A DNA stretch of 64,000 nucleotides, taken from an uncultured bacterium (GTDB lineage Bacteria; Cyanobacteriota; Vampirovibrionia; Gastranaerophilales; Gastranaerophilaceae). Under the pieces are notes generated by a model. That model did not search any database, had not been told where the DNA came from, and saw nothing but the letters and a program-made list of their open reading frames with translations. Positions 1 to 64,000 of this stretch are shown here, in pieces; the first letter of the stretch is position 1; each line of letters starts with the position of its first letter. The position numbers were made by a program, and so were the translations under genes. The stretch is from assembly GCA_902489575.1 (NCBI GenBank), contig CABUAQ010000001.1, forward strand, positions 146-64,145. The letters run 5' to 3'.

Positions 1-49
1 CAAATTTTATTATATGGAAATTTTAGCAAGTTTAACGTATAATTCTGAT

Positions 50-673
50 ATGAAAAAATCTATTTTAACAATCTTAATTTTAGGAATGATTTTCACATCC
101 TTACCAGCAAATGCTATAGTATGGAGTGCAAATCCTTGGAAAAAACAAATCGAACAGCAACCTGTTGATACAACATCAGAACAGGCTAAAGTACTTTATG
201 CTCAAAACGAAATTGATGATGCCTTAAAACTTTTAAAAAGCAAAGGAGAAGAAACTCGTTCGGCAGAAGACTGGCTGATTATAGGAAATATTCTTCAAGA
301 TAAAGATAAAATTGATGAAGCAACCTATATGTTTAAAAAATCTATAGAAAAAGACCCGAAATACTATAAAGCACATTACAATTTGGGTTATATTTACCTT
401 ATTCAGGATAAACCGAATATGGCACTTGCAGAATTTAAGCTTGCAGTCAAATACAAAGACGATTTCGCATACGGATACTATAACATGGGCTGTGCTTATC
501 TTAAGCTTAAACAGTACCGAAATGCCCGCTATAATTTTTTTAGAGCAATGGATTTAAAAGGCGATGACCCCGCAATTTACTATAATTTGGCATATTCTTT
601 TAAAATGCTGAAAAATGAAAAACAAGCAAAAGCTTATTTAGATATATATAACAAACTTATGGAAAGACAATAA
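50..673 (+). CDS. Secreted TPR-repeat protein
   Basis: Frame of track ORF 14..673, started at ATG 50. MKKSILTILILGMIFTSLPANA looks like a signal peptide. The body is a run of 34-aa TPR-like units (YYKAHYNLGYIYLIQDKPNMALAEFKLAVKY, AYGYYNMGCAYLKLKQYRNARYNFFRAMDL). Confidence 0.75.
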   Translation: MKKSILTILILGMIFTSLPANAIVWSANPWKKQIEQQPVDTTSEQAKVLYAQNEIDDALKLLKSKGEETRSAEDWLIIGNILQDKDKIDEATYMFKKSIEKDPKYYKAHYNLGYIYLIQDKPNMALAEFKLAVKYKDDFAYGYYNMGCAYLKLKQYRNARYNFFRAMDLKGDDPAIYYNLAYSFKMLKNEKQAKAYLDIYNKLMERQ

Positions 674-674
674 C

Positions 675-1370
675 ATGAAATATAAAGGCATAATTTTTGA
701 TTTTAACGGAACATTATATTGGGATTCAGCTAAACACAAACAAACCTGGAGAGAATATTCTAAAATTCTTCGTGGAACACCGTTTACCGATGAAGAAATG
801 ATAAAATATATGTTTGGCAGAACAAATGAACAAATCATAAAATACGCAATAGGAAAGCAGCCTACTCCTGAAATGGTAGAAAAATACGGTCAGGAAAAAG
901 AAGCCCTATATCGAAAAATGAGCGTTGAAGATACTGAAAACTTCCACTTAGCTCAAGGTGCAGAAGAGTTTTTGGATTTTTTAAAAGAAAATGATATTCC
1001 GCGAACAATTGCTACAATGTCAGATTGGGGTAATGTTGAATTCTATATTGAACACTTTAACCTTGGAAAATGGTTTGATATAGATAAAATAGTTTATTCT
1101 GATGGAAAAATCCCGGGAAAACCCGCTCCTGATATATATGAAATTGCAGCAAAAAATTTGGGGCTAGCTCCTCAAGATTGTATTGTAGTAGAAGATGCGA
1201 TATCCGGGATTGACTCTGCTAAAGCTGCAAATATTGGAAAAATTATTGCAATATGTTCAGAAGAACCTCCTGAATTATACAAAAATATTCCCGCTGTTAG
1301 TGGAATTATTCAAAATTTTGAGGATTTTGACAAAACATTGTTCGAGCTTCCCAGCCATAACAAAATCTAA
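675..1370 (+). CDS. HAD-superfamily hydrolase (beta-phosphoglucomutase-like, subfamily IA)
   Basis: HAD motif I 'IIFDFNGTL', later 'GKPAPDIY' and 'VVEDAISGIDSAKAANIG'. 231 aa. Starts right after the upstream stop. Confidence 0.75.
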   Translation: MKYKGIIFDFNGTLYWDSAKHKQTWREYSKILRGTPFTDEEMIKYMFGRTNEQIIKYAIGKQPTPEMVEKYGQEKEALYRKMSVEDTENFHLAQGAEEFLDFLKENDIPRTIATMSDWGNVEFYIEHFNLGKWFDIDKIVYSDGKIPGKPAPDIYEIAAKNLGLAPQDCIVVEDAISGIDSAKAANIGKIIAICSEEPPELYKNIPAVSGIIQNFEDFDKTLFELPSHNKI

Positions 1371-2128
1371 TTCCAAGGATAATCAGAACTAATCTTCCAG
1401 CCATCTTTAAATATAACAGCTGCACAGGCAGTTCCAACTCCAGGTCTATCTCCATTATAAGCAAATGATGTTGCATCCTTGTTACACCCTCGTGGTATAT
1501 TTTTGTCAAGCAATTGTGCTCTTGTATATTGAATATGAGGTACTCCTCCACCTCCATATCCACCTGGATAAATACCATTAGCTATAACAGTAGTTTTATC
1601 TAAAGAGAAATCGTTATTAAACAAATAAAACGAAAAAACATCTTTTCCCATCTGATTTCGAGCACTTTTCCCGTTTATATCAACTATAACAGATATCAGG
1701 TGAAATGCTCCATCATTAACTTTATTAAAGCCAAATACCATTCCATTATTCAATACAATACTATATGGTACAGTGTGTGTCATTCTTACACCTGCAAGAT
1801 CATAATAACCATTAAAATTACCGGTAGTCCAACATCCATCACTCATACGGGTACATACTCTTGCAACATTTAAATATGGCAAAAAATATTTCCGTGCAAA
1901 TTCATCAACTGGCAATGAAGTATCAAAATAAATAGACCCTTCATCTCCTGACTCGGCACTATACATTCTAACCGCCTGAGATAATATTGACAAAGCCTCT
2001 CTAATACCCGAAACCGCAGCACGTTTTTGATACATTGTTATTAAACTTGGAATAGTAAAAGCTGCAATAACTCCAATAATCCCTAATGTTATTAAAACTT
2101 CTGATAAAGTAAAAGCTTTTTTCTTCAT
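1367..2128 (-). CDS. Type IV pilin-like protein (prepilin N-terminal cleavage/methylation domain)
   Basis: N-terminus MKKKA|FTLSEVLITLGIIGVIAAFTIPSLI (class III signal peptide with Glu at +5). C-terminal Cys pair and tail '...CAAVIFKDGWKISSDYPWN' shared with paralogs in this window. Confidence 0.85.
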   Translation of the reverse strand: MKKKAFTLSEVLITLGIIGVIAAFTIPSLITMYQKRAAVSGIREALSILSQAVRMYSAESGDEGSIYFDTSLPVDEFARKYFLPYLNVARVCTRMSDGCWTTGNFNGYYDLAGVRMTHTVPYSIVLNNGMVFGFNKVNDGAFHLISVIVDINGKSARNQMGKDVFSFYLFNNDFSLDKTTVIANGIYPGGYGGGGVPHIQYTRAQLLDKNIPRGCNKDATSFAYNGDRPGVGTACAAVIFKDGWKISSDYPWN

Positions 2129-2184
2129 AAAATAAAAATCCTTTCATAGCTAATTGAGAATAAATTATATTTATAAACATGATA

Positions 2185-2213
2185 ATTGTAGCTTTACAGC
2201 TATAATATGTCAA
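2185..2213 (-). promoter_or_regulatory. Candidate sigma70-type promoter for pilin-like gene 1367..2128
   Basis: On the minus strand: TTGACA (2213-2208), 17-nt spacer, TACAAT (2190-2185), about 55 nt upstream of the ATG at 2128. Confidence 0.45.
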
Positions 2214-2253
2214 CCATCTTGAATTTAATTTGAACAACCTTTACCATAAAATA

Positions 2254-2499
2254 ATGGATTACAAATTTGAAAACATAAAAATTATTGATTTCATAAAAAC
2301 ACTGGCTATTTATAAAGGCACATCTCTGCGTAAACTTGTATTAAAACTTGCAGCGAACAAGAACTCCAGCGATTGCTATTCAAATTTTTACGCGAAATTA
2401 AAAAAGGAAACCATTAAATTCTCAGAAATAGCTGATATCGCAGATACCCTAGGATATGAAATAATTTTTAAAGATAAAAACCAAAAAAGACTTTCGTAA
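2254..2499 (+). CDS. Small hypothetical protein (possible HTH-like)
   Basis: Track ORF 2230..2499 begins at TTG; first ATG is at 2254 (MDYKFENIK...). No motif recognised beyond a helix-rich basic sequence. Confidence 0.4.
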   Translation: MDYKFENIKIIDFIKTLAIYKGTSLRKLVLKLAANKNSSDCYSNFYAKLKKETIKFSEIADIADTLGYEIIFKDKNQKRLS

Positions 2500-2515
2500 C
2501 GAAAGTCTTTTTTAC

Positions 2516-4075
2516 TTATACACTTGTTTTTTGCTTCGAGTTAGTGCGACGAATTATTCTTCCGCGTTCTTCTATACGTTTTTGTCTATACCCGTACAAA
2601 GCATATATTAACAAACCTACAAACAGCCACAAGGCAAAATAAGCAGAAGAAGTTTTTAATGTTTTTAAAGAAAACACAATTAACACTCCGCAAATTAAAA
2701 TTCCGGCGATAGGGAACCCCGGACATAATGGAACCTTGAACGGTCTTGGTCTGTTCGGTTCTGTTTTTCTCAAGATCAATACAGCCAAACATATTATAAC
2801 AAAAGATGTGAATGTTCCAAAGTTACACAAAGCAGCAGAAATATTTAAATCCATAAACAAACCGCAAACAATTACAACCAGACCCGAAATCCAAGTCATA
2901 ACATGAGGCGTTCTGAATTTTCTGTGAATTAATCTCCACGATTTTGGTAAAAACCTGTCACGACTAATTGCATACAAAATTCTTGTTGTACCCAGCTGAT
3001 AAATCAATAAAACAGAAGTTAACGCACATAAAGCGCCCACCGAAATTAAACCAGCAAACCAATCTTTACCTATATAACTCATTGCATGGGCAATAGGAGC
3101 CTGAATATCAATCCGCTCAACAGGGACTATCCCTGTTAAAACTAAAGCTACACTTACATATAATATAGTACAAATAACAAGAGTTCCCAAAATTGCAATT
3201 GGCAAATCTCTTTGAGGATTTTCAGTTTCTTCCGCAGTTGTAGAAATCGCATCAAAACCAATATAAGCAAAAAATATCAAAAATGCCCCCATTATAATCC
3301 CTGAAGGATCAGATGGGAAAAACGGTGTCCAATGTGCAGGTTTTACGTAAAAAGCACCAACAATGATAAAAGATAAAATCATAAACATATTTACCCCTAC
3401 CATTATACTGGCAACCTTTGTAGATTCTTTAACTCCACGGATTAAAAGTAAAGTTAAAATAAGCACAATCGCTACAGCAGGCAAATTGATTGCTACAGGG
3501 ATATGTCCAAATAAATACGGAATTTTATCGTGAATATCCCAACCATTTGCATTACAAAGGGCAGACATAGTCTTGTAATCACACCTTAACCATAGCGGGA
3601 AGTTTACAACAAAATCAGGCAAAATATGCTTGAACCCTTTTAAAAACTGAATAAAATATCCGGTCCAAGCACTCGCAACAGTAATATTTCCGATTGCATA
3701 CTCCAGCATCAAAATCCAGCCGACCATCCATGCCATAAATTCGCCCATAGTAGCATAGGTATATGTATATGCACTACCTGCAACAGGTATCATTGCGGCA
3801 ATTTCTGAATAGCAAAGCGCTGAAAACACACACGCAACAGCTGCCAACACCATTGAGACAACAATAGCCGGACCTGCTCCTGCACTTTCAGCACTACCCG
3901 TAATTGCAGTTCCGATAATAGTAAAGATTCCTGTCCCAACAACTGCACCTATTCCAATTATAATAAGATCAAAAACATTTAATGTTTTTTTTAATTCTGA
4001 ACGCTTACTGGTATTAATCAAATCGTCCATACTTTTTTTCTTAAACATATTTCGGCTAATTTGTTCTAAATCCAT
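2516..4075 (-). CDS. APC-superfamily amino acid permease
   Basis: 519 aa, multi-TM. N-terminal 'LIIIGIGAVVGTGIFTIIG' and 'GPAIVVSMVLAAVACVFSALCYSE' are typical of APC / cationic amino acid transporter family. Clear paralog of the adjacent gene. Confidence 0.85.
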   Translation of the reverse strand: MDLEQISRNMFKKKSMDDLINTSKRSELKKTLNVFDLIIIGIGAVVGTGIFTIIGTAITGSAESAGAGPAIVVSMVLAAVACVFSALCYSEIAAMIPVAGSAYTYTYATMGEFMAWMVGWILMLEYAIGNITVASAWTGYFIQFLKGFKHILPDFVVNFPLWLRCDYKTMSALCNANGWDIHDKIPYLFGHIPVAINLPAVAIVLILTLLLIRGVKESTKVASIMVGVNMFMILSFIIVGAFYVKPAHWTPFFPSDPSGIIMGAFLIFFAYIGFDAISTTAEETENPQRDLPIAILGTLVICTILYVSVALVLTGIVPVERIDIQAPIAHAMSYIGKDWFAGLISVGALCALTSVLLIYQLGTTRILYAISRDRFLPKSWRLIHRKFRTPHVMTWISGLVVIVCGLFMDLNISAALCNFGTFTSFVIICLAVLILRKTEPNRPRPFKVPLCPGFPIAGILICGVLIVFSLKTLKTSSAYFALWLFVGLLIYALYGYRQKRIEERGRIIRRTNSKQKTSV

Positions 4076-4078
4076 TTA

Positions 4079-5674
4079 TTATATTTCTTCCTGTTCTTCA
4101 AACATTCCATGTACAATTTCTCTGTGGATTTTATTTTCATTATTTCTGTTTTTGATAAATCCGTACAATAAATAAATTATCGCGCCAACACCGAGCCAAA
4201 CAGGGAAAAGTAAAGCAGAACTTCCTGCCTGCATTGACTTATAAACCATTAACCCACCGCAACAAATGATTCCTAAAGCAGGAGTTACAGGCGAAAAAGG
4301 AACTTTGAACGGTCTCGGGCGATTTGGATCTGTATGCCTTAATATCAATACTGCAACACAAACTATAATAAAAGATGTGAAAGTTCCATAATTACAAAGT
4401 TCTGCAGCGACATCCAGGTTTAAAGTTAAAATACCAACAACCGCAAGGATTCCAACTGTCCAGGTTAATAGTGCGGGAGTTTTAAATTTTTTATCCAATT
4501 TTTGGAAACGTTGTGAAATAAAGTGATCCCTGCTCATTGCAAATAAAATTCTTGTAGCAGCCATCTCTAACACCAAAAGCACTGAAGTTAAACCCGCTAA
4601 AGAGCCGACAGAAATCAAACCTGCAGCCCAATTCTGTTTAGCCATTGTCATACAATATGCCATAGGAGCTTTCAAGAAATCCAAAGGCACCGGCCCTGAA
4701 GTTTTTTGCATACCTGTTAAAACAAGAGCTACCAGAACATACACAACTGTTGTTATCAAAAGTGAACCAATAATACCAATTGGTAAATCTTTTTGAGGAT
4801 TTTTACATTCTTCCGCAGCTGTTGCAAGAGCATCAAAACCGATATAAGCAAAAAATATCAAAAACGCACCGGCAAAAATACCTTCAATACCATTTGGTGC
4901 AAACGGAGTCCAATTTGCAGGAGTTACGAAAAATGCACCAGCAATAATAAACAACGCAATTACTGCCAATTTTATGAATACCATCAAACCGGCCATCTTC
5001 GCGGAATCCTTTGTTCCTCTGACCAGAATAGCTGTCATTAAAAGTACAATCAATATTGCCGGTAGATTTATGCAAACAGGAACACCCAAAAATCTAGGAA
5101 CAAAAATATCCGGATTTTCAGCCGCAAGCTTACCAACAGTAAAAACATCATTAGTTAACCATACCGGAGGATGCGCAAGCCATGCCGGTAACACCTTATC
5201 AAAACCTGCCATAAACTGGATAAAATGATTTGACCAGGCGCACGCAACTGCAATAAAACCAATTGCATACTCAAGCATTAAAACCCATCCAACCATCCAA
5301 GCGGCAAATTCACCCAATGTTGCAAAAGTATAAGTATATGCACCACCTGCAACAGGTATCATTGTGGCAAACTCCGAATAACATAATGCTGAAAAAATAC
5401 ACGCAATCGCTGCAATTACCATTGAAATCATCAATGCAGGACCAGCACCAACACTTGAACCGTCAGCACTACCCGCAGCTGCAATACCTACAACCGCAAA
5501 AATTCCTGATCCAATAATTGCACCAACACCTAAGATAATTAAATCCCAAACTCCAAGAGTTTTTTCCAACCCTTGTTCACTAGCTTCCGCTAACATTTCA
5601 TCAGGAGCCTTAATTCTTGTAATGTGTCTTAAAAAACTTCTCGTAAAAGTTGCTCTGTTAAATTTTTCAGCCAT
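4079..5674 (-). CDS. APC-superfamily amino acid permease (tandem paralog)
   Basis: 531 aa, colinear with 2516..4075 ('LIILGVGAIIGSGIFAVVG', 'YSEFATMIPVAGGAYTYTFATLGEF', 'RPFKVP'). Separated from the neighbours by 3 and 14 nt. Confidence 0.85.
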   Translation of the reverse strand: MAEKFNRATFTRSFLRHITRIKAPDEMLAEASEQGLEKTLGVWDLIILGVGAIIGSGIFAVVGIAAAGSADGSSVGAGPALMISMVIAAIACIFSALCYSEFATMIPVAGGAYTYTFATLGEFAAWMVGWVLMLEYAIGFIAVACAWSNHFIQFMAGFDKVLPAWLAHPPVWLTNDVFTVGKLAAENPDIFVPRFLGVPVCINLPAILIVLLMTAILVRGTKDSAKMAGLMVFIKLAVIALFIIAGAFFVTPANWTPFAPNGIEGIFAGAFLIFFAYIGFDALATAAEECKNPQKDLPIGIIGSLLITTVVYVLVALVLTGMQKTSGPVPLDFLKAPMAYCMTMAKQNWAAGLISVGSLAGLTSVLLVLEMAATRILFAMSRDHFISQRFQKLDKKFKTPALLTWTVGILAVVGILTLNLDVAAELCNYGTFTSFIIVCVAVLILRHTDPNRPRPFKVPFSPVTPALGIICCGGLMVYKSMQAGSSALLFPVWLGVGAIIYLLYGFIKNRNNENKIHREIVHGMFEEQEEI

Positions 5675-5688
5675 TCATCTTCCTTATT

Positions 5689-6570
5689 TTACTTACTAAC
5701 ATTACAAAGAGGGAAACCTAATTCTTCTCTTTGTTCTACATACAATTTTGCAACAGCAGAAGCCATAGTTCTAACTCTGCCTATAAAATTATTTCTTTCA
5801 TCTTTACTAATTACCCCGTGTGCGTCAAGCAAATTAAATGTATGTGAACATTTCAATACATAATCATACGCAGGTAAAACTAATTTCGCATTTATACAAT
5901 TGTCAACTTCTTTTTGATATAAATCAAACATTGTAAATAAATTGTCAGTATCAGAAACTTCAAAATTATATTTAGATTGTTCGATTTCATTTTGAAGATA
6001 AATATCACCATATTTTAATGTATCGTTCCACATAATATCATATACGGATTCTTTGTTTTGAAGATACATCGCAATACGTTCTAACCCGTAAGTCAACTCA
6101 AGAGCAACAGGTTTAATTTCTAAACCGCCGACTTGCTGGAAATATGTAAACTGTGTAATTTCCATCCCATCGAGCCAAACTTCCCAGCCGACACCGGCAG
6201 CCCCCAAAGTCGGAGATTCCCAGTTATCTTCAACAAATCTTACATCATGTTCTTTTAAATCAATCCCCATTGCCTCTAAACTTTTCAAATAAAGTTCCTG
6301 TGCATTATCAGGAGATGGTTTCAATATAACCTGAAATTGAAAATAATGCCCGAGTCTGTTAGGGTTTTCCCCATACCTTGCATCAGTCGGTCTTCTACAT
6401 GGTTCTATCATTGCCGTATTCCAAGGTTCAGGACCTAATGAACGTAAAAAAGTTGCAGGATTCATTGTAGAAGCCCCTTTTTCTATATCATAAGGTTGTT
6501 GAATTATACAACCATAATCTGACCAAAATTTTTGTAAATTAAAAACTAGTTCTTGAAAATTTAATGCCAT
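5689..6570 (-). CDS. glyQ: Glycine--tRNA ligase alpha subunit
   Basis: 293 aa. Highly characteristic GlyQ sequence ([28 protein letters not shown]...[19 protein letters not shown]...[15 protein letters not shown]). Confidence 0.95.
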
Positions 6571-6663
6571 AACCTAATCCAATATTGTACTAATTACACT
6601 CGTTATATTATCTTATTACCGACATAGTACAATTTCAATAAAATTATAAAAAATGTTAAGTAG

Positions 6664-6696
6664 CTAACACAAACAGGAGCACTTAAAATGCTCCTG
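6664..6696 (-). terminator. Rho-independent terminator after pilin-like gene A
   Basis: Stem CAGGAGCA (6674-6681) / TGCTCCTG (6689-6696) with a 7-nt loop, followed on the minus strand by TTTGTGTT. Confidence 0.6.
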
Positions 6697-6713
6697 CCAA
6701 AATTATTACAAAC

Positions 6714-7510
6714 TTACTTAACATTCCAAGGATAATCTCCTTGAATAGTCCAATTATCTCCAACAATTAATGCAGCACACCAATAACCGCTTTTACCCTT
6801 TGCGCACGAGTTACCACTAGAACCTTTAACGACATCACGTTTATAAACTTTTCCTATACTCCAGCTCGCAGGAGTACCTGCATTACCTAACGGCTGCAAT
6901 CCATATTCTGAACTTAGGAAAAATAAAAATGTATCTTTGCCTACTTTATTTGGTTTTGAAATTCCATTAACATCAATCCCTACCCATAAACCGCTTTCAT
7001 TACCAGAATTTAGGTTTGCAGAAACAATAGCACCGTTAATTAAAGAAAAATGATACGCATTTCCCCCTGTATATGTCGTTCCGGAATATCTTGATCCATT
7101 TAAATTTGTCCTTGGAGCAACTTTAAATAACTCCCCGGAAGAATAAGAGTTCATAACTTTTACATAATTTTGAATGTACTTTTCAAAAAAAGCTTTACCT
7201 GATAACGTTGTATCCCAAGAATCAACTTCTCCGTTATCTTCTTGAGATAACTTCATTGCCTGCTGCATAATACTATAAGTCTCTTTTAACTGTGTAACTG
7301 TTTTTCTTTTTTGGTAATTAGCAATTAACCCGGGTATTGTTAATGCAGCAACAACTCCTATAATACCTAATGTAATCAAGACCTCAGATAATGTAAACGC
7401 GTTTAAAGTCCGGGGTAAAAATAGTTTTCTAATCGCGAAACCGCGGTCAAAGTAAGGCTTTAAGAGGTTACCCCCCCCCCGAATTTCTTACTATACTTGA
7501 ATTTTAGCAT
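6714..7510 (-). pseudogene. Type IV pilin-like gene A, frameshifted at a G10 tract as assembled (candidate phase-variable, OFF state)
   Basis: SD AAAGGAGGA plus ATG 7510 opens MLKFKYSKKF, then G10 (7480-7471), then GGGVTS and stop at 7462-7460. The pilin body (..LNA|FTLSEVLITLGIIGVVAALTIP.. to 6714, ending GDYPWNVK) is open only in the frame reached with G11 or G8. The track start at 7379 is a TTG inside the hydrophobic helix. Confidence 0.8.
7471..7480 (-). repeat. Homopolymer G10 on the coding strand (C10 on plus)
   Basis: Direct read: 'ggtta cccccccccc gaatt'. Exactly ten C at 7471-7480. Confidence 0.95.
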
Positions 7511-7607
7511 ATTTATCCTCCTTTATTATTGACAGATATAATATAACATATTATTTGAAATATTACAAACAGAAAATTTATGTTAAAATTAGAAAAAAGG
7601 AGCTCAT

Positions 7608-8123
7608 ATGGTCAACAAGATTATTATATTTTCAGGCAAACAATATTCAGGTAAAGATACAGCAGCAAAGATAATGCTTGATAAAATGCCCGATTATAGA
7701 CGTTGCGCAATGGGTGATATTATAAAAATGACCTATGGGCAAGAAAAAGGTCTTAGTTTTGAACAAATTGAACAAAATAAAGCTTTGCACCGTGCAGATT
7801 TAATACAATTAGGAAACTGGGGCAGAAAACAAGACCCTGATTACTGGTTAAAAAAAATTCTTGAACAGGATGGTAATATTATTGTTACAGATGTCCGTGT
7901 TCCACATGAATATGAAATTTTTAAACGAGCACATGCCATTTCCATCAGAATAGAAGCCTCCAGACAAACACGCAGCAGCCGCGGCAAACTTGTTGGAGAG
8001 AATGATATAACAGAAATCGGGCTTGATAATATCAAAGACTGGGATTACGTAATTGATAACAACAGCGATTATACTAATCTTGAGCAACAAGTCCTAAAAA
8101 TAATACAAGAAATTTCAAATTAA
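7608..8123 (+). CDS. P-loop kinase (dNMP kinase / phosphomevalonate-kinase-like family)
   Basis: 171 aa. Walker A-like 'FSGKQYSGKDT' close to the N-terminus. SD AAAAGGAG upstream of the ATG. Family assignment is by motif resemblance only. Confidence 0.5.
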   Translation: MVNKIIIFSGKQYSGKDTAAKIMLDKMPDYRRCAMGDIIKMTYGQEKGLSFEQIEQNKALHRADLIQLGNWGRKQDPDYWLKKILEQDGNIIVTDVRVPHEYEIFKRAHAISIRIEASRQTRSSRGKLVGENDITEIGLDNIKDWDYVIDNNSDYTNLEQQVLKIIQEISN

Positions 8124-8131
8124 CACCTACC

Positions 8132-8407
8132 CTAAGGGCAAAGGTTTTCCCAATCCGGCTCTTCGGATTCATCGCCAGGTTCTACGATATGCTCCCCGTA
8201 TTCAAGCATTACCTGCAGGGATAATTTCAACTGCTGCTTATAATTTTCTCTAGCCCGCGCAAGAGTCTTGGCACAGAAAGTAAAACTCGGAATTTCTTTT
8301 ATTTCAATATAATAATAAGGATTTCCGTCAAAATCCAAATCCTGACCTTCTATAAGGGTCCAATTTAAATTTAAATAATAATCTAAGTCTTTTTCTTTTG
8401 GTTCCAT
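8132..8407 (-). CDS. Small HicB/UPF0150-like protein
   Basis: 91 aa. Pattern 'YYYIEIKEIPSFTFCAKTLARARENYKQQLKLSLQVMLEYGEHIVEPGD' resembles the HicB-type fold. No HicA partner is seen. Confidence 0.4.
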   Translation of the reverse strand: MEPKEKDLDYYLNLNWTLIEGQDLDFDGNPYYYIEIKEIPSFTFCAKTLARARENYKQQLKLSLQVMLEYGEHIVEPGDESEEPDWENLCP

Positions 8408-8418
8408 ACTTACTAATA

Positions 8419-9024
8419 TTAATTATCTAAAGACGAGTTTGTCAACGGTTGAGAAAGCATAATCCCTTCTCCTCCGACAACATCTGCCCTTTGACCATCT
8501 ATATACAAATAAACCGGTATTTTTGAATTCAAATTGACAGTTTTTATCAACTGATAAAGTCTTTTATACAAACTCTCCGTACCGCCGCCCATTACAAAAG
8601 AAGAATTCAAATTAACAATAATCTTATCCGGCTGCTCTGTTATATTGATAACCTCAGAACTTGCCGGGACTTCCGTATATACACCTCTTTGTTTTTCTTC
8701 AGGTCTTGGACCGCGAATTAGAGAATTCACAGAATACTTAATTTTTGAACCGTCAATATCTTTGTTATATTCACGCTTTACTGCTTTATAGACTTCTTCA
8801 TTATGTTCATTTTTACCTATAAAGTAAACATTAACATATTCTTTCTCAACAGCCTCAACTTTTGGATCTTCTACAACTTCTTCCTGTACAGAACGTTCTG
8901 AAACTTTTACCTGGTCAGGAGTAATATCCGGCTTTGGCATAAACACCTGAAAAGCGATTATGCCAATTACCACGATCATACAAAAACCTATAAATAATAA
9001 AAGGACTTTCTGATTCTTATTCAT
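8419..9024 (-). CDS. Membrane-anchored GerMN-domain protein
   Basis: N-terminal TM helix (VLLLFIGFCMIVVIGIIAF), then a 'VNVYFIGKN...LIRGPRPEE...' GerM-like segment. Confidence 0.55.
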   Translation of the reverse strand: MNKNQKVLLLFIGFCMIVVIGIIAFQVFMPKPDITPDQVKVSERSVQEEVVEDPKVEAVEKEYVNVYFIGKNEHNEEVYKAVKREYNKDIDGSKIKYSVNSLIRGPRPEEKQRGVYTEVPASSEVINITEQPDKIIVNLNSSFVMGGGTESLYKRLYQLIKTVNLNSKIPVYLYIDGQRADVVGGEGIMLSQPLTNSSLDN

Positions 9025-9036
9025 TAAAAAATACCT

Positions 9037-9885
9037 TTAGTCTTTTTGAAGTATAACAACCCCGTCAGTAACAATTACGTTATTTTGAATTTCAGCAGTT
9101 TTAACCATAACTCTGGCTTCTTTATCTGCATAAATATTAACAGAAAAATCTAACGGATTCAGGTAATTTAAAATAAAATCAATCTTCTTCAAATCAAGTT
9201 TTATTTTTCCGGAAACTATTTTAGTATTACTAAAGTCAATTTTACCATTTTTAACATTCAAATCTGCCTGAAGAACCATTTTTTGTTCATGTCTTAAAAA
9301 TGGAACATTAAAGCCTACAATATAATAGAACTTGTTACTTTTAATGGCGACATTTGTAGAGGAAATTTGAAGACCTCCGCCATAAGATGCACCAATTTTA
9401 TTTAACTCGCTAATAACTTTTTGATATCTGCCATGCTTCATTGTTTTGTTAATGGAATCCTGAGTCATTGTAATATTAAATGCCATCGGCATATCCTCAA
9501 CAAACACGACACTGCTGCCTGATTTTTTAATGTAGTTAAAATCACACAGAGTTTTTAAATCTAATGATGTTAAATGAATATCATTTACAACAATGTCATT
9601 ACCTTTAACATGAGCCGATTTAAAAATACCTCTGCCTAAATCAACAGGACTGTAAGAATCTATATCAACTTCTAAATCTTCTGAAGAGATAGTTTTAAGA
9701 ATTTCTTTTTTTATTACAGATTCGACATATTTTTCATTTATAGAATTAACACCTGTAACCGCACTCATAAAAGTTACAAATTTATTATTTAAATTATACG
9801 GAGCAACACATTCGTACTCACATGCAGCCATAGCAGCATTATTCACGGCTAATAACATTCCAAGTAATAAACAAATCTTTTTCAT
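9037..9885 (-). CDS. Secreted or lipoprotein-like hypothetical protein (possibly DUF2993/LmeA-like)
   Basis: Signal peptide MKKICLLLGMLLAVNNAAMAAC. 282 aa. Overlaps the truB stop by 4 nt, so probably cotranscribed. Family guess is weak. Confidence 0.4.
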   Translation of the reverse strand: MKKICLLLGMLLAVNNAAMAACEYECVAPYNLNNKFVTFMSAVTGVNSINEKYVESVIKKEILKTISSEDLEVDIDSYSPVDLGRGIFKSAHVKGNDIVVNDIHLTSLDLKTLCDFNYIKKSGSSVVFVEDMPMAFNITMTQDSINKTMKHGRYQKVISELNKIGASYGGGLQISSTNVAIKSNKFYYIVGFNVPFLRHEQKMVLQADLNVKNGKIDFSNTKIVSGKIKLDLKKIDFILNYLNPLDFSVNIYADKEARVMVKTAEIQNNVIVTDGVVILQKD

Positions 9886-10769
9886 AACACCTCTAATAAT
9901 TTTTTGACCAAAATTTTATTTTGCTCTACCATACCTATAGCATATATTCTACCACTATAAACTAAAAAAACAATATCTGAATTTTTAAAATTTTTACATT
10001 CAATCCCCATCCCATGCAAAACTCGTTCTCTTTCTACATCAGAAAGATAATGAACAGGCAAATTCATAACAGATAAAGGGTTTATTAAACTTGCCCTAAT
10101 ATTTGAAATATCAGCAATCCTCTCCAGCCGGATTGAATCTTCCACCAAGAACTTCCCTGCCCTTGTGCGCTCAAGAGCAGTCAAATACCCGCCACATTGC
10201 AATTTTTGTCCCAGATCATAAGCAATTGAGCGGATATATGTACCTTTGGAGCATGCCACAGCCAGCTTTGCGCACTGCTGTTCAGAATCAAAATCTACCA
10301 ATTTCAGCTTTGAAATAAAAACTTTACGCGGCACTATTTTAACATCTTCACCCTTTCTTGCATATTCGTACAATTTTTTACCATTTACTTTTATTGCAGA
10401 ATATACAGGAGGAAGCTGCATAATTTCACCTCTGAAATTGTCAAGGATATTTTCGACCTCATCCTGAGTAACTTTTTTATCAAAAGCTGCTGTAACTTCT
10501 CCATCCAGATCGTAAGTGTCTGTATTTTTTCCGAATTGAACCGTTGCAAGATACTCTTTATCATCCTCCAAATACTCAATAAGACGGGTTGCCTTACCAA
10601 TACAAACAGGTAAAACTCCTGTTGCAAAAGGATCTAAAGTTCCTGTATGCCCTATTTGTTTAACTTTAGTAACACGACGAAGCTTTGCAACAACGTCATG
10701 AGATGTTATTCCTTTAGGTTTATATATATTCAAAAATCCAAAGGGTAAACTTCCAGTATCTAAAACCAT
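9882..10769 (-). CDS. truB: tRNA pseudouridine(55) synthase
   Basis: Motif 'GHTGTLDPFATGVLPVCIGKATR'. 295 aa. Sits in the rbfA-truB context. Confidence 0.92.
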   Translation of the reverse strand: MVLDTGSLPFGFLNIYKPKGITSHDVVAKLRRVTKVKQIGHTGTLDPFATGVLPVCIGKATRLIEYLEDDKEYLATVQFGKNTDTYDLDGEVTAAFDKKVTQDEVENILDNFRGEIMQLPPVYSAIKVNGKKLYEYARKGEDVKIVPRKVFISKLKLVDFDSEQQCAKLAVACSKGTYIRSIAYDLGQKLQCGGYLTALERTRAGKFLVEDSIRLERIADISNIRASLINPLSVMNLPVHYLSDVERERVLHGMGIECKNFKNSDIVFLVYSGRIYAIGMVEQNKILVKKLLEVL

Positions 10770-10780
10770 TTACCCTCCAG

Positions 10781-11125
10781 TTAAAGTTCACCTCTTGATA
10801 TTTTATTTATCAATTCAGTTACCCTCGCACCTTCTTCAAGACCGTTTGAATAAACAAATCTCAATTCCGGAGTTAAGCGTAATCTAAGCATTTTACCAAC
10901 ATGGTAGCGAATATTTGGAGTACTTTTTTCAATAACAGACTTTGTTTTTTCAATCTGTTCTTCTGAACCCAAAACACTATATATAACTTTTGCAAAAGAA
11001 TTGTCATGTGCAACTTCTACATCAATAATCGAGACAACACCTTCTAACCCTCTAATTTCTTTTCTCAAAATCTCAGAGATATCGCGCATCAACTCTTTTC
11101 TAACTCTTTCATTTCGTAATGTCAT
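10781..11125 (-). CDS. rbfA: Ribosome-binding factor A
   Basis: 114 aa, 'RNERVRKELMRDISEILRKEI...' RbfA-type N-terminus. Position between infB and truB. Confidence 0.88.
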   Translation of the reverse strand: MTLRNERVRKELMRDISEILRKEIRGLEGVVSIIDVEVAHDNSFAKVIYSVLGSEEQIEKTKSVIEKSTPNIRYHVGKMLRLRLTPELRFVYSNGLEEGARVTELINKISRGEL

Positions 11126-11216
11126 AAATTTCTCCTTAGTAAAAAAATTATAACATAAAATATCTAAAACTCACCGCCCGATCGGCTTCTATTAAAGCCA
11201 ATTAATATAAATAAAT

Positions 11217-11468
11217 TTAAACAGTTTTATCTACCCGCTCAAAAATTTTCTTATACTCCGGATCAAGTTTTGGAAAAAGCTCAAAAAACATCTGTTTTAA
11301 GCTTTCAAACACTGAAACTTTTTTACTTTCTTTAATAATCAACTTATCCATAACAACCTGCTTATCATTCCAACAATCAACAATAAGCTTATTCTTTGGA
11401 ACTTTTGCTTGAAACGTAACAGTATTAACCTTTTGGCAGAATGGTTGAACAGAAGTTATCACACACAC
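11217..11468 (-). CDS. Hypothetical protein between infB and rbfA
   Basis: 83-aa ORF with a GTG start 3 nt after the infB stop; the exact start is uncertain. No motif recognised, and it does not look like DUF503/YlxP. Confidence 0.4.
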   Translation of the reverse strand: MCVITSVQPFCQKVNTVTFQAKVPKNKLIVDCWNDKQVVMDKLIIKESKKVSVFESLKQMFFELFPKLDPEYKKIFERVDKTV

Positions 11469-11471
11469 CCC

Positions 11472-14021
11472 CTACAAAGATTTACGTTCAACTTCTTCAG
11501 TTGTTGAAACCTCGATGATATCCCCTTCCTGAATATCATTGAATTTACTGAATGAAATACCACACTCAAAACCTTGTGCAACTTCTTTTACATCATCCTT
11601 GAAACGTTTTAACTGGTCAATTGCACCGCGGAATATTTCCTCACCGTTACGAACAAGAACGGCATCTTTTGAACGAACAATTTTACCTTCTAATACATAA
11701 CAACCTGCAATTTTGTTTGTTTTACCAATTGTGAATACCTGACGAACTTCAGCTTTACCCAAAGCAACTTCTTTTACTTCAGGTTCAAGAAGTGATAACA
11801 ATGTTTTTTCTACATCTTCCAACAATTGATAAATAATATCATATTTCTTGATTGTTACACCTTCTTTTTCAGCCGAAGCCATTGCATTTGAGTCTTCTTT
11901 TACTGTAAAGCCCAAAATCAAAGCATTAGACGCTGAAGCAAGCATTACATCGGCTTCTGATATATCACCAACTCCAACGTGAATAATTTTTGTAGTAATT
12001 TCTTTTGATTCAACCTGAGCAATCGCCTGGGCTACAGCCTCCGCAGAACCATGTGTATTTGCTTTGATAATCAGGTTTAATTGAGGAATAGCATCATCAC
12101 CTGCAACAGCTTCTTTTCTAATATGAGCAGGAAGCATAGCCTCTAACCTCTTATCGCGTTCTTTTTCTTTGCGATCTGCAATAATGGCTTTCATTTCTTT
12201 TTCATTTTTTACTACTTCAAAGTAATCACCCGCCTGAGGAACCTCTGACAAACCTAAAATTTCAACCGGAGTAGATGGTTCTGCTTTTTGAATTCTCTCA
12301 CCGCTATCTGATAACAATGCACGAATTCTGCCGCAAGCTGTACCGACAACAATACAATTACCTGCACGAAGTGTACCGTTTTGAACCAATAACGTTGCAA
12401 CAGGACCTTTACCTTTATCTAAATTTGCCTCAATAACAACACCTGAAGCTTCGGCTTTAGGATTGGCTTTTAAATCCTGAACATCAGCAACAAGCAGGAT
12501 GTATTCCAACAACTCATCGATACCTGTACCTTGCAAAGCTGAAACTCTGACAGTAATAGTATCACCGCCCCAGTCTTCCGGAACAAGCCCGTGTTCTGTT
12601 AATTGTTGTAATACTTTATCCGGATTTGCTCCCGGTTTATCAATCTTATTAACCGCAACAATAATAGGGATATCTGCGGCCTTTGCATGGTTAATTGCTT
12701 CAATTGTTTGAGGCATAATACCATCATCTGCAGCTACAACAAGAATCGCAATATCTGTAGCTTTAGCACCACGTGCTCTCATTTCGGTAAATGCTTCGTG
12801 CCCGGGAGTGTCCAGAAATACAATTTTCTTATCGTTATTATCTCCTAAATAAACAGTATAAGCCCCGATAGACTGGGTTATACCACCAACTTCCGTTGAT
12901 ACAATCTTGTGTTTTGACGCTCTTATACTATCAAGCAATGTAGTTTTACCGTGGTCTACGTGACCCATAATACTAATGACAGGAGCACGTTTTTTCAATA
13001 ACTTTTTATCTACTTCTGTTAAAGCTTTTGCTTTTTCTTCTTTTTCAAGCTCTTGTTCAATATAAGCATCCAAATCTTCATCAAGAACTTCTAAACCATA
13101 TTCAGCACAAACTTTCTTTATTACATCAACGTCAATAAGCTGGTTAACCGTAGCCATAACTCCATTTAACATAAGGAATTTAACAATTTCGGCAGGAGTT
13201 TTTTTAATTTTTTCCGATAATTCAGAAATTGTCATAGCCTGATTAACAACAATTTGTGTAACTTCTTCAACGGCTTCAACTTTTTGAACCTTTTTCTTAT
13301 GGTGCTGAGCAGCAGCTTTTTCTAAAGAAATCCTTTCCTGTTCTTCTTTTTTAGAAAATTCTTTATCTTTCTTTTTACCATCTGTTCTGCGTTTGGAATT
13401 TGAAGCCGCAGCACCTTTATTATCGTATATTTCCTGAGGTATTATACGACGCTGCAGAGGCTTTTTAGCACCATAATCGCCCTCAGTTACAGGCCTTTCT
13501 GATTTGGAGAACTTACGTTCTGCGCCCTGTCCTTTTTCTCCGCGCGGCTGAAATTTTCTATCCTCCCCTTGAGGATTTTTACCAAAAGGTTTTCTTGCCG
13601 GACGTTCAGATTTTTCAGAACTATCAGCAGGTTGTACAGCTTTTTTAGGAGCACGTCTTACAATTTCTAAACGGCTAACCGGTTTTACAACCTCAACTTT
13701 TGGACGTTCAATCTTCTCTATTTTTACCGGGGATTCAACATCAACAGTTTTGGATGAATTCTTTGGCTCAGCTTCTTCTTCATTTCTTATTTCAGCATCA
13801 GAAGGTTTTGCTTTTTTTACAACAAAAGCTTTGGGTTTTGCAGCTTTTTTTACTCCGCCGTTTGCAATAAACTCTTTTAAGCGGTTAATCTGATCAATAG
13901 TAACAGTACTTGAATGAGTTTTACCTGTTATCCCCATCTGGGCAAACTTTTCAACAACTTCTTTACTTTGAAGCCCAAGTTCTTTTGCTAATTCACTTAT
14001 TCTAATTGTTTCGTAACTCAT
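11472..14021 (-). CDS. infB: Translation initiation factor IF-2
   Basis: 849 aa. G-domain motifs '[12 protein letters not shown]', 'DTPGHEAF', 'NKID'. Charged low-complexity N-terminal region typical of IF-2. Confidence 0.97.
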
Positions 14022-14259
14022 CTAATAACTGTCCTTTCAATTCGCTTTGTATAGAGGTTTTTAAATACTTTGCCAGCTTATTCTTTTTAAAAGCTGTTTC
14101 TATACAAGATTTATTATAGCAAAGATATGCAGATCTGCCAAATATATCGGAATTCGGATTTATAATGACTTTTGAGCTCTTGCTGTCAGCCGTAATTTTT
14201 ATCAATTCCTGCCTGTCTTTCACCTGCCAACAACTAACACAACGTCTTTCTGCCACCAA
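14002..14259 (-). CDS. ylxR: YlxR/DUF448 family RNA-binding protein
   Basis: 85 aa, 'RRCVSCWQVKDRQELIKI...GRSAYLC'. Immediately upstream of infB and overlapping it by 20 nt. Confidence 0.85.
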   Translation of the reverse strand: MVAERRCVSCWQVKDRQELIKITADSKSSKVIINPNSDIFGRSAYLCYNKSCIETAFKKNKLAKYLKTSIQSELKGQLLDELRNN

Positions 14260-14269
14260 TATTTGCCCC

Positions 14270-15352
14270 TTAGCCTACCTGTGCTAATTTTTCCAGTTTC
14301 AACTTCTGGTCATACTCAACCAGCAAGTCAATAAGTTCATCCAACTCACCATCAATAACAGTCCAAACATTAAGATTATGATTTAACCTGTGATCAGTTA
14401 GACGACCTTGAGGAAAATTATAAGTCCTAATACGTTCTGATCTGTCACCTGAACCGACTTGAGAACGTCTTAAATCAGTTATTTCTTTAGTTTGCTTTTG
14501 AACTTCCATATCATAAAGTTTTGCCTTAAGAATTTCTAAAGCCCGCTCTTTGTTTTGAAGTTGAGAACGTTCTTCAGTACAGAAAATCATAATTCCTGTA
14601 GGTTTGTGGAATACCCTTGCAGCAGTTTCAACTTTATTAACATTTTGACCGCCGGCACCGCCAGATCTTGCTGTTGTTATTTCAACATCATTCATATTAA
14701 GGTTAACCTCAACATCATCAACCTGAGGCATAACAGCAACTGTTGCAGTTGATGTATGAACCCTGCCCTGTGATTCAGTTGCAGGAACCCTTTGAACTCT
14801 GTGAACACCGGATTCATATTTCAAGCGAGAGTATATACTGTCACCCTTCATTGAAATAATTACTTCAGAAACACCGCCTGCTTCACAATCAGTTTTACTC
14901 AAGATTTGAGTCTGCCAGCCCATTTTATCAGCGTAACGCAAATACATACGCATCAAATCTCCAGCAAAAATATTTGCTTCATCCCCACCGGCACCGCCAC
15001 GGATTTCAAGCATGATATCTTTATCATCCATCGGATCCCGAGGCAGAAGGAGGACTTTCATTCTTTCTTCAAAACCCGGGAGTTTTGCTTCATTTTCCTC
15101 CATTTCTGCCTTCAAAAACTTGCGCATCTCTTCATCTTTTTCTTCATGAAGCATTTGCTTTGCATCTTCTATAGCCTCTGTTGTTTCTTTCCATTCATAA
15201 TAAAGATTAACGGTTTCTTCCATTGATTTACGCTGTTTTGACAAATCTCTGAAACGATTATAATCTTGAATCACAGCAGGATCTGAAAGAGTTTCGCCAA
15301 GCTCTTTATATTTCTTTTCTATTTGTAAAATTTTATCTAACATATCTTTCAT
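14270..15352 (-). CDS. prfA: Peptide chain release factor 1
   Basis: '[12 protein letters not shown]' (PxT tripeptide type = RF1) and '[15 protein letters not shown]' (GGQ). The track ORF starts at a TTG (15394); I start at ATG 15352 ([15 protein letters not shown]). Confidence 0.93.
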
Positions 15353-15422
15353 ACCTGCATAATAACAGGAACATGAAAATTTTACAAACTTCAACAGCTA
15401 TAATGATTATTATATAGTCAAA

Positions 15423-16213
15423 TTATCTATATAAAGAGTCCCAATAACCTTTTGTCTGATCATCCGGATTTTTATCTTTCTTTGCCCAATCATAACAACC
15501 TCGTCCATTATATCGAGATTCGTCTTTATTGTTACAAAGGTTGTTCCAACCACCTGTGGTATAAATAAATAAATCATATCCATATCTGTCTGGACCATTG
15601 TGTGGCCCGTTTGTATCAAAAGTAAACGTTATACCATCGTAAACACCATGATAAAAGTAGGTTATAGAAGTAACAGAAGCTCCACTTTGTAATAAATACA
15701 TCCTGGGCTTATCAACTGTTCTATATTCCATTCCATATACATTTGCATAAGGTAATACTCTTTTAGTGCCTTTGAAATTTGTTACAAACTTTCTCTTCTT
15801 CATCTTATTATACAAATAATCCCAAGTAAGCGGAGTCGCACCTGCAAACTGACTTGCCCAAACGGAATTCACAACACTAAAATATTCTTTATTTTTATCC
15901 CAAGGCTCATTTCGTCTTGCATTAAAATCTGCAAAACTATCAACTGAGAATTCTTCAGATGTCATTTTCATGGCTTGCTGCAATACCGCGTCCATTTTAG
16001 TAAAAGCAATCTTCAATGATTTTCGTTGATAATTATGATACATAATTGGAATAATTATAGCTGCGACAACACCGATAATTCCCAAAGTGATCAAGGTCTC
16101 AGCAAGGGTAAACGCCTGTTTCTTCTTTTTAAACCCGTAAAAAACATTTACGAATAAACTCTTTAAAAGGCTACCCCCCCCCCGAAATTAAAGCTATGAC
16201 TGTGTTTTAACAT
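15423..16213 (-). pseudogene. Type IV pilin-like gene B, frameshifted at a G10 tract as assembled (candidate phase-variable, OFF state)
   Basis: SD AAAGGAGGA plus ATG 16213 opens MLKHSHSFNF, then G10 (16183-16174), then GGGVAF and stop at 16165-16163. The pilin body (..KKKKQA|FTLAETLITLGIIGVVAAIIIP.. to 15423) is open only with G11 or G8. No ATG/GTG/TTG lies between the tract and the FTLAE motif in that frame. Confidence 0.8.
16174..16183 (-). repeat. Homopolymer G10 on the coding strand (C10 on plus)
   Basis: Direct read: 'ggcta cccccccccc gaaatt'. Ten C at 16174-16183. Confidence 0.95.
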
Positions 16214-16231
16214 TTTACATTTCCTCCTTTA

Positions 16232-17152
16232 TTAGTATAATTTATGCCTGCTTTGCAAACGCAATTGAGCAATTTCTTCTCTTATTTCATCAGACTTATT
16301 TGCCAGCCTGTTATACACCTGCGAATTTATTTCCCCTCCAATTAACAGTAAAATTGATGTATAATACAACCAGATCATTAAAATAAAAAATGCACCGATT
16401 GTTCCATATACCAGGTTGTAAGTACTCAAATTATTAACATAAATGGAAAACCCCCACGAACCAACTAACCATAAAGTTGTAAAAAACACCGTTCCCGGCA
16501 GCGCGCTTTTTCGCTTAAAAGCCTCATTTCCCCGCAAATCCGGCAAAATATAATAACTTAAAAATGCCATCACATACAACGCTAAAAACGCGACCGGCCA
16601 GCGAAGTGTCAAAATAGTTATCGCAACCCCCTTTGACATATTAAAATGTGCAACCAAAAACATTACAATAACTTTACCAAAAATAATAATGTTAATAGTC
16701 AAAAATAATACTAAAATATTTACAAAAACCATTAGAAAAGAAAGAATCCTTGTGTAAAGAAAACTTCTGGTTTCTTCAACTTTATAGGCTCTGTTCAAAC
16801 CCTTCAATACAACTGCAACTCCATTTGTTGAAAGCACAAGAGTCGTAATAATACCAATAATCGCTAATAATTGGCCGTGATCAAATATCATAGTTTCAGC
16901 AAGGACTGATTTCAGCAAATTCATAGCCTGTGTCGGCATAATATTTGATAAAACCCTCAAAATTGAATCAAGGTAAGATTTATTACCCATCCAGCCAAAT
17001 ACCGCCATCAAAAACAACATAAACGGGAAAATCCCTACAACAAGCATAAAACCCATTTCAGCAGCCATTCCATAAAAATCATTTTTAATAATTGATTTGA
17101 TAAGCTTCACAAGTGCTCTTATATATTTGTTTTTGATAAGTTTCTTTAACAT
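16232..17152 (-). CDS. YihY/BrkB-family membrane protein
   Basis: 306 aa, 6 or more TM segments, with family-typical 'YGxxGAxxxxMxWLY' near the C-terminus (YGTIGAFFILMIWLYYTS). Confidence 0.75.
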   Translation of the reverse strand: MLKKLIKNKYIRALVKLIKSIIKNDFYGMAAEMGFMLVVGIFPFMLFLMAVFGWMGNKSYLDSILRVLSNIMPTQAMNLLKSVLAETMIFDHGQLLAIIGIITTLVLSTNGVAVVLKGLNRAYKVEETRSFLYTRILSFLMVFVNILVLFLTINIIIFGKVIVMFLVAHFNMSKGVAITILTLRWPVAFLALYVMAFLSYYILPDLRGNEAFKRKSALPGTVFFTTLWLVGSWGFSIYVNNLSTYNLVYGTIGAFFILMIWLYYTSILLLIGGEINSQVYNRLANKSDEIREEIAQLRLQSRHKLY

Positions 17153-18117
17153 AAGCCTTTTGTCTTAATCTCTTTTAATATTTGCAACACCGCTTTTTCA
17201 GGACTCGCTTTAATCAATGCACCGGCAGCAAGTTTATGCCCCCCGCCGCCAAAAGCAGAACAAACTTGTGCTATATCTTTTGTTTTGCTTCGCATAGAAA
17301 CCTTTGAAGTTCCCGAACTAAGTTCCTTTACAACAAATGCTATTTCTGTACTTACAATAGCTCTTAATTTTTCAGTAAGTCCGTCTGTGAAATCTTCACC
17401 CTTATTATTGAACTTTTCCAAATCTTTTTTATAGACAATAGTGTAAGCTACTTTATCATCACAATCAAATTGAGCTTTACTTATGCAATAACTCTGGAAT
17501 AAAACCATGTCCTTAGAATTAGATTCATAACACTTCTGGTAAATTTCAGAAGGCGAAACTCCCAAATCAATTAAAATTCCTGCAAAATCCATTGTTCGTT
17601 TGGACGTGTTAGAAAATTTAAAACATCCTGTATCCGTCACTATTCCGGTATATAAACAGATTGCAGTATCATACGAAATCTTCCACCCCAAATCAAGAGC
17701 AAGCCCGACCAGAACTTCTGATGTGGCAGACGCTTTAGCATCAACAAGATTGATATCAGCATAGCCGTTATTTGTTTCATGGTGATCAATATTAATTGTC
17801 ATTTTGGCTTTTTTAAATAAACTCTGAACCTCGGCACATCTGTCAAGTGCGGCAACATCAAGATTTATAACTAAATCATATTCCCTTGATAGGTCATACT
17901 CATTTATATGTCTGGATTGTAAAACATATGGCAGAAAATTGTACGTAACAGGGACTTCTGACACCGTAACCATATCACACTTTTTTTTATAATTATCTTT
18001 TATTAAGGAATACAAACCGCACATCGACCCTAAAGTGTCTCCATCAGGATTTATGTGCGATACTAATAATATATTTTTAGAACTCTTTATGCTAATATCA
18101 ATTTGTTCTGCCACCAT
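17146..18117 (-). CDS. nrnA: DHH/DHHA1 phosphoesterase (NrnA-like oligoribonuclease / pAp phosphatase)
   Basis: 'HINPDGDTLGS', 'NIDHHETN' (DHH) and 'FGGGGHKLAAG' (DHHA1 GGGH). 323 aa. Confidence 0.85.
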   Translation of the reverse strand: MVAEQIDISIKSSKNILLVSHINPDGDTLGSMCGLYSLIKDNYKKKCDMVTVSEVPVTYNFLPYVLQSRHINEYDLSREYDLVINLDVAALDRCAEVQSLFKKAKMTINIDHHETNNGYADINLVDAKASATSEVLVGLALDLGWKISYDTAICLYTGIVTDTGCFKFSNTSKRTMDFAGILIDLGVSPSEIYQKCYESNSKDMVLFQSYCISKAQFDCDDKVAYTIVYKKDLEKFNNKGEDFTDGLTEKLRAIVSTEIAFVVKELSSGTSKVSMRSKTKDIAQVCSAFGGGGHKLAAGALIKASPEKAVLQILKEIKTKGLC

Positions 18118-18156
18118 TTTCTGATTTTAGCACAAAAAACTTTTGATACAAAACTT

Positions 18157-18501
18157 ATGAAAAAAATTTTATACACAAGATTTCAAAATATAGACGATAT
18201 TATTGCTGATTTAATGAAAAATGCAGCAATTAGAAAAGCTTTAACCCGTGCAAACTTATGTAAATTCTGGTCAAAAGTCGCAGGTGAAAAATTTGCCCAA
18301 AACTCAAAACCCTATTCAATGATTAAAGGCTCTATTATGGTTATTGCTTGCAAAACTCCGGTTGTAGCACAGGAACTTATGCTCAGAAAAACTCAACTGC
18401 TCGTAAAATTCAAACCCTATGTGGAATCGTTAAATATGAAACTGACAGATTTGAAATTTGATGCTAAAAAATGGATCGATGAAATTGAAGGAGAAAAATA
18501 A
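18157..18501 (+). CDS. DUF721 (DciA-like) protein
   Basis: 'LCKFWSKVAGEKFAQNSKPYSMIKGSIMVIACKTPVVAQELMLRKTQLL' matches the DUF721 pattern (W..ivG..la..s.p..l..g.L.v). Start moved from the track TTG to ATG 18157. Confidence 0.65.
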   Translation: MKKILYTRFQNIDDIIADLMKNAAIRKALTRANLCKFWSKVAGEKFAQNSKPYSMIKGSIMVIACKTPVVAQELMLRKTQLLVKFKPYVESLNMKLTDLKFDAKKWIDEIEGEK

Positions 18502-18593
18502 AACGAAAAAATTATTGCCGCTAAAAATTCACTATTCCTGCCTGATGGAAAATGATTTAAAACCGGTTTTTGGTTATGTATATAAAGATTAAA

Positions 18594-19025
18594 TCAATTT
18601 CTTATATTATAAAAGAAATCTTTTATTAGTTTATCACATTCAGATTCCATGATACCACCATATACAGCAGGCTTTCCACATTGCGATAGGTCTCTCAAAT
18701 CGATTTTTGAACAGAATGCTCCATAATTCACATCATAACTGCCAAAATATACAGCTTTCAATCTGGATTGCAAAATTGCCCATCCACACATAGGACAAGG
18801 TTCTAAGGTTACATAAATTTCACACCCTTCAAGCCTCCAGTTATTCAAAAATTTTTCAGCCTTACGAATTGCAATAATTTCAGCATGAGAAGTTATATCG
18901 TTATCTTTTTCTCGTGTATTGCAAGCCGTAGCAATAATTTTACCATCTTTCACAATAACCGCACCGACAGGAACATCCCCGTCAGATTTTTTGGCTGCAT
19001 CTATAGCAGCTGTCATAAATTCCAT
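18594..19025 (-). CDS. tadA: tRNA adenosine(34) deaminase
   Basis: CDA zinc motifs 'HAEIIAI' and 'PCPMCGWAI'. 143 aa. Confidence 0.9.
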   Translation of the reverse strand: MEFMTAAIDAAKKSDGDVPVGAVIVKDGKIIATACNTREKDNDITSHAEIIAIRKAEKFLNNWRLEGCEIYVTLEPCPMCGWAILQSRLKAVYFGSYDVNYGAFCSKIDLRDLSQCGKPAVYGGIMESECDKLIKDFFYNIRN

Positions 19026-19027
19026 CC

Positions 19028-20710
19028 TTACACCTCTTTTACTAAATTAAGAGTAACTGTTGCACAAAAACCAAATTCGTTATCTGAAGACAAGACTATA
19101 GTTCCATCCATTGCTTCAATTAATCCTTTTACAATAAATAAACCAAGACCGCTGCCACGAGTGGTTCTTGTCATATTATCATCAAGACGAACAAATTTCT
19201 CAAAAAGATTTTTTAATTTATTTTCAGGAATTCTGTCACATTTGTTTTTAACTTTAATTACAGCTTTATTGCGGTGTTTTTTGACACAAATCCAAATAGG
19301 ACTTTCAGGGTATGCATACTTGACCGCATTTTCGAACAGGTTGACAAATACCTGCTCTAATCTGCCTTTATCCGCAATTACCAGAGGAAAATCTTCAGGC
19401 ATATCTATAACAATTTCATGCCCGTCATGCTTTCTCAAAAGAAGCTCAGCCTGATCTAAAACTTCATCTAGCCTAACCGGTGAATTTTCTGCCCGAAGGC
19501 GCATGCCTTCAATATCCGGAATCGTAAGCAAATCCTCAATCAGCCTTTTTAGCCTTTCTGACTGCTCTTTAATAATTCTTAAAGATTTTTGCTTGGTTTC
19601 TTCATCAATAACAATATCCTGACGCATAAGCCTTGAAGTATATCCCTGAATACTTGTTAACGGGGTTCTTAATTCGTGGCTCACCGTATCTAAAAGGTTC
19701 GAACGAAACTCGTTTAACTGCTTTAATTCTACGTTCTTACGCTTCAATTCAAGATAGGACTTGTGAATTTCTGATGCCATATTATTAAACTCATTCGCCA
19801 GAAACACAACTTCAAACGGAGTAAAGGATGTTGTTAAAAGCCTTATTTGTCGTTGATAATTTCCCTTTGACAGTGCTATTACCGCTTTAAACAACTGTCT
19901 TATATTTATATACAAATAATAAATATAAAATCCGATTAAAAGCATCATAGACAAAATTGCAGTCAATACAGACAAAATAATTTTAACTCTGTTATCAATA
20001 ATTGCATGTTTTGTAATATTTTCCGTAGTATTGACAATTACCGTTAAATCAGGATTACTACGGCGCAAATAAACAATCGGACGATTTTTTTCATCCCCGA
20101 AAATTACGGGTGCCTCAACAGTCATATCGGAAGGAAGCAAATCTAAAGTTTCTTTGAACTCATCAGGTGTAAAATTATGTGACGAAATTAACCTGTTATT
20201 AGCATCAATTATATAAATTTGTCTGTTGTCATTTTCTAATGATTTAAATAATTGATTATCCCAATTATTCGCATTGAAAATGATGACCAAAAAAGAACCG
20301 TCTTTCATCTGAGTGGATAAAATTGGTTTTTCATTAATATGAGCATCATCAGTTACTTGTTCAAGTTCTTGCGGATTTCTTACAATAATAATATCTTCAC
20401 AATTAGGATACTTTGCAGCAACTTCTTTTATGAACTTCACCTTTAATGCTTTTGACGGCAGATATTCAAGAGTATCAGCGATCTGTGCCAATGTAGTTTC
20501 GTTAGTCTTCAGGAAGAAATCAATTTCATCAGAGACCATACTGGCAACCAATATTGCAGATTCCCTTAGCTGATGCCGCACAGATTGTTGGTTAATATTA
20601 TTTATAATAAATCCGCTTATTGACATAGGAATCACGACCGCAATAAAAAATACTATTGCAATCTGCTCAATAATTTTTAATTTTTTCAATCCGTAACTGT
20701 ACTTTTTCAT
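19028..20710 (-). CDS. Sensor histidine kinase (two TM segments, periplasmic domain, HAMP, HisKA, HATPase_c)
   Basis: H-box 'SHELRTPLTSIQGY', N-box 'NLFENAVKY', G-box 'GSGLGLFIVKG'. Adjacent to its response regulator. Confidence 0.9.
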   Translation of the reverse strand: MKKYSYGLKKLKIIEQIAIVFFIAVVIPMSISGFIINNINQQSVRHQLRESAILVASMVSDEIDFFLKTNETTLAQIADTLEYLPSKALKVKFIKEVAAKYPNCEDIIIVRNPQELEQVTDDAHINEKPILSTQMKDGSFLVIIFNANNWDNQLFKSLENDNRQIYIIDANNRLISSHNFTPDEFKETLDLLPSDMTVEAPVIFGDEKNRPIVYLRRSNPDLTVIVNTTENITKHAIIDNRVKIILSVLTAILSMMLLIGFYIYYLYINIRQLFKAVIALSKGNYQRQIRLLTTSFTPFEVVFLANEFNNMASEIHKSYLELKRKNVELKQLNEFRSNLLDTVSHELRTPLTSIQGYTSRLMRQDIVIDEETKQKSLRIIKEQSERLKRLIEDLLTIPDIEGMRLRAENSPVRLDEVLDQAELLLRKHDGHEIVIDMPEDFPLVIADKGRLEQVFVNLFENAVKYAYPESPIWICVKKHRNKAVIKVKNKCDRIPENKLKNLFEKFVRLDDNMTRTTRGSGLGLFIVKGLIEAMDGTIVLSSDNEFGFCATVTLNLVKEV

Positions 20711-20712
20711 AA

Positions 20713-21432
20713 CTACTCTTGAGCAAACGGGGTTAGTTTGTAACCTACGTTTGTAACTGTATGAAGATATTTTGGAGCCTTTGCATTGGTTTCAATTTTA
20801 TTCCGCAACCCACCAACATGAACCCTGAGCATTCTTACATCTTCATTACTGTCATACCCCCAAACTTCGTCCAGCAAAGTTGCAAGAGTTACAGGATGAT
20901 TAAAATGCTGCATAAGACAATATAAAATTTCAAACTCTGTAGGAGTTAATTTTACCCTGCGATTGACCATAATACATTCTAAAGATTCCGGAAATATTTC
21001 AATATCACCACATTTTAAAATCTCATTTGATAATGCTGATTCACTTTCAAGATTAACAACATTACGTCTTAATAAAACTCGAATTCTTAACAACACTTCC
21101 TGTATATCAAAAGGTTTGACAAGATAATCATCAGCCCCGCAGTCAAATCCTGAAGTTTTATCATCAATAGTACCCTTAGCAGTCAGCATCAACACCGGAA
21201 CAGCAAGCTTTGCCTGTCTGATATTTTTACAAACCTCAAACCCGTTCATTTTAGGCATCATAACATCAAGTAAAATTAAATCATATGTATTATTTAAAGC
21301 CTTATTCAAACCTTCTAATCCATTTGACGCCGTGTCGACAAAATAGCCGCTGCTCCGAATATCAAATTCTAACAGCTCCCTTATTTCATCATCATCATCT
21401 ACTATTAAAATTCTTTTCTGCACTTCAGACAT
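20713..21432 (-). CDS. OmpR/PhoB-family response regulator
   Basis: 'RILIVDDDDEIRELL', 'LILLDVMMPKMNGFE', winged-helix 'LTPTEFEILYCLM...VHVGGLRNKIE'. Start set at ATG 21432, which has a GGAG SD; the track start is upstream. Confidence 0.9.
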   Translation of the reverse strand: MSEVQKRILIVDDDDEIRELLEFDIRSSGYFVDTASNGLEGLNKALNNTYDLILLDVMMPKMNGFEVCKNIRQAKLAVPVLMLTAKGTIDDKTSGFDCGADDYLVKPFDIQEVLLRIRVLLRRNVVNLESESALSNEILKCGDIEIFPESLECIMVNRRVKLTPTEFEILYCLMQHFNHPVTLATLLDEVWGYDSNEDVRMLRVHVGGLRNKIETNAKAPKYLHTVTNVGYKLTPFAQE

Positions 21433-21522
21433 AAAAACTCCATTTATATGTAAAACTATTGTACAAAACAACTGCTGATTTTGCAACAAAATCAGCAGTT
21501 AATATTATAAATTTGTAAAAAA

Positions 21523-22002
21523 TTAAATCCCTACAACAAAAGCGTGGAACAAATATGCAAAACAAATCCCAAAAATTGCACCTACAAACACCTCAAGCGG
21601 AGTATGCCCCAAAAGTTCCTTTAATTTCCCGCCTACAGACTGCAAATCGTGGTGATAAAAATCTTCCATCATTTTATTTAAACAAGCAGCGGTTTTTCCT
21701 GCAGCACGCCTTAAACCTGCCGCATCATACATAATAATTAACGAAAAACCTAAAGCTGTTGCAAAAAGATAAGAATCATATCCTTGTAAAATTCCAATCA
21801 TAGTCGATAGCGCCATAACTCCCGCAGAATGAGAACTAGGCATGCCCCCTGTAGTTGAAAATATTTTAAAATTAACTTTTTTATTTTTTATTGTAAACAG
21901 TACAAACTTAATAACCTGCGCAAAAAAAGCTGATGCAACTGCACAAGCTATAACTTCATACCCGTTATTTGCAATAGTGGACCTCATTAGATCTAAAAAC
22001 AT
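21523..22002 (-). CDS. DUF212 (divergent PAP2 / acid-phosphatase-related) membrane protein
   Basis: 'TGGMPSSHSA' and 'YDAAGLRRAAG' are hallmarks of this family. 159 aa. Confidence 0.8.
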   Translation of the reverse strand: MFLDLMRSTIANNGYEVIACAVASAFFAQVIKFVLFTIKNKKVNFKIFSTTGGMPSSHSAGVMALSTMIGILQGYDSYLFATALGFSLIIMYDAAGLRRAAGKTAACLNKMMEDFYHHDLQSVGGKLKELLGHTPLEVFVGAIFGICFAYLFHAFVVGI

Positions 22003-22901
22003 TAAATACCTGCTCTCTTATTTATTTTCTCAATCATATCCTGAAACACTTCTGATACGATATTGTGTTCATTCATTATATCATAGCATTTTTTAAATAG
22101 GCAAGAAAGTTTACATTTTGATTCTTCCAAGCCATATAATGAAACATATGTCAACTTACCTTCTTGTTTATCTTTACCAAGAGTTTTACCCATCTCTTCA
22201 AAAGTTGACACTTCGTCCAAAATGTCGTCCGCAATCTGGAATGCAAGCCCGAATGTTTGTGCAAATTCAGTTACAGTTTCAAGTTTCTCATCATCCACAC
22301 CTGCAATGATAGCACCTGTTCTCATTGCAAGCTGAAACAAGTCTGAAGTTTTATGTATATGTAAATATTCTAATATTTTAGAAAGTTTTTCTCTATTATT
22401 TTCAAAATCAACTTTACTATATTTCCCTTCAGACTCAATATCTACAACCTGACCTGAAATAACCCCGTAAGCACCTGCGAAATAGAAATATTCATTTAAT
22501 ACCCTTATAAGAACCGAAGGTGAAAGATTTTCAGAGTGTTTTGTGATAACAGAAGGTGCATAAGTTAGTAAAGCATCTCCTGCTAAAGTCGCAATAGCTT
22601 CCCCAAACACCTTGTGATTTGATGGTTTTCCACGTCTATAATCATCATTATCCATACATGGCAGATCGTCGTGAATTAAAGTTTGAGCATGCAGCATTTC
22701 AATTGCACAAGCTGTAGGCATCGCATCCTCTATTTCTCCGCCAAATATACGGCAGGTTTCAAGGCATAAGATGGGGCGAAGCCTTTTCCCGGGAAGGTTT
22801 ACTGTATATTTCATAGCTTTAAAAATCGCTTCCGGATATTCTATTTGTATGTACTCATTTAATTTGCTGTTTACCAGTTCAATATAATCATTCATCTGCA
22901 T
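22002..22901 (-). CDS. Polyprenyl (farnesyl/geranylgeranyl) diphosphate synthase
   Basis: FARM 'LIHDDLPCMDNDDYRRGKP' and SARM 'FQIADDILD'. 299 aa. Confidence 0.9.
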   Translation of the reverse strand: MQMNDYIELVNSKLNEYIQIEYPEAIFKAMKYTVNLPGKRLRPILCLETCRIFGGEIEDAMPTACAIEMLHAQTLIHDDLPCMDNDDYRRGKPSNHKVFGEAIATLAGDALLTYAPSVITKHSENLSPSVLIRVLNEYFYFAGAYGVISGQVVDIESEGKYSKVDFENNREKLSKILEYLHIHKTSDLFQLAMRTGAIIAGVDDEKLETVTEFAQTFGLAFQIADDILDEVSTFEEMGKTLGKDKQEGKLTYVSLYGLEESKCKLSCLFKKCYDIMNEHNIVSEVFQDMIEKINKRAGI

Positions 22902-23883
22902 TTTCTATTTCCTTATAAATCATTTGTTTTTGTGTATTACGAGAAGCTTTGCGCTTTTTATCACTTATTTTTACCTGAACCTTATTATTCTTAAACTTTT
23001 GAGAAGTTTCTTTCTTTACTCCGTTATACTTAACCTTTTGCTTGTATTCTAAAGCCTCTGCAATAAATTCAACATAGCTTTCATAGCGGGTAGCATCGAT
23101 ATTTTCAATGTGCTCTAATACCGCACAGCCGTCTTCATTGATGTGGAGGCAGTCACTGTATTTACAAAATTCACGATATTTCAGCATTTCGTCAAACAGT
23201 AAATCAACATTAGACGGAAGTATAAAATCAAACCTGACATTGCTGAATCCCGGAGTATCAACAACAGCCGAATCTGCGTCCAGCGGAATAATTTCACAAT
23301 GACGTGTTGTATGAGTACCTCGATTAAGTTTTTCGCTGACTTCTTTTGTCCGGAGGTGTACATTCGGATTTAATGCATTTATAAGACTGGATTTACCCAC
23401 CCCTGAATTTCCGCAAAGCGCTGAAACTTTTCCGTACAAAAGTTTTCGGAATCCCTCTAATCCCCTCTTTTCCAATGCTGAAGTAAATACAATATTATAA
23501 TCCAAACTGCCGTATACAGATAAAATTTTATCCTGAGCTTCTGTGTCTAAACCTAAATCTTCCTTATTAAAACACAATACCACCGGGATTTTATAATATT
23601 TTGCAAGAGAAATATAGCGGTTTAATTGATGAAAATCCAAATCAGGATGTTTTAGAGCCGATACAACAACAATTTGATCAACATTAGCTACAGCAGGACG
23701 GGGAATAAAACTTTTTTTAGGTAAGATTTTTGTAATAACTCCTCCATCAAATTCAACAAAATCACCCACAACAATTTTTACTTTTTGTTTTTTTAAAATT
23801 TCACGGATTTTACATTCAAAAGTTTGACCATCTTTTTGAACATAATAAAAATCCGAATGAATTTTGTAAATTTGCCCTTCCAT
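22888..23883 (-). CDS. rsgA: Ribosome small-subunit-dependent GTPase A
   Basis: Circularly permuted GTPase: 'NKEDL' precedes 'GNSGVGKSSLINAL'. C-terminal zinc cluster 'CKYSDCLHINEDGCAV'. Confidence 0.9.
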   Translation of the reverse strand: MEGQIYKIHSDFYYVQKDGQTFECKIREILKKQKVKIVVGDFVEFDGGVITKILPKKSFIPRPAVANVDQIVVVSALKHPDLDFHQLNRYISLAKYYKIPVVLCFNKEDLGLDTEAQDKILSVYGSLDYNIVFTSALEKRGLEGFRKLLYGKVSALCGNSGVGKSSLINALNPNVHLRTKEVSEKLNRGTHTTRHCEIIPLDADSAVVDTPGFSNVRFDFILPSNVDLLFDEMLKYREFCKYSDCLHINEDGCAVLEHIENIDATRYESYVEFIAEALEYKQKVKYNGVKKETSQKFKNNKVQVKISDKKRKASRNTQKQMIYKEIENADE

Positions 23884-23947
23884 AAATGGTAGTCTACTAA
23901 AAATAGATTATCTTTGCAAATAACCAGGCAAATGATATAATAAGATC

Positions 23948-24688
23948 ATGATTACAAAAGCAAAACTTGATGAGCTTGCAGCCAAATATGAAACCATAGA
24001 TTTTATAAAAGATGATCCGGTAAGGTTCCCAAGCCGTTTCACAACTAAAAAAGATATAGAAATCGCAGGATTTATCTCTTCATTGGTTGCCTACGGCAGA
24101 AGGGATATTTTTACAAAAAAGCTTGATGAATTATTTAATATTGCCCAAAATGAACCCCTGAACTTTATCCAAAATTTTGAACCTGAAATTCTTAGGAATT
24201 TCAACTATAGATTTGGCAAACCTGAAGATTTTACACAGATTTTTTTAATATTAAAAGATCTCTACTCAAAAAACAGCAGTCTTGAAGAACTTTTTAAATA
24301 CGGTTATGAGAACCCTGTAAAGGAAAATATGTTTATACCTGTAAGCGATTATTTTTATTCACGGGCAAAAGATGCAGGACAGGGATTTTATTTTATGATA
24401 CCCGACCCTAAAAAAGGCGGTGCAATGAAGCGAATGTGTATGTTTCTTCGCTGGATGGTAAGGAAAGGTCCTGTAGATTTCGGCATTTGGGATTTTATGC
24501 CGGCGTCTGATTTATATATTCCGCTTGATGTTCATGTCGCAAGAATTTCCAGAGAAATGGGACTGCTTACCCGTAATGCAAACGATTTTAAGTCCGTAAA
24601 AGAACTAACAAATAACTTGAAAAATTTCGACCCGAAAGATCCTATAAAATATGATTTTGCAATGTTTGGATATAGCGTTTCCAAATAA
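23948..24688 (+). CDS. TIGR02757/DUF2400-family protein
   Basis: 246 aa. 'DPVRFPSRF...EIAGFISSLVAYGRRDIF' and 'IPLDVHVARISREMGLL' resemble this family. Recognition is from memory only. Confidence 0.55.
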   Translation: MITKAKLDELAAKYETIDFIKDDPVRFPSRFTTKKDIEIAGFISSLVAYGRRDIFTKKLDELFNIAQNEPLNFIQNFEPEILRNFNYRFGKPEDFTQIFLILKDLYSKNSSLEELFKYGYENPVKENMFIPVSDYFYSRAKDAGQGFYFMIPDPKKGGAMKRMCMFLRWMVRKGPVDFGIWDFMPASDLYIPLDVHVARISREMGLLTRNANDFKSVKELTNNLKNFDPKDPIKYDFAMFGYSVSK

Positions 24689-24713
24689 AAAGCCGCTTAA
24701 AACATCAAGCGGC
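24683..24713 (-). terminator. Terminator after the coiled-coil protein gene
   Basis: Stem GCCGCTT (24692-24698) / AAGCGGC (24707-24713), followed on the minus strand by TTTTTATTT. Overlaps the stop of the convergent + gene. Confidence 0.6.
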
Positions 24714-24762
24714 AAGGAAAAGTTACGAAAATTAATTGTAGGGGAATTATAAAATGTTCGTT

Positions 24763-26229
24763 TTATGCGTTAAAAATATTAAAGGATTTTTCTACGTTAT
24801 TACTAATTACTTTTTTTACAGACTCATATTCTGTTTGTAATGCGTTATGCTCTGATTCAAGTTTGTTTAATTGGAGGTCAAATTGTTTATCCTGACTTTC
24901 AATTTTATCCATTTGAGATTGATAAACTTGTTCTGCAACAACCATAGCTGCGGAATCCTCTTGTTCTGTAATAGATTCATCACTATCAATAGTTGTCCCG
25001 ACAAAAGCTTTATCTACTGTTGAATAATATGATAATGTTAAAGCTCCGGATTTTAATTGTTTTACAAACCATTCAGTATCTTTAAAGTTTGTTTCATTAT
25101 CAGTTGTTGTATAACCGCAAGAACTCATCTGATTAAAGATATTACGGTAATAAGTAACCATCTCTGCATCATATTTCAGAGTTTGAGAACTTCCTGAAAC
25201 AGAGTTATTGTAATAAGCTTCTGTAATTGCAACAGCATAATCATATAATTCTCTTTGAGAAGCATTTGTACCTTCATAATTCAAGGCTTGAGACTGCTTA
25301 GTTACATCATAAACAACCCCGCCTTCATCAACATAAGAATTGTCAGACTGCCAGATTAAATAGTTTTTCTGCTCATCACTGATTAAAGCATCTCCATTTG
25401 CATCAGTATCAGCATATAAAACATCATATTCCAAAGCTTCTTCAGAACCTTCCGGTTTAAAAAGAAACTTACCGGTTTCTGCATTATATGTAACATCATC
25501 AACAACTGTCCAATCATTGGTACCCTGCTGAGAAGCATTTTGATACCCGACAACAGTTTCAATTTTACCTGTAGCAGGATCCTCAACGTTTCTTGCTTCC
25601 AAAACATATCTGTTCTTATAATAACCCTGACTGTCTTTATCAAGATTGATTACCTGTCCGTCTTCGGTTGATGTGTAAGCGGTATTGTATGTAACATAAC
25701 CGTCAAAAGACTCTTTGCTGAATGCAGTATAATCAAAACCTAAAATATGCTGTCCATCCATATCATAAATACTTTTCCCGACTGATGATAAATATTTATC
25801 CCAGGCTTCGTGGATAGCTTCTTCAGATTTTGAATATTCATTTACGTTAATATCAGATTGAGTATAACCCAAATCTCTTAAAAGTTTATTAAAATCACCG
25901 TTATTTTTCTGATAGGCATTAGCAATCTGAGAACTTACCAAAACTTTACCGCTGTTATCCTTTACAAGGTACTGTTTACCTGAAGCAACAGAATTACATC
26001 CTGTTAATTGATTGTATGTTAAATCAGCATATGTTGCTTCCGTATTATTATAACCTGTAAGAACCTGATATTTTGTTTTTGCAAGAGCATCTAAATAAGC
26101 ATCATTTATTTGTTCTGAATTATCAGACAGACGCTGCTTTGAATAAGCTAAAGATTGCTGCTCCATTTCATTGTTAGAAAGTCTAGCAGTAATACTTAAC
26201 AATCTGGCTTGTGATGCTGCCATACCCAT
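24763..26229 (-). CDS. Uncharacterised protein with helical/coiled-coil termini and a variable central domain
   Basis: Start set at ATG 26229 (MGMAASQARLLSITARLSNNEMEQQS...); the track start is a TTG 21 nt upstream. C-terminal heptad-like 'QMDKIESQDKQFDLQLNKLESEHNALQTEYESVKKVISNNVEKSF'. No signal peptide or TM segment. Confidence 0.7.
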   Translation of the reverse strand: MGMAASQARLLSITARLSNNEMEQQSLAYSKQRLSDNSEQINDAYLDALAKTKYQVLTGYNNTEATYADLTYNQLTGCNSVASGKQYLVKDNSGKVLVSSQIANAYQKNNGDFNKLLRDLGYTQSDINVNEYSKSEEAIHEAWDKYLSSVGKSIYDMDGQHILGFDYTAFSKESFDGYVTYNTAYTSTEDGQVINLDKDSQGYYKNRYVLEARNVEDPATGKIETVVGYQNASQQGTNDWTVVDDVTYNAETGKFLFKPEGSEEALEYDVLYADTDANGDALISDEQKNYLIWQSDNSYVDEGGVVYDVTKQSQALNYEGTNASQRELYDYAVAITEAYYNNSVSGSSQTLKYDAEMVTYYRNIFNQMSSCGYTTTDNETNFKDTEWFVKQLKSGALTLSYYSTVDKAFVGTTIDSDESITEQEDSAAMVVAEQVYQSQMDKIESQDKQFDLQLNKLESEHNALQTEYESVKKVISNNVEKSFNIFNA

Positions 26230-26316
26230 AATATTAACAGTTCCTTTCAATAATTTTCGTATTCTTATTTATGATTACGGCTTAATTATTATGAAACTTT
26301 AGTTCTCGCCGGCTAA

Positions 26317-26338
26317 TTGTTACAAATTTGTTACAAAT
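26317..26338. repeat. Perfect tandem direct repeat, 2 x 11 bp (TTGTTACAAAT)
   Basis: Direct read 'aa TTGTTACAAAT TTGTTACAAAT at', in the 106-nt gap upstream of the 24763..26229 gene. Confidence 0.9.
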
Positions 26339-26356
26339 ATAAACTATAAATTATTT

Positions 26357-28228
26357 TTAAAGAACCTCAATATTGTTTTCGGCAAAATACAGTCGGAAAA
26401 AGAAACAAGCTACATGCTGTATAGAATCGACTCTTACCCACTGGCGGGTAGCCTTGAAGCGAATTGCGCCTTTAGATTTTTGAGGGTTTTTGTGAGCATA
26501 TGTATTTTTATCAGAGTTATATAAAATCATTTGCGATTTTGCAGTCTTTCTGCAAGTATCCAATATTTGTTCTGCAAGTTCTGTCATTTCGAGATTTTTT
26601 GCAAGATAGTATGCTGCAATTAACCCCTCAGAACGTGAGCCGTCAGGATAAAAATGATCACCATAATTGTAATAATATCCGCCTTCATAATCAATATACG
26701 GGGAATCATCCTTTTGATACGTTTTTTCAATCATTACTTTAGCATCATTGAATACAAAATTTATAAGATTATCTTTTCTAAATTCAGGATTTTTAACCCA
26801 TTCTTCTATTGCCTGCATAAGCCAGGCATCAGAAGGAAGTGCCGTGAATAAATCCGAATATAATTTTGGTCGTTCATCAACAATCCAATCCAGTGCAATC
26901 TTACATTTTCCAATAACCTGAGAACGCAGCAACTCATCATCTTGAAACTGGTTGACAAAAAGCCCTAAACCCAGCAAAGCTTCTCCCGGATAATAAAAAG
27001 AAAATGTAGCTCTGCGTTCAGATCCACCTAAGTCTACAAGAGGTTCTCCGTCATTATAAAGCGGATGGATATAATACCCAAGCATTTCACCTGTTTTATG
27101 AATTCTTGATAAAAGATGTCTTGTATATTTTTTTATATAGTCATCATAAGATTTATCACCCGTTTGAGTCCGGTACTTCATCATAGCAATCAATATCATG
27201 CCGGTTCCGCCAAGCTTAGCCTTCTTATTATAAAAAACATATGCTCCAACTTGCCCGTCAATATTATGTTCTCTGGTAATTGAAGTAATAAAATCAATAC
27301 CTCTTTTGGCAGAAATTATATATTTTTCATCGCCTGACAACTGATATGCCCTTATAAGAGTAATAATCCCGCCGCAGTGTCGCAAATCATTATAATATAA
27401 ATCATTTTCATGAGCATTCGGGTGTTCATGATCTTTATAATTATCCTCCTTGGCATCATAGTAATACAAATACCTGCCATCTGCTTTTTGATATTTTACA
27501 ATCCAATCAGCACCGTTCAATGCCATTGTCTTAATAACTTCAGGCGAATATTCATATAAAACATTGCCCCGGTACAAAGGTAAAACCGAATCCTGATAAG
27601 TTATAAATGCATGACTTTTTATAATGTATAAGTCATACATAGCCTGTTTTAATATACTTATACGTTCAGAAATTTTATTGGTTATATTTTTAATATGAGT
27701 TTTTCTAAGAATAGTGTTTAACGCAGATTTTAAATCCATCTGGCTCAGTACCCAGGCATCTGTCGGAGTGTAAATATAAGGAACGCCATTTAATACCAAC
27801 TTTAAACCGCTTACACCGGGTTCAAATCTATATTCACTAAATTCTGAGTATTTTATATCTTCAAGCTTGACAGGAATTTGTTCTGTTATAATCTCAATCA
27901 TAATCCTACATTTACTCATATTGCCTGTCTCAAAATCTTTAAATGAAGGATAAGCTTTAATTTTTTCAATATTTCGGTTTATGGTCTGCACGAATGTTTT
28001 CCGGCAAGAGCCCCATCTAATCGGTTTTAAACCCTCCTGAAAAAGAGTTATATAAACATAAGTATAACTTGCGTCATACCTTATAAACTCCTCAATATTT
28101 ATTCCTGACAAATCAATATTATCATCTCCTGCCAGAGCCGCTCTTATTCGCAACAACAGCTCGTTTACCTGTGAAAAATCTTTGCAGTAATACTCTTTTT
28201 CTATTTCATTTTCTTTTGAATAATCCAT
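26357..28228 (-). CDS. Large hypothetical protein (C-terminal half possibly alpha/alpha-toroid-like)
   Basis: 623-aa uninterrupted ORF with no shadow competitor. No TM or signal peptide. Helix-repeat-like C-terminal half rich in Y/W/D. No confident family call. Confidence 0.6.
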   Translation of the reverse strand: MDYSKENEIEKEYYCKDFSQVNELLLRIRAALAGDDNIDLSGINIEEFIRYDASYTYVYITLFQEGLKPIRWGSCRKTFVQTINRNIEKIKAYPSFKDFETGNMSKCRIMIEIITEQIPVKLEDIKYSEFSEYRFEPGVSGLKLVLNGVPYIYTPTDAWVLSQMDLKSALNTILRKTHIKNITNKISERISILKQAMYDLYIIKSHAFITYQDSVLPLYRGNVLYEYSPEVIKTMALNGADWIVKYQKADGRYLYYYDAKEDNYKDHEHPNAHENDLYYNDLRHCGGIITLIRAYQLSGDEKYIISAKRGIDFITSITREHNIDGQVGAYVFYNKKAKLGGTGMILIAMMKYRTQTGDKSYDDYIKKYTRHLLSRIHKTGEMLGYYIHPLYNDGEPLVDLGGSERRATFSFYYPGEALLGLGLFVNQFQDDELLRSQVIGKCKIALDWIVDERPKLYSDLFTALPSDAWLMQAIEEWVKNPEFRKDNLINFVFNDAKVMIEKTYQKDDSPYIDYEGGYYYNYGDHFYPDGSRSEGLIAAYYLAKNLEMTELAEQILDTCRKTAKSQMILYNSDKNTYAHKNPQKSKGAIRFKATRQWVRVDSIQHVACFFFRLYFAENNIEVL

Positions 28229-28335
28229 AGGTTACATTCTACATATAAATTTTACGCAAGTCAGAAATATTAAAAAACGTAACAATTTTGCTTGATATAA
28301 AACTATATGCTAATTTGTAGATGAAAGGATAGGTT

Positions 28336-29211
28336 ATGAAGAATATTGTAATTTACACGGATAAAAAGTCTTCTGCGCTTGCTGATGTTATATCTAACAT
28401 TGATGATATAAATGTAAGACTTGAAGATGCTGCAAATATAAAAGATTATGAAACATTAAATCCGGGAGTAATAATTGTAGAAAGTGTTCCTGATATTAAA
28501 GATGTCTTAATGGTAACAAAATTTAAATTTCCAATTTTGTTCATAGGAGAAATTTTCAAGGGCTGCACAGTACGTGCTGTAGCGTTTGACTACATTAAAA
28601 CACCCGTTGACAATCAAGAACTTGTTGTGAGAGTAAAAAACATGCTAAAAATCAAAGAATTAAGAGATAAATTAAAAACTCTTGCTACAACTGATGAATT
28701 AACAGGTTTACACAACAGAAAATATTTACTTGAACGTATGGAGCAAGAAATTTCCCGTTCAAAACGTTACGGGAATGCTCTATCAGTATTATTATTTGAC
28801 TTAGACTTTTTCAAAGTTGTAAATGATATTTACGGATATGAGTGGGGCGATGTCTTACTACGCTCAATTGCAGATAAACTTAAACAGCTTATCAGAAAAG
28901 AAGATATCTTAACTCGCTACGGAGATGAAGAATTTATCGTAGTTCTTCCTAATACATCTGAAGATAACGCATTTTTATTTGCAGAACGATTCAGAAAAGA
29001 TATCGAAAAAATGGAATTTATTCCGGCAGGAGAAGAAGAACGTCATCCTATTACTATTTCAGGGGGGATATCAACATTCCCTTGCATTCCTGATACCGAA
29101 GAAGACGCAAATACAATAATCCGTTATGCAGAACACGCATTATATAACGCTAAAAAACGCGGAAAAAATAAAATTGTACAATTCTCTCAGCTAAACCTTG
29201 GAGAAGGCTAA
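28336..29211 (+). CDS. Pseudo-receiver + GGDEF-domain protein with degenerate active site (GDEEF)
   Basis: GGDEF-domain hallmarks 'DELTGLHNRKY', 'LLFDLDFFKVVND' and 'IRKEDILTRYGDEEF' (RxxD I-site retained; GGEEF changed to GDEEF). The N-terminal REC-like fold has Glu where the Asp acceptor is expected (VIIVES). Confidence 0.8.
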   Translation: MKNIVIYTDKKSSALADVISNIDDINVRLEDAANIKDYETLNPGVIIVESVPDIKDVLMVTKFKFPILFIGEIFKGCTVRAVAFDYIKTPVDNQELVVRVKNMLKIKELRDKLKTLATTDELTGLHNRKYLLERMEQEISRSKRYGNALSVLLFDLDFFKVVNDIYGYEWGDVLLRSIADKLKQLIRKEDILTRYGDEEFIVVLPNTSEDNAFLFAERFRKDIEKMEFIPAGEEERHPITISGGISTFPCIPDTEEDANTIIRYAEHALYNAKKRGKNKIVQFSQLNLGEG

Positions 29212-29284
29212 GAGAACAAGCCCGTTAATTCGAGGCTTAACAAAAATCCTTTCTGAACACTTACATAGTGTAAATCTGGTTAAT

Positions 29285-29320
29285 AGGCGGTAATTCATCA
29301 CTCTACCGCCTTTATTTTTT
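29285..29320 (+). terminator. Rho-independent terminator after the GGDEF gene
   Basis: AGGCGGTA (29285-29292) / TACCGCCT (29304-29311), followed by TTATTTTTT. Confidence 0.7.
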
Positions 29321-29403
29321 GCAAAAATATTCTATATTTAGCACTTTAATTCTAAGTAAGTTTGAGATGTTGAAATTTATAAATTTATCATTAGATAAAC
29401 AGT

Positions 29404-30471
29404 ATGGCGTTTAATAATCTTGAAAATTACTATGAAATTTTAGGAGTAAGTGTAAATTCCACAACAGCAGAAATTAAATCTGCTTATCGTAAACTTGCCA
29501 GAAAATATCACCCGGATATAAACAAAGCCGCTGATGCCATGAACAAATTTAAAAATATCACCAAGGCTTATGAAACCCTTTCTAATCAAAAATTAAGAGA
29601 ACAATATAATACATTAAACGGCTTTTTTAGAACAGAAACAACTCAAACAACATCACCCGAAAAAGCTCAAGAAGAATATAGCAAAGATTACAAAGATAAA
29701 AAAACTCAAAACACAACAACACCCAATTCAAATAAACAATCTACAAAACAACGAAACAAACAAAAAACAGGCTTTATAAAAGTTTTAAAAGTAATGTTTG
29801 CAAAATTAAAAAGACAAAAACGAGCAAAAAATAATAAAAAACCTCAAAAAGGGGAAAATATTACAACAGATATCACTATATCTACAGACGAAGTTATAAC
29901 AGGGAGCAAAAGAATAATAAACATCCTCTCAACACAAACTTGTCCAAAATGCTCTGGACACCACTTTATAAATGGCGGCAAATGTATGGAATGCAACGGC
30001 ACAGGCGAAGTTTCAAGACGAAAAAAAATAACAGTGACAATTCCAAAAGGAATTAAAGACGGGGCAAAACTACGCCTAAAAGGAGAAGGAGCCTCCGGTA
30101 AAAACGGAGGAGCTAACGGCGATTTATATATAAATGTCAAAGTAGAAACCAAAACCCAAATCCATTTCGATAAACTAAATATTTATTACAATGTTCCAAT
30201 TACTCCGTTTGAAGCCGCACTTGGAGAAGAAATAAAAGTTCCTACTTTTGACGGCACAATAAAACTTAAACTACCTAAAAACACCTGCTCCGGACAAAAA
30301 TTCAGAATCTCCAAACAAGGAATAAAGAAAAACGGAAAAATCGGTGATTTAATTATAACTGTAAGTATTGAATTTTCTCATAATTTGTCGGAAGATGAAA
30401 TTAAGCTGTATGAAAAGCTTAAAAATTTGTCAAAAGATAATGTGAGAAAGAATTTAATGAATGAAAACTAA
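29404..30471 (+). CDS. DnaJ-like J-domain protein (atypical)
   Basis: J-domain 'YYEILGV...AYRKLARKYHPDINK'. Only two CxxCxG motifs (CPKCSGHH, CMECNGTG). A Lys/Thr/Gln-rich linker replaces the G/F region. C-terminal DnaJ_C-like 'GDLYINVKVE'. Confidence 0.8.
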   Translation: MAFNNLENYYEILGVSVNSTTAEIKSAYRKLARKYHPDINKAADAMNKFKNITKAYETLSNQKLREQYNTLNGFFRTETTQTTSPEKAQEEYSKDYKDKKTQNTTTPNSNKQSTKQRNKQKTGFIKVLKVMFAKLKRQKRAKNNKKPQKGENITTDITISTDEVITGSKRIINILSTQTCPKCSGHHFINGGKCMECNGTGEVSRRKKITVTIPKGIKDGAKLRLKGEGASGKNGGANGDLYINVKVETKTQIHFDKLNIYYNVPITPFEAALGEEIKVPTFDGTIKLKLPKNTCSGQKFRISKQGIKKNGKIGDLIITVSIEFSHNLSEDEIKLYEKLKNLSKDNVRKNLMNEN

Positions 30472-31120
30472 AGTAAATGAAATATTCTCATCTATTCAAG
30501 GAGAAGGTCCTGTTGTTGGGTATAAACAATTATTTATAAGGTTTTGCAGATGTAACCTCAACTGTTCATACTGCGATACAGAATTCAAAACAGGAATTGA
30601 ATATACTCCGCAGGAACTTACAAAAAAAATAATATCAGAGTATGACCTGAAATCTTTTCATTCAATTTCGCTGACAGGCGGAGAACCTCTTTTAGAAATC
30701 GATTTTTTGAAAGAATTTCTACCATTAGTCCACGATAAAATAAAAATCTATCTTGAAACAAATGCAACCCTTACTGACAATTTAACAAAAATTGCATCTA
30801 TGATTGATATTGTTTCAGCAGATATTAAACTTGAAAAAAATATTTATGAAACGCATAGAGAATTTTTTAAACAATGCAAAGGAATTGAAACATTTGCAAA
30901 AATAGTTTTTGATGAAAATATTACAACAGAACAAATTGAAAAATGCTGTCAAATCGGTAAGGATTATGACATTGAACTTATTCTCCAGCCTAAAATGATT
31001 AAAAATAATAAAATGTCTGTAAGCTCAGATTTTTGCAACAAAATTTTGGACAAATTTACTTCAATCTATCCCAAAACAAGACTTATTCCTCAAGTGCATA
31101 AATTCATTAACGTAAGGTAA
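30461..31120 (+). CDS. queE: 7-carboxy-7-deazaguanine synthase (radical SAM)
   Basis: 'EIFSSIQGEGPVVGYKQLFIRFCRCNLNCSYCDT' is the QueE-type N-terminus with the CxxxCxxC cluster. 219 aa. Confidence 0.85.
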   Translation: MKTKVNEIFSSIQGEGPVVGYKQLFIRFCRCNLNCSYCDTEFKTGIEYTPQELTKKIISEYDLKSFHSISLTGGEPLLEIDFLKEFLPLVHDKIKIYLETNATLTDNLTKIASMIDIVSADIKLEKNIYETHREFFKQCKGIETFAKIVFDENITTEQIEKCCQIGKDYDIELILQPKMIKNNKMSVSSDFCNKILDKFTSIYPKTRLIPQVHKFINVR

Positions 31121-31161
31121 AAGACAAGAATTTAAACACCTATTGCGCATTCATTATATTA

Positions 31162-31653
31162 TCAAGGCTCTTGGTTCATTAACATTCTACCTTTTTCAAA
31201 ATCCGCCTTTGCACCGGAAACATCTGAAGTATTAAATTTTAACAGGCCTCGCAGCCATATACAATCGCCATTATTTGGATTAATACGCAAACAGGCCGAT
31301 ATATCCTGCTTCGCACCCTGCACATTATTTAAATCCTCTTTTATTGCCGCACGCCAATAATATGCATCATCAGATTTTGGATTTAACTTAATTGCTTTAT
31401 TTAAATCTTCAATAGCCGATTGCTTTTGATTCAGGTCATCTTTGGCAATTGCACGGCTGACATATAATTCAGCATCGTCAGGATACTTTCTAAGTGCAGA
31501 ATTAATAACATTAATTGCTTCCTGAGGTTTTTCTTCATAGATTAAATCTGTCACCTTAAAACGAATATCTCTAAGTTCATCAGCGTAAACACAAACATTT
31601 GAAATAGCAGTAAATACAACAGTTACACACAATGCTATTAAAAATTTATTCAT
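31162..31653 (-). CDS. Secreted TPR-repeat protein
   Basis: Signal peptide MNKFLIALCVTVVFTAISNVCVYA. TPR units (AELYVSRAIAKDDLNQKQSAIEDLNKAIKLNP...). Confidence 0.75.
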   Translation of the reverse strand: MNKFLIALCVTVVFTAISNVCVYADELRDIRFKVTDLIYEEKPQEAINVINSALRKYPDDAELYVSRAIAKDDLNQKQSAIEDLNKAIKLNPKSDDAYYWRAAIKEDLNNVQGAKQDISACLRINPNNGDCIWLRGLLKFNTSDVSGAKADFEKGRMLMNQEP

Positions 31654-32180
31654 TCTTTATGTTCTCCCTCTTTTATATTATTCTGCTCTTGTTCATCATA
31701 AAGTTCATTTGCAATATTTAAGTCATCATTTGCCCCTTTTAAATCACCCATTTTCAATTTAACGCAAGCCCTCATTGAATATGCAGAACTATCTTTAGGG
31801 TTAATTTTCAAAGCGTGATTATAATCCTCAAGAGCACCTTTATCATCTTCTATATCAGATTTTGTCATCCCGCGCATTACATAAATACTGCTTTCTTTGG
31901 GATTTAACCTGATTGCAGTATCAAAATCATCAATCGCAGATTTCGATTCACCCTGATGAGATTTTATTGCCCCGCTCCAATAGTATAATTCTGCCTCGTT
32001 AGGGTATTTTTTTAATGCTGTATTACATTTTGCCAAAGCTTCATCATATTTTTCAGAGTTTGCCAGTGTGCCAATCTCTGAAATAATTTGAAGGCGTTCC
32101 ATATCAGAAGAATATGCAAAATTATTTATACCTAAAAACAAGCCTGCAATCAGCCCCGCTGTTATTATAAATTTTCTCAA
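31650..32180 (-). CDS. Secreted TPR-repeat protein (tandem with 31162..31653)
   Basis: Signal peptide MRKFIITAGLIAGLFLGINNFAYS. TPR units (AELYYWSGAIKSHQGESKSAIDDFDTAIRLNP...). 4-nt overlap with the downstream gene. Confidence 0.75.
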   Translation of the reverse strand: MRKFIITAGLIAGLFLGINNFAYSSDMERLQIISEIGTLANSEKYDEALAKCNTALKKYPNEAELYYWSGAIKSHQGESKSAIDDFDTAIRLNPKESSIYVMRGMTKSDIEDDKGALEDYNHALKINPKDSSAYSMRACVKLKMGDLKGANDDLNIANELYDEQEQNNIKEGEHKE

Positions 32181-32281
32181 TTAACAACTCCTATAACATA
32201 TTAACCGAATTAATTATAACATATCTCGCTAAGCTTTACTACTTTGTATAAATATTTATTAATTAAAGATTTTATAGTAAT

Positions 32282-32860
32282 ATGTTAGAAAAACAGATAG
32301 AAAGAAGAATATTACATTACGGAGAACCCTCATTACGGCAAGTATCCAAAGAAGTACATAAAGTATCTAAAAAAGTTTCCGATTTAGTTAGAGATCTATT
32401 AGATACAATGTATGCACAAAATGGAGTCGGACTTGCTGCACCGCAAATAGGAGAAAACGTCAGAGTTTTTGTCATTGACGTGTCAACAGGAAACGAACCG
32501 CTTAATCCGATTGTTTTTATCAACCCGAAAATAATAAAAAAAAGCGGTGCAATCAAAAGTAATGAAGGATGTTTAAGTTTCCCTGAAGCTTATACTGATG
32601 TAAAACGCTACAAAAATATTATGGTAAAAGCTCTGAATGAACATGGAAAACCCTTTGTTATGGAAGCTAAAGACGGAACATTATTAGCTCGTGCTATCCA
32701 ACACGAAAATGATCACTTAGACGGAATTTTATTTATTGATCACTGTATCAACAGATTTGAAACAGAAGCTGTATTAAAAAAATACAACCTGCCGGATCTT
32801 GAGCCGGATTTACTAGTTGAGGAAAAAGAATTAGAGGAAGAACTTGCAAAAAATGATTAA
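32282..32860 (+). CDS. def: Peptide deformylase
   Basis: 'GVGLAAPQIG', 'EGCLSFP', 'HENDHLDG'. Confidence 0.95.
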   Translation: MLEKQIERRILHYGEPSLRQVSKEVHKVSKKVSDLVRDLLDTMYAQNGVGLAAPQIGENVRVFVIDVSTGNEPLNPIVFINPKIIKKSGAIKSNEGCLSFPEAYTDVKRYKNIMVKALNEHGKPFVMEAKDGTLLARAIQHENDHLDGILFIDHCINRFETEAVLKKYNLPDLEPDLLVEEKELEEELAKND

Positions 32861-33767
32861 AATAGTATTTTTTGGAACACCTGATATAGGATTAAAATCA
32901 CTTGAATATTTAAACAATTCAGATAAAATCGAGGTTTGTGCAGTTGTAACCCAACCGGACAAACCGGCAGGCAGGGGGCATAAGCTCCAAATGTCCCCGA
33001 TAAAAAAATACGCGCTGGAACATAATCTTCCTGTTTTCCAACCAAAATCCATAAGAAAAGAACCTGAAATCCAAGAAGAGTTAAAAAAACTTGCTCCGGA
33101 TTTTTTCGTAACTTTTGCATTTGGTCAAATTTTATCGCAAGAAGTTTTAGATATTCCAAAATATGAAACTATCAATTTGCACGCTTCACTATTACCAAAG
33201 TACAGAGGAGCAAATCCTATTCAGCGTGCAATTATAAATGGTGATAAGGAAACAGGTATTTGTACAATGATAACAGAACTAGGATTAGATTGCGGTGATG
33301 TTTGCCAAAAACTTGTCATACCAATTCCAGATACAATGAACTGTGAAGAACTTTGGAATGAAATTGCCCAAAAATCTCCACAAATGATTGAACAAACTTT
33401 AATAGGGTTAGAAAATAAAACATTGACTCCGGTAAAACAATGTGAAAACGGGATTTGTATGGCAAACAAACTTTCCAAAGATGAATGTAAAATTGATTGG
33501 AACAAATCTAATGAAGAAATTCATAACCTGGTAAGAGGAATTTGCCGGTGCCCAAGTGCTTATTTTATGTTCAATGACAAAATCATAAAAGTTATTGAGG
33601 CAAAACCGATTGAAGGTAGCGGAAATATTGGTAAAGTTACCTCACATTCAAAAGAAGGAGTTGATATAGCTTGCGGATGCGGACTTTTAAGGCTTATAAA
33701 AGTAAAACCTGAAGGTAAAAGTGAAATGCTTGCAAAAGATTGGTATAACGGAGTTAAAAAAGGATAA
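32844..33767 (+). CDS. fmt: Methionyl-tRNA formyltransferase
   Basis: 'IVFFGTPD', 'NLHASLLPKYRGANPIQRAI'. Follows def with a 17-nt overlap. Confidence 0.93.
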   Translation: MQKMIKIVFFGTPDIGLKSLEYLNNSDKIEVCAVVTQPDKPAGRGHKLQMSPIKKYALEHNLPVFQPKSIRKEPEIQEELKKLAPDFFVTFAFGQILSQEVLDIPKYETINLHASLLPKYRGANPIQRAIINGDKETGICTMITELGLDCGDVCQKLVIPIPDTMNCEELWNEIAQKSPQMIEQTLIGLENKTLTPVKQCENGICMANKLSKDECKIDWNKSNEEIHNLVRGICRCPSAYFMFNDKIIKVIEAKPIEGSGNIGKVTSHSKEGVDIACGCGLLRLIKVKPEGKSEMLAKDWYNGVKKG

Positions 33768-33784
33768 AGGGGTAATTTCAAACA

Positions 33785-34135
33785 ATGATAAGCAAAGGTA
33801 TTAGGGGTGCTACGACAGTTGAAAGTAATACCCAAGAAATGCTTAAATCTGCAACACTTGAACTGCTTAATGAAATGATTTTGGCTAATAATATAAAAAC
33901 TGATAAAATTTCGCATGTTATTTTTACAACAACGAAGGATTTAAACGCAGCATTTCCTGCAAAATTCGCCAGACAGGATTTTGGTTGGGACGAAGTTGCA
34001 ATGATGTGTTTCCATGAACTTGAGGTTCCTAATTCTTTAAAAATGTGCCTTAGAGTGCTAATTGTACTAAATTGTGAAAATAATTTCAAACCTAAATTTA
34101 TATATTTAAAAGGTGCAGCCAATTTAAGAAAATAA
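33785..34135 (+). CDS. aroH: Chorismate mutase, AroH class
   Basis: 'IRGATTVESNTQEMLKSATLELLNEMI...FTTTKDLNAAFPAKFAR' is colinear with the Bacillus AroH-type monofunctional chorismate mutase. Confidence 0.85.
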   Translation: MISKGIRGATTVESNTQEMLKSATLELLNEMILANNIKTDKISHVIFTTTKDLNAAFPAKFARQDFGWDEVAMMCFHELEVPNSLKMCLRVLIVLNCENNFKPKFIYLKGAANLRK

Positions 34136-34145
34136 AGGAGTTAAT

Positions 34146-34529
34146 ATGAAAAAGTTATTATCGATTTTTGCATCGGTCTCATTAATCGTTTTGCCTGCTG
34201 TTGCTACAAACATCAATATTGATAAGGGTATTTCAATAATTTCGGTAACGCCGCAGGACAACGGGAAATTAGTAACCGTTAAAGCCTACGATGATGATAA
34301 TACTATGAGCGAAAGCTACAAACAAACAGTTTCACATGAATTAAGTTATTACGGAATAAAATGTAATTCAAAAGAAATAATATACTACGGCTACAAATTG
34401 TATAATCCGGAGAATGTCCTGATTAAGGAATTTAACCTCCCGCCAGCATTTAATTCCTGGGTTAAAATAGATGATAATGACCAGAGTTTAAAATTCGGAC
34501 ATATAATATACAACAAAGTTTGTCAATAA
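34146..34529 (+). CDS. Small secreted hypothetical protein
   Basis: Signal peptide MKKLLSIFASVSLIVLPAVA. SD AAAGGAG upstream. 127 aa. No family recognised. Confidence 0.6.
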   Translation: MKKLLSIFASVSLIVLPAVATNINIDKGISIISVTPQDNGKLVTVKAYDDDNTMSESYKQTVSHELSYYGIKCNSKEIIYYGYKLYNPENVLIKEFNLPPAFNSWVKIDDNDQSLKFGHIIYNKVCQ

Positions 34530-34537
34530 GCCTGTGA

Positions 34538-34564
34538 AAAGACCCTTAAACAATAAGGGTCTTT
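34538..34564. terminator. Bidirectional terminator between convergent genes
   Basis: AAAGACCCTTA (34538-34548) / TAAGGGTCTTT (34554-34564) with a 5-nt loop. Confidence 0.7.
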
Positions 34565-34569
34565 CTCGT

Positions 34570-36747
34570 TTATATTTTTACTAATTCAGAAATTGTCGGA
34601 TCTAATAATCTTCTGCCAACGTTTTCAAAAGCAATTGAACAAAGAGTTTTGTTACCGTATTTTATAATTTTTTCAATAACTCCGCGCCCGTATCGTGGAT
34701 GAGATACACTATCACCTTGCTTGAAATCTCCGATACTTTCTTCAAAATTATCTCCCTGCTCCGCAGGATAAACAGGAACAACAGGTGGCTGCTCATTAGT
34801 AAAAGCATTATCTAACTCAGAGTCTGACAGGACTTCAGCATCTAAAAAATCTTCAGGCTGTGCCATTTGATTATCTTCAATAAAATTCAAATCATCTTCA
34901 GTTAATTCTGAAACCTGCTCAAAATTATCAACAGATTCTGAAATATCTGAAAAGTCATTTAAATTACTATTATCGTCCACAGACAGACTATCCAGTTCCA
35001 AATCCGCTTCCAATACAGGTTCTTCTAAAAGGTCATCATTTAAAGAAACATCTTCTAATAGATTATCTACAGGTTCTATTATCGAAGGTTCAGAAAAGGC
35101 AGATTCTGAATCTTCAGGCAGACTAACCGGTTGGGCAACGGCAGATGAATTCACGGTCTGTACAGGCTCACTAACAACAGGAGAAACAACCGGTTCGGGA
35201 TCCGGTTGAACAATTTCTTGTGTTGAATAAACTGCAGCTTCTGATATTACCGGAGATTGCTCTGCAACCACAGCTGAAGATTCTTCCACAACTTCTATCG
35301 CAGGTTGTTCAATTTCCGGAATAGGTGTAATCAATTGCGAAACCTGTGCCGGTTCTGTGGATACAGCCTCATATTGAGTGGAAATATTATCTGTTGTATC
35401 AAGAGCTTCAGGCTCACTTTCTGTCTGTGCTGAAGTCTGAACAGGTACCATATGCCCATCATCTTCAATCTTTACTAATTGGAGATTTTCACTACCTGCA
35501 GGTACAAACTGATATCGATCACCCAACACATCATCTCTTGTTAAATCAAGATCCAAATCTGACATATCTGCAATGAACGGAATTCCCTGGGTCAATTTAC
35601 CATAAACAATACATTCATCAGGATTTAGTTTATTAAGGAATGTATTATATGCAGTAAAATCATGATTTAAGGATTGAGGAGCAAATAAAATCATATTTTG
35701 AGCATGCTGCTTCAATTCAGATGCATATTTATACGAGCTGCTCACAATCATTGTTGTAAATATATGATTATTGTTTATCAATTGTTTTAAAAGCTTTTTG
35801 TCAGAATTTTCATCTGTTAAACAAACAAACAGGTAGACATACTTATCAAAAGATTCCAGTGTTGAGTGAATAAATGTTATAACCTCTTTTTGCAAAGATT
35901 CGTGAATATTTTTTAAATCAATAATTGAACAATTCTTCTCATCCAATTCCTTTTTTAACGCAAAGACTTCATCCTTTGTATTGGCAAAAACATTTGCATC
36001 TTTGTATTTTAAAAGTTTATTTTTTAAAAGTGCAAGTTCGGGCATTTGCATCTCTTTATACTGATTAGCAACAACTTCAACAAAATTATCAATCGGTAAA
36101 AATTCAAAATCTAATGTTTTGATATACTGCTGAACTGCATAAAAAATATCCTGTATAACAGCTTTCGTTGGAGCATCAACTTCAGCTAATTCATATTCAA
36201 AAATATAATCTATCATTTTTGAATTAAGCGGAAGCTTAAAATCTTTTGCAAACTCAATTTTTGGATAATCTTCAAACAAATTAGACGTATCAATAACAAC
36301 ACTTTTTTCTTTCAACTGGAAAAGTTGTCTTATACAGTTTGAAATAAATGTCATTTTATTAATATCTTTTTCTGCAAAAATAGTAAAATTACGTTCGAAA
36401 ACAGAAATATCTAAATTAAGCATTTCGCTTTGCTGTGAGAGTTCACCAATTTTTATAGCAGTTTCAACAGGCAATAAGTTTAAAAGTTCTTCAGAAGGCA
36501 AAAAAGATAATTCAGAATTTATGCTTGGAATTGAACCGTCATAATTATCAACCACCCCGTCAGGAGTAAAAGTAAACAGCAATTTAGCAATAGCAAAATT
36601 ATTCACAGTATCTGATTTCAAATTTACGAATTGAGCAACATATGATTTTCCGTCAGCTGCCAAAATAATAAACCTTCCCAATATCGGGGTTTCACCCTCA
36701 CTATAAGATAATTTTACCAAATTATTCTTAATCTCAAGTAATTTCAT
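34570..36747 (-). CDS. HerA-like protein lacking a P-loop, with an acidic disordered region and a PcrA/UvrD-type Tudor-like C-terminal domain
   Basis: 725 aa. N-terminal barrel-like lead-in (LGRFIILAADGKSYVAQFVNL). No canonical Walker A. About 200 aa of E/D/P/S/V-rich low complexity. C-terminus 'GDSVSHPRYGRGVIEKIIKYGNKTLCSIAFENVGRRLLDPTISELVKI'. Confidence 0.5.
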   Translation of the reverse strand: MKLLEIKNNLVKLSYSEGETPILGRFIILAADGKSYVAQFVNLKSDTVNNFAIAKLLFTFTPDGVVDNYDGSIPSINSELSFLPSEELLNLLPVETAIKIGELSQQSEMLNLDISVFERNFTIFAEKDINKMTFISNCIRQLFQLKEKSVVIDTSNLFEDYPKIEFAKDFKLPLNSKMIDYIFEYELAEVDAPTKAVIQDIFYAVQQYIKTLDFEFLPIDNFVEVVANQYKEMQMPELALLKNKLLKYKDANVFANTKDEVFALKKELDEKNCSIIDLKNIHESLQKEVITFIHSTLESFDKYVYLFVCLTDENSDKKLLKQLINNNHIFTTMIVSSSYKYASELKQHAQNMILFAPQSLNHDFTAYNTFLNKLNPDECIVYGKLTQGIPFIADMSDLDLDLTRDDVLGDRYQFVPAGSENLQLVKIEDDGHMVPVQTSAQTESEPEALDTTDNISTQYEAVSTEPAQVSQLITPIPEIEQPAIEVVEESSAVVAEQSPVISEAAVYSTQEIVQPDPEPVVSPVVSEPVQTVNSSAVAQPVSLPEDSESAFSEPSIIEPVDNLLEDVSLNDDLLEEPVLEADLELDSLSVDDNSNLNDFSDISESVDNFEQVSELTEDDLNFIEDNQMAQPEDFLDAEVLSDSELDNAFTNEQPPVVPVYPAEQGDNFEESIGDFKQGDSVSHPRYGRGVIEKIIKYGNKTLCSIAFENVGRRLLDPTISELVKI

Positions 36748-36816
36748 TTTTGCCCTCTCTGTTTTAGAAAAATTGTACCATGAAAACTAAAGATATACCT
36801 AGATTTATAAAAATAC

Positions 36817-37407
36817 TTAACAATTTACACTACATTCGTAACTGTTATAAATATCAACAGTAAGCGGACAAATAACCAAATCCCTTTCCACAAGACTAAT
36901 TATTGTCTGCTTATATGACTGCAGCATAGCTTTATTAAGTCCGTTTTCTTCTTCCAAAAGTTTACGTATGGGTTCAGCATGCTCTATTTCCCGCGTACGA
37001 TATTCTATTTTATCTGCAAGATAAATAACTTTTTCGAAATCAGACATATTAAGTTTTCCCAATGTATGCCATCTCACAGCAGATAAAATTTCTTCGTCCT
37101 CCACTCCGAATTCATGCCGGGCTATATAAGAGCTTACCGGAGCATGAAGAGTTTTGGGACTCATTTTTTCTACAGGATCGACGCTCATTCCGGTTTCAAT
37201 TATCTCTGTAAGTTTTTCGTTCGAAAAACATTTCGCACAATCATGCAAAAGCCCGGCAATATAGGCTTTTTCTGAATCCAGACTAAACTTTTCCGCCAAG
37301 TCTCTGGCACATTCTGCAGTTCCGATTGAATGTTCAAAACGCTCTTCACTCAAATTTGCCTTCAACCACTTAATCAATTCTTCAATACTAATCTTTATAT
37401 AACTCAT
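36817..37407 (-). CDS. yqeK: HD-domain protein YqeK (bis(5'-nucleosyl)-tetraphosphatase-like)
   Basis: 'RFEHSIGTAECARDLA', 'GLLHDCAK', 'WHTLG'. Overlaps nadD by 20 nt, the classic nadD-yqeK pair. Confidence 0.85.
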   Translation of the reverse strand: MSYIKISIEELIKWLKANLSEERFEHSIGTAECARDLAEKFSLDSEKAYIAGLLHDCAKCFSNEKLTEIIETGMSVDPVEKMSPKTLHAPVSSYIARHEFGVEDEEILSAVRWHTLGKLNMSDFEKVIYLADKIEYRTREIEHAEPIRKLLEEENGLNKAMLQSYKQTIISLVERDLVICPLTVDIYNSYECSVNC

Positions 37408-37978
37408 TTTTCCGGATGTATTCCTCTACATTTTTTGGTACATATGAACTTATATTTTTATTTTGTTTAACCAGCTCTCTCAGCTCTGTTGATGAAATAG
37501 CTTCATATGGCAAAGACTGAAACTCAAATTCAAAACCTTTAGATTTTAAATAATCATACCGAGAAATTTCAAAATTGTCCTCCCTAACAAAGACGATAAA
37601 TTTTAACAAGTTTTTTAATTTATCAGCCTCATACCACGATTCTATTTTTTCAAACGCATCCGTTCCTATAATAAAATTTATCTTTCCGTCCACATTAAAC
37701 AATTTGTATAACTGCTCAATAGTCAAATACGTATAAGATTTTCCGCCACGGTAATACTCAATTTCGGAAACACCAAATTTTTGATTACACTTGACTGCAA
37801 GCTTAACCATGTTTAGACGATGCAAAGAGTAATTTGGATTACTATTTTTATGCGGGGGATCGAAAGCAGGAATAAAAAGAATTTTATCAAAATTAAAATG
37901 TTTAAGAACGTACTCACAAACCCTTAAATGAGCGTTATGAATAGGATTAAAAGTTCCCTGAAAAACACACAGTTTCAT
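37388..37978 (-). CDS. nadD: Nicotinate-nucleotide adenylyltransferase
   Basis: 'GTFNPIHNAHL' and 'ISSTELR'. 196 aa. Confidence 0.9.
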   Translation of the reverse strand: MKLCVFQGTFNPIHNAHLRVCEYVLKHFNFDKILFIPAFDPPHKNSNPNYSLHRLNMVKLAVKCNQKFGVSEIEYYRGGKSYTYLTIEQLYKLFNVDGKINFIIGTDAFEKIESWYEADKLKNLLKFIVFVREDNFEISRYDYLKSKGFEFEFQSLPYEAISSTELRELVKQNKNISSYVPKNVEEYIRKNELYKD

Positions 37979-37995
37979 GTTCTAACCCCCTTTTA

Positions 37996-39255
37996 CTAAA
38001 AATCAGACAGAATACAAGCTCCAATATCTTTTCTGTAGTTCATTCCATCAAAAGATATCCCTGCTAAATCTTCATATAAATTGTTTTTTGCCCTTGCCAA
38101 AGTTAAAGCTTTCCTTGTGAGTACAAAAGCTGTTGAACCTTTTGTTAAATACATACCCGACTGATTTTTATTAACGTCTGTGAAGTCAATATCTTCGATA
38201 TTATCAATCAATTCCAAACCATAAATCTGTTTGTTTTCAAACTTTGATAAAACAAGTGCAGAAACAGATGCAGCAGTATTAGAAAGAATTTGCTCATATT
38301 CATCTGCAAACAAACCTTCAATACAAGCGTTAAAAATTTTGACCAAATCATCATCAACAGAATTCAAAACCGCAGATGCATCAAAATCTTGCAAGAAAGG
38401 TTTAAATTCGTTGACATAAAATTTATCTTCCCCCGTTAGCGTACAATCAAGTCCAAGAATACCAATATATGGAGTTCCCTTTTTATGAAGAGAAGCAAGA
38501 GTATTTTTTATAATATTTTCAACCCTTGATATTACAACTTGAGAGACCTTATAATCAGGAACAAAACAACCCATACCGCTTGTTAAAATCCCGCTGTCGC
38601 CGTCACCTGAAAATTTATAATCAGCTACAGTATTCAACGGAAGCGCACTATAACCATCAGTCACATAATAAACGGTAAAATTATGACCAAATGTATAATC
38701 TTCAATTAAAACACCTGTTTCCCCTTTAGAAAACAAACAATCCAAAAACTCTCTTGCAAGAGTAACAGTAGGACAAACAAGTCTATCACCAAGACTATTT
38801 GTTTCGCTGCACTTGATTGTAACAGGGAAATTGGAATTTTTTAAATAATCTTCTGCCATTTGTAATTTGTCAAAAATACCAAATTTTGAAGTTTGTGCAT
38901 GAATCTTATATAAAAATTTTTTACCCAGAACTTTATTTACAGCGATATTACAGGCCGATTTCACAGGCCCAAAAACACGTTGCCCGTTTGTCTGAAAAAA
39001 AGAAACAATATCAGCTTTCAAAGCCTGTTCAGAAACGGGAACAGTCAACCCAATATCGTTTTCTAATACAAATTTTAAAAGCCCTGTCAAATCATCTTCT
39101 CTTATGTCAACAGATGAATATACATTTTCTCCGGTGCAGCCGCCGGGAGCAACATAAACCTTATCAACATTGTCTGCCTTGGAAAGTTTTTTAGCTAATG
39201 CAGATGAGACTCCGCCTTTTCCAACTATTAAAATATTTTGTTTACTGTATTCCAT
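37996..39255 (-). CDS. PurD-like ATP-grasp protein with substituted catalytic motifs
   Basis: Colinear with phosphoribosylamine--glycine ligase ('ILIVGKGGVSSALAKKL', 'KVYVAPG', 'GILTSGMGCFVP', 'YRKDIG'). GGREHA is changed to GGVSSA, KADGLAAGKGV to KCSETNSLGDRL, and EFNCRFGDPE to EFKPFLQDFD. Confidence 0.65.
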   Translation of the reverse strand: MEYSKQNILIVGKGGVSSALAKKLSKADNVDKVYVAPGGCTGENVYSSVDIREDDLTGLLKFVLENDIGLTVPVSEQALKADIVSFFQTNGQRVFGPVKSACNIAVNKVLGKKFLYKIHAQTSKFGIFDKLQMAEDYLKNSNFPVTIKCSETNSLGDRLVCPTVTLAREFLDCLFSKGETGVLIEDYTFGHNFTVYYVTDGYSALPLNTVADYKFSGDGDSGILTSGMGCFVPDYKVSQVVISRVENIIKNTLASLHKKGTPYIGILGLDCTLTGEDKFYVNEFKPFLQDFDASAVLNSVDDDLVKIFNACIEGLFADEYEQILSNTAASVSALVLSKFENKQIYGLELIDNIEDIDFTDVNKNQSGMYLTKGSTAFVLTRKALTLARAKNNLYEDLAGISFDGMNYRKDIGACILSDF

Positions 39256-39384
39256 AAAATAAATTATACTACATAAAATGTACGATTTTTGTTAAGTTAT
39301 TTTACGAATTTATACAATTTTATGTTAGAATTATGACAAAACAAGAATTGTAATTAAAACTACCACAAGTAGAAAGGTGTTAAA

Positions 39385-39627
39385 ATGGCAGGTTTAGTAA
39401 ATTTCTTATCAAATGCGTTTATGGCGCCCGGTGTAAAAACATCAACTCCGGTAGTTAGACAGTCCACAAGTGATAATCCTTACAGCAATAACCCGTTTGT
39501 AAATTACAACGGAAACAGGTATAATCAGTACTATGCGCAGAACAAACCTGTAAAAGGAGGTTATTTTGCAGGATATTACAACGGAAAACAAAATATTGTA
39601 GGCAGAAAACTGTTCATCGAAGTTTAA
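39385..39627 (+). CDS. Small N/Y/P-rich protein
   Basis: SD AAAGGTG 6 nt upstream of the ATG. 80 aa starting MAGLVNFL.., with '..DNPYSNNPFVNYNGNRYNQYYAQNKP..GGYFAGYYNG'. Composition echoes the tails of 56516..57622 and 57762..58568. Confidence 0.6.
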   Translation: MAGLVNFLSNAFMAPGVKTSTPVVRQSTSDNPYSNNPFVNYNGNRYNQYYAQNKPVKGGYFAGYYNGKQNIVGRKLFIEV

Positions 39628-40017
39628 TTATTTCAAATAGTCCTCAAATTTCTTTATATTTACGGTATATCCGCAGCCGTCATGAAGCTTTCCGGGATAT
39701 GAAATTCTTTTTGCCGGATACCTCCTGCACATTCGCGGACGATGCTTATAATCCGAACACAATCCGTCTGCTGTAACTAGTTTACAAGCAAATATTAAGT
39801 TCCCGTACTCATCTTTGCCTTTGATATAAAATCGTTTATATTGAGGAAACAAAAATTGCATTATTTTAAATTCTTTTTCTGTATACGTATCAACACTGTA
39901 CATATAATTACAGCATTTACCACATTTTTTACATTTCCCTGTTACTTCATATGTTAATTTTTCCGGTACAAAATATGACAAAAACTCATACAATATCGAT
40001 TTTACAAAGTCTAACAT
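39628..40017 (-). CDS. YkgJ-family cysteine-cluster protein
   Basis: 'GKCKKCGKCCN' plus a second Cys cluster 'CSDYKHRPRMCRRYP'. 129 aa. Confidence 0.75.
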   Translation of the reverse strand: MLDFVKSILYEFLSYFVPEKLTYEVTGKCKKCGKCCNYMYSVDTYTEKEFKIMQFLFPQYKRFYIKGKDEYGNLIFACKLVTADGLCSDYKHRPRMCRRYPAKRISYPGKLHDGCGYTVNIKKFEDYLK

Positions 40018-40095
40018 TCTATAAATCTATTACAAAAATACACAAAATAAAATAACAGAATTCTACAAAACTTAAATTTTGTGTATAATTGGATT

Positions 40096-40716
40096 ATGAA
40101 AAAATTTGGTAACATTCGAGTATATGCGTGGATTGAGTTTGTAATTTGGCTTATTATTGTTGCCGTTTCAGTCATAGGATTCAGATATTACCACTACCAA
40201 GACCAGAAACAGTATAAAAACTACCAGATTTTTATGGAAGATGTTGATGGATTAATTGTCGGTTCTCCCGTAAAATTTTTGGGTGTTCAAATTGGATACG
40301 TGAAAAAAATTCAGATAATATCAACAGATGTTTATATCAAATTTGTCATTACTCAAAAGGATCTTGTTCTACCAATCGGTGCAATCGCAACAGTGGAAGC
40401 ATCTGGACTTGGAGGTTCCAAGGCTCTCGAAATCTATCCTCCGGATAAAAACCATAAAACCGATAAAATTATCATCTCAAAAGATCCTACCAGATTGAGT
40501 AAAGTTATGGGATTATTTGACAGTATATTTAGAGAACTTGATTCAATTATTACAACACTTAATCATGCCTCAGGACAATTTGAATTCACATCAAGCGGCA
40601 CAGTACCGAAAAATGTAGTTACGCCGGTTGATGCAATAGAAGAACTTGAGCAGGTCAACAAATCTTTAGACACAATAATTGATACTAAACAAAAATTTAT
40701 GAATAATATAAAATAA
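40096..40716 (+). CDS. mlaD: MlaD-like MCE-domain protein
   Basis: N-terminal TM helix, then the MCE core 'VDGLIVGSPVKFLGVQIGYVKKIQI'. Start ambiguous (GTG 40081 in the track, ATG 40096 preferred). Confidence 0.7.
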   Translation: MKKFGNIRVYAWIEFVIWLIIVAVSVIGFRYYHYQDQKQYKNYQIFMEDVDGLIVGSPVKFLGVQIGYVKKIQIISTDVYIKFVITQKDLVLPIGAIATVEASGLGGSKALEIYPPDKNHKTDKIIISKDPTRLSKVMGLFDSIFRELDSIITTLNHASGQFEFTSSGTVPKNVVTPVDAIEELEQVNKSLDTIIDTKQKFMNNIK

Positions 40717-40730
40717 CAAAGGGGTTAAGA

Positions 40731-41381
40731 ATGAATTTAGATAAAATAAAAATTATAAATAATCCTGTAATACTCTTGAATTTATGTAAAATGCGCGATA
40801 AAGATACTGACAGTCAGGGAGTTAGGATTGCAACAAGAAAAATTACCAGATGTCTTTTGTATGAAGCAGCAAAAAATCTGCCGCTTGTTGAAAAAAAAGT
40901 AACAACACCACTAACGTCATTTATGGCAAAAACTATAGATCCGGATATAAATTTAATAATCTCACCAATCCTTCGCGCCGGACTGATTTTTACAGACGAA
41001 GCTATTGATATACTTCCTCAGGCAACCGTTCGGCATATAGGAATGTACAGAGACGAAAAAACTCTAAAACCTGTGTGGTATTACAACAAAGTGCCGATGA
41101 ACGCAGCTAATCCCGAAAAGTTTTATATCTATATAACAGACCCTATGCTTGCAACCGGGAATTCTCTTCTTGCAGCGATTGACCTATATGCAGAAAAAGG
41201 AATTCCAGTAGAAAATATAAAATGTATCTGTATTATTGCGGCTCCAGAAGGCATTGAAAATATTCAAAAGCACTACCCTGATATTGAAATAATTACAGCA
41301 GCCGTAGATGACCACTTGAATGAAAAAGGCTATATCGTTCCCGGGATGGGAGATGCCGGCGACAGGATATTTAACACCTAA
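40731..41381 (+). CDS. upp: Uracil phosphoribosyltransferase
   Basis: 'ITDPMLATGNSLLAAID' (PRPP motif) and 'GYIVPGMGDAGDRIFNT'. Confidence 0.92.
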   Translation: MNLDKIKIINNPVILLNLCKMRDKDTDSQGVRIATRKITRCLLYEAAKNLPLVEKKVTTPLTSFMAKTIDPDINLIISPILRAGLIFTDEAIDILPQATVRHIGMYRDEKTLKPVWYYNKVPMNAANPEKFYIYITDPMLATGNSLLAAIDLYAEKGIPVENIKCICIIAAPEGIENIQKHYPDIEIITAAVDDHLNEKGYIVPGMGDAGDRIFNT

Positions 41382-41482
41382 AAGTAATATGTAAATTTTC
41401 GTAATAATATAACGGTATTTATTAAAGTTTGGCAAAATAAGTACCGTTATGTTTTCTGTGTGTAGCTATATTGGAGAAAAAT

Positions 41483-43480
41483 ATGCCCTCAAGTGTAGAA
41501 CAAGTAAATAATACAGGTAAAACTACCTCCGCCGGCAGACAGGAATCAAGAAAGTTACCTGAAGATAAAATTCTAAAAAGAATTGCTCAAAATTTAGATA
41601 TTTCTGTAAACGAACTCAAATCAATGCTGGTGGAAAAAAATGTTCCAAACGGGAAAGGGATAACTACACTTGCCCGTGAAAACAACATGAATATGAAAGA
41701 CTTTTGTCAGTTAAACGGAATTGATTACAATAATTGGAGAAACTATAAAGCCGGAGCTAAAGAAATATTTTATGTCATTTCAAATACCGGCAAACAATCC
41801 GGACAAAATGATAAAAACATTTCGGCAGAAAACTTAAGTGAAAAAATCTACGAACTGTCATCAAAACATTTTGGTGCCGTAGGAAAACCTGATTTTGACG
41901 CTCTTATTAATCAAATAAATTCACAAAATGCTTCAGAGGTTATAAAATCTTACACAGAAAATAAAACAAATAAAAATAAGGAAAGCTTGATAAATACCAT
42001 AACGAGTGAAATTTCAAGCGATAAACAAGCAAGAAAAGATGCCGTTTTGAAGATTTATGATGCTTTGGCAGCAGAGAAAGGAACACCTGCATCTGTACGT
42101 GAATCTTTTGTGAAAGAACTAGATAAACAATTTAATTCATTTGGGATGGTAAGCACCAAAAAACTTGACGAAACAATAACCAGAATGATGGCAACCCCGC
42201 AAGAATTGGCGGTCAAAATGGAATCTGATATTGATCATACAACAGGTGCTGTTGGTAAAGAATCTTTTAATGAACTTATGAGTTTAGTTAATTCTGAAAA
42301 TGCAGAAGAATTAATAAAAGCATATAATGCACTTGCCACCGGAGAAAGCCTTATTGAAGGTATAACAAGCGAAATTCGCAGCAGTAAGGAAGCCAGAAAA
42401 GAGTCTGTTTTAAAAATTTATGACGCTTTAGCAAACGCAAAAGGCACTCCTCCCGCCGTCCGTGAAGAATTTATAAAAGAGCTTGATGATCAATTTAATT
42501 CCTTTGGTATGGTAAATACCGAAAAACTTGACAAAATAATCAATGATATAATCTCTACTCCGGCAAATACAAACACCAAACCTGCAACCACCACCACGAA
42601 AATGAGTGGTCCAAAAATAAAATTCTCAAAAAATTCTGAAGTAAAAACAGCATCAGAATGGCGCAGAGGTGCAATAAGTTCTGCAAAAAAAGAAGCTGTA
42701 AAAAGATATAAAGAATTTTGTAAAGAAAACAACATCAAATTTAATGAAGACGACTTAGATTTAACTCCATTAGACAGAATTCCCGAACCGCATTCCGACA
42801 ATGGTAAAGTATGTGCAAAATCTTCTACAATTCTTAAGCCGACAGATAACCAATCTGCCAATGGTAAAATCATAATACTAAACCCGGGTCATGGAGGATA
42901 CAGTTCAAGAAGCGGCTTCTTTGACCCCGGCTCCTACAGTTTTATTAAAAAGGGCAACGGGAAATACGCTCCATTGCTTGAATACGAAAAAATGAACAGT
43001 TATGCCGAAAATCTTGCAGACAAACTGCAGAGAAAAGGGTACTCCGTTGTAATAGTCAACGGACACGCCCATACTTTTACTGATCAAAAATCCATTTCAA
43101 ATATTGTAACAGACTTGAATACAAAAAATTATAACAACGATGATATTATTTTTATCTCGCTTCATGCTGATTCCGAACCCGGCAAATCAGGTTCCGGAAT
43201 TTGCTTTGATCCTCGATTTAAAGAAGACAGTTACCTTGCAGATAAGTTAAAAGACAACCTCAATCATGATGATTGGATTAACACAACGCTGTCAGAAAGA
43301 AATTGGCAGGTTAAAGGTAAAGGACTTCAAGTACTACACCAAACGGAAGGTATTCCATCAGTTCTGATTGAAGTCGAATACGTTAACGGTTCAAAAAGTA
43401 GAAATTTAGACTCAAAAGCTTATCAAACAAGATTTGAAAACAAACTTATTGATGGAATTAATTCTTATTTCCAAGAATAA
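41483..43480 (+). CDS. N-acetylmuramoyl-L-alanine amidase (Amidase_3) with a duplicated N-terminal module
   Basis: C-terminal 'IIILNPGHGGY...FISLHADS...LIEVEYVN'. Two repeats of about 106-109 aa (aa 131-239 and 255-360). Start at ATG 41483, which has a GGAG SD. Confidence 0.85.
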   Translation: MPSSVEQVNNTGKTTSAGRQESRKLPEDKILKRIAQNLDISVNELKSMLVEKNVPNGKGITTLARENNMNMKDFCQLNGIDYNNWRNYKAGAKEIFYVISNTGKQSGQNDKNISAENLSEKIYELSSKHFGAVGKPDFDALINQINSQNASEVIKSYTENKTNKNKESLINTITSEISSDKQARKDAVLKIYDALAAEKGTPASVRESFVKELDKQFNSFGMVSTKKLDETITRMMATPQELAVKMESDIDHTTGAVGKESFNELMSLVNSENAEELIKAYNALATGESLIEGITSEIRSSKEARKESVLKIYDALANAKGTPPAVREEFIKELDDQFNSFGMVNTEKLDKIINDIISTPANTNTKPATTTTKMSGPKIKFSKNSEVKTASEWRRGAISSAKKEAVKRYKEFCKENNIKFNEDDLDLTPLDRIPEPHSDNGKVCAKSSTILKPTDNQSANGKIIILNPGHGGYSSRSGFFDPGSYSFIKKGNGKYAPLLEYEKMNSYAENLADKLQRKGYSVVIVNGHAHTFTDQKSISNIVTDLNTKNYNNDDIIFISLHADSEPGKSGSGICFDPRFKEDSYLADKLKDNLNHDDWINTTLSERNWQVKGKGLQVLHQTEGIPSVLIEVEYVNGSKSRNLDSKAYQTRFENKLIDGINSYFQE

Positions 43481-43497
43481 TTAAACAAGGTTGAATT

Positions 43498-44565
43498 ATG
43501 GACTGGCTATTAAAAATTTTTAATTATATAAAAGTTAAGGTAACCGGAGAAACTTCCTCAAATTCTCCGGCTGCCCGGACAGCTGCAAATAAAAAGCCTA
43601 TATTTAACGGAAACGGTAAAACTGAATACCCAAATGAAATTCAAATGGTGACAGAACTATCTGATAGACAAATTGAAATAAACAATACCCGTAAAAAATA
43701 TATAACAACAACCCAAAACCCTGATTACAAAGTAAAAAAAGGAGATAATATTTCAAAAATTGCACAACACTTCGACGTAGAAGTAAGAAGCATCATGGCT
43801 GCAAATGCTCTTGACAAAGATTCGGCTGGGAAAATTCGCCCTGGTCAAACCCTAAAAATTCCTCCAACACATACCGTCAAAAATGTCAAAAACCTGAACG
43901 ATGTTGCAAAATCTATGGGTGTAAGCCTTGATTTTATAAAAAAACTAAAAAAACTTGAAGATAACGGAGAACTGGGCGAAAACGAATTTCACCTGACTCC
44001 ATATAAAGATAAAGCAGGAGTTCTAACTATAGGCATAGGTCACGTATTAAAACCTTCAGATCCCAAAACCCTTACAAAATCTCAAGTGGCAGAACTTTGT
44101 GCAAATGATTTATTAAAAATGGAAGAAAACCTTTGTGTGCTGCTTGGCGGGAAAAAGAATTATGACAAACTCCCGCAATCAATGAAAGAAGCCCTGCTGG
44201 ATATGACATTCAATAAAGGAACCTCAATTATTGAAGAAACACCTGGTCTGCTTTACTGCTTAAAACAAGGTAAATATGAAGCAGCAATAAATAAATTTAC
44301 AAATAATAAATCAACTGCAACAGGTAAAGAGATGAGCGGTCTGTCAAAACGCCGGTTATTCGATATTTCCTTAGCCGCAAGAATGTATAACGGGAAAATT
44401 CCGCAAAGTAATATCAATACTGCTCAAGAAGTATATAACCGCGGGGTAGCACTTCTGCGCGCAGAATGTAAAAAAGACGGCAAAAATTTTGCAAATCAAC
44501 TTGCAGGGTATAATAAAGATATACAAAGCTATTTTGGGAATCACATTAAATTGACAACAAAATAA
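43498..44565 (+). CDS. LysM-domain GH24-type lysozyme
   Basis: LysM 'YKVKKGDNISKIAQHFDVEVRSIMAANAL...GQTLKIP'. GH24-like 'LEDNGELGENEFHLTPYKDKAGVLTIGIGHVL'. Confidence 0.8.
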   Translation: MDWLLKIFNYIKVKVTGETSSNSPAARTAANKKPIFNGNGKTEYPNEIQMVTELSDRQIEINNTRKKYITTTQNPDYKVKKGDNISKIAQHFDVEVRSIMAANALDKDSAGKIRPGQTLKIPPTHTVKNVKNLNDVAKSMGVSLDFIKKLKKLEDNGELGENEFHLTPYKDKAGVLTIGIGHVLKPSDPKTLTKSQVAELCANDLLKMEENLCVLLGGKKNYDKLPQSMKEALLDMTFNKGTSIIEETPGLLYCLKQGKYEAAINKFTNNKSTATGKEMSGLSKRRLFDISLAARMYNGKIPQSNINTAQEVYNRGVALLRAECKKDGKNFANQLAGYNKDIQSYFGNHIKLTTK

Positions 44566-44594
44566 AAGAGGAACCTGTGTCCTCTTTTTGTTTT
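44564..44594. terminator. Terminator between the convergent lysozyme and pilin-like genes
   Basis: AAAGAGGA / TCCTCTTT stem with a 7-nt loop, then TTTGTTTT. A T-rich tract also follows on the minus strand. Confidence 0.65.
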
Positions 44595-44610
44595 GCTTAT
44601 TTTCTTATCT

Positions 44611-45285
44611 TTAGTAAGGCATAACCCAGTTATTTTCAATAACAGCAGCTGCACAATGATTAGCATTTCCAGCTTTACACATCGTTATTTTCTGGGCAAG
44701 TGTCAAATCCTCATTAAGAGGTGTAATCTTTCCTTTTCTGGTTATATAGAAACAGAAGTAATCCCTACCCCACATATTTGGACCATCATTAGCGTTAACA
44801 TCCATACAAAAATCAGAAATAACGTCATCTGTTGTATCAGCATAATAAACTTGCTTAGTGACAAGAGAGTACGATATAATACCGCCGTTTTGGAGCAATA
44901 TACTTGTATATCCAGCTCCTACCGGAGTAGCTGTTCCACCATTTAAATTACGATAAGTAATCAATTTTCCCTGCTCATCCTGAGTTGTTTTCCAACAATC
45001 TTTTGCGGAATCAGCACAAGTTTTAGCAACCGAGAAATTTGAATTTGTCAGTAATGTTGCAGGATTTTTAAAATCTGTTTCCAATAAATTTTTTGTTTTA
45101 TGCGCAATAAGCTGATCAAAAATAAGTTGTTGAACCGAACCTACCGTACTTTTTAACTGAGTTGTCAGCAATCTGTTATTTATAGAAATTAACAAACTTG
45201 GTACTGACAAGGCAGCAATAGCACCAACAATACCCAATGCTACCAATAATTCTGTTAACGTAAATGCATTCTTATTATTTATCAT
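44611..45285 (-). CDS. Type IV pilin-like protein
   Basis: Start at ATG 45285 (SD AAAGGAG): MINNKNA|FTLTELLVALGIVGAIAALSVPSLL. C-terminal Cys pair '..MCKAGNANHCAAAVIENNWVMPY'. Confidence 0.85.
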   Translation of the reverse strand: MINNKNAFTLTELLVALGIVGAIAALSVPSLLISINNRLLTTQLKSTVGSVQQLIFDQLIAHKTKNLLETDFKNPATLLTNSNFSVAKTCADSAKDCWKTTQDEQGKLITYRNLNGGTATPVGAGYTSILLQNGGIISYSLVTKQVYYADTTDDVISDFCMDVNANDGPNMWGRDYFCFYITRKGKITPLNEDLTLAQKITMCKAGNANHCAAAVIENNWVMPY

Positions 45286-45295
45286 AAAAACTCCT

Positions 45296-45988
45296 TTAAT
45301 TATCATTTACCAAATAGTTCGGATCAAATCCTGTCAACACCGCCAGTGTATAACAAGCATAGGGTTTACCGTTTGCTTTGCAATCTGCACGATTTACTGC
45401 AATATCCTCACTGTGCTCAAGATGATCCCCAGTGTGGATTCCATTATTTAAATCGTTCTCATCAGACAATTCCAACTCAAAAAGATCAACCCCGGCAATA
45501 TTTGGTTCTTTATTACCGTTCAAATCAATATTGAAAAGTACGGCTTTCCTCCCATTATACTTTGCACTTGATGCAGATCTGGGTGCTAACAATCCAATAC
45601 CTACCCCCGTTTTTAATAAAACCGAAGCATTATACGTTCCAGTACCGATGCCACTTACGGCAGTTCGATCAAAGTTTTTATACCCTCCCTCCGGAAAATA
45701 TATTAGTGTTCCGCTGCCCTGACCATCTACTACATCAAACTTGTTAAGAAACTTTTCCGGATTTTTAAATATATCAGTATCTGAAAGCTTTCTGGCGCCT
45801 GTTTGTATAAGCTCATTTTGAACAAGATCATTCAAATTTGACACAGTTCCCTGTAACAACGCCATTGATGACCTATTTTGAATATCTTTTATTACCCCTG
45901 CTATTACCAATGCTGCAACCGTTCCAATAACAGTTAATGCTATAAGAACCTCAGATAGCGTAAAACCATCTTTTTTTATCTTAATCAT
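45296..45988 (-). CDS. Type IV pilin-like protein (canonical Gly at -1)
   Basis: MIKIKKDG|FTLSEVLIALTVIGTVAALVIAGVI. Immediately upstream of 44611..45285. Confidence 0.85.
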   Translation of the reverse strand: MIKIKKDGFTLSEVLIALTVIGTVAALVIAGVIKDIQNRSSMALLQGTVSNLNDLVQNELIQTGARKLSDTDIFKNPEKFLNKFDVVDGQGSGTLIYFPEGGYKNFDRTAVSGIGTGTYNASVLLKTGVGIGLLAPRSASSAKYNGRKAVLFNIDLNGNKEPNIAGVDLFELELSDENDLNNGIHTGDHLEHSEDIAVNRADCKANGKPYACYTLAVLTGFDPNYLVNDN

Positions 45989-46007
45989 AAACCAATCCTC
46001 ATTGTAT

Positions 46008-46036
46008 TATATACTTATTTTAACATTATTTTGCAA
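46008..46036 (-). promoter_or_regulatory. Candidate promoter for the pilin pair
   Basis: Minus strand: TTGCAA (46036-46031), 17 nt, TATATA (46013-46008), about 20 nt upstream of ATG 45988. Confidence 0.35.
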
Positions 46037-46050
46037 AAAGTTCAATCACC

Positions 46051-46079
46051 TTGACGGAATATTTTGAGCAGGTTAAAAT
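46051..46079 (+). promoter_or_regulatory. Candidate promoter for the NifU-like/GGGtGRT pair
   Basis: TTGACG (46051-46056), 17 nt, TAAAAT (46074-46079), 31 nt upstream of ATG 46111, which has an AGGGAG SD. Confidence 0.4.
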
Positions 46080-46110
46080 CAGGGTGTATATAAGGTGAAG
46101 GGAGTAGAAA

Positions 46111-46812
46111 ATGACTAATATACAAGTTTCACAAGAAATTCAAGAAAAATGCTGCGTTGCTCGCGGTGTAAAAGGAGTGCCTGCTCCAATTCCTCAAGAA
46201 GGTGAATGGACAAAGTGTAAAGAAATTAAAGACATTTCAGGTCTTACACACGGTTGCGGGTGCTGTGCACCTCAACAAGGTACTTGCAAATTAACTTTAA
46301 ACGTAAAAAATGGTATCATCCAAGAAGCTCTGGTTGAAACTATCGGTTGTTCGGGTATGACACACTCTGCTGCGATGGCGGGTGAAATTCTTCCAGGTAA
46401 AACTATTTTGGAAGCATTGAATACTGACCTCGTTTGTGATGCTATCAACGTTGCTATGAGGGAATTATTCTTACAAATCGTTTACGGTAGAACTCAATCT
46501 GCATTCTCTGAAAATGGTTTACCTGTTGGTGCCGGACTTGAAGATTTAGGTAAAGGACTTTGCTCTATGTGTGGTACAATCCACTCTACAAAACAAAAGG
46601 GTGTTAGATATCTTTCATTAACCGAAGGTTACATCTTAAAAATGGGTCTTGATAAAAATGACGAAGTTATCGGTTATCAATTTGTTAACCTTGGCAAAGT
46701 TATGGATGCAATCAAAAAAGGAATTGATCCTAAAGAAGCTTACGAGAAAAATATCGGTACATACGGCAGATTTGCTGATGCTGTTAAATATATCGATCCT
46801 CGTGAAGAATAG
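46111..46812 (+). CDS. NifU/IscU-N-like iron-sulfur scaffold-type protein
   Basis: 'HGCGCCAPQQGTCKLTLNVKNGIIQEALVETIGCSGMTHSAAMAGEILPGKTILEAL' follows the IscU-like Cys pattern. 233 aa. Confidence 0.65.
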   Translation: MTNIQVSQEIQEKCCVARGVKGVPAPIPQEGEWTKCKEIKDISGLTHGCGCCAPQQGTCKLTLNVKNGIIQEALVETIGCSGMTHSAAMAGEILPGKTILEALNTDLVCDAINVAMRELFLQIVYGRTQSAFSENGLPVGAGLEDLGKGLCSMCGTIHSTKQKGVRYLSLTEGYILKMGLDKNDEVIGYQFVNLGKVMDAIKKGIDPKEAYEKNIGTYGRFADAVKYIDPREE

Positions 46813-46933
46813 GGGTAAATATATTATTCCGTCTTTCCGAACCGGATCCGGAAGCTAAATATATATAAGATGCTGAAATAAATTCAGCATGACAGGTTAA
46901 CTTAAGTATATTAAAATAAAGGGAAAATAAATT

Positions 46934-47938
46934 ATGACAGTAAAATTTGAAGGACAAGACAGACGTCAAGCTACTTTGAAAAAAGTTTTACCTGAATACG
47001 GTCTAAAAAACTTGGAAGAAGCTCGCGAATTATGCTTATCAAAAGGAATTGATGTTGATGCAATCGTTAAAGGTATTCAGCCTATCGCATTTGATAATGC
47101 TTCTTGGGCATATACTTTGGGTTGTGCTATTGCAATTAAAAAAGGCCTTAAAACTGCTGCTGAAGTTGCTGAGGCTATTGGTTTAGGTTTACAAGCGTTT
47201 GCCGTACCGGGCTCTGTTGGTGACAGAAGGCAAGTTGGTATCGGTCACGGTAACCTTGGTGCAATGCTATTAAGAGAAGAAACTAAATGTTTTTGTTTCT
47301 TAGCCGGTCACGAATCTTTCGCTGCTGCTGAAGGTGCTATCGGTATTGCCAGAAACGCTAACAAAGTTAGAAAAGAACCTTTAAGAGTTATCTTAAACGG
47401 TTTGGGTAAAGACGCTGCATACGTTATTGCAAGAATTAACGGTTTTACAGCTGTTGAAACTGAATATGATTACAAAACCGGTGAATTAAAAATTAAAAAA
47501 GAAATACCGTTCTCAGATGGAGAAAGAGCTAAAGTTAAATGCTATGGTGTTGATGATGTTAACGAAGGTGTTGCAGTAATGATTCATGAAGGCGTTGATG
47601 TATCTATCACCGGTAACTCAACTAACCCGACTCGTTTCCAACACCCTGTTGCAGGAACTTACAAAAAATGGTGCTGGGAAAACGGTAGAAAATACTTCTC
47701 AGTAGCATCAGGCGGTGGTACAGGTAGAACTCTTCATCCGGATAACGTTGCTGCTGGTCCTGCTTCTTACGGTATGACAGATACTATGGGCAGAATGCAC
47801 GGTGATGCACAATTCGCAGGTTCTTCTTCAGTTCCTGCTCACGTAGAAATGATGGGCGTTATCGGTATGGGTAACAACCCTATGGTAGGTGCTACAGTTG
47901 CATGTGCCGTTGCTGTTTCTCAAGCTATGAGCAAATAG
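46934..47938 (+). CDS. GGGtGRT-family protein (function unknown)
   Basis: Contains the eponymous 'ASGGGTGRTLHPDN' motif. 334 aa. Follows a NifU-like gene, as I recall for this family. Confidence 0.8.
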   Translation: MTVKFEGQDRRQATLKKVLPEYGLKNLEEARELCLSKGIDVDAIVKGIQPIAFDNASWAYTLGCAIAIKKGLKTAAEVAEAIGLGLQAFAVPGSVGDRRQVGIGHGNLGAMLLREETKCFCFLAGHESFAAAEGAIGIARNANKVRKEPLRVILNGLGKDAAYVIARINGFTAVETEYDYKTGELKIKKEIPFSDGERAKVKCYGVDDVNEGVAVMIHEGVDVSITGNSTNPTRFQHPVAGTYKKWCWENGRKYFSVASGGGTGRTLHPDNVAAGPASYGMTDTMGRMHGDAQFAGSSSVPAHVEMMGVIGMGNNPMVGATVACAVAVSQAMSK

Positions 47939-47962
47939 AACTGAATTTGTGATAAAAAACTT

Positions 47963-47997
47963 AAGAACTTCCATGTAAATCGTGGAAGTTCTTTTTA
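47963..47997 (+). terminator. Rho-independent terminator after the GGGtGRT gene
   Basis: AAGAACTTCCA (47963-47973) / TGGAAGTTCTT (47983-47993), then TTTTAT. Confidence 0.8.
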
Positions 47998-48295
47998 TAT
48001 GTTAAATAGTAATTGTTAAGCTAAGATTTAAAAAGTACATGCGTTTTATATATCTATTATATACTTGTCATATATGCTATACACTGGTTTAAGAATTATT
48101 AACAACAATATAGCAAAAAAAGCAATTCTTTAAAACAAAAAACGTTTATATATATGTAAGGGGAATGCAAAAACATTCTAAGGGAAAAGAAAAGAAAAGA
48201 AATCTATTTTTAACAAATAGATGTATTTGTAAAAAGGATATAAATAAAAAAAGATTTTTATACTCTCTCTCTTAATATCCTCGTGTTTATTTAAT

Positions 48296-48322
48296 GTTGC
48301 CATAATCTGGCAACTTTTTTTT
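48296..48322 (+). terminator. Rho-independent terminator closing an orphan intergenic unit
   Basis: GTTGCCA (48296-48302) / TGGCAAC (48308-48314) followed by T8 (48315-48322). Confidence 0.75.
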
Positions 48323-48391
48323 GCTTGTAAATATTATTTCTAATTAATTGCTAATTATTCCAATTATACTTGTTTATATTAAAATAATCCT

Positions 48392-49024
48392 ATGAGCGAA
48401 TTATTTGAGTACGATAAACTTATGGGCAAGGTAATAGGAACAGATGAAGCAGGAAGAGGCCCGGCAGCAGGTGGAGTTTTTGCTGCAGCGGTTTATTTCC
48501 CAAAACTCACACAATCTCTTCTTTCAGATCTTGATCGGCTTAATGACTCAAAAAAGCTCTCAAAAGTCGCAAGAGAAAAACTTTATGATATCATTAAAAA
48601 CAATTCTGTAAATTCTGTTGTCTGTATTGAGGTTGATGAAATTGAAAAAATAAATATCCTGAACGCTTCTCTAAAAGCAATGAAACTTTCTTGCGAAAAT
48701 GTTATTAAACAAAGCGGATTGAAAGAATTTACAACCCTTGTTGACGGTAACAAAATGATAAAGAATTATATTTATCCTCAACAATTTGTAATAAGAGGCG
48801 ACGGAAAATCAGCATCAATTGCAGCTGCCAGCATACTTGCAAAAGTAGAACGTGACAGATACATGGATAAACTTGCTTCCAAATTCCCGCAATACGGCTG
48901 GAACAGAAATGCCGGATATCTTACTCCGGAACACCTGAAAGCAATTGATGAATACGGATTATCCAGGCATCACAGACCCTCTTTTTTAAAAAAACACTTT
49001 GAAAAACAATTAACTTTATTTTAA
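48392..49024 (+). CDS. rnhB: Ribonuclease HII
   Basis: 'GTDEAGRGPAAGGVFAAAV', 'DSKKLS', 'SIAAASILAKVERD'. Confidence 0.93.
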   Translation: MSELFEYDKLMGKVIGTDEAGRGPAAGGVFAAAVYFPKLTQSLLSDLDRLNDSKKLSKVAREKLYDIIKNNSVNSVVCIEVDEIEKINILNASLKAMKLSCENVIKQSGLKEFTTLVDGNKMIKNYIYPQQFVIRGDGKSASIAAASILAKVERDRYMDKLASKFPQYGWNRNAGYLTPEHLKAIDEYGLSRHHRPSFLKKHFEKQLTLF

Positions 49025-49837
49025 CTATTTATAAATAAAATTACCAATTTGAACAGATGTCACATAAACTGTTTCACATGACCCATAACCACGGTTATAT
49101 CTTTCGGTATCTGTCCTTGATAAGCTTGTTTTGTATTCTTGAACATCAGAAAATTTACTCCGCCTGTACTTCATATCAATAAGCTCACCTTCTATTTTTA
49201 CCTTGTCCCATTCTTTTAACTTTAGCATTGCAGCCATCACATTTCTGCTCGCCGGAACAATATGAGAATGTGACCAATGAGACATTGCATAATCAGCAGT
49301 CACAGGCATCTGCCTCGTTTTAAATTCAGTCCACAATATTCTTGAACCGGTAACCTGATTTTTATCACTGTAACTTTGAAAATATTTTTTATAAAACTTC
49401 TTATCAGACAATTTACCCCATGCTGCACCTAAATCATACAAAGCTGCACTGTCAAAAAAATCACTTACAAAAATAAAATTATAATTATACGCCACAACAC
49501 TTCCTGAAAGCTCATAATGAGCCTGGGGAAATATTTCTATTTTATGGTCATTAATTAAAGACGTATATGTAAAAATTTTTTTCTCTTTATCTTCCGGAGA
49601 ATAATCTATTTGAATGGGGTCTTTAGATACATCAATAGTTGAACTCGTATATCCGCTTGGAATTGCAACTCCAAATTTTAACCAATACCCGATCCAACCT
49701 CTGAATAAAAATACCAGTATAAGAAAAATTACTATATATATTTTTTCAAGCTTGTCCTCATAAGCCAAAATATCTTTATATAATTTGGCATCAATTTGAG
49801 AAGTTGTAGTATAGCTAAAGACCTCATTCATTACCAT
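49025..49837 (-). CDS. Membrane-anchored hypothetical protein
   Basis: 270 aa. Single TM helix (IYIVIFLILVFLFRGWIGYWL), then a Y/F/S-rich extracytoplasmic domain. No family recognised. Its stop abuts the rnhB stop. Confidence 0.6.
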   Translation of the reverse strand: MVMNEVFSYTTTSQIDAKLYKDILAYEDKLEKIYIVIFLILVFLFRGWIGYWLKFGVAIPSGYTSSTIDVSKDPIQIDYSPEDKEKKIFTYTSLINDHKIEIFPQAHYELSGSVVAYNYNFIFVSDFFDSAALYDLGAAWGKLSDKKFYKKYFQSYSDKNQVTGSRILWTEFKTRQMPVTADYAMSHWSHSHIVPASRNVMAAMLKLKEWDKVKIEGELIDMKYRRSKFSDVQEYKTSLSRTDTERYNRGYGSCETVYVTSVQIGNFIYK

Positions 49838-49985
49838 ATTCTAACAGATTAAAAAAAAATTTCATACTATACAGATATGAAAATTGATTAATATTTTTTA
49901 ATAAATGAACAAAAATATTAAAGTAATGAACAGAATAAACCGATAACATGTTTGTAATCATCAGTCTAAACGGAGTAATCAAAAA

Positions 49986-50141
49986 ATGCTAAAGAAGATA
50001 ACAACACCATCAAATAACAGATGTGAAAGTGTTGAATTAATATTAAGAGGAGCAAAAAAACGCCGAACTTTGGCGTATGGTAATGCGAATATGATTAATT
50101 CTGACGCAGGGATTAAGGCTAATATAGCCGCAGTAAAATAG
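49986..50141 (+). CDS. Candidate small protein (51 aa), below the ORF-track cutoff
   Basis: GGAG 11 nt upstream of ATG 49986. MLKKITTPSNNRCESVELILRGAKKRRTLAYGNANMINSDAGIKANIAAVK, stop TAG 50139-50141. GC-clamped hairpin plus T-run at about 50179-50212. Confidence 0.3.
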   Translation: MLKKITTPSNNRCESVELILRGAKKRRTLAYGNANMINSDAGIKANIAAVK

Positions 50142-50300
50142 ACCTATCAAGAATAAGAAGAAAAGAGAGTTTATAAAAGCCGGAGCATGTGTGCAGCCGG
50201 CATTTTTATTTTCCACGATAAATTCCTCACATTATATTTAGACGAAAATGTGTCCAAAAGGTAATTAAATACACATCTACAAAACTCTTAGGAACAACAA

Positions 50301-51161
50301 TTAAATAATAGGGAATTTATCCAGAATAAATTTTCCAATTTTCCCGTCTCGAAAATCCCTCAAAATATAAACAGAAGTCCGCTCCCTGTCAGTTAAACCT
50401 CCTGTTAACAACCAATTGCGTTCAATTGATATATTATCAATATTAAGTTCTTTACCCTGAGGCAAACTGTAATAATCGCGAAAAGCCTTTGCCTGTCCAT
50501 CATCCAAAACATCCAAAAGCTCTTGAGCAACAATTTCATTAGAATACGCATTTTCAGATATCGCATTAACAAAAGCCAATTTTCTTGCTTTTTCCTGATC
50601 TTCCTGCTTCATAGGAATAATCCCCGGAGTATCAAGAAGTTCTAATTGAGGATTAATTCTAACCCACTGCTGCTGACGGGTAACTCCGGCTTTCGCTCCA
50701 ATTTTTGCCTTTGAAGAGCGGGTTAACTTGTTAATAATACTTGATTTTCCTACATTTGGCATTCCAACCACCATGACCCTTGCCGGACGACGAAGAAGTC
50801 CTTTTGCCATAATCGCTTGAATTCTTGGCTCTGAAAGTTCTACAGCTTTATTTACAATTATTTTTAAATCTTTAGAATTTTTAGCATCGGTAGGAATAAC
50901 AGGGCAAGCTGTTTTCTCTTCTAAATATTTTATAAATTTCACCAATTCTGATTTTTGAACTAAATCTGCCTTATTAAGTAAAAGTAAACGAGGCTTTTGA
51001 CCTAAAAGCCTCGTTATATCTTCATAACAACTTGACAGCGGTAATCTCGCATCAACAACTTCAATCACGGCATCCACTAAAGAAAGCTGCTCTTTGAGTT
51101 TCCTTTCTGCTCTGGCAATATGCCCAGGGTACCAGTGAATATGAGTCTTATCTTTTTTCAA
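50301..51161 (-). CDS. rbgA: Ribosome biogenesis GTPase A (YlqF)
   Basis: '[13 protein letters not shown]'. Permuted GTPase order: 'NKADL' precedes '[14 protein letters not shown]' and 'DTPGI'. Follows rplS with a 14-nt overlap. Confidence 0.9.
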
Positions 51162-51504
51162 TTTTTTCCTTAATACGAGTTGCCTTACCTGAACGTTCTC
51201 TCAAGTAGTATAATTTTGCACGTCTAACATCACCACGTCTTAAGACACTGATTTTGTCAATTCTAGGAGAGTTGATTAAGAACACACGTTCTACACCAAC
51301 ACCTTGGAAAATTTTTCTTACTGTGATAGTTTTGTTAAGACCTGAACCATGCATCTTAATAATTGTACCTTCAAATGCCTGAATTCTTTCTTTGTTACCT
51401 TCAACAATTTTAACAAAAACTTTTACTGTATCACCGGCATTAAGATCCGGAAGATCTTTGCCCAAATAATTTTTTTCTAATTCATCAATGATTGGGTTAT
51501 TCAT
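51148..51504 (-). CDS. rplS: 50S ribosomal protein L19
   Basis: 118 aa, '[50 protein letters not shown]'. Confidence 0.95.
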
Positions 51505-51864
51505 TTTTGCTTTCCTTTATATTTCTAATCTATTACTTAATTGTGTAATTCCTTTATCGGTGTTTAAATAATTTCTTCCACAAAAAAATCCACCGACGCA
51601 CGTTCGTTATTCCAATGGTATAATAAATAAACTTATTTTGCAAGCTGCAATCAATAATATTGTTATTAATTGTAACGAACAACGTAGTATATTTTGCAAG
51701 CTATAATTTTATGATATATTGACCCTATGGGACAAGATTATAAAAAACTTTTAAACAAAAAAAAGAAAAAATATTGCGATATTAAAACAATGGGCGTAAA
51801 CATTGATAAAAATGAATTTTATGAAATAACAATGTCCAACTCTGCACATCCTGAAAATATTTAC

Positions 51865-51902
51865 CAGAAAAAATAACCACCTGTAATCATCATGGTGGTT
51901 AT
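51865..51902 (-). terminator. Rho-independent terminator after pyk
   Basis: ATAACCACC (51873-51881) / GGTGGTTAT (51894-51902), followed on the minus strand by TTTTTTCTG. Confidence 0.75.
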
Positions 51903-51923
51903 TTATATATGATAAAAATACAT

Positions 51924-53369
51924 CTATTCAGTAATTTGATGAATTTTCAAAAAGTTTGTTGATATACCTGACATAAGGTGAGGAATTGAACCTGTAACGA
52001 TAACCAAATCTCCGGGGACCATACCCAAATCCTTTTTCAAAAACTCATTTAACATTGAAATACTTTTATTATCAATACTTCTTTCATCACTTAACCCCGG
52101 TGCTACAGGAATTGAGCAAACATTACTATAAAGCTGCATCCATCTGCACACCTGAAAATTTGAACATAATGAATATATTGGAACTGATGGCCTGCATTCA
52201 GACATCAATGCAGGAGTATAACCTGTTGCTGTTAAAGTAATTACCCCCTTTATTCCTGACAAATTTTTCAATGTGTCAGCCACAGAAAGCGCAATTGCCT
52301 TTGGAACACCGTTTGTACAATTTGATAAATTTTCAACAAATTCATTTTTTCTGATAAATTGACTTGTCTTAATTTTTTCAGCGATTTTTCTCATCACAGA
52401 AACGGCTTCCACGGGATATTTACCCATTGCTGTTTCCCCCGAAAGCATAACCGCATCTGCACCATCTACAATAGCATTAGCTACATCTGACGTTTCGGCA
52501 CGTGTCGGAATAGGATTATCTATCATACTTTCCAGCATCTGAGTTGCAACAATTACAGGTTTTCTTGCGATGTTAGCTTTTCTTATTATTGCTTTTTGTG
52601 CTAACGGAACTCTTTCTGTTTCAATTTCAATACCTAAATCTCCTCTCGCAACCATAATACCATCTGAATTAGCAATAATCTCATCTATATTATCTATAGC
52701 TTGCGGTTTTTCAATTTTTGATACAATTCTTATCTTAGAACCGTTATTACAAAGAATTTCTCTAAGCTTTAAAATATCTTCCTTGTTCCTCACAAAAGAT
52801 AACCCCAGATAATCTATATCGTTTTTCATAGCAAAATCTACAAATTCAAGATCTCGTGCTGTTAAAATATCAATACTTCCTGTCCCCCCGGGAATATTTA
52901 ACCCTTTTCGGGATTTAATTTCACCTGTTGTCAAAACTTTTGCATATACAACATCACCCTTCACTTCTTCTATAAGAAGTTGAATCTTACCATCATCAAT
53001 CAAAATTTTTTCATTGGGTGTAACATCAGCTGCTATTCCTTTATAATCTACAGGTATGATACCATTTTTATATTCACTTTGATGTCTGAATTTCACGATT
53101 TCACCTGAAGAAACTTTTATAGGTGAATCCAAGATTCCAATTCTGATTTTTGGTCCTTGCAAATCCAGTAACACAGGAATTATCGCTTTTTCCTCTTTTT
53201 CAACTTTTCTTATACAGTTCAAAGTCTTTGCATGAACTTCTACTGTTTCATGAGAAGAGTTAATTCTAAACATTGTTACACCGGCTCTGTACAAATTTCT
53301 TATACTTTCTTCGTTATTCGTTGCCGGACCTAATGTAGATACAATCTTAGTCGCTGTTATATTTTTCAT
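51924..53369 (-). CDS. pyk: Pyruvate kinase
   Basis: 'TKIVSTLGPAT', 'MVARGDLGIEI', 'ATQMLESM'. Start set at ATG 53369, which has a GGAG SD; the track start is 33 nt upstream. Confidence 0.93.
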   Translation of the reverse strand: MKNITATKIVSTLGPATNNEESIRNLYRAGVTMFRINSSHETVEVHAKTLNCIRKVEKEEKAIIPVLLDLQGPKIRIGILDSPIKVSSGEIVKFRHQSEYKNGIIPVDYKGIAADVTPNEKILIDDGKIQLLIEEVKGDVVYAKVLTTGEIKSRKGLNIPGGTGSIDILTARDLEFVDFAMKNDIDYLGLSFVRNKEDILKLREILCNNGSKIRIVSKIEKPQAIDNIDEIIANSDGIMVARGDLGIEIETERVPLAQKAIIRKANIARKPVIVATQMLESMIDNPIPTRAETSDVANAIVDGADAVMLSGETAMGKYPVEAVSVMRKIAEKIKTSQFIRKNEFVENLSNCTNGVPKAIALSVADTLKNLSGIKGVITLTATGYTPALMSECRPSVPIYSLCSNFQVCRWMQLYSNVCSIPVAPGLSDERSIDNKSISMLNEFLKKDLGMVPGDLVIVTGSIPHLMSGISTNFLKIHQITE

Positions 53370-53483
53370 TGTTATCTCCTGTTTTCGGGGCAAATAAAGC
53401 ATGCCATTACTATTTACAATTTCACTTTATTATATTATAATAAAAATGGTTATTATTTACGAATTAAGAAAAAGGAAGGGTAA

Positions 53484-54752
53484 ATGAAAAAATTATTAGC
53501 TTGTTTAATAGTAGGTGGTTTCTTAGCCATTAACACTATGCCTGCATTCTCATACCAGGGTATTGACGATGTAGAACAAAATTACTGGGCGCAGCCGGAA
53601 ATTGCAAGTGTTGTTGCCGATTCTGTTATGACTCTAAATAATGGAAACTTCAATCCTGAAGGTACTATGACAAGGGTTGAATTTGTTAAGGCTTTATTAA
53701 AAGTTTTAGGAAACGATGACCTTGAAATAACTTCTAACGTTAGATTTTCGGATGTAAAAACATCTAGTAAAGAATACGCTCCAATTGCAAGATCTCAGCA
53801 ATTAGGCTTAGTTTACGGCTATCCTAACGGAACATTCCAACCAAATAAAGCAGTCTTAAGAGATGAAGCTCAATCTGTAATAAGCCACATTACAATTGAA
53901 GGTGATGTTGACAGAGCAATAGTTACTAAATTCTCTGATGCTGCTAAAGTTCCATCTTGGGCTAACGAAGTTTATGCAAAAACATTGTCTTATGGTATTT
54001 ACGTAAATCACCCTGATGAAAACGAATTAAGACCAACTGATGAATTATCCAGAGCAGAAGCTGCTGTTTTACTATACAAATTAAGACAAAGACTTGATCT
54101 TGTTAAATCTCAATACAAAAAAGAAACCATTTTAGGTACTGAACATTTAACAATGGTTAAAAAAGCTCCAAACCACGATGTTACTATTACAAATATCAGA
54201 AACATCATCTTGGAAGGTAACGTTTTAGAAGTATCTTTCAATGAAGCTTTTAAGTCAAAATTGCACGCAGCTGGTGATGCTGTAACATTTACAAACCCTG
54301 AAGATATTAAAACTGATGAAGGAACTTTATTAATCCCTGCAGGGTCAATTTTCTCAGGATTAGTTTTGGATATTAAAGAACCACAATGGTTCAATAAGAA
54401 TGCAAGAGTTTATGTCCAGCTAAACAAAATTACAACTCCTTGCGGTAAAACAGTTGACCTTAACGCAAAACCTTTCTACAAAGACTATGCATTAAAAGAA
54501 GGTCCTTGGATGACCGCCGGTAAAGTTGCACTATACACAGTGGGTGGTGCTGCTGTCGGTACAGGCGCAGGTGTTGGATTTTCATTCATCCCTTCCCCTG
54601 ATAAAATCGGGACTGGTATTGCTATCGGAACTCCGGTTGGTGCAGGTATCGGTTTGATCACAGGTTTAGTAACTCCAGGTTTAAACTATAGCGCTAAAAA
54701 CGGGGAATCTATTAAAGTTATCTTACTTGAAGATGCAAGTATCTGCAAATAA
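53484..54752 (+). CDS. SLH-domain envelope protein with a Gly-rich hydrophobic C-terminal segment
   Basis: Signal peptide. Three SLH-like units ('YWAQPEIASVV..', 'FSDVKTSSKEYAPIARSQQLGLVYGYPNGTFQP', 'FSDAAKVPSWANEVYAKTL..'). C-terminal 'VGGAAVGTGAGVGFSF...GIAIGTPVGAGIGLITGLV'. Confidence 0.8.
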   Translation: MKKLLACLIVGGFLAINTMPAFSYQGIDDVEQNYWAQPEIASVVADSVMTLNNGNFNPEGTMTRVEFVKALLKVLGNDDLEITSNVRFSDVKTSSKEYAPIARSQQLGLVYGYPNGTFQPNKAVLRDEAQSVISHITIEGDVDRAIVTKFSDAAKVPSWANEVYAKTLSYGIYVNHPDENELRPTDELSRAEAAVLLYKLRQRLDLVKSQYKKETILGTEHLTMVKKAPNHDVTITNIRNIILEGNVLEVSFNEAFKSKLHAAGDAVTFTNPEDIKTDEGTLLIPAGSIFSGLVLDIKEPQWFNKNARVYVQLNKITTPCGKTVDLNAKPFYKDYALKEGPWMTAGKVALYTVGGAAVGTGAGVGFSFIPSPDKIGTGIAIGTPVGAGIGLITGLVTPGLNYSAKNGESIKVILLEDASICK

Positions 54753-54780
54753 GATTTATAATCAGTAAAAATTTAAAAAA

Positions 54781-54812
54781 GGTTCAAGAAACAGTTCTTG
54801 AGCCTTTTTTAT
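54781..54812 (+). terminator. Rho-independent terminator after the SLH gene
   Basis: GGTTCAAGAA / TTCTTGAGCC stem (one G-U pair), followed by TTTTTTATTT. Confidence 0.7.
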
Positions 54813-54947
54813 TTAAAAAATTAAACTATCAGGCTAAACTATTTCAATAATACATACTCTCTTTGTGGCTATAGTAATAATATTTAAAACTTATAAAATT
54901 AAAGTGTAGCCGACATAAATAACCCTACCAAATAATAAGGAGACAGT

Positions 54948-55229
54948 ATGAAAAATTTATTTGCAACATTCACATTATTGGCGTTTTTAACCATTCCTGC
55001 CCAGGGAGCATTTGCTTGGAGCTATGAAGGACTTAACAGTTTAAACCCGTTTACTGGTTTTAGACAATGTAACAAGTGCGTAAAAGTAGAGAAATGTAAG
55101 AAACCAAAACTTACAAAATGTGAAAAATTACACGGAGTAAAAATTAAACGTGGTCAGCCTTGCGGTTGTGCTGCACCAATTATAATGGAACCCGTACAAA
55201 AATGCACTAATTGCCAAAGAGCATTTTAA
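54948..55229 (+). CDS. Small secreted cysteine-rich protein
   Basis: SD AAGGAG. Signal peptide MKNLFATFTLLAFLTIPAQGAFA. 70-aa mature part with 9 Cys (..QCNKCVKVEKCKKPKLTKCEK..PCGCAAP..KCTNCQ..). Confidence 0.65.
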   Translation: MKNLFATFTLLAFLTIPAQGAFAWSYEGLNSLNPFTGFRQCNKCVKVEKCKKPKLTKCEKLHGVKIKRGQPCGCAAPIIMEPVQKCTNCQRAF

Positions 55230-55243
55230 ACTCCCGGTAACAA

Positions 55244-55278
55244 AAGGAGAAGGGGCTGCAATGCAGCCCCTTCTCCTT
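55244..55278. terminator. Bidirectional terminator between convergent genes
   Basis: Near-perfect 17-nt arms AAGGAGAAGGGGCTGCA / TGCAGCCCCTTCTCCTT, with T/A-rich flanks on both sides. Confidence 0.75.
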
Positions 55279-55282
55279 TATT

Positions 55283-56119
55283 TTAAAATTCAATATTTTT
55301 TAACGTTGTAAATATCTTATCAGTAATTTCTTGAATATATTCTTGACTTACCATACCATTTATTACAGTATCAGATATTTGATAAGCAGGACGAATATAT
55401 TGCTGTGCAGTTTTATTTACATCTGCAAACTGCAAATCAGCAGCCTCGCCTGATTTACCACGTTCAGCTGCCCGTTTATACCATCTGTCTTTTATAACTT
55501 CCAAAGGAGTAAATACATAGACTTTTACATCCATAATATCTCTTACTCCCTCATTAAGAACATAAAGACCTTCTGTTAAGATAACTTTTGCCGGTTTTTT
55601 CTCATCACCGTCAGGATCAGATACACAGGTAACAAAATTATATTTAGGGGACTTAATTGTCTTACCTTCTTTTAGTGCAACTAAATGGTTTTTCATCAAT
55701 TCTAAATCAATAACATCAGGAGTATCAAAACTAAAACCTGTTTTAAATAAAGCTTCATAACTACCGGCTTCTTGCAGTTCTTTTGACGTATCTTTATAGT
55801 AATCATCACATCTAATTACGGTATAAATACCTTCTGCCTTTTGTTTTACACAAGCCTTTATAGTATTATCAACAAAAACAGTTTTGCCTGATGCACTTTC
55901 ACCTGTTATACCAATCAAAAAAGTTTGCTTTTTTTCCTGAACAACTTTTCTGGCGATATCCAGAATAAGATTATCCGAAATTTTCAAAAACAAAGGCTGC
56001 TCCTGTCTGGAATCTTCTTCCAGAATCTTTTTTAAACTATCCACAATCTTTGAAATAATTTCCATATCACGTCTATTTGAATAATAATCGTAATTGGTGA
56101 GTTCAAAATCCTTTAACAT
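55283..56119 (-). CDS. Uridine kinase / phosphoribulokinase-family P-loop kinase
   Basis: 'FLIGITGESASGKTVFVDN' and 'VIRCDDYYKD'. About 60-aa N-terminal extension. 278 aa. Confidence 0.7.
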   Translation of the reverse strand: MLKDFELTNYDYYSNRRDMEIISKIVDSLKKILEEDSRQEQPLFLKISDNLILDIARKVVQEKKQTFLIGITGESASGKTVFVDNTIKACVKQKAEGIYTVIRCDDYYKDTSKELQEAGSYEALFKTGFSFDTPDVIDLELMKNHLVALKEGKTIKSPKYNFVTCVSDPDGDEKKPAKVILTEGLYVLNEGVRDIMDVKVYVFTPLEVIKDRWYKRAAERGKSGEAADLQFADVNKTAQQYIRPAYQISDTVINGMVSQEYIQEITDKIFTTLKNIEF

Positions 56120-56273
56120 TCATACATCCTTTTTGCAAATATGTAATATTTTACTTTAAAATATTTTAAACCTCCACTAATAATGAAATTTTGTAACAAA
56201 TTTTCTTAAAATATTAAAGTTTTTGGAAATTATACCGACTACAATATTGTTAATACAAATAGGAGTATAATTT

Positions 56274-56447
56274 ATGTATCAAGACGAAGTTTTTGAAAGT
56301 GCATTGAAAGAAACACGTGAAGAAAGTTTTAAAGCGCTGCAAAGCGAAGTTAAAACTGTTGAACAGATTATTGAAAGACTATTAACACAACTTTTAGAAT
56401 GTTCTTCATCAGTAACCGAACGGGATTTCCACGTTTGCGGAATTTAG
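56274..56447 (+). CDS. Candidate small helical protein (57 aa), below the ORF-track cutoff
   Basis: AGGAG 8 nt upstream of ATG 56274. MYQDEVFESALKETREESFKALQSEVKTVEQIIERLLTQLLECSSSVTERDFHVCGI, stop 56445-56447. A strong terminator follows 20 nt downstream. Confidence 0.5.
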   Translation: MYQDEVFESALKETREESFKALQSEVKTVEQIIERLLTQLLECSSSVTERDFHVCGI

Positions 56448-56468
56448 AACAGATTCTTACAAATTTAT

Positions 56469-56497
56469 AAGAGCCGTAATTTCATTACGGCTCTTTT
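56469..56497. terminator. Terminator hairpin (12-bp stem)
   Basis: AAGAGCCGTAAT (56469-56480) / ATTACGGCTCTT (56484-56495), then TT. Lies between the small + ORF and the end of the minus gene at 56516. Confidence 0.75.
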
Positions 56498-56515
56498 CGA
56501 ATATTTGTTAAATTA

Positions 56516-57622
56516 TTAACCGGTATATTTAAATATATGTCCCTGATTCAATCCTGAATATATGTTTCCGCAACCAAATCCCTGACTTATAGACGGGTTG
56601 AAGTTATTATATCCAACCCCTGATGAAATAAACGGATTTGAATATAAGTTGTTATAGCCGAACTGTGAATTAAAATTATTCATATATGGCATAGAATAAC
56701 TAAATGGATTGTAAGAACTGTAAGGAGTTTGAGTATATTGTTGAAGCTGTTTTTCCAAAGCTTCAATTTCAGCCTTTAATTCTTGAATTTGTGACGGAGC
56801 ATTCTCAACCGCAGGTTTTACAACTCTTGTGTTGTCAGACGGGGCAACACTTTCTTGATTATCTTTTTCTTGCATTGCTGCTTGATCTTCTGCAATAGCT
56901 TTTGAAATATCTTCCATTGAGTAACCATTCTGACGAAGTTGCTCAATTTCTTCATCACTAAAACCATATTCTTTTAAGGCTGCAATATCATCTTCTGTGT
57001 ACTGAGGAAGTTGTGCCTGAGCTTCTGCCTCAGCCTTTTTATCTGAGTAAGTTTTACCTCTTAAAAGACTACCTCCTATAGCGCCGACAATACCACCGAT
57101 TACAGTGCCAATACCCGGACAGATAGCAGACCCGATAGCCGCACCGGCTGCCATGCAGCCCAGTTCAACCGCAGCTCCACCAACTTCTTTCATCCCGGCA
57201 CCGAATCCGCCTTCGCTGAAGGCTGTATATAAGTTTGGAACCTCAAACAATACTGTTAAAGCTGCTCCAATAAAAGGCATTTTCTTTCCAATACCCCTTA
57301 GTAAACCCTTTGTACCGCCTAAAAAAGCACTTTTACCAGCCATTTTTGCAGCTCTGGCTCCGGCTTTTACGCTATTTTTAATTGTTCCTGGAGTATTCAC
57401 CAAATTTTTAAAAACTCGTTTAGCAAAGCCGCCTTCTTTTATAGCTTTTTTAGCAGTGTCATTTTCTAAGGCGTGTACACCTGCTTTCACTTTTTTAAAG
57501 ATTGAGCCCTTCTGTTTATTCATAGCCTTTCCGGCAATTTCTGCACTATCACCAAGCAAAAATTCAGGTGTAATTTTCCATGCGCGTTTTGCATAATTAA
57601 CAACTGATGATATTAATCCCAT
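56516..57622 (-). CDS. Glycine-zipper membrane protein with an N/Y/P/S-rich low-complexity tail (paralog 1)
   Basis: 368 aa. Basic amphipathic N-region, 'GIGKKMPFIGAALTVLFEVPNLYTAF', Gly-zipper 'GGAAVELGCMAAGAAIGSAICPGIGTVIGGIVGAIGGSLL', 'GKTYSDKKAEAEAQ', coiled segment, tail '..YSSYNPFSYSMPYMNNFNSQFGYNNLYSNPF..'. Confidence 0.75.
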   Translation of the reverse strand: MGLISSVVNYAKRAWKITPEFLLGDSAEIAGKAMNKQKGSIFKKVKAGVHALENDTAKKAIKEGGFAKRVFKNLVNTPGTIKNSVKAGARAAKMAGKSAFLGGTKGLLRGIGKKMPFIGAALTVLFEVPNLYTAFSEGGFGAGMKEVGGAAVELGCMAAGAAIGSAICPGIGTVIGGIVGAIGGSLLRGKTYSDKKAEAEAQAQLPQYTEDDIAALKEYGFSDEEIEQLRQNGYSMEDISKAIAEDQAAMQEKDNQESVAPSDNTRVVKPAVENAPSQIQELKAEIEALEKQLQQYTQTPYSSYNPFSYSMPYMNNFNSQFGYNNLYSNPFISSGVGYNNFNPSISQGFGCGNIYSGLNQGHIFKYTG

Positions 57623-57696
57623 TTTTAATTCTCCAATTTTAATCCCCTATATTTTTATTAAGTATTTTATTTATATAAAATTGCTGATTGTATTAA

Positions 57697-57733
57697 GAAA
57701 TGTAAAAGGACCTTATTTAATCCTAAGGTCCTT
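57697..57733 (-). terminator. Terminator after paralog 2
   Basis: AAGGACCTTA (57706-57715) / TAAGGTCCTT (57724-57733), followed on the minus strand by TTTTACATTT. Confidence 0.7.
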
Positions 57734-57761
57734 ATTGTTTATGCGCGTTATCAATTATTTT

Positions 57762-58568
57762 TTAAGCTAAGGTATTAAATCCCATTTGCTGCATCATTAT
57801 ATCATTTGCATAAGGATTGGCGTAATCATTGTATAGAGGATTTGTCATTCCGCTGTATGGATTTGGGTTATATGCGTACGGATTTCCCTGAAACGGAGGT
57901 TGTTGATAAGTCTGCGGAGTTTCATATTCAGCTTGAGCTTGTACTGCTGCTTCTTCTGCTTCCATTTTCTTTTCAGAATAAGTTTTACCGACAACTTTTC
58001 CTGTCAACCATTCACCTGCAACCCAACCAACCATTGCTCCGATTGGTCCGCCAACAGCTGCACCGATTGCACCGCCGATTGCACCGCCGGTTAAACGGCT
58101 TGCTGTTTTAGCAGTTTCTTTTAAGCCAGTACCTATACCTTGTTCCTTAGTTGCCGTCCAAATATTAGGAAGTTCAAATGCCAATGTTAAAACAGCACCG
58201 ATGAACGGCATCTTTTTACCTATGCCTTTAAAAAATCCCTTTGTTCCACCCCAAAATGCACTTTTATGAGCGCTTTTGGCAGCTGCTACACCGGCTTTTC
58301 TACTTTCATTTAAAGATTTCCATAAATTTTTAGGATTTAAATTTGCACCCAGCCGTCTGAAAAAGCCGCCCTTACTGAGCTGCTTTGCAGCTATATCATC
58401 TTCAAGCGCTTTAAAACCTGCTTTAGCTTTATTTAATACTGAACCTTTTTGTGAACGCATTGCAGCGCCGACAACATCACTGCCGGTTCCTAATACAAAT
58501 TCCGGATAAACATTTAAAACTCTTTTCCCATACTTAACTAATCGGGGAGCAAATGATACTAAACCCAT
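57762..58568 (-). CDS. Glycine-zipper membrane protein with an N/Y/P-rich tail (paralog 2)
   Basis: 268 aa, colinear with 56516..57622 (PEFVLG, QKGS, KSAFWGGTKG..GIGKKMPFIGAVLTLAFELPNIWTA, GGAIGGAIGAAVGGPIGAMVGWVAGEW, GKTYSEKKMEAEEA). Tail 'GNPYAYNPNPYSGMTNPLYNDYANPYAND'. Confidence 0.75.
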   Translation of the reverse strand: MGLVSFAPRLVKYGKRVLNVYPEFVLGTGSDVVGAAMRSQKGSVLNKAKAGFKALEDDIAAKQLSKGGFFRRLGANLNPKNLWKSLNESRKAGVAAAKSAHKSAFWGGTKGFFKGIGKKMPFIGAVLTLAFELPNIWTATKEQGIGTGLKETAKTASRLTGGAIGGAIGAAVGGPIGAMVGWVAGEWLTGKVVGKTYSEKKMEAEEAAVQAQAEYETPQTYQQPPFQGNPYAYNPNPYSGMTNPLYNDYANPYANDIMMQQMGFNTLA

Positions 58569-58647
58569 AACCTTACCACCTTTAATATACTATTTTTCTA
58601 ACCTACACATCTATAAAAAATTTTTAGATTAAAAAATTGATTAATAA

Positions 58648-58681
58648 CGAGAAAGTGTTAACAATTGTTAACACTTTCTCG
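58648..58681. repeat. Perfect 34-bp palindrome (16-nt arms)
   Basis: CGAGAAAGTGTTAACA-AT-TGTTAACACTTTCTCG, 20 nt downstream of the stop of pilin-like gene 58702..59322. Possible terminator stem or operator. Confidence 0.9.
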
Positions 58682-58701
58682 AATAATAGGTATTTTAATT
58701 G

Positions 58702-59322
58702 CTAGAATTTAATTGGATAATCGCTCTTAAATTCCCATTGATCATTTTGCAACAGCCTGGTACAACTGGATCTATTATTTACACATTGGTCTATCATAGC
58801 TTGACGGGAAGTAGCTTGGCTAGTTATACCAGATCCATACACCCCAAAAAATATATCCTCACTGCCAAAGTAGTCTCTTCTACCGTCTTTATTGAAACAA
58901 TATAAGAATCTATACTGATCGTACCCCTCAGAATTAGGTGATTTATCACCGTTTACATCGTAAATAACATCCAAACATCCACCGGTAAAAAAAGTTCCCA
59001 GCTTACTTCCGTCTTTATAATATACCTGCTTTGTCGCTGTATCCACAAACTGATGCCCCATATACGGATCAATATTTTCCATATACCAATCAAAGCCATT
59101 ACCCTGGGTCGGAAGAATCATATCTTTAAATGAACCTTTATCCATCTGCATATCAAGCACCGCATTATCCATTTTGCTGTAGAAATTCTTCAATTTTGCC
59201 GAATATTCTTTCTTAACTCTGTTATAATTCAATGTAGGAATTGTCAGTGCTGCAACTACACCGACAATTGTCATTGTTATCATAACTTCCGCTAAAGTAA
59301 ATGCCCATTTTTTTTGCATCAT
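58702..59322 (-). CDS. Type IV pilin-like protein
   Basis: MMQKKWA|FTLAEVMITMTIVGVVAALTIPTL. C-terminal 'DQCVNNRSSCTRLLQNDQWEFKSDYPIKF' shares the Cys-loop and W..DYP tail of the family. Confidence 0.85.
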   Translation of the reverse strand: MMQKKWAFTLAEVMITMTIVGVVAALTIPTLNYNRVKKEYSAKLKNFYSKMDNAVLDMQMDKGSFKDMILPTQGNGFDWYMENIDPYMGHQFVDTATKQVYYKDGSKLGTFFTGGCLDVIYDVNGDKSPNSEGYDQYRFLYCFNKDGRRDYFGSEDIFFGVYGSGITSQATSRQAMIDQCVNNRSSCTRLLQNDQWEFKSDYPIKF

Positions 59323-59448
59323 TATATAATTTCCTCGTTTTCTTCATTATAACATATTTAACAAAACTCCTCAAGATTATAATTAGAGTTAAACCATTTT
59401 CTATAATCATGCTATGATTATAAAAAACAGACAACCAAGGAGTGAGAA

Positions 59449-60366
59449 ATGAATATTGCACAGGATTTGACTCAATTAATAGGGAATACCCCTATTGTAA
59501 AAATAAATAAATTAAACTCAACAAATGCTGAAATTTTAGCAAAGCTTGAATATTTTAATCCTGCAAATTCAATAAAAGACCGGGCAGCATACCAAATGAT
59601 TATTGATGCTGAAACTGAGGGCAGAATAAATAAAGACACGATTATTATTGAGCCGACAAGCGGGAATACAGGGATAGGACTGGCAATGATATGTGCAATA
59701 AAAGGATACCGAATCATTCTTACCATGCCTGAATCTATGAGTATGGAACGAAGAATGCTTTTAAGCGCATATGGTGCAGAGCTTATACTAACTCCGGCAG
59801 AACTTGGAATGCAAGGAGCTGTAAATAAAGCAGCAGAACTTACCAAAAAATACCCGAATTCTTTTATTCCTTCCCAATTTGATAATCCGTCAAATCCAAA
59901 AGCTCATATATTAACAACAGCAGAAGAAATTTGGAAAGATACAGACGGGAAGGTAGACATTATAATCGCAGGAGTCGGGACAGGCGGAACAATTAGCGGA
60001 ATTGCAAAAAATTTAAAACAGAAAAACCCCGGTATTAAAGCTTTCGCTGTCGAACCGTTTAATTCGCAGGTGTTAAAAGGAAACAACGGTGCTCCTCACA
60101 AAATTCAGGGAATAGGTGCAAACTTTGTTCCAAAAAATTATGATGAAACAGTTATCGATGAAATAATTCCTGTAAAAGACGAAGATGCAATAAATATAAC
60201 AAAACTACTCCCGCAAAAAGAAGGTATTCTCTCCGGAATATCAGGCGGTGCTAATATATGGGCTGCTTTAGAATTAGCAAAACGCCCTGAACATACAAAT
60301 AAATGTATCGTAACAGTTATACCTGATTGCGGTGATCATTATTTAAGCTGCGGAATTTTTGGATAA
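59449..60366 (+). CDS. cysK: Cysteine synthase A (O-acetylserine sulfhydrylase)
   Basis: 'NPANSIKDRAA' (PLP Lys), 'EPTSGNTGIGLA', 'GVGTGGTISG'. 305 aa. Confidence 0.92.
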   Translation: MNIAQDLTQLIGNTPIVKINKLNSTNAEILAKLEYFNPANSIKDRAAYQMIIDAETEGRINKDTIIIEPTSGNTGIGLAMICAIKGYRIILTMPESMSMERRMLLSAYGAELILTPAELGMQGAVNKAAELTKKYPNSFIPSQFDNPSNPKAHILTTAEEIWKDTDGKVDIIIAGVGTGGTISGIAKNLKQKNPGIKAFAVEPFNSQVLKGNNGAPHKIQGIGANFVPKNYDETVIDEIIPVKDEDAINITKLLPQKEGILSGISGGANIWAALELAKRPEHTNKCIVTVIPDCGDHYLSCGIFG

Positions 60367-60462
60367 TCAAAATTTTATAACAATTTAAAAAGCGAATTTG
60401 TTAGTAAATTTACTTCAAATCCGCTTTTTAAATTAATAGATTTCTAACAGGAAACTAAGGCT

Positions 60463-61710
60463 CTAAAACCTGAAACCATCAGCCTTCATCCTGTCAATAA
60501 CCTCTTGCAATTTTTCATCGCTGCAAACAAAAGATATTCTAAAATAACCCTGTCCGTATTTCCCAAAAGCATCTCCGGGAACAACAACAATGCCCGATTT
60601 TTCCAGCATATCTTCACAAAACTTATAAGCCGAATCATATTTTCCGGGAATTGGAAGCCACAGGTAAAAAGTTGTCTTAGGCAGATTATTTTCATCAATT
60701 TTCCAACCTAATTCTTTCAAACCTTTCACCATAATAGATTGTTTTCTTTTATAAGCCACATTACTTTGTGCAATATAATCTTCACCTTCAACGGAATTTA
60801 AAATATAAGCACAAGCCTTTTGAAGTGCCTTAAAAATACCGTTATCAATTGTTGATTTAGCCTTTGCAAAACGAGAAATAACATCCGCATTTCCACAAGC
60901 CCAGCCTAAACGCCAGCCTGTGACAGCATAAGGTTTTGAAAAACTGAACATTTCAACAGTAACGTCCTTTGCTCCCTCAAGCTCCAGTGTACTAAAAGGC
61001 TTTGACACTTCGTCAAAATAAACATCACAGTATGCTGCATCCGAAATTAATAGAAAATCATGTTTTCTGCAAAAATCAACAACAGATTGAACATACTCTC
61101 TTGTTGCAGATACACCCAATGGATTATTCGGATAGTTAATAATAACTGCTTTTATTTTCGCAGGGTTATATCCATCAGTAACTAAAGATGCCAAAACATC
61201 TTCCATATCCGGCTGGTAATTATTCTCTTTAGTTAAAGGTATAGGATAAGCTAAACCCCCGGAACATTGTGTCATTTGAGAATATGATGCGTACCCCGGA
61301 TCCGGAAATAAAATTATATCTTTTTCCTTTTCTTCTGATTTTGGATTAATTATAAATCTAATCAAATTTGCCAGACCGTCTTTTGAACCCAAAAGTGAAA
61401 AAACTTCATTATCAGCATCCAATTCAACACCAAAACGTTCTTTCATTCTTTGAGCAATTGCCTGACGAAAATATGCCTCTCCCCTTGTTACAGAATATGT
61501 GTGAATATTATCTTCTGTTAAAAACTCTTTTAATTTGTCTATCAATGCTTCAGGCGGGTTAGCTGTTGGTGCCCCCATTGATAATGATATCGGAGCACGA
61601 TTTTTCTTGATTAAACCTTCTGATAACCGGGCAGTTTTTTCCTTCAGTTTAACCATAATATATGTATCTATCGCCATTGCATCTTCATTAAATAAATTTT
61701 TCATGTCCAT
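60463..61710 (-). CDS. Class I/II PLP-dependent aminotransferase (possibly LL-diaminopimelate aminotransferase-like)
   Basis: 'YPNNPLG', 'SFSKPYAVTGWRLGW' (PLP Lys), 'FRISF'. 415 aa. Substrate is not assignable from the sequence alone. Confidence 0.8.
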   Translation of the reverse strand: MDMKNLFNEDAMAIDTYIMVKLKEKTARLSEGLIKKNRAPISLSMGAPTANPPEALIDKLKEFLTEDNIHTYSVTRGEAYFRQAIAQRMKERFGVELDADNEVFSLLGSKDGLANLIRFIINPKSEEKEKDIILFPDPGYASYSQMTQCSGGLAYPIPLTKENNYQPDMEDVLASLVTDGYNPAKIKAVIINYPNNPLGVSATREYVQSVVDFCRKHDFLLISDAAYCDVYFDEVSKPFSTLELEGAKDVTVEMFSFSKPYAVTGWRLGWACGNADVISRFAKAKSTIDNGIFKALQKACAYILNSVEGEDYIAQSNVAYKRKQSIMVKGLKELGWKIDENNLPKTTFYLWLPIPGKYDSAYKFCEDMLEKSGIVVVPGDAFGKYGQGYFRISFVCSDEKLQEVIDRMKADGFRF

Positions 61711-61728
61711 AACTATTATTTCCTCAAT

Positions 61729-62448
61729 TTATGCTTTCATCTTCATCGGTCCGTCTAAGGAAGCTGTCACAAACTGTTTTGTGTAAGGATTTTCCTGCTT
61801 AATCAATTCTGTCGGAGTCCCTTCAAAAACTATTTTACCATCGTACAACATAATAACTCTATCCGCAGTTCTCGTTATCGTTGACATCTGGTGTGTTACA
61901 ACTATTGATGCAGCATTTATTTCTCGTTTTAAACTTACAATATAATCCTCAATCAATGTGGACGACATAGGATCTAGCCCTGCCGTCGGCTCATCGTATA
62001 AAATCGTATTAGGGTTCGTAACAATTGCTCTGGCAAAACTCACCCTCTTTTGCATACCACCGGATAATTCTGATGGAAACTTGTTTTCTATACCTTTTAA
62101 GCCTACAAGCTCCAATTTTTGTGAAACTATGTTCTTTATTTCATCTTCTGTGTATTTCTTTCTCAAATCTTTTCTTTCGCGAAGGGCAAATGAAATATTA
62201 TCAGCGACAGTTAACGAATCAAATAATGCCGAATATTGAAAAACCATTGCAATATCACCTTCAGTTGTAATAATCTCACCACTGTCATAAGGAATTAAGC
62301 CGCAAATAAGTTTTAAAACCGTACTCTTACCTGAACCTGAAAAACCCACAATCGCCAAAATTTCACCATCATTTACCTTAAATGAGATATCATTTATTAC
62401 AGCTTTATCATCAAAAATTTTAACTAAGTTTTTAACTTCTATACTCAT
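61729..62448 (-). CDS. mlaF: ABC transporter ATP-binding protein, MlaF-like
   Basis: Walker A 'GFSGSGKST', signature 'LSGGMQKRVSFARA', Walker B 'ILYDEPTAGLDP'. Directly downstream of a MlaE-like permease. Confidence 0.8.
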   Translation of the reverse strand: MSIEVKNLVKIFDDKAVINDISFKVNDGEILAIVGFSGSGKSTVLKLICGLIPYDSGEIITTEGDIAMVFQYSALFDSLTVADNISFALRERKDLRKKYTEDEIKNIVSQKLELVGLKGIENKFPSELSGGMQKRVSFARAIVTNPNTILYDEPTAGLDPMSSTLIEDYIVSLKREINAASIVVTHQMSTITRTADRVIMLYDGKIVFEGTPTELIKQENPYTKQFVTASLDGPMKMKA

Positions 62449-62467
62449 AACTATACCTTCTTACAAA

Positions 62468-63277
62468 TTAAAAGAAAAATAAAATTGCAAATATCATATC
62501 CCAAACAACGATTGCGATAAACGACCAAACTACAGCCTTGGTTGTTGCAATACCAACCCCCTTTGCTCCACCTGAAGCAAAAAATCCGCATGTACAGCTT
62601 ATAAGGGCAATCGTTATTCCAAATACAACAGCCTTTAGTAAACAAACACCCAAATCCTTCATATACAGTCCCAATCCCGCAGAATCAAAATACGCGCGAT
62701 AAGTAAGACCTGCAAACATATCCGATGTGACAGCCCCGAGCAAAACACCTGTAACAGAAGCTAAAATAACAACAAACGGCATCATAACAGCACCTGATAA
62801 TACTCTGGGCACAAACAAATATCTTATTGAATCAACACCCAATACATCAATAGCATCGACCTGCTCGGTTACCCGCATTGTTGCAAGCTCTGATGCCAAC
62901 GATGAACCTATCATAGATGTTATCGCAAAACCCGACATAATAGAACCAACTTCTCGAACAATTAATATTGTCATAAGCATACCGACAAAATTACTCCCGC
63001 CTTGCTTTACCATTTCATGTGCAACCTGAGAAGCTACAATAATTGAAGTCATACCAACTATTGATAAAGTTATCGGCAAAGAACTTACTCCAAATCTGTC
63101 ACATTGAGTAAGTAATTCTTTAAAGTCTATTTCACCTTTTAATATACACTTAAAAACATGGAACCCTATCTGTGCGATTTTACCTAAAGTATCCAAAAAA
63201 TCTGCCAATACAACCTTAAAATGTAAAAATACTTTATATGTGGCAGACTGCCTTAAATATTTTGATAGAGTAATCAT
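62468..63277 (-). CDS. mlaE: ABC transporter permease, MlaE-like
   Basis: 'LIVREVGSIMSGFAITSMIGSSLASELATMRVTEQVDAIDVLGVDSIRYLFVPRVLSG' matches the MlaE core. Start ambiguous (TTG 63295 in the track, ATG 63277 preferred). Confidence 0.8.
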   Translation of the reverse strand: MITLSKYLRQSATYKVFLHFKVVLADFLDTLGKIAQIGFHVFKCILKGEIDFKELLTQCDRFGVSSLPITLSIVGMTSIIVASQVAHEMVKQGGSNFVGMLMTILIVREVGSIMSGFAITSMIGSSLASELATMRVTEQVDAIDVLGVDSIRYLFVPRVLSGAVMMPFVVILASVTGVLLGAVTSDMFAGLTYRAYFDSAGLGLYMKDLGVCLLKAVVFGITIALISCTCGFFASGGAKGVGIATTKAVVWSFIAIVVWDMIFAILFFF

Positions 63278-63419
63278 AAAAGAATTATACCACAAGGGGT
63301 AAATATTACCACCTTATTTTTTAGTCTGCAAAATAAAAAAAACGGACATAAAATGCCCGCTTATTTCATTTCTGAAACAAAAAAGGATTCACATTAACCT
63401 AAACCTTTTAATTTCAAAA

Positions 63420-63953
63420 CTAGTATTCAATACCTTGTCTTGCCATAACACCCATATCGAAATAATGTTTAACCGGTTTCATTTCAGTAACAAGATGAGC
63501 CATTGCAACAAGCTCCGGATGTGCATATCTGCCGGTTAATACAATTTCTAAATTTTCAGGCTTATTCAACAATGTATTTTTAATATCACTGACTTTAATC
63601 ATATTCATTGAGGTGCAAATATTAATTTCGTCCAGAATAATCAGCTGATACTTACCGGAATTAATAGCATTCTTTGCGAATTCCCAACCCTTTTTCGCTT
63701 CTTTATAGTCGTCAAGGCAAACATTATGTGAATAACAAACTCTATCCATCCCAAACTGCACAACTTCAAGATTATCTGAGAATTTTGAAGATGAAGCAAT
63801 TTCACCATAAGTTGTCGCACCATCACCTTTAGTAAATTGAATAACCAAGACCTTCCAATCATGTCCCAAAGCTCTCATTGCTAATCCCAGTGCAGCTGTA
63901 GTTTTTCCCTTACCATCTCCTGTATAGATTTGTATATAGCCATGTTCTAACAC
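63420..63953 (-). CDS. cobO: Cob(I)yrinic acid a,c-diamide adenosyltransferase (CobO/BtuR type)
   Basis: 'IQIYTGDGKGKTTAALGLAMRALGH' and 'LIILDEINI'. 177 aa. Confidence 0.85.
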   Translation of the reverse strand: MLEHGYIQIYTGDGKGKTTAALGLAMRALGHDWKVLVIQFTKGDGATTYGEIASSSKFSDNLEVVQFGMDRVCYSHNVCLDDYKEAKKGWEFAKNAINSGKYQLIILDEINICTSMNMIKVSDIKNTLLNKPENLEIVLTGRYAHPELVAMAHLVTEMKPVKHYFDMGVMARQGIEY

Positions 63954-64000
63954 TTCTTACTAACCTCCAAAATACACTTCGCTGCTTACTATAATGATAA

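Follow-up and report, generated by a model that had tools for sequence, protein, structure and literature searches.

The window that we analysed is a stretch of 64,000 nucleotides, in which the minus strand carries a gene for a protein of 725 residues that public records label 'hypothetical protein' (Table 1). The open reading frame is intact, with an ATG start and no internal stop, and homologues of the protein number 2802 in 90% clusters and form 355 clusters at 50% identity. It is a real gene and not a chance ORF. No public RNA or DNA sequencing run was found listed for it. Upstream on the same strand lie a PurD-like gene, nadD and yqeK, and the terminator-like hairpin beyond the stop codon is common to the gene and to a convergent lipoprotein gene. 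The protein consists of a HerA fold, an acidic linker and a Tudor domain, and this three-part architecture was the same in the representatives examined. All the segments quoted in the earlier note were found in it, the barrel segment at aa 23-43, the tail at aa 678-725 and, between them, ERNFTIFAEKDINKMTF (aa 118-134) and KSVVIDTSNLFEDY (aa 148-161).

Table 1. Features of the gene and its product, in coordinates of the window.
Feature	Residues	Position	Strand	Basis or remark
Whole coding sequence	1-725	34570..36747	minus	725 aa, 81.4 kDa, pI 4.2, net charge -79
HerA-fold pseudo-ATPase domain	1-405	35533..36747	minus	AF2 model, Foldseek, hhalign
HAS-barrel-like N-terminal beta domain	1-113	36409..36747	minus	Model secondary structure, family alignment, alignment to the HerA 4d2i N-terminus
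Former Walker A site (ERNFTIFAEKDINKMTF)	118-134	36346..36396	minus	Aligned to HerA LAILAATGSGKSNT; without Gly-Lys-Ser/Thr
VVIDTSNLFEDY strand, counterpart of HerA 'iFDxHGEY'	148-161	36265..36306	minus	Alignments
Family signature DFKLPLN	169-175	36223..36243	minus	Family alignment
Former Walker B region	303-320	35788..35841	minus	hhalign: canonical 'iEEAHrF' against 'LFVCLT'
Former Arg-finger and sensor region	329-357	35677..35763	minus	Canonical 'ExRK ... QRPS' not conserved
Polyanionic low-complexity linker	406-671	34735..35532	minus	Net charge -63
Linker motif LTEDDLNFIED ('LTxxDLDFI' class)	615-625	34873..34905	minus	In 41/122 representatives
Linker motif VVPVYP ('hydrophobic-P-[VI]-[YF]')	656-661	34765..34782	minus	In 108/122 representatives
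PcrA/UvrD-type Tudor domain	678-725	34573..34716	minus	PF21196, profile against PDB, AF2, Foldseek
Shine-Dalgarno-like GAGGG		36753..36757	minus	5 nt ahead of the ATG; read directly from the sequence
Putative extended -10-like word TGGTACAAT		36772-36780		Between yqeK and the gene (69-nt gap)
Terminator-like hairpin, 11-bp stem		34538..34564	.	Begins 5 nt past the stop codon

The first 405 residues are predicted to keep the HerA fold, with an N-terminal beta-barrel of the HAS type, a RecA-like core and a helical insert. The AF2 model of this domain reached a pLDDT of 90.5 and a pTM of 0.86, and the top 50 Foldseek matches in the PDB were all HerA proteins (E 4.6e-16 to 6e-11, TM 0.55-0.70), among them 4d2i, 8zis and structures of Sir2-HerA, DUF4297-HerA and HerA-NurA. 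In the ESM Atlas, matches to DUF87 clusters had structure TM values of 0.76-0.79. The sole PDB match of the family profile was again HerA 4d2i (E 5e-6 and 7e-7), and hhalign against 19 canonical DUF87 proteins gave 84% over 384 colinear columns, or 95.6% with a broader profile. The HerA/DUF87-like character ascribed to the N-terminal region in the earlier note thus emerged from Foldseek, from the profile match to 4d2i and from hhalign alike. PF01935 was matched directly by 5 of 15 divergent family members, the 725-residue protein alone scoring 13.6 bits (E 0.071) against a cut-off of 23.2 bits. By sequence, homology to HerA/DUF87 is indicated, yet it stays under the curated limit for membership. 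A Foldseek comparison with viral structures returned just weak FtsK/HerA-superfamily matches (TM at most 0.5) and gave no indication of a viral origin.

Several positions of the N-domain are fixed in the family: Q39 in the barrel and D153 in the strand at aa 148-161 are invariant, and F170, K171, P173 and L174 of the DFKLPLN signature are invariant or close to it. Mean column identity across genera was 39% for the N-domain and 57% for the Tudor domain. The N-domain is acidic (net charge -19), a point against DNA binding. Canonical relatives continue for about 50 residues past the last core strand, whereas here the linker takes over; this counts against assembly into a ring, as does the usual placement of nucleotide sites between subunits.

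The catalytic motifs of HerA have no counterpart in this fold. The HerA P-loop 'AATGSGKSNT' aligns to FAEKDINKMT, exactly where a Walker A had been expected and reported missing. Neither this protein nor about 150 family representatives nor 13 distant members contain a Walker A ([AG]x4GK[ST] or GxxGxGK[ST]), and the homologue alignments show no cryptic P-loop. The only GKS does sit in the barrel, as had been noted, but at aa 33-35 and not at 32-34. Few columns of the N-domain are less conserved than those of the former P-loop. At the former Walker B no conserved acidic pair is left in the alignment, and hhalign with 19 intact DUF87 proteins found no counterparts of E408/E409/H411, E432/R434/K435 or Q445/R446/P447. 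Since Walker A, Walker B, the Arg-finger block and the QRP sensor have all been lost, ATP binding or hydrolysis in the manner of HerA would, on these alignments, be impossible for the N-domain.

Between the two folded domains, the linker contains 38 E, 32 V, 31 S, 27 D and 23 P residues. The E/D/P/S/V/Q low complexity described previously is present, although the length of about 200 aa given for it was somewhat too short. Among 122 representatives, linkers have a median length of 298 aa (132-936 aa), D+E and K+R fractions of 0.32 and 0.04, and a median net charge of -75 (-17 to -185); their composition is conserved while their sequence and length vary. The net charge of the whole protein reaches -264 in family f47. 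The linkers of family f39 are Q/P-rich repeats and not purely acidic; unlike them, the linker of this genome has essentially no tandem repeats in its DNA. The mean pLDDT of the whole protein in its Atlas model is 0.59.

Short motifs recur within this variable sequence. The strict reduced 'LTxxDLDFI' pattern occurs in 35 representatives, against 1.7 expected from shuffles. VVPVYP stands at a fixed distance, about 16 residues ahead of the Tudor domain; its Pro has a conservation of 90% or more in the family alignment, and the motif is modelled without defined secondary structure. A further linker motif is 'EIxKDVDKhF'. The linker is an arm with little predicted structure in which two or three short linear motifs are conserved, and the hydrophobic-acidic nature of these motifs would speak for specific protein contacts over bulk charge.

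The Tudor domain of the repair helicases UvrD and PcrA docks on RNA polymerase and on UvrB. The earlier note had recognised this domain in the tail of the protein, which indeed models as a five-stranded barrel superposing at 1.5-2.0 Å on UvrD, PcrA and UvrD1. The AF2 model of aa 679-725 has pLDDT values of 93-97, and Foldseek placed it with 7egs_B (TM 0.87, 1.5 Å), 9dqs (0.85, 2.0 Å) and 5dma (0.84, 1.9 Å). The closest structure is 7egs, in which the UvrD C-terminal domain sits on the RNA polymerase lobe, and 7egt, the same domain with the UvrB N-terminal domain, is also among the fold matches. The Tudor profile matched 9dqs in the PDB at 1.4e-7. PF21196 scored 24.3 bits on aa 672-725 alone (cut-off 23.9) and 18.9 bits, under that cut-off, on the full-length protein, and 36/36 family members match it; for this sequence the match is borderline, for the family it is solid. 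The NCBIfam uvrD models match solely the last 45-52 residues, and a search for an SF1 helicase core gave no UvrD-helicase or UvrD_C Pfam match in the protein. PF02559 (CarD/TRCF) reached 20.7 bits on the isolated Tudor domain (threshold 23); sequence matches of this type were obtained for 32/36 members (best 4e-6), and CarD and Mfd structures rank under UvrD and PcrA. In PcrA (Gst), H681, W684, K712 and L714 were identified by mutagenesis as needed for RNA polymerase binding (PMC5397179). As judged from the alignment, H683, Y686, R712 and L714 of the 725-residue protein occupy these positions, where the family has H in 42/44, Y/F/H in 44/44, R/K in 43/44 and L/I/V in 42/44 members.

Using the definition of the helicase-interaction motif in PMC8318588, we found its strict form ([VIL]DxxTGE[VIL][VILT]) in the genome's own UvrB as 'IDNVTGEII', UvrB being the sole known PcrA partner in this genome to have it. 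UvrB keeps the motif in f1 relatives as well as in f47. In f39 (G301) UvrB reads 'VEQVNKNII' and has lost the TGE, yet the HerA-Tudor protein is retained, so UvrB cannot be a universal partner. The genome's own assembly has no rpoB or rpoC, a TIGR02013 search having found nothing and the invariant beta and beta' motifs that were sought being absent; RpoB was therefore searched in five relatives. None of the five has the strict motif, and their RpoB offers only 'VNRD[ST]GEIKEQ', in beta1, which we take to be the Mfd/CarD region. The genome also retains its own UvrD/PcrA with a Tudor domain. UvrB is as good a candidate partner of the Tudor domain as RNA polymerase.

The gene was found in all 123 sampled genomes of its own GTDB family (26 genera), nearly always in one copy and with an intact frame, apart from one split copy in G084. 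It is also present in the Vampirovibrionia families f39, f42, f45 and f47, and the three-part architecture is kept in at least five GTDB families; a search of about 175 further cyanobacterial genomes did not find it. The distribution of canonical HerA-NurA nearly complements its own: NurA was found in 0/54 f1 genomes and HerA-NurA was not found in most carrier lineages, while f39 holds both HerA-NurA and the HerA-Tudor protein. This near-complementarity suggests a duplication, then inactivation, then loss of the parent system, and the gene may have arisen as a HerA duplicate at a time when its ancestor had not yet lost HerA-NurA. In a test of where the N-domain came from, the family HMM gave only small score differences (17 to 0 bits) between canonical HerAs from the class, those from cyanobacteria and the genome's own Sir2-HerA pair.

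No neighbouring gene is conserved. Neighbours differ by lineage (nadD/yqeK, dxr, OAD-beta, flhB, tuf, or ileS with rarA/maf), and the nadD-yqeK-gene / aroH-fmt-def arrangement recurs solely in the close genus G099. As remarked earlier, the gene does run in the same direction as nadD, yqeK and the PurD-like gene, but this is conserved in close genera only and carries no functional signal. We dropped a link to NAD metabolism or to the PurD-like gene, the neighbours in other f1 genera and in f39 and f45 being unrelated housekeeping genes. A defence-system reading was also rejected, with no PADLOC match, no nuclease, Sir2 or DUF4297 neighbour, and a core rather than an island gene. The gene belongs to the core set, is conserved by vertical descent in single copy and has no partner operon.

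We think it rather likely that the protein is a non-enzymatic derivative of the HerA ring translocase which acts as a ring-borne Tudor adaptor or competitor at the interface of transcription and repair; most likely it serves docking and not catalysis, as a scaffold that an entire bacterial lineage has retained. The N-domain would still form a HerA-like ring, from which several Tudor domains would hang on long acidic arms. The docking point of each would be the site used by UvrD/PcrA, either the beta lobe/SI1 region of RNA polymerase or the UvrB 'TGE' hairpin, and the protein would be a multivalent adaptor or competitor and not a motor. Besides being a spacer and motif carrier, the acidic arm would possibly also mimic nucleic acid. 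Points against this reading are the lack of the strict motif in the relatives' RpoB, its loss from UvrB in f39 and the Tudor score under the Pfam cut-off in the full-length protein. We can also imagine, more doubtfully, a HerA-derived hub in which up to six Tudor domains, on very long polyanionic tethers that each bear conserved peptide motifs as well, gather RNA polymerase and/or UvrB round one ring, HerA-NurA having been lost in most carriers. Such a hub, if true, would be a motor turned scaffold that organises or buffers the transcription-repair machinery, undescribed for any bacterium.

If the Tudor domain sat on the UvrB TGE hairpin and not on RNA polymerase, the protein would be an excision-repair adaptor or a UvrD antagonist, a scaffold that regulates or replaces UvrD recruitment in nucleotide excision repair. 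The strict motif in the genome's own UvrB, as in f1 relatives and f47, and its absence from the relatives' RpoB agree with this, as does 7egt among the fold matches. We nevertheless regard it as unlikely, because f39 keeps the protein with a UvrB that has lost the motif, the top structural match (7egs) is a complex with the RNA polymerase lobe, and a UvrD/PcrA with its own Tudor domain remains in the genome. Alternatively, the acidic arm could be the active part. The acidic tail of Firmicute delta is thought to clear or recycle polymerase as a nucleic-acid mimic, and a factor of this kind would anchor on RNA polymerase by its Tudor domain, with the HerA-fold domain merely a stable anchor or oligomerisation module. 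The extreme linker charge is held across class-level divergence (median net -75) and the N-domain is itself acidic (net -19); the logic of a folded domain with an acidic disordered region (net -47) is shared with delta (PMC7749165). The f39 linkers, being Q/P-rich repeats, fit this poorly, the conserved linker motifs suggest specific contacts, and no homology to delta was detected, Tudor being the only Pfam match; these points make a delta-like factor distinctly improbable to us.

Two further alternatives concern the N-domain. That it is still an active ATPase, or a nucleotide sensor with a non-canonical binding site, could be argued from the invariant D153 and from the remnant 'GDKAKEKT' that f39 members retain at the P-loop position. 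A second f39 sequence already reads 'GDRSKEKA', the four catalytic signatures have gone together and the former P-loop columns are poorly conserved, so we consider residual activity very unlikely. That the catalytic motifs are lost, and that HerA-NurA was not found in most carrier lineages, might suggest the functionless remnant of a HerA gene once used in defence or repair. A frame intact in 123/123 genomes (one split copy, in G084), domain conservation of 39% and 57%, an architecture kept in at least five GTDB families, and a Shine-Dalgarno sequence and terminator of its own make this scarcely credible.

Gut Melainabacteria, which are related to cyanobacteria, are uncultured and have small genomes, and the gene is one of their few universally conserved lineage-specific genes. 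It is therefore likely to mark a real peculiarity in how these bacteria handle transcription and repair. Read as a non-enzymatic scaffold, the protein would also show, in a clean natural case, how a ring motor can become a pseudoenzyme. Both folded parts come from well-studied families, and their combination is new to the literature that we searched, in which we found no description of a HerA-fold/acidic-tether/Tudor family; a dead hexamer-type scaffold with a Tudor module had already been called an unusual combination, and no such protein turned up.

HerA is the hexameric DNA translocase of HerA-NurA, and defence HerAs occur in Sir2-HerA and DUF4297-HerA. With HerA (DUF87, PF01935; 4d2i, 8zis, 8wld, 8sub, 9x1l) the protein shares fold and domain order, colinear over about 385 columns: an N-terminal barrel, a RecA-like core with an 'hhhD..G' strand, a helical insert and closing strands. 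Unlike HerA, it is without Walker A, Walker B, Arg-finger block and QRP sensor, and its N-domain is net acidic. In contrast to HerA-NurA, Sir2-HerA and DUF4297-HerA, no nuclease or Sir2 partner gene is found at its locus, and its C-terminal polyanionic arm and Tudor domain are in no described HerA.

The likeness to the Tudor domains of PcrA, UvrD and UvrD1 (PF21196; 5dma, 6yi2, 7egs, 7egt, 9dqs) is close (1.5-2.0 Å, 25-31% identity), and as in PcrA/UvrD the domain stands at the extreme C-terminus after a disordered linker, with the H, aromatic, basic and Leu interface residues kept. Here, however, it is joined to a dead HerA fold and not to an SF1 helicase, by a polyanionic linker that is 3-20 times longer in the family. 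It also has an additional conserved 'P-V-Y' motif about 16 residues upstream, and the family has a Tudor signature of its own, 'YGNKxLCSIxFxNVGRRLLDP', differing from that of PcrA/UvrD. The CarD/CdnL and Mfd domains (PF02559) are related small beta-barrels that gave weaker sequence and fold matches than PcrA/UvrD. They bind the beta subunit of RNA polymerase at the beta1 site and not at the UvrD site.

The Firmicute delta subunit (RpoE) also pairs a folded domain with a disordered acidic region of net charge -47 (PMC7749165). The resemblance is one of analogy only, a folded polymerase-binding module carrying a long disordered polyanionic region (PMC7749165), with no sequence or fold relationship detected. 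Delta is a monomeric protein of 173 aa, whereas the tether of the present family reaches 936 aa among the representatives and joins two folded domains.

The pseudo-HerA gene was confirmed as a single intact reading frame, and every segment quoted from it in the earlier note was found in the product (aa 23-43, 118-134, 148-161, and 678-725). This product (81.4 kDa, pI 4.2) carries a net charge of -79, divided between the N-domain (-19), the linker (-63), and the tail (+3). It is named only "hypothetical protein" in public records, and our literature search found no paper on the pseudo-HerA family. As previously described, the gene is co-oriented with nadD, yqeK, and a PurD-like gene, which all precede it; downstream, a lipoprotein gene, aroH, fmt, and def are encoded on the opposite strand. 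The neighborhood changed from lineage to lineage: nadD/yqeK adjoin the gene in this genome and a single close genus, and other lineages have dxr, OAD-beta, flhB, tuf, or ileS with rarA/maf in their place. Gene context points to no partner. The PurD-like gene, which nadD and yqeK separate from the pseudo-HerA gene, scored 215 bits on TIGR00877 (purD), below the cut-off of 288 bits, and its GARS_C match (34.5) was just under the threshold (34.8); it could represent a paralogue that is divergent or non-canonical.

Coordinates of the pseudo-HerA gene, its motifs, and associated loci
Feature	Position	Strand	Details
Pseudo-HerA coding sequence	window 34570-36747	-	725 codons, ATG start, 0 internal stops
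Shine-Dalgarno word	5 nt 5' of pseudo-HerA start	-	GAGGG, read from sequence
Terminator-like hairpin, strong	window 34538-34564		common to pseudo-HerA and convergent lipoprotein gene; begins 5 nt past pseudo-HerA stop
Hydrophobic-P-[VI]-[YF] motif	aa 656-661		VVPVYP
"LTxxDLDFI[DE]" motif	aa 615-625		LTEDDLNFIED
Convergent lipoprotein gene	window 34146-34529	+	127 aa, N-terminal lipoprotein signal, NCBIfam NF038029 (LP_plasma), 24.7 bits
PurD-like gene	window 37996-39255	-	
Pseudo-HerA genes of family f39	L020:4672-7266; L021:954-3899	-	5-8 tandem repeats carrying "HHIPD[DE]EF[LMI]PQQ"
Split pseudo-HerA gene	G084:C41:27745-28999		128-aa and 612-aa frames
SIR2_2-domain and canonical DUF87/HerA genes of the same genome	L016:676-3567 (small contig C97)	-	SIR2_2 gene 372 aa; DUF87/HerA gene 535 aa, intact GNTGSGKS

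Pfam and NCBIfam scans of aa 1-440 gave no significant match. The N-domain family comprised 355 clusters at 50% identity, all beginning at residue 1, with conservation over ~400 residues. An AlphaFold2 model built from an alignment of 50 members (pLDDT 90.5, pTM 0.86) retrieved HerA for all 50 top Foldseek matches in the PDB (E 4.6e-16 to 6e-11, TM 0.55-0.70), including Sulfolobus HerA 4d2i, 8zis, Sir2-HerA, DUF4297-HerA, and HerA-NurA, and the ESM Atlas independently placed the domain beside DUF87/HerA clusters (feature score 0.96, TM 0.76-0.79). Matches in a viral structure library were weaker and at the superfamily level only. At the profile level, HerA 4d2i was the sole significant PDB match (E 5.3e-6, or 6.8e-7 with the broader family profile), and 19 canonical cyanobacterial DUF87 proteins aligned with the family in hhalign at 84% probability over 384 colinear columns and with the broader profile at 95.6% (E 1.3e-8). 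PF01935 was matched directly by 5/15 divergent members (best E 5.9e-9). These structural and profile matches together indicate that the N-domain has the HerA fold, as the earlier note had proposed, and that it has it by homology and not by convergence.

This HerA-fold domain lacks any ATPase motif. HerA "AATGSGKSNT" aligned exactly on "FAEKDINKMT", the very segment that had been singled out as the expected place of the P-loop, and HerA "iFDxHGEY" on "VVIDTSNLFEDY". The residues invariant in the canonical DUF87 set, G189/G191/K192/S193 (Walker A), E408/E409/H411 (Walker B), E432/R434/K435, and Q445/R446/P447, had no conserved counterparts in the family alignment. The reported absence of a Walker A motif stood, [AG]x4GK[ST] being absent from the protein, although its only GKS sits at aa 33-35 and not at aa 32-34. 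That pseudo-HerA could be a cryptic ATPase is unlikely. A relic of the P-loop, "GDKAKEKT", is kept in one member from f39, another Vampirovibrionia family, the sister f39 sequence reading already "GDRSKEKA"; no P-loop was found in 150 family representatives or in 13 distant members from four other GTDB families, and the former P-loop columns showed little conservation, evidence against a substitute ligand site. The family instead conserved Q39 in the barrel, G101, D153 of the "hhhD" strand, G383, the signature DFKLPLN, and "LLKNKL...FA".

Loss of these motifs could also mark a decaying relic. This explanation is unlikely, pseudo-HerA being a core gene in several Vampirovibrionia families. Taxon labels in the ESM Atlas place the organism among the gut Melainabacteria, in the order Gastranaerophilales. 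With the profile of its own GTDB family (f1), we recovered it in 123/123 sampled genomes from 26 genera, nearly always in one copy, and in none of ~175 genomes from the rest of the phylum, the broader profile giving the same phylum-level result. A single genome of the 123 had a split gene, which may reflect a frameshift or an assembly error. In the class survey, pseudo-HerA and the HerA-NurA pair were nearly complementary, only f39 having both, with HerA adjoining NurA; these counts come from related genomes that are not independent observations, and independent events are few. The near-complementary pattern and the f39 overlap fit a possible origin in which HerA was duplicated and the parent system then lost. 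When the family HMM was scored directly against canonical HerAs of the class, of cyanobacteria, and of the Sir2-HerA pair in this genome, the differences were small (17 to 0 bits). Most f41 genomes had none of the three genes.

Genomes with each gene in the class survey of 201 genomes (pseudo-HerA by the broader profile; canonical DUF87/HerA at E <=1e-15)
Family	Pseudo-HerA	Canonical DUF87/HerA	NurA
f1	54/54	2/54	0/54
f39	2/2	2/2	2/2
f45	18/22	0/22	0/22
f47	3/4	0/4	0/4
f42	6/18	2/18	0/18
f41	1/25	2/25	0/25
f40	0/52	49/52	51/52
f43	0/9	9/9	9/9
f2	0/11	11/11	11/11

Canonical DUF87 was thus sporadic among the other f1 genomes. The only such gene in the genome studied here lies directly downstream of a 372-aa SIR2_2-domain gene, and from this adjacency the two look like a Sir2-HerA anti-phage defense pair.

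The tail is a genuine Tudor domain of the UvrD/PcrA type, its binding surface intact. PF21196 (PcrA_UvrD_tudor) scored 18.9 bits on the whole protein, below the cut-off of 23.9, and 24.3 bits on the isolated C-terminal domain, with 36/36 family members matching. The Tudor family profile matched the UvrD1 Tudor domain 9dqs (1.4e-7), the E. coli UvrD C-terminal domains 7egs and 6yi2 (~1e-5), and full-length UvrD1 and UvrD. An AF2 model covering aa 640-725, with pLDDT 93-97 for the final 47 residues, bore out the likeness to PcrA/UvrD suggested for the last 48 aa: its best PDB match was 7egs_B, the UvrD C-terminal domain on the E. coli RNA polymerase lobe (TM 0.87, 1.5 Å), and it also matched the PcrA Tudor domain 5dma (TM 0.84, 1.9 Å), 9dqs, and 7egt_B, in which the UvrD C-terminal domain is in complex with UvrB. 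The ESM Atlas agreed with this assignment. In Geobacillus PcrA, H681, W684, K712, and L714 are needed for RNA polymerase binding (Sanders et al., PMC5397179). The corresponding positions are H683, Y686, R712, and L714, conserved in the family as H (42/44), aromatic (44/44), R/K (43/44), and aliphatic (42/44).

Between the two domains, the low-complexity arm noticed earlier spans residues 406-671 and is rich in E/V/S/D/P. Across 122 full-length representatives, linkers were 132-936 residues long (median 298), with a D+E fraction of 0.32, a K+R fraction of 0.04, and a median net charge of -75 (range -17 to -185); whole-protein charge went down to -264 in distant members. Linker sequences could not be aligned across the family, and three short motifs were nonetheless conserved. 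The hydrophobic-P-[VI]-[YF] motif, which keeps a constant distance of ~16 residues from the Tudor domain that follows it, occurred in 108/122 representatives (Pro at least 90% conserved), and the acidic-hydrophobic "LTxxDLDFI[DE]" in 41/122 (strict reduced pattern, 35 observed against 1.7 expected). The third, "EIxKDVDK[MLV][FY]" (26 observed against 0.3 expected), characterized a subset of the family and was absent from the protein studied here. These properties and motifs show that the linker is a polyanionic tether whose length, charge, and embedded peptide motifs are under selection, and not a random spacer. The f39 linkers were Q/P-rich instead, with tandem "HHIPD[DE]EF" repeats that may be reiterated binding motifs; the two f39 relatives in the table are environmental and have larger genomes.

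Both the RNA polymerase beta lobe and UvrB are candidate partners. The helicase-interaction motif [VIL]DxxTGE[VIL][VILT] was described from RpoB SI1 and UvrB (Urrutia-Irazabal et al., PMC8318588). In the genome studied here it was found in five frames, UvrB ("RIDNVTGEII") being the only known PcrA partner. The other four are presumably MnmE, two AMP-dependent ligases, and a small ORF. UvrB kept the motif in two other f1 genera and f47; f39, which retains pseudo-HerA, has a UvrB without the TGE hairpin motif ("VEQVNKNII" in L075, G301), raising the question of UvrD recruitment in that lineage. We found neither rpoB nor rpoC in the assembly (160 contigs, 99% estimated completeness), where a TIGR02013 search returned nothing and NADFDGD and RHGNKG were absent from all six-frame ORFs; this MAG evidently lacks the RNA polymerase operon. 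The strict motif was absent from RpoB of five relatives, which had only "VNRD[ST]GEIKEQEVY" in beta1, which we take to be the IKE region used by Mfd and CarD. The genome also encodes an Mfd and a normal UvrD/PcrA that has a Tudor domain of its own.

We suggest that the N-domain would assemble into a ring and that the Tudor domain would dock on RNA polymerase beta and/or UvrB, making pseudo-HerA an adaptor or competitor, non-catalytic and probably multivalent, that operates where transcription and repair meet. As a reasonable variant by analogy, the acidic arm might act as a nucleic-acid mimic resembling the delta subunit (PMC7749165). Pseudo-HerA can be classed as a HerA-derived pseudoenzyme whose architecture is novel. 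It has the same fold as canonical HerA/DUF87 proteins but no conserved counterparts of their invariant Walker A, Walker B, ExRK, and QRP residues, whereas its tail shares with the UvrD/PcrA Tudor both the fold and the four interface positions, the CdnL, CarD, and Mfd Tudor domains being less close and ranking after the UvrD/PcrA structures.

Follow-up and report, generated by a model that had tools for sequence, protein, structure and literature searches.

Two tandem paralogous genes on the minus strand of the analysed window (the whole stretch of 64,000 nucleotides) are this genome's version of a module of two genes whose housekeeping position is fixed across genera. The short paralog (P0002; 268 aa, 57762..58568, from its open reading frame and translation) and the long paralog (P0001; 368 aa, 56516..57622, from its open reading frame) look by context like a housekeeping membrane scaffold and not a toxin, and the explanation that we tentatively prefer is that they form a cytoplasm-facing, hetero-oligomeric housekeeping scaffold anchored by a hairpin. 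Both genes start behind Shine-Dalgarno sequences with N-termini that are kept among orthologs, and they are the only two copies in the source genome. In agreement with the original prediction, which was made by inspection of the DNA and its translations, the two proteins are colinear over approximately 200 aa (BLASTP 49% identity over 201 aa, E 4e-47), and the shared motifs that it quoted, namely MGL[IV]S, PEF[LV]LG, QKGS, KAG..ALE.D, KSAF.GGTKG...GIGKKMPFIGA, the Gly/Ala zipper and GKTYS[DE]KK, are all present in that alignment; the head and core of the long paralog (aa 1-200; 57023..57622) are colinear with aa 1-205 of the short paralog and match profile A2 with an E-value of 7.5e-75. The prediction that each gene has its own terminator was borne out by stable hairpins 3′ of all three genes when the pilin-like gene upstream is included, albeit with weak U-tracts: a terminator-like hairpin was found by scanning 3′ of the short paralog (57706..57733, minus strand; dG -14.2 kcal/mol, z -3.6), another lies 3′ of the long paralog (56469..56495, minus strand; dG -18.1 kcal/mol, z -5.1), and the third of the set has a dG of -21.9 kcal/mol and a z of -8.0. 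Codon adaptation is ordinary, the full genes ranking at the 45th-61st percentile and their first 615 nt at the 18th-26th, thereby giving no indication of an abundant structural protein, and high expression was not supported on this basis. A search for RNA sequencing runs returned no entry.

The head of the short paralog (aa 1-110; 58239..58568) is all-helical and strongly basic, with 20 K+R against 6 D+E and a net charge of approximately +12, and its helices are modelled by AF2 with a pLDDT of 82-94. Searched alone, the head had no PHROG match. An internal duplication within it was not accepted owing to an hhalign probability of just 15% (P 0.0017). The MGxxxS start recalls an N-myristoylation signal; the conserved Ser sits one position off the eukaryotic consensus, and bacteria are not known to possess an N-myristoylation enzyme. 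The adjoining core of the short paralog (aa 111-205; 57954..58238) runs from GKKMP-FIGAVLTLAF-ELPN through a loop and the glycine-zipper helix GGAIGGAIGAAVGGPIGAMVGWVAGEW to GKTYSEKK. It is the best-conserved part of the family, with G177 and G181 invariant, and K110, K118, P121, P134, N135, G144, G148 and E151 among the positions conserved in at least 90% of members. The glycine zipper of the hydrophobic hairpin proposed originally is real, but its hydrophobic character needs qualifying, as the core segments are short and marginally hydrophobic (KD19 medians of 1.29 and 1.62) and H1 contains only about 10 apolar residues between P121 and E132. K and R are plentiful in the flanks as well as in the loop between the helices (3.3-3.7 K+R each), so that no segment looks translocated, topology having been judged from charge and hydropathy only. 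Tertiary structure lends no support to the scaffold explanation, since the two AF2 models (pTM 0.46 and 0.61) differ in the geometry of the hairpin. Neither protein has a hydrophobic, signal-peptide-like N-terminus by inspection and hydropathy, as had been predicted, and this absence, together with the basic head, the K/R-rich flanks and loop and the short H1, favours attachment from the cytoplasmic side.

Beyond the core the two proteins diverge. The acidic segment ascribed to the longer protein proved to be a helical insert (aa 201-298; 56729..57022), and aa 201-368 carry a net charge of -12. In the AF2 model three helices at aa ~205-257 make up a mini-domain that contains two G[FY]SxE[ED]I motifs (pLDDT 91-97 over aa 205-250), and a further helix follows at aa 276-297; the insert is kept in the long class and duplicated in some members, and its comparison with domain models returned only marginal MerR_1 and MerR-DNA-bind matches. 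The tail of the short paralog (aa 206-268; 57765..57953) comprises a short acidic helix, a disordered P/N/Y/Q-rich part with three NP[YF] motifs and a conserved C-terminal peptide, YANDIMMQQMGFNTLA, while that of the long paralog (aa 299-368; 56519..56728) is S/N/Y/F/G-rich, holds two NP[YF] motifs and ends in ...HIFKYTG; both are disordered in the AF2 models, with a pLDDT of 46-60 and ~40, respectively. The description of the tails as dominated by N, Y, P, S, Q and F with repeated NP[YF] agreed with both composition and motif counts across 114 family members, in which N+Q has a median of 26%, N/Q/Y/F/P/S/G/M sum to 64% and K+R amounts to 3%, while NP[YF] occurs 203 times as compared to 10.1 expected from shuffled sequences, an approximately 20-fold enrichment. 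Tails that vary in composition among orthologs had been named in advance as the finding that would speak against the original prediction, and the reverse was observed, composition being conserved across the 114 members. Among 4149 ORFs such tails are found only in the two paralogs and in one small secreted ORF. Tandem repeats in the DNA were considered as the source of the tails and dropped, none being found there.

The conserved ends of the tails differ between the two classes. Short-class members end in ...NPYA[ND]DIMMQxxNFNT[LIV]A, the terminal motif being present in 81 of the 114 members, and long-class members in ...NQYF[KR]Y[TV][GA], while an NPYxNDM[LF]YQQxF motif is common to both. The short-class ...[LIV]A end also recalls a tmRNA-tag-like degron and may be a candidate for one; the tag of the source genome ends in YALAA. 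The suggestion that the tails are amyloid-prone needs tempering: by composition the tails of the 114 members are prion-like, that is, Q/N-rich and charge-poor, but amyloid formation is made uncertain by their proline content (a median of approximately 8%, and 13% for the short paralog), by the many NP[YF] turns and by the terminal peptide. Judged by their sequence, the tails look more like a multivalent array of short motifs than a plain prion domain. SSB and FtsZ combine a folded domain with a disordered linker and a conserved C-terminal tip, and eukaryotic FG/NPF-type repeats are cohesive; by analogy, the tails would share with these a low-charge disordered linker, short repeated motifs and a conserved end peptide, although there is no sequence relationship and the anchor here would be a membrane hairpin.

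A search with the short paralog returned 215 homologs, and the family was found to be near-universal in, vertically distributed within and confined to Candidatus Gastranaerophilaceae (Melainabacteria): within the genus 35 of 36 genomes carry it, and within the Gastranaerophilaceae 87 of the 98 that were sampled, as compared to 4 of approximately 200 from elsewhere in the class. The short paralog represents the ancestral, family-wide class, while the long class is a single clade (support 97/89) nested inside short-class diversity. The long paralog arose recently by duplication of the short one, in a slot that is filled elsewhere by another, more distantly related paralog, here called X, whose position in other genera it occupies. 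Paralog X was not found when searched for in the source genome; it is present in 84 of 100 genomes and 53 of 60 genera, adjoins the short paralog in all 15 genomes for which coordinates were compared, and its core matches the family of the short and long paralogs with an hhalign probability of 97.9% (E 3e-13). The block is constant across genera in the order Iso_dh, short paralog, second paralog, a 57-aa gene, PRK, a Cys-rich secreted protein, an SLH protein and pyruvate kinase. As the second gene after the short paralog is always a paralog, this conserved pairing suggests a heteromer. The 57-aa gene, which is also conserved, lies on the opposite strand and has a hydrophilic product, and the neighbours as a whole include the pilin-like gene, PALP, an aminotransferase, MlaE with an ABC ATPase, PRK, the SLH protein and pyruvate kinase. 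The pilin-like gene does lie directly upstream of the short paralog, as predicted (58702-59322; prepilin N-methylation motif PF07963, E 2e-5). A proposed association with pilin-like genes did not survive the census and neighbourhood comparison: the upstream genes differ in other genomes and approximately 43 prepilin-like genes are scattered over this one, and a functional link was consequently rejected.

Profile and structure searches yielded no characterised family, in keeping with the original failure to recognise one. Neither protein nor any of the 114 members reached a Pfam or NCBIfam cut-off, and just sub-threshold matches to glycine-zipper, C19orf12 and EI24 models were obtained; PF05433 scored 14.0 bits on P0001 against a cut-off of 24.2 and did not match P0002, while only 10 of the 114 members matched PF13488 with an E-value of 0.01 or better. 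Sequence searches of the PDB, whether by one protein at a time or by profiles A1 and A2, gave nothing real, and a comparison of both AF2 models with the PDB by Foldseek gave a best E of 0.9-1.9 at a TM of ~0.2. The literature on Gastranaerophilales ultrastructure held nothing relevant. Only the core (aa ~100-205) resembles known proteins, and these relatives are membrane-inserting modules. The PHROG signal is located in the core and not in the head, and consists of tape-measure, tail-lysin and endolysin profiles, with phrog_1047 matched by 101 of the 114 members (best E 5e-15), phrog_167 by 64 and phrog_794 by 51; phrog_1047 is, however, promiscuous and also finds matches in 7 of 14 control genomes, archaea included. 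The similarity to the tape-measure and tail-lysin module (PHROGs 1047, 167, 794, 934 and 23574) and to the zipper of Tde1 extends over approximately 100 aa, a stretch comprising two marginally hydrophobic helices rich in Gly/Ala, and the common job is likely to be membrane insertion, the zippers of tape-measure proteins and the N-terminal zipper of the T6SS effector Tde1 having been tied to membrane entry (PMC10240207). These families lack any equivalent of the basic head or of the NP[YF] tail. A GxxxG/AxxxG helix-turn-helix of approximately 50 aa is likewise shared with PF13488 (Gly-zipper_Omp), PF05433 (Rick_17kDa_Anti), PF13441 (YMGG) and the LeoB and PDC-M09B hairpin, but the two paralogs remain below the Pfam cut-offs and contain neither a lipoprotein signal nor a GTPase domain, no GTPase family match having been found in either. 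PADLOC matches to LeoB and PDC-M09B span ~45-85 aa centred on the zipper helix, except for P0001, which matches LeoB over aa 139-287; the idea that the proteins belong to a defence system was dropped, as these matches fall mainly on the zipper helix.

The same features raise the alternative that the pair constitutes a pore-forming toxin, a two-peptide bacteriocin or a holin-like lysis protein, whose zipper hairpins would form oligomeric pores, be it in a target membrane or in that of the cell itself, possibly as a two-component system like CdzC/CdzD. The original prediction had pointed towards glycine-zipper bacteriocins and pore-formers, and the zipper and the membrane-inserting relatives of the core (tape-measure proteins, tail lysins and endolysins) are in line with that hint, which nonetheless suits the genomic context poorly. 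The combination of marginal hydrophobicity and conserved acidic residues in the helices is typical of soluble-to-membrane switches, and this hydrophobicity and the relation of the core to modules of proteins that are ejected or injected suit a pore-former of this kind as well as they do a scaffold. Language-model leads to colicin, RTX and TspB clusters scored 0.74-0.85 (the colicin lead 0.77), which is below the reliable range, and Foldseek retrieved neither a colicin nor any other pore-former fold. As a pair of neighbouring glycine-zipper paralogs of aggregation-prone sequence, the two proteins recall the contact-dependent Cdz bacteriocins of Caulobacter, which are ~85-aa proteins with leaders, an adjacent type I export system, a small membrane immunity protein and a patchy distribution (PMC5380434), all of which are absent in the case of the short and long paralogs. 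With 268-368 aa these are not 5-10 kDa peptides, their MG[LI]xS start runs without a leader into the 110-aa basic helical head, and the ABC pair nearby is MlaE with its ATPase and not a type I secretion system. The sole small neighbour, the 57-aa gene, does not fit a membrane immunity protein, the locus is not in a mobile island, and the family is near-universal and syntenic rather than patchy. The absence of a leader, of secretion and of a membrane-type immunity gene nearby, together with inheritance that looks vertical, argues against a bacteriocin, and we consider a pore-forming toxin unlikely.

Less likely still is a phage-derived gene, be it a remnant or satellite version of a tape-measure protein or ejection protein, or a fragment that was domesticated and is still at work in superinfection exclusion, a tailocin or another phage-related process. 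Most members are matched by PHROG profiles of tape-measure proteins and tail lysins, the nearest structural cluster in the Atlas is a TMP_3 tape-measure cluster (TM 0.34-0.42), and there is a weak match of the zipper to gp45, a crAss cargo protein (E 0.0024). The likeness is, however, limited to the ~100-aa core, the head alone matching nothing, and phrog_1047 is promiscuous. The two proteins are far shorter than tape measures, lack their long ruler coiled coil and stand alone on the chromosome in a housekeeping block with no phage or tail genes nearby, and tape-measure families gave no direct BLAST or Foldseek match to them. A tblastn search of 50,697 phage records returned zero matches at E 0.01 and even at E 10, a degenerate-pattern scan of IMG/VR found no relative, and Foldseek of the P0002 model against BFVD gave no significant match. 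An ancient exaptation of a phage module would nevertheless be compatible with the scaffold explanation. An exported surface or extracellular protein, its N/Q/Y-rich tails forming amyloid-like fibres or an adhesive matrix by way of an unrecognised export route and possibly tied to pilin-like proteins, is similarly improbable: the prion-like and almost charge-free tails, proline-free runs of up to 25 aa seen by inspection in the long paralog, the adjoining pilin-like gene in the source genome and the alternating aromatic YF[KR]Y.G end of the long class, which faintly recalls outer-membrane beta-signals, are outweighed by the lack of a signal peptide or other known export signal, by a basic head and K/R-rich loops that favour the cytoplasm, by a pilin adjacency that is not conserved, and by tails that are proline-containing and interrupted by NP[YF] turns.

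We return to the scaffold as the best explanation, and infer from the features described that the proteins are attached to the membrane, how they are oriented, that they hetero-oligomerise and what their tails do. Both paralogs would be made in the cytoplasm, where the hairpin, re-entrant or shallowly inserted, would hold them on the cytoplasmic face of the inner membrane with the basic head resting on anionic lipid. The zipper may pack the two paralogs into hetero-oligomers, and the tails may act as multivalent tethers that recruit partners or stick to one another, the overall role being that of a housekeeping membrane scaffold or organiser. A more specific proposal, which we regard as a long shot, is that an exapted phage-type hairpin assembles the paralogs into a patch or ring in the inner membrane, the NP[YF] and aromatic tails of which would cohere into a condensate or meshwork, by analogy with eukaryotic FG or NPF repeat domains, that organises or gates a membrane process.

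The family comprises approximately 400 clusters at 50% identity and lies outside current domain databases, and its build is unusual in that a hairpin typical of proteins injected by phages or secretion systems is fused to a basic head and a prion-like, tipped tail. If the proteins are pore-formers they would be unusual for being chromosomal and universally conserved, and if the condensate proposal were true they would represent a type of membrane-tethered phase-separating scaffold that is undescribed in bacteria. The Gastranaerophilaceae are common uncultured gut relatives of the cyanobacteria whose cell biology is barely known, and if the scaffold explanation holds, the family would be a tractable case, in bacteria, of a low-complexity domain tethered to the membrane, and of a phage-type hairpin put to housekeeping use.

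The pilin-like gene (58702-59322, a 206-aa ORF with a prepilin N-terminus), SHORT (P0002; 57762-58568, a 268-aa ORF) and LONG (P0001; 56516-57622, a 368-aa ORF) are three consecutive minus-strand ORFs in a window of approximately 34% G+C, and good Shine-Dalgarno sequences precede the starts of SHORT and LONG. Alignment of the two proteins (49% identity over 201 residues, E 4e-47) established that they are tandem paralogs, as originally predicted, with all of the motifs then quoted present. Of the terminator ascribed to each gene, the stable hairpin was found after all three (z -3.6 to -8.0 versus shuffles), while the U-tracts proved poor. A 34-bp perfect palindrome at 58648-58681, between the pilin-like gene and SHORT (-21.9 kcal/mol, z -8.0), folds much more stably than the remaining terminator-like hairpins of the locus and has a U-run approximately 12 nt downstream. 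The proposed tie to the pilin-like gene is weak, as the upstream neighbour varies between genomes and approximately 43 ORFs with prepilin-type N-termini ([FL]T[LM][AS]E[VIL]...), mostly of 200-290 aa, are scattered over this 2-Mb genome (examples in the window being 1367-2128, 44611-45306, 45296-45988 and 58702-59322). This pilin-like repertoire is unusually large; the one prepilin-type ORF checked in relatives matched DUF6613.

SHORT and LONG are the only family copies in their genome (1.97 Mb, 160 contigs, 99% complete). A word-indexed search retrieved 215 relatives, all unnamed or 'hypothetical', the few organism names attached to them being Cyanobacteriota or Candidatus Gastranaerophilaceae, and an exhaustive phmmer search of 1.8 billion cluster representatives gave 403 matches at E <=1e-3 and 186 at <=1e-10. 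Within the genus, genome searches detected the head-plus-core domain in 35 of 36 genomes, most of which carry it as a tandem pair; across the taxonomic family, A2, the profile of this domain, matched 87 of 98 genomes, as compared to only 4 of approximately 200 in the other families of the class. The SHORT/LONG family is restricted to one bacterial family, where it is near-universal, and the gene was apparently inherited vertically. In other genomes of the class (L020-L025), more distant paralogs of 300-640 aa combine this same hydrophobic core with a long helical head and a Q/N/Y-rich tail whose last residues are small or aromatic, and lie, where examined, in unrelated housekeeping contexts; as they share the core and such tails, the superfamily is wider than the SHORT-LONG pair. 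The 265-aa metagenome protein P0029 joins a head-plus-core identical to that of P0074, a long-class (LONG-like) protein, to a short-class (SHORT-like) tail, which reflects either gene conversion between tandem paralogs or a chimeric assembly of its 1-kb contig.

The same housekeeping block surrounds the locus in several genera, in the order isocitrate/isopropylmalate dehydrogenase, SHORT, second gene, a 57-aa gene on the other strand, PRK-family kinase, Cys-rich secreted protein, SLH-domain protein and pyruvate kinase; in the genus studied here PALP and pilin-like genes replace the dehydrogenase. In most genera X takes this second place instead of LONG. X is a more distant paralog of 410-570 aa, in which the helical head is longer, the hydrophobic core is the same (probability 97.9%, E 3e-13 against A2 in hhalign), and an acidic helical stretch and a tail rich in N, F, M and Y are present. 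Within the family, the X profile matched 84 of 100 genomes and 53 of 60 genera, and a comparison of coordinates in 15 genomes placed X beside SHORT in every one. A search for X in the genome holding the window gave nothing, even when the HMM included two X sequences of the same genus, and LONG occupies the place of X there; two species of the genus (L005, L009) still carry SHORT plus X. In the head-plus-core tree all long-class sequences group in a single clade (support 97/89) that arises from within the short class, and LONG is therefore a recent SHORT duplicate standing in the place of X. Conservation at the corresponding place in other genera (41-57% identity) indicates that the 57-aa hydrophilic ORF (56274-56447, plus strand, convergent with LONG) is a real gene; it matched no Pfam or PADLOC family, and a functional link to the SHORT-LONG pair is possible. 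The Cys-rich small secreted protein (54948-55229, plus strand; 93 aa, at least 8 Cys with CxxC-like spacing) is also a conserved member of this block and matches no Pfam family. The SLH protein (53484-54752, plus strand; 422 aa, signal peptide, PF00395 at E 3e-22) shows 58-63% identity in this block across genera and ends in a glycine-zipper-rich hydrophobic stretch.

The head (aa 1-110) is helical in the AlphaFold model (pLDDT 82-94) and carries on family average 18 K+R versus 6 D+E. The core (aa ~105-205) is the most conserved part, with G177 and G181 invariant and K110, K118, P121, P134, N135, G144, G148, E151, G185, G194, K195 and E199 at 90% or more. It has two apolar segments, H1, with just ~10 apolar residues between P121 and a conserved E132-x-P-N, and H2, the zipper, of ~27 residues with Pro/Gly at its centre; their hydropathy is marginal (median best 19-residue Kyte-Doolittle 1.29 and 1.62, respectively). 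As the flanks and connecting loop are all K/R-rich, no core segment looks translocated, and two classical transmembrane helices would fit less well than an insertion from the cytoplasmic side that is shallow or re-entrant, or than a switch from a soluble to a membrane form. The tertiary arrangement is not relied on, since the hairpin geometry differs between the two AlphaFold models (pTM 0.61 and 0.46).

The tails are disordered in these models (pLDDT 40-60), and their composition proved conserved among 114 members (median N+Q 26%, K+R 3%), with NP[YF] observed 203 times versus 10.1 expected from within-tail shuffles. The short class ends approximately in NPYA[ND]DIMMQxxNFNT[LIV]A; the long class has a related internal NPYxNDM[LF]YQQxF and ends in NQYF[KR]Y[TV][GA]. 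No tandem repeats were found in the DNA encoding the tails; in this genome, tails of this kind occur only in SHORT, LONG and one small secreted ORF. The tmRNA tag peptide of the genome (contig C133) is AKNNVIEADFSRAYALAA, whose end the nonpolar ...[LIV]A terminus of the short class faintly resembles; that the latter might act as a degron is an idea. The LONG insert is a confidently modelled three-helix mini-domain (aa ~205-257, pLDDT 91-97) with two G[FY]SxE[ED]I motifs, followed by a further helix at aa 276-297; its sole database echo was a marginal match to a MerR helix-turn region.

The family, not recognised in the original prediction, remained without assignment after profile and structure searches, with no Pfam or NCBIfam model above cut-off and nothing significant in PDB sequence and profile searches or with Foldseek against PDB and BFVD. 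The sole consistent signal came from PHROG tail-associated lysin and tape-measure profiles (101, 64 and 51 of 114 members, best E 5e-15) and was located in the core when the protein was split; the head alone gave no PHROG match, nor did the zipper of the neighbouring SLH protein match the tape-measure or tail-lysin PHROGs. One of these profiles, phrog_1047, had matches in 7 of 14 control genomes as well, archaea included, and the hits of PADLOC LeoB and PDC-M09B fall largely on the zipper helix, spanning ~45-85 aa in most members. The Tde1 glycine-zipper hairpin is needed for membrane permeabilisation and translocation, and the same hairpin has been noted in tape-measure proteins (PMC10240207). 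We conclude that the core is probably akin, at module level, to the membrane-entering hairpin of such ejected or injected proteins; SHORT and LONG share with the tape-measure, tail-lysin and Tde1 families this module only, not family membership.

In our best reading, held tentatively, SHORT and its partner paralog would form a cytoplasm-facing, hairpin-anchored hetero-oligomer whose basic heads lie on the membrane and whose multivalent tails stick to one another or recruit a partner. A pore-former could equally have a hairpin with these properties. The bacteriocin hint of the original prediction fared poorly: Cdz bacteriocins are small, carry a leader, are encoded next to type I secretion genes, come with a small membrane immunity protein and are patchily distributed (PMC5380434), and the context argues against this type, as SHORT and LONG have none of these features. 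Context likewise argues against a tape-measure remnant, there being no phage genes and the proteins being short; neither tblastn against phage records nor a scan of IMG/VR gave a match. Codon adaptation of both genes is ordinary, a weak point of the hetero-oligomer reading. Known relatives exist for the hairpin only, by which the proteins would be of the glycine-zipper membrane-insertion kind. As a paralog pair is kept side by side across the whole bacterial family, it is suggested that SHORT and the second paralog work together, and SHORT/LONG represents a real, conserved and undescribed protein family and two-gene module.
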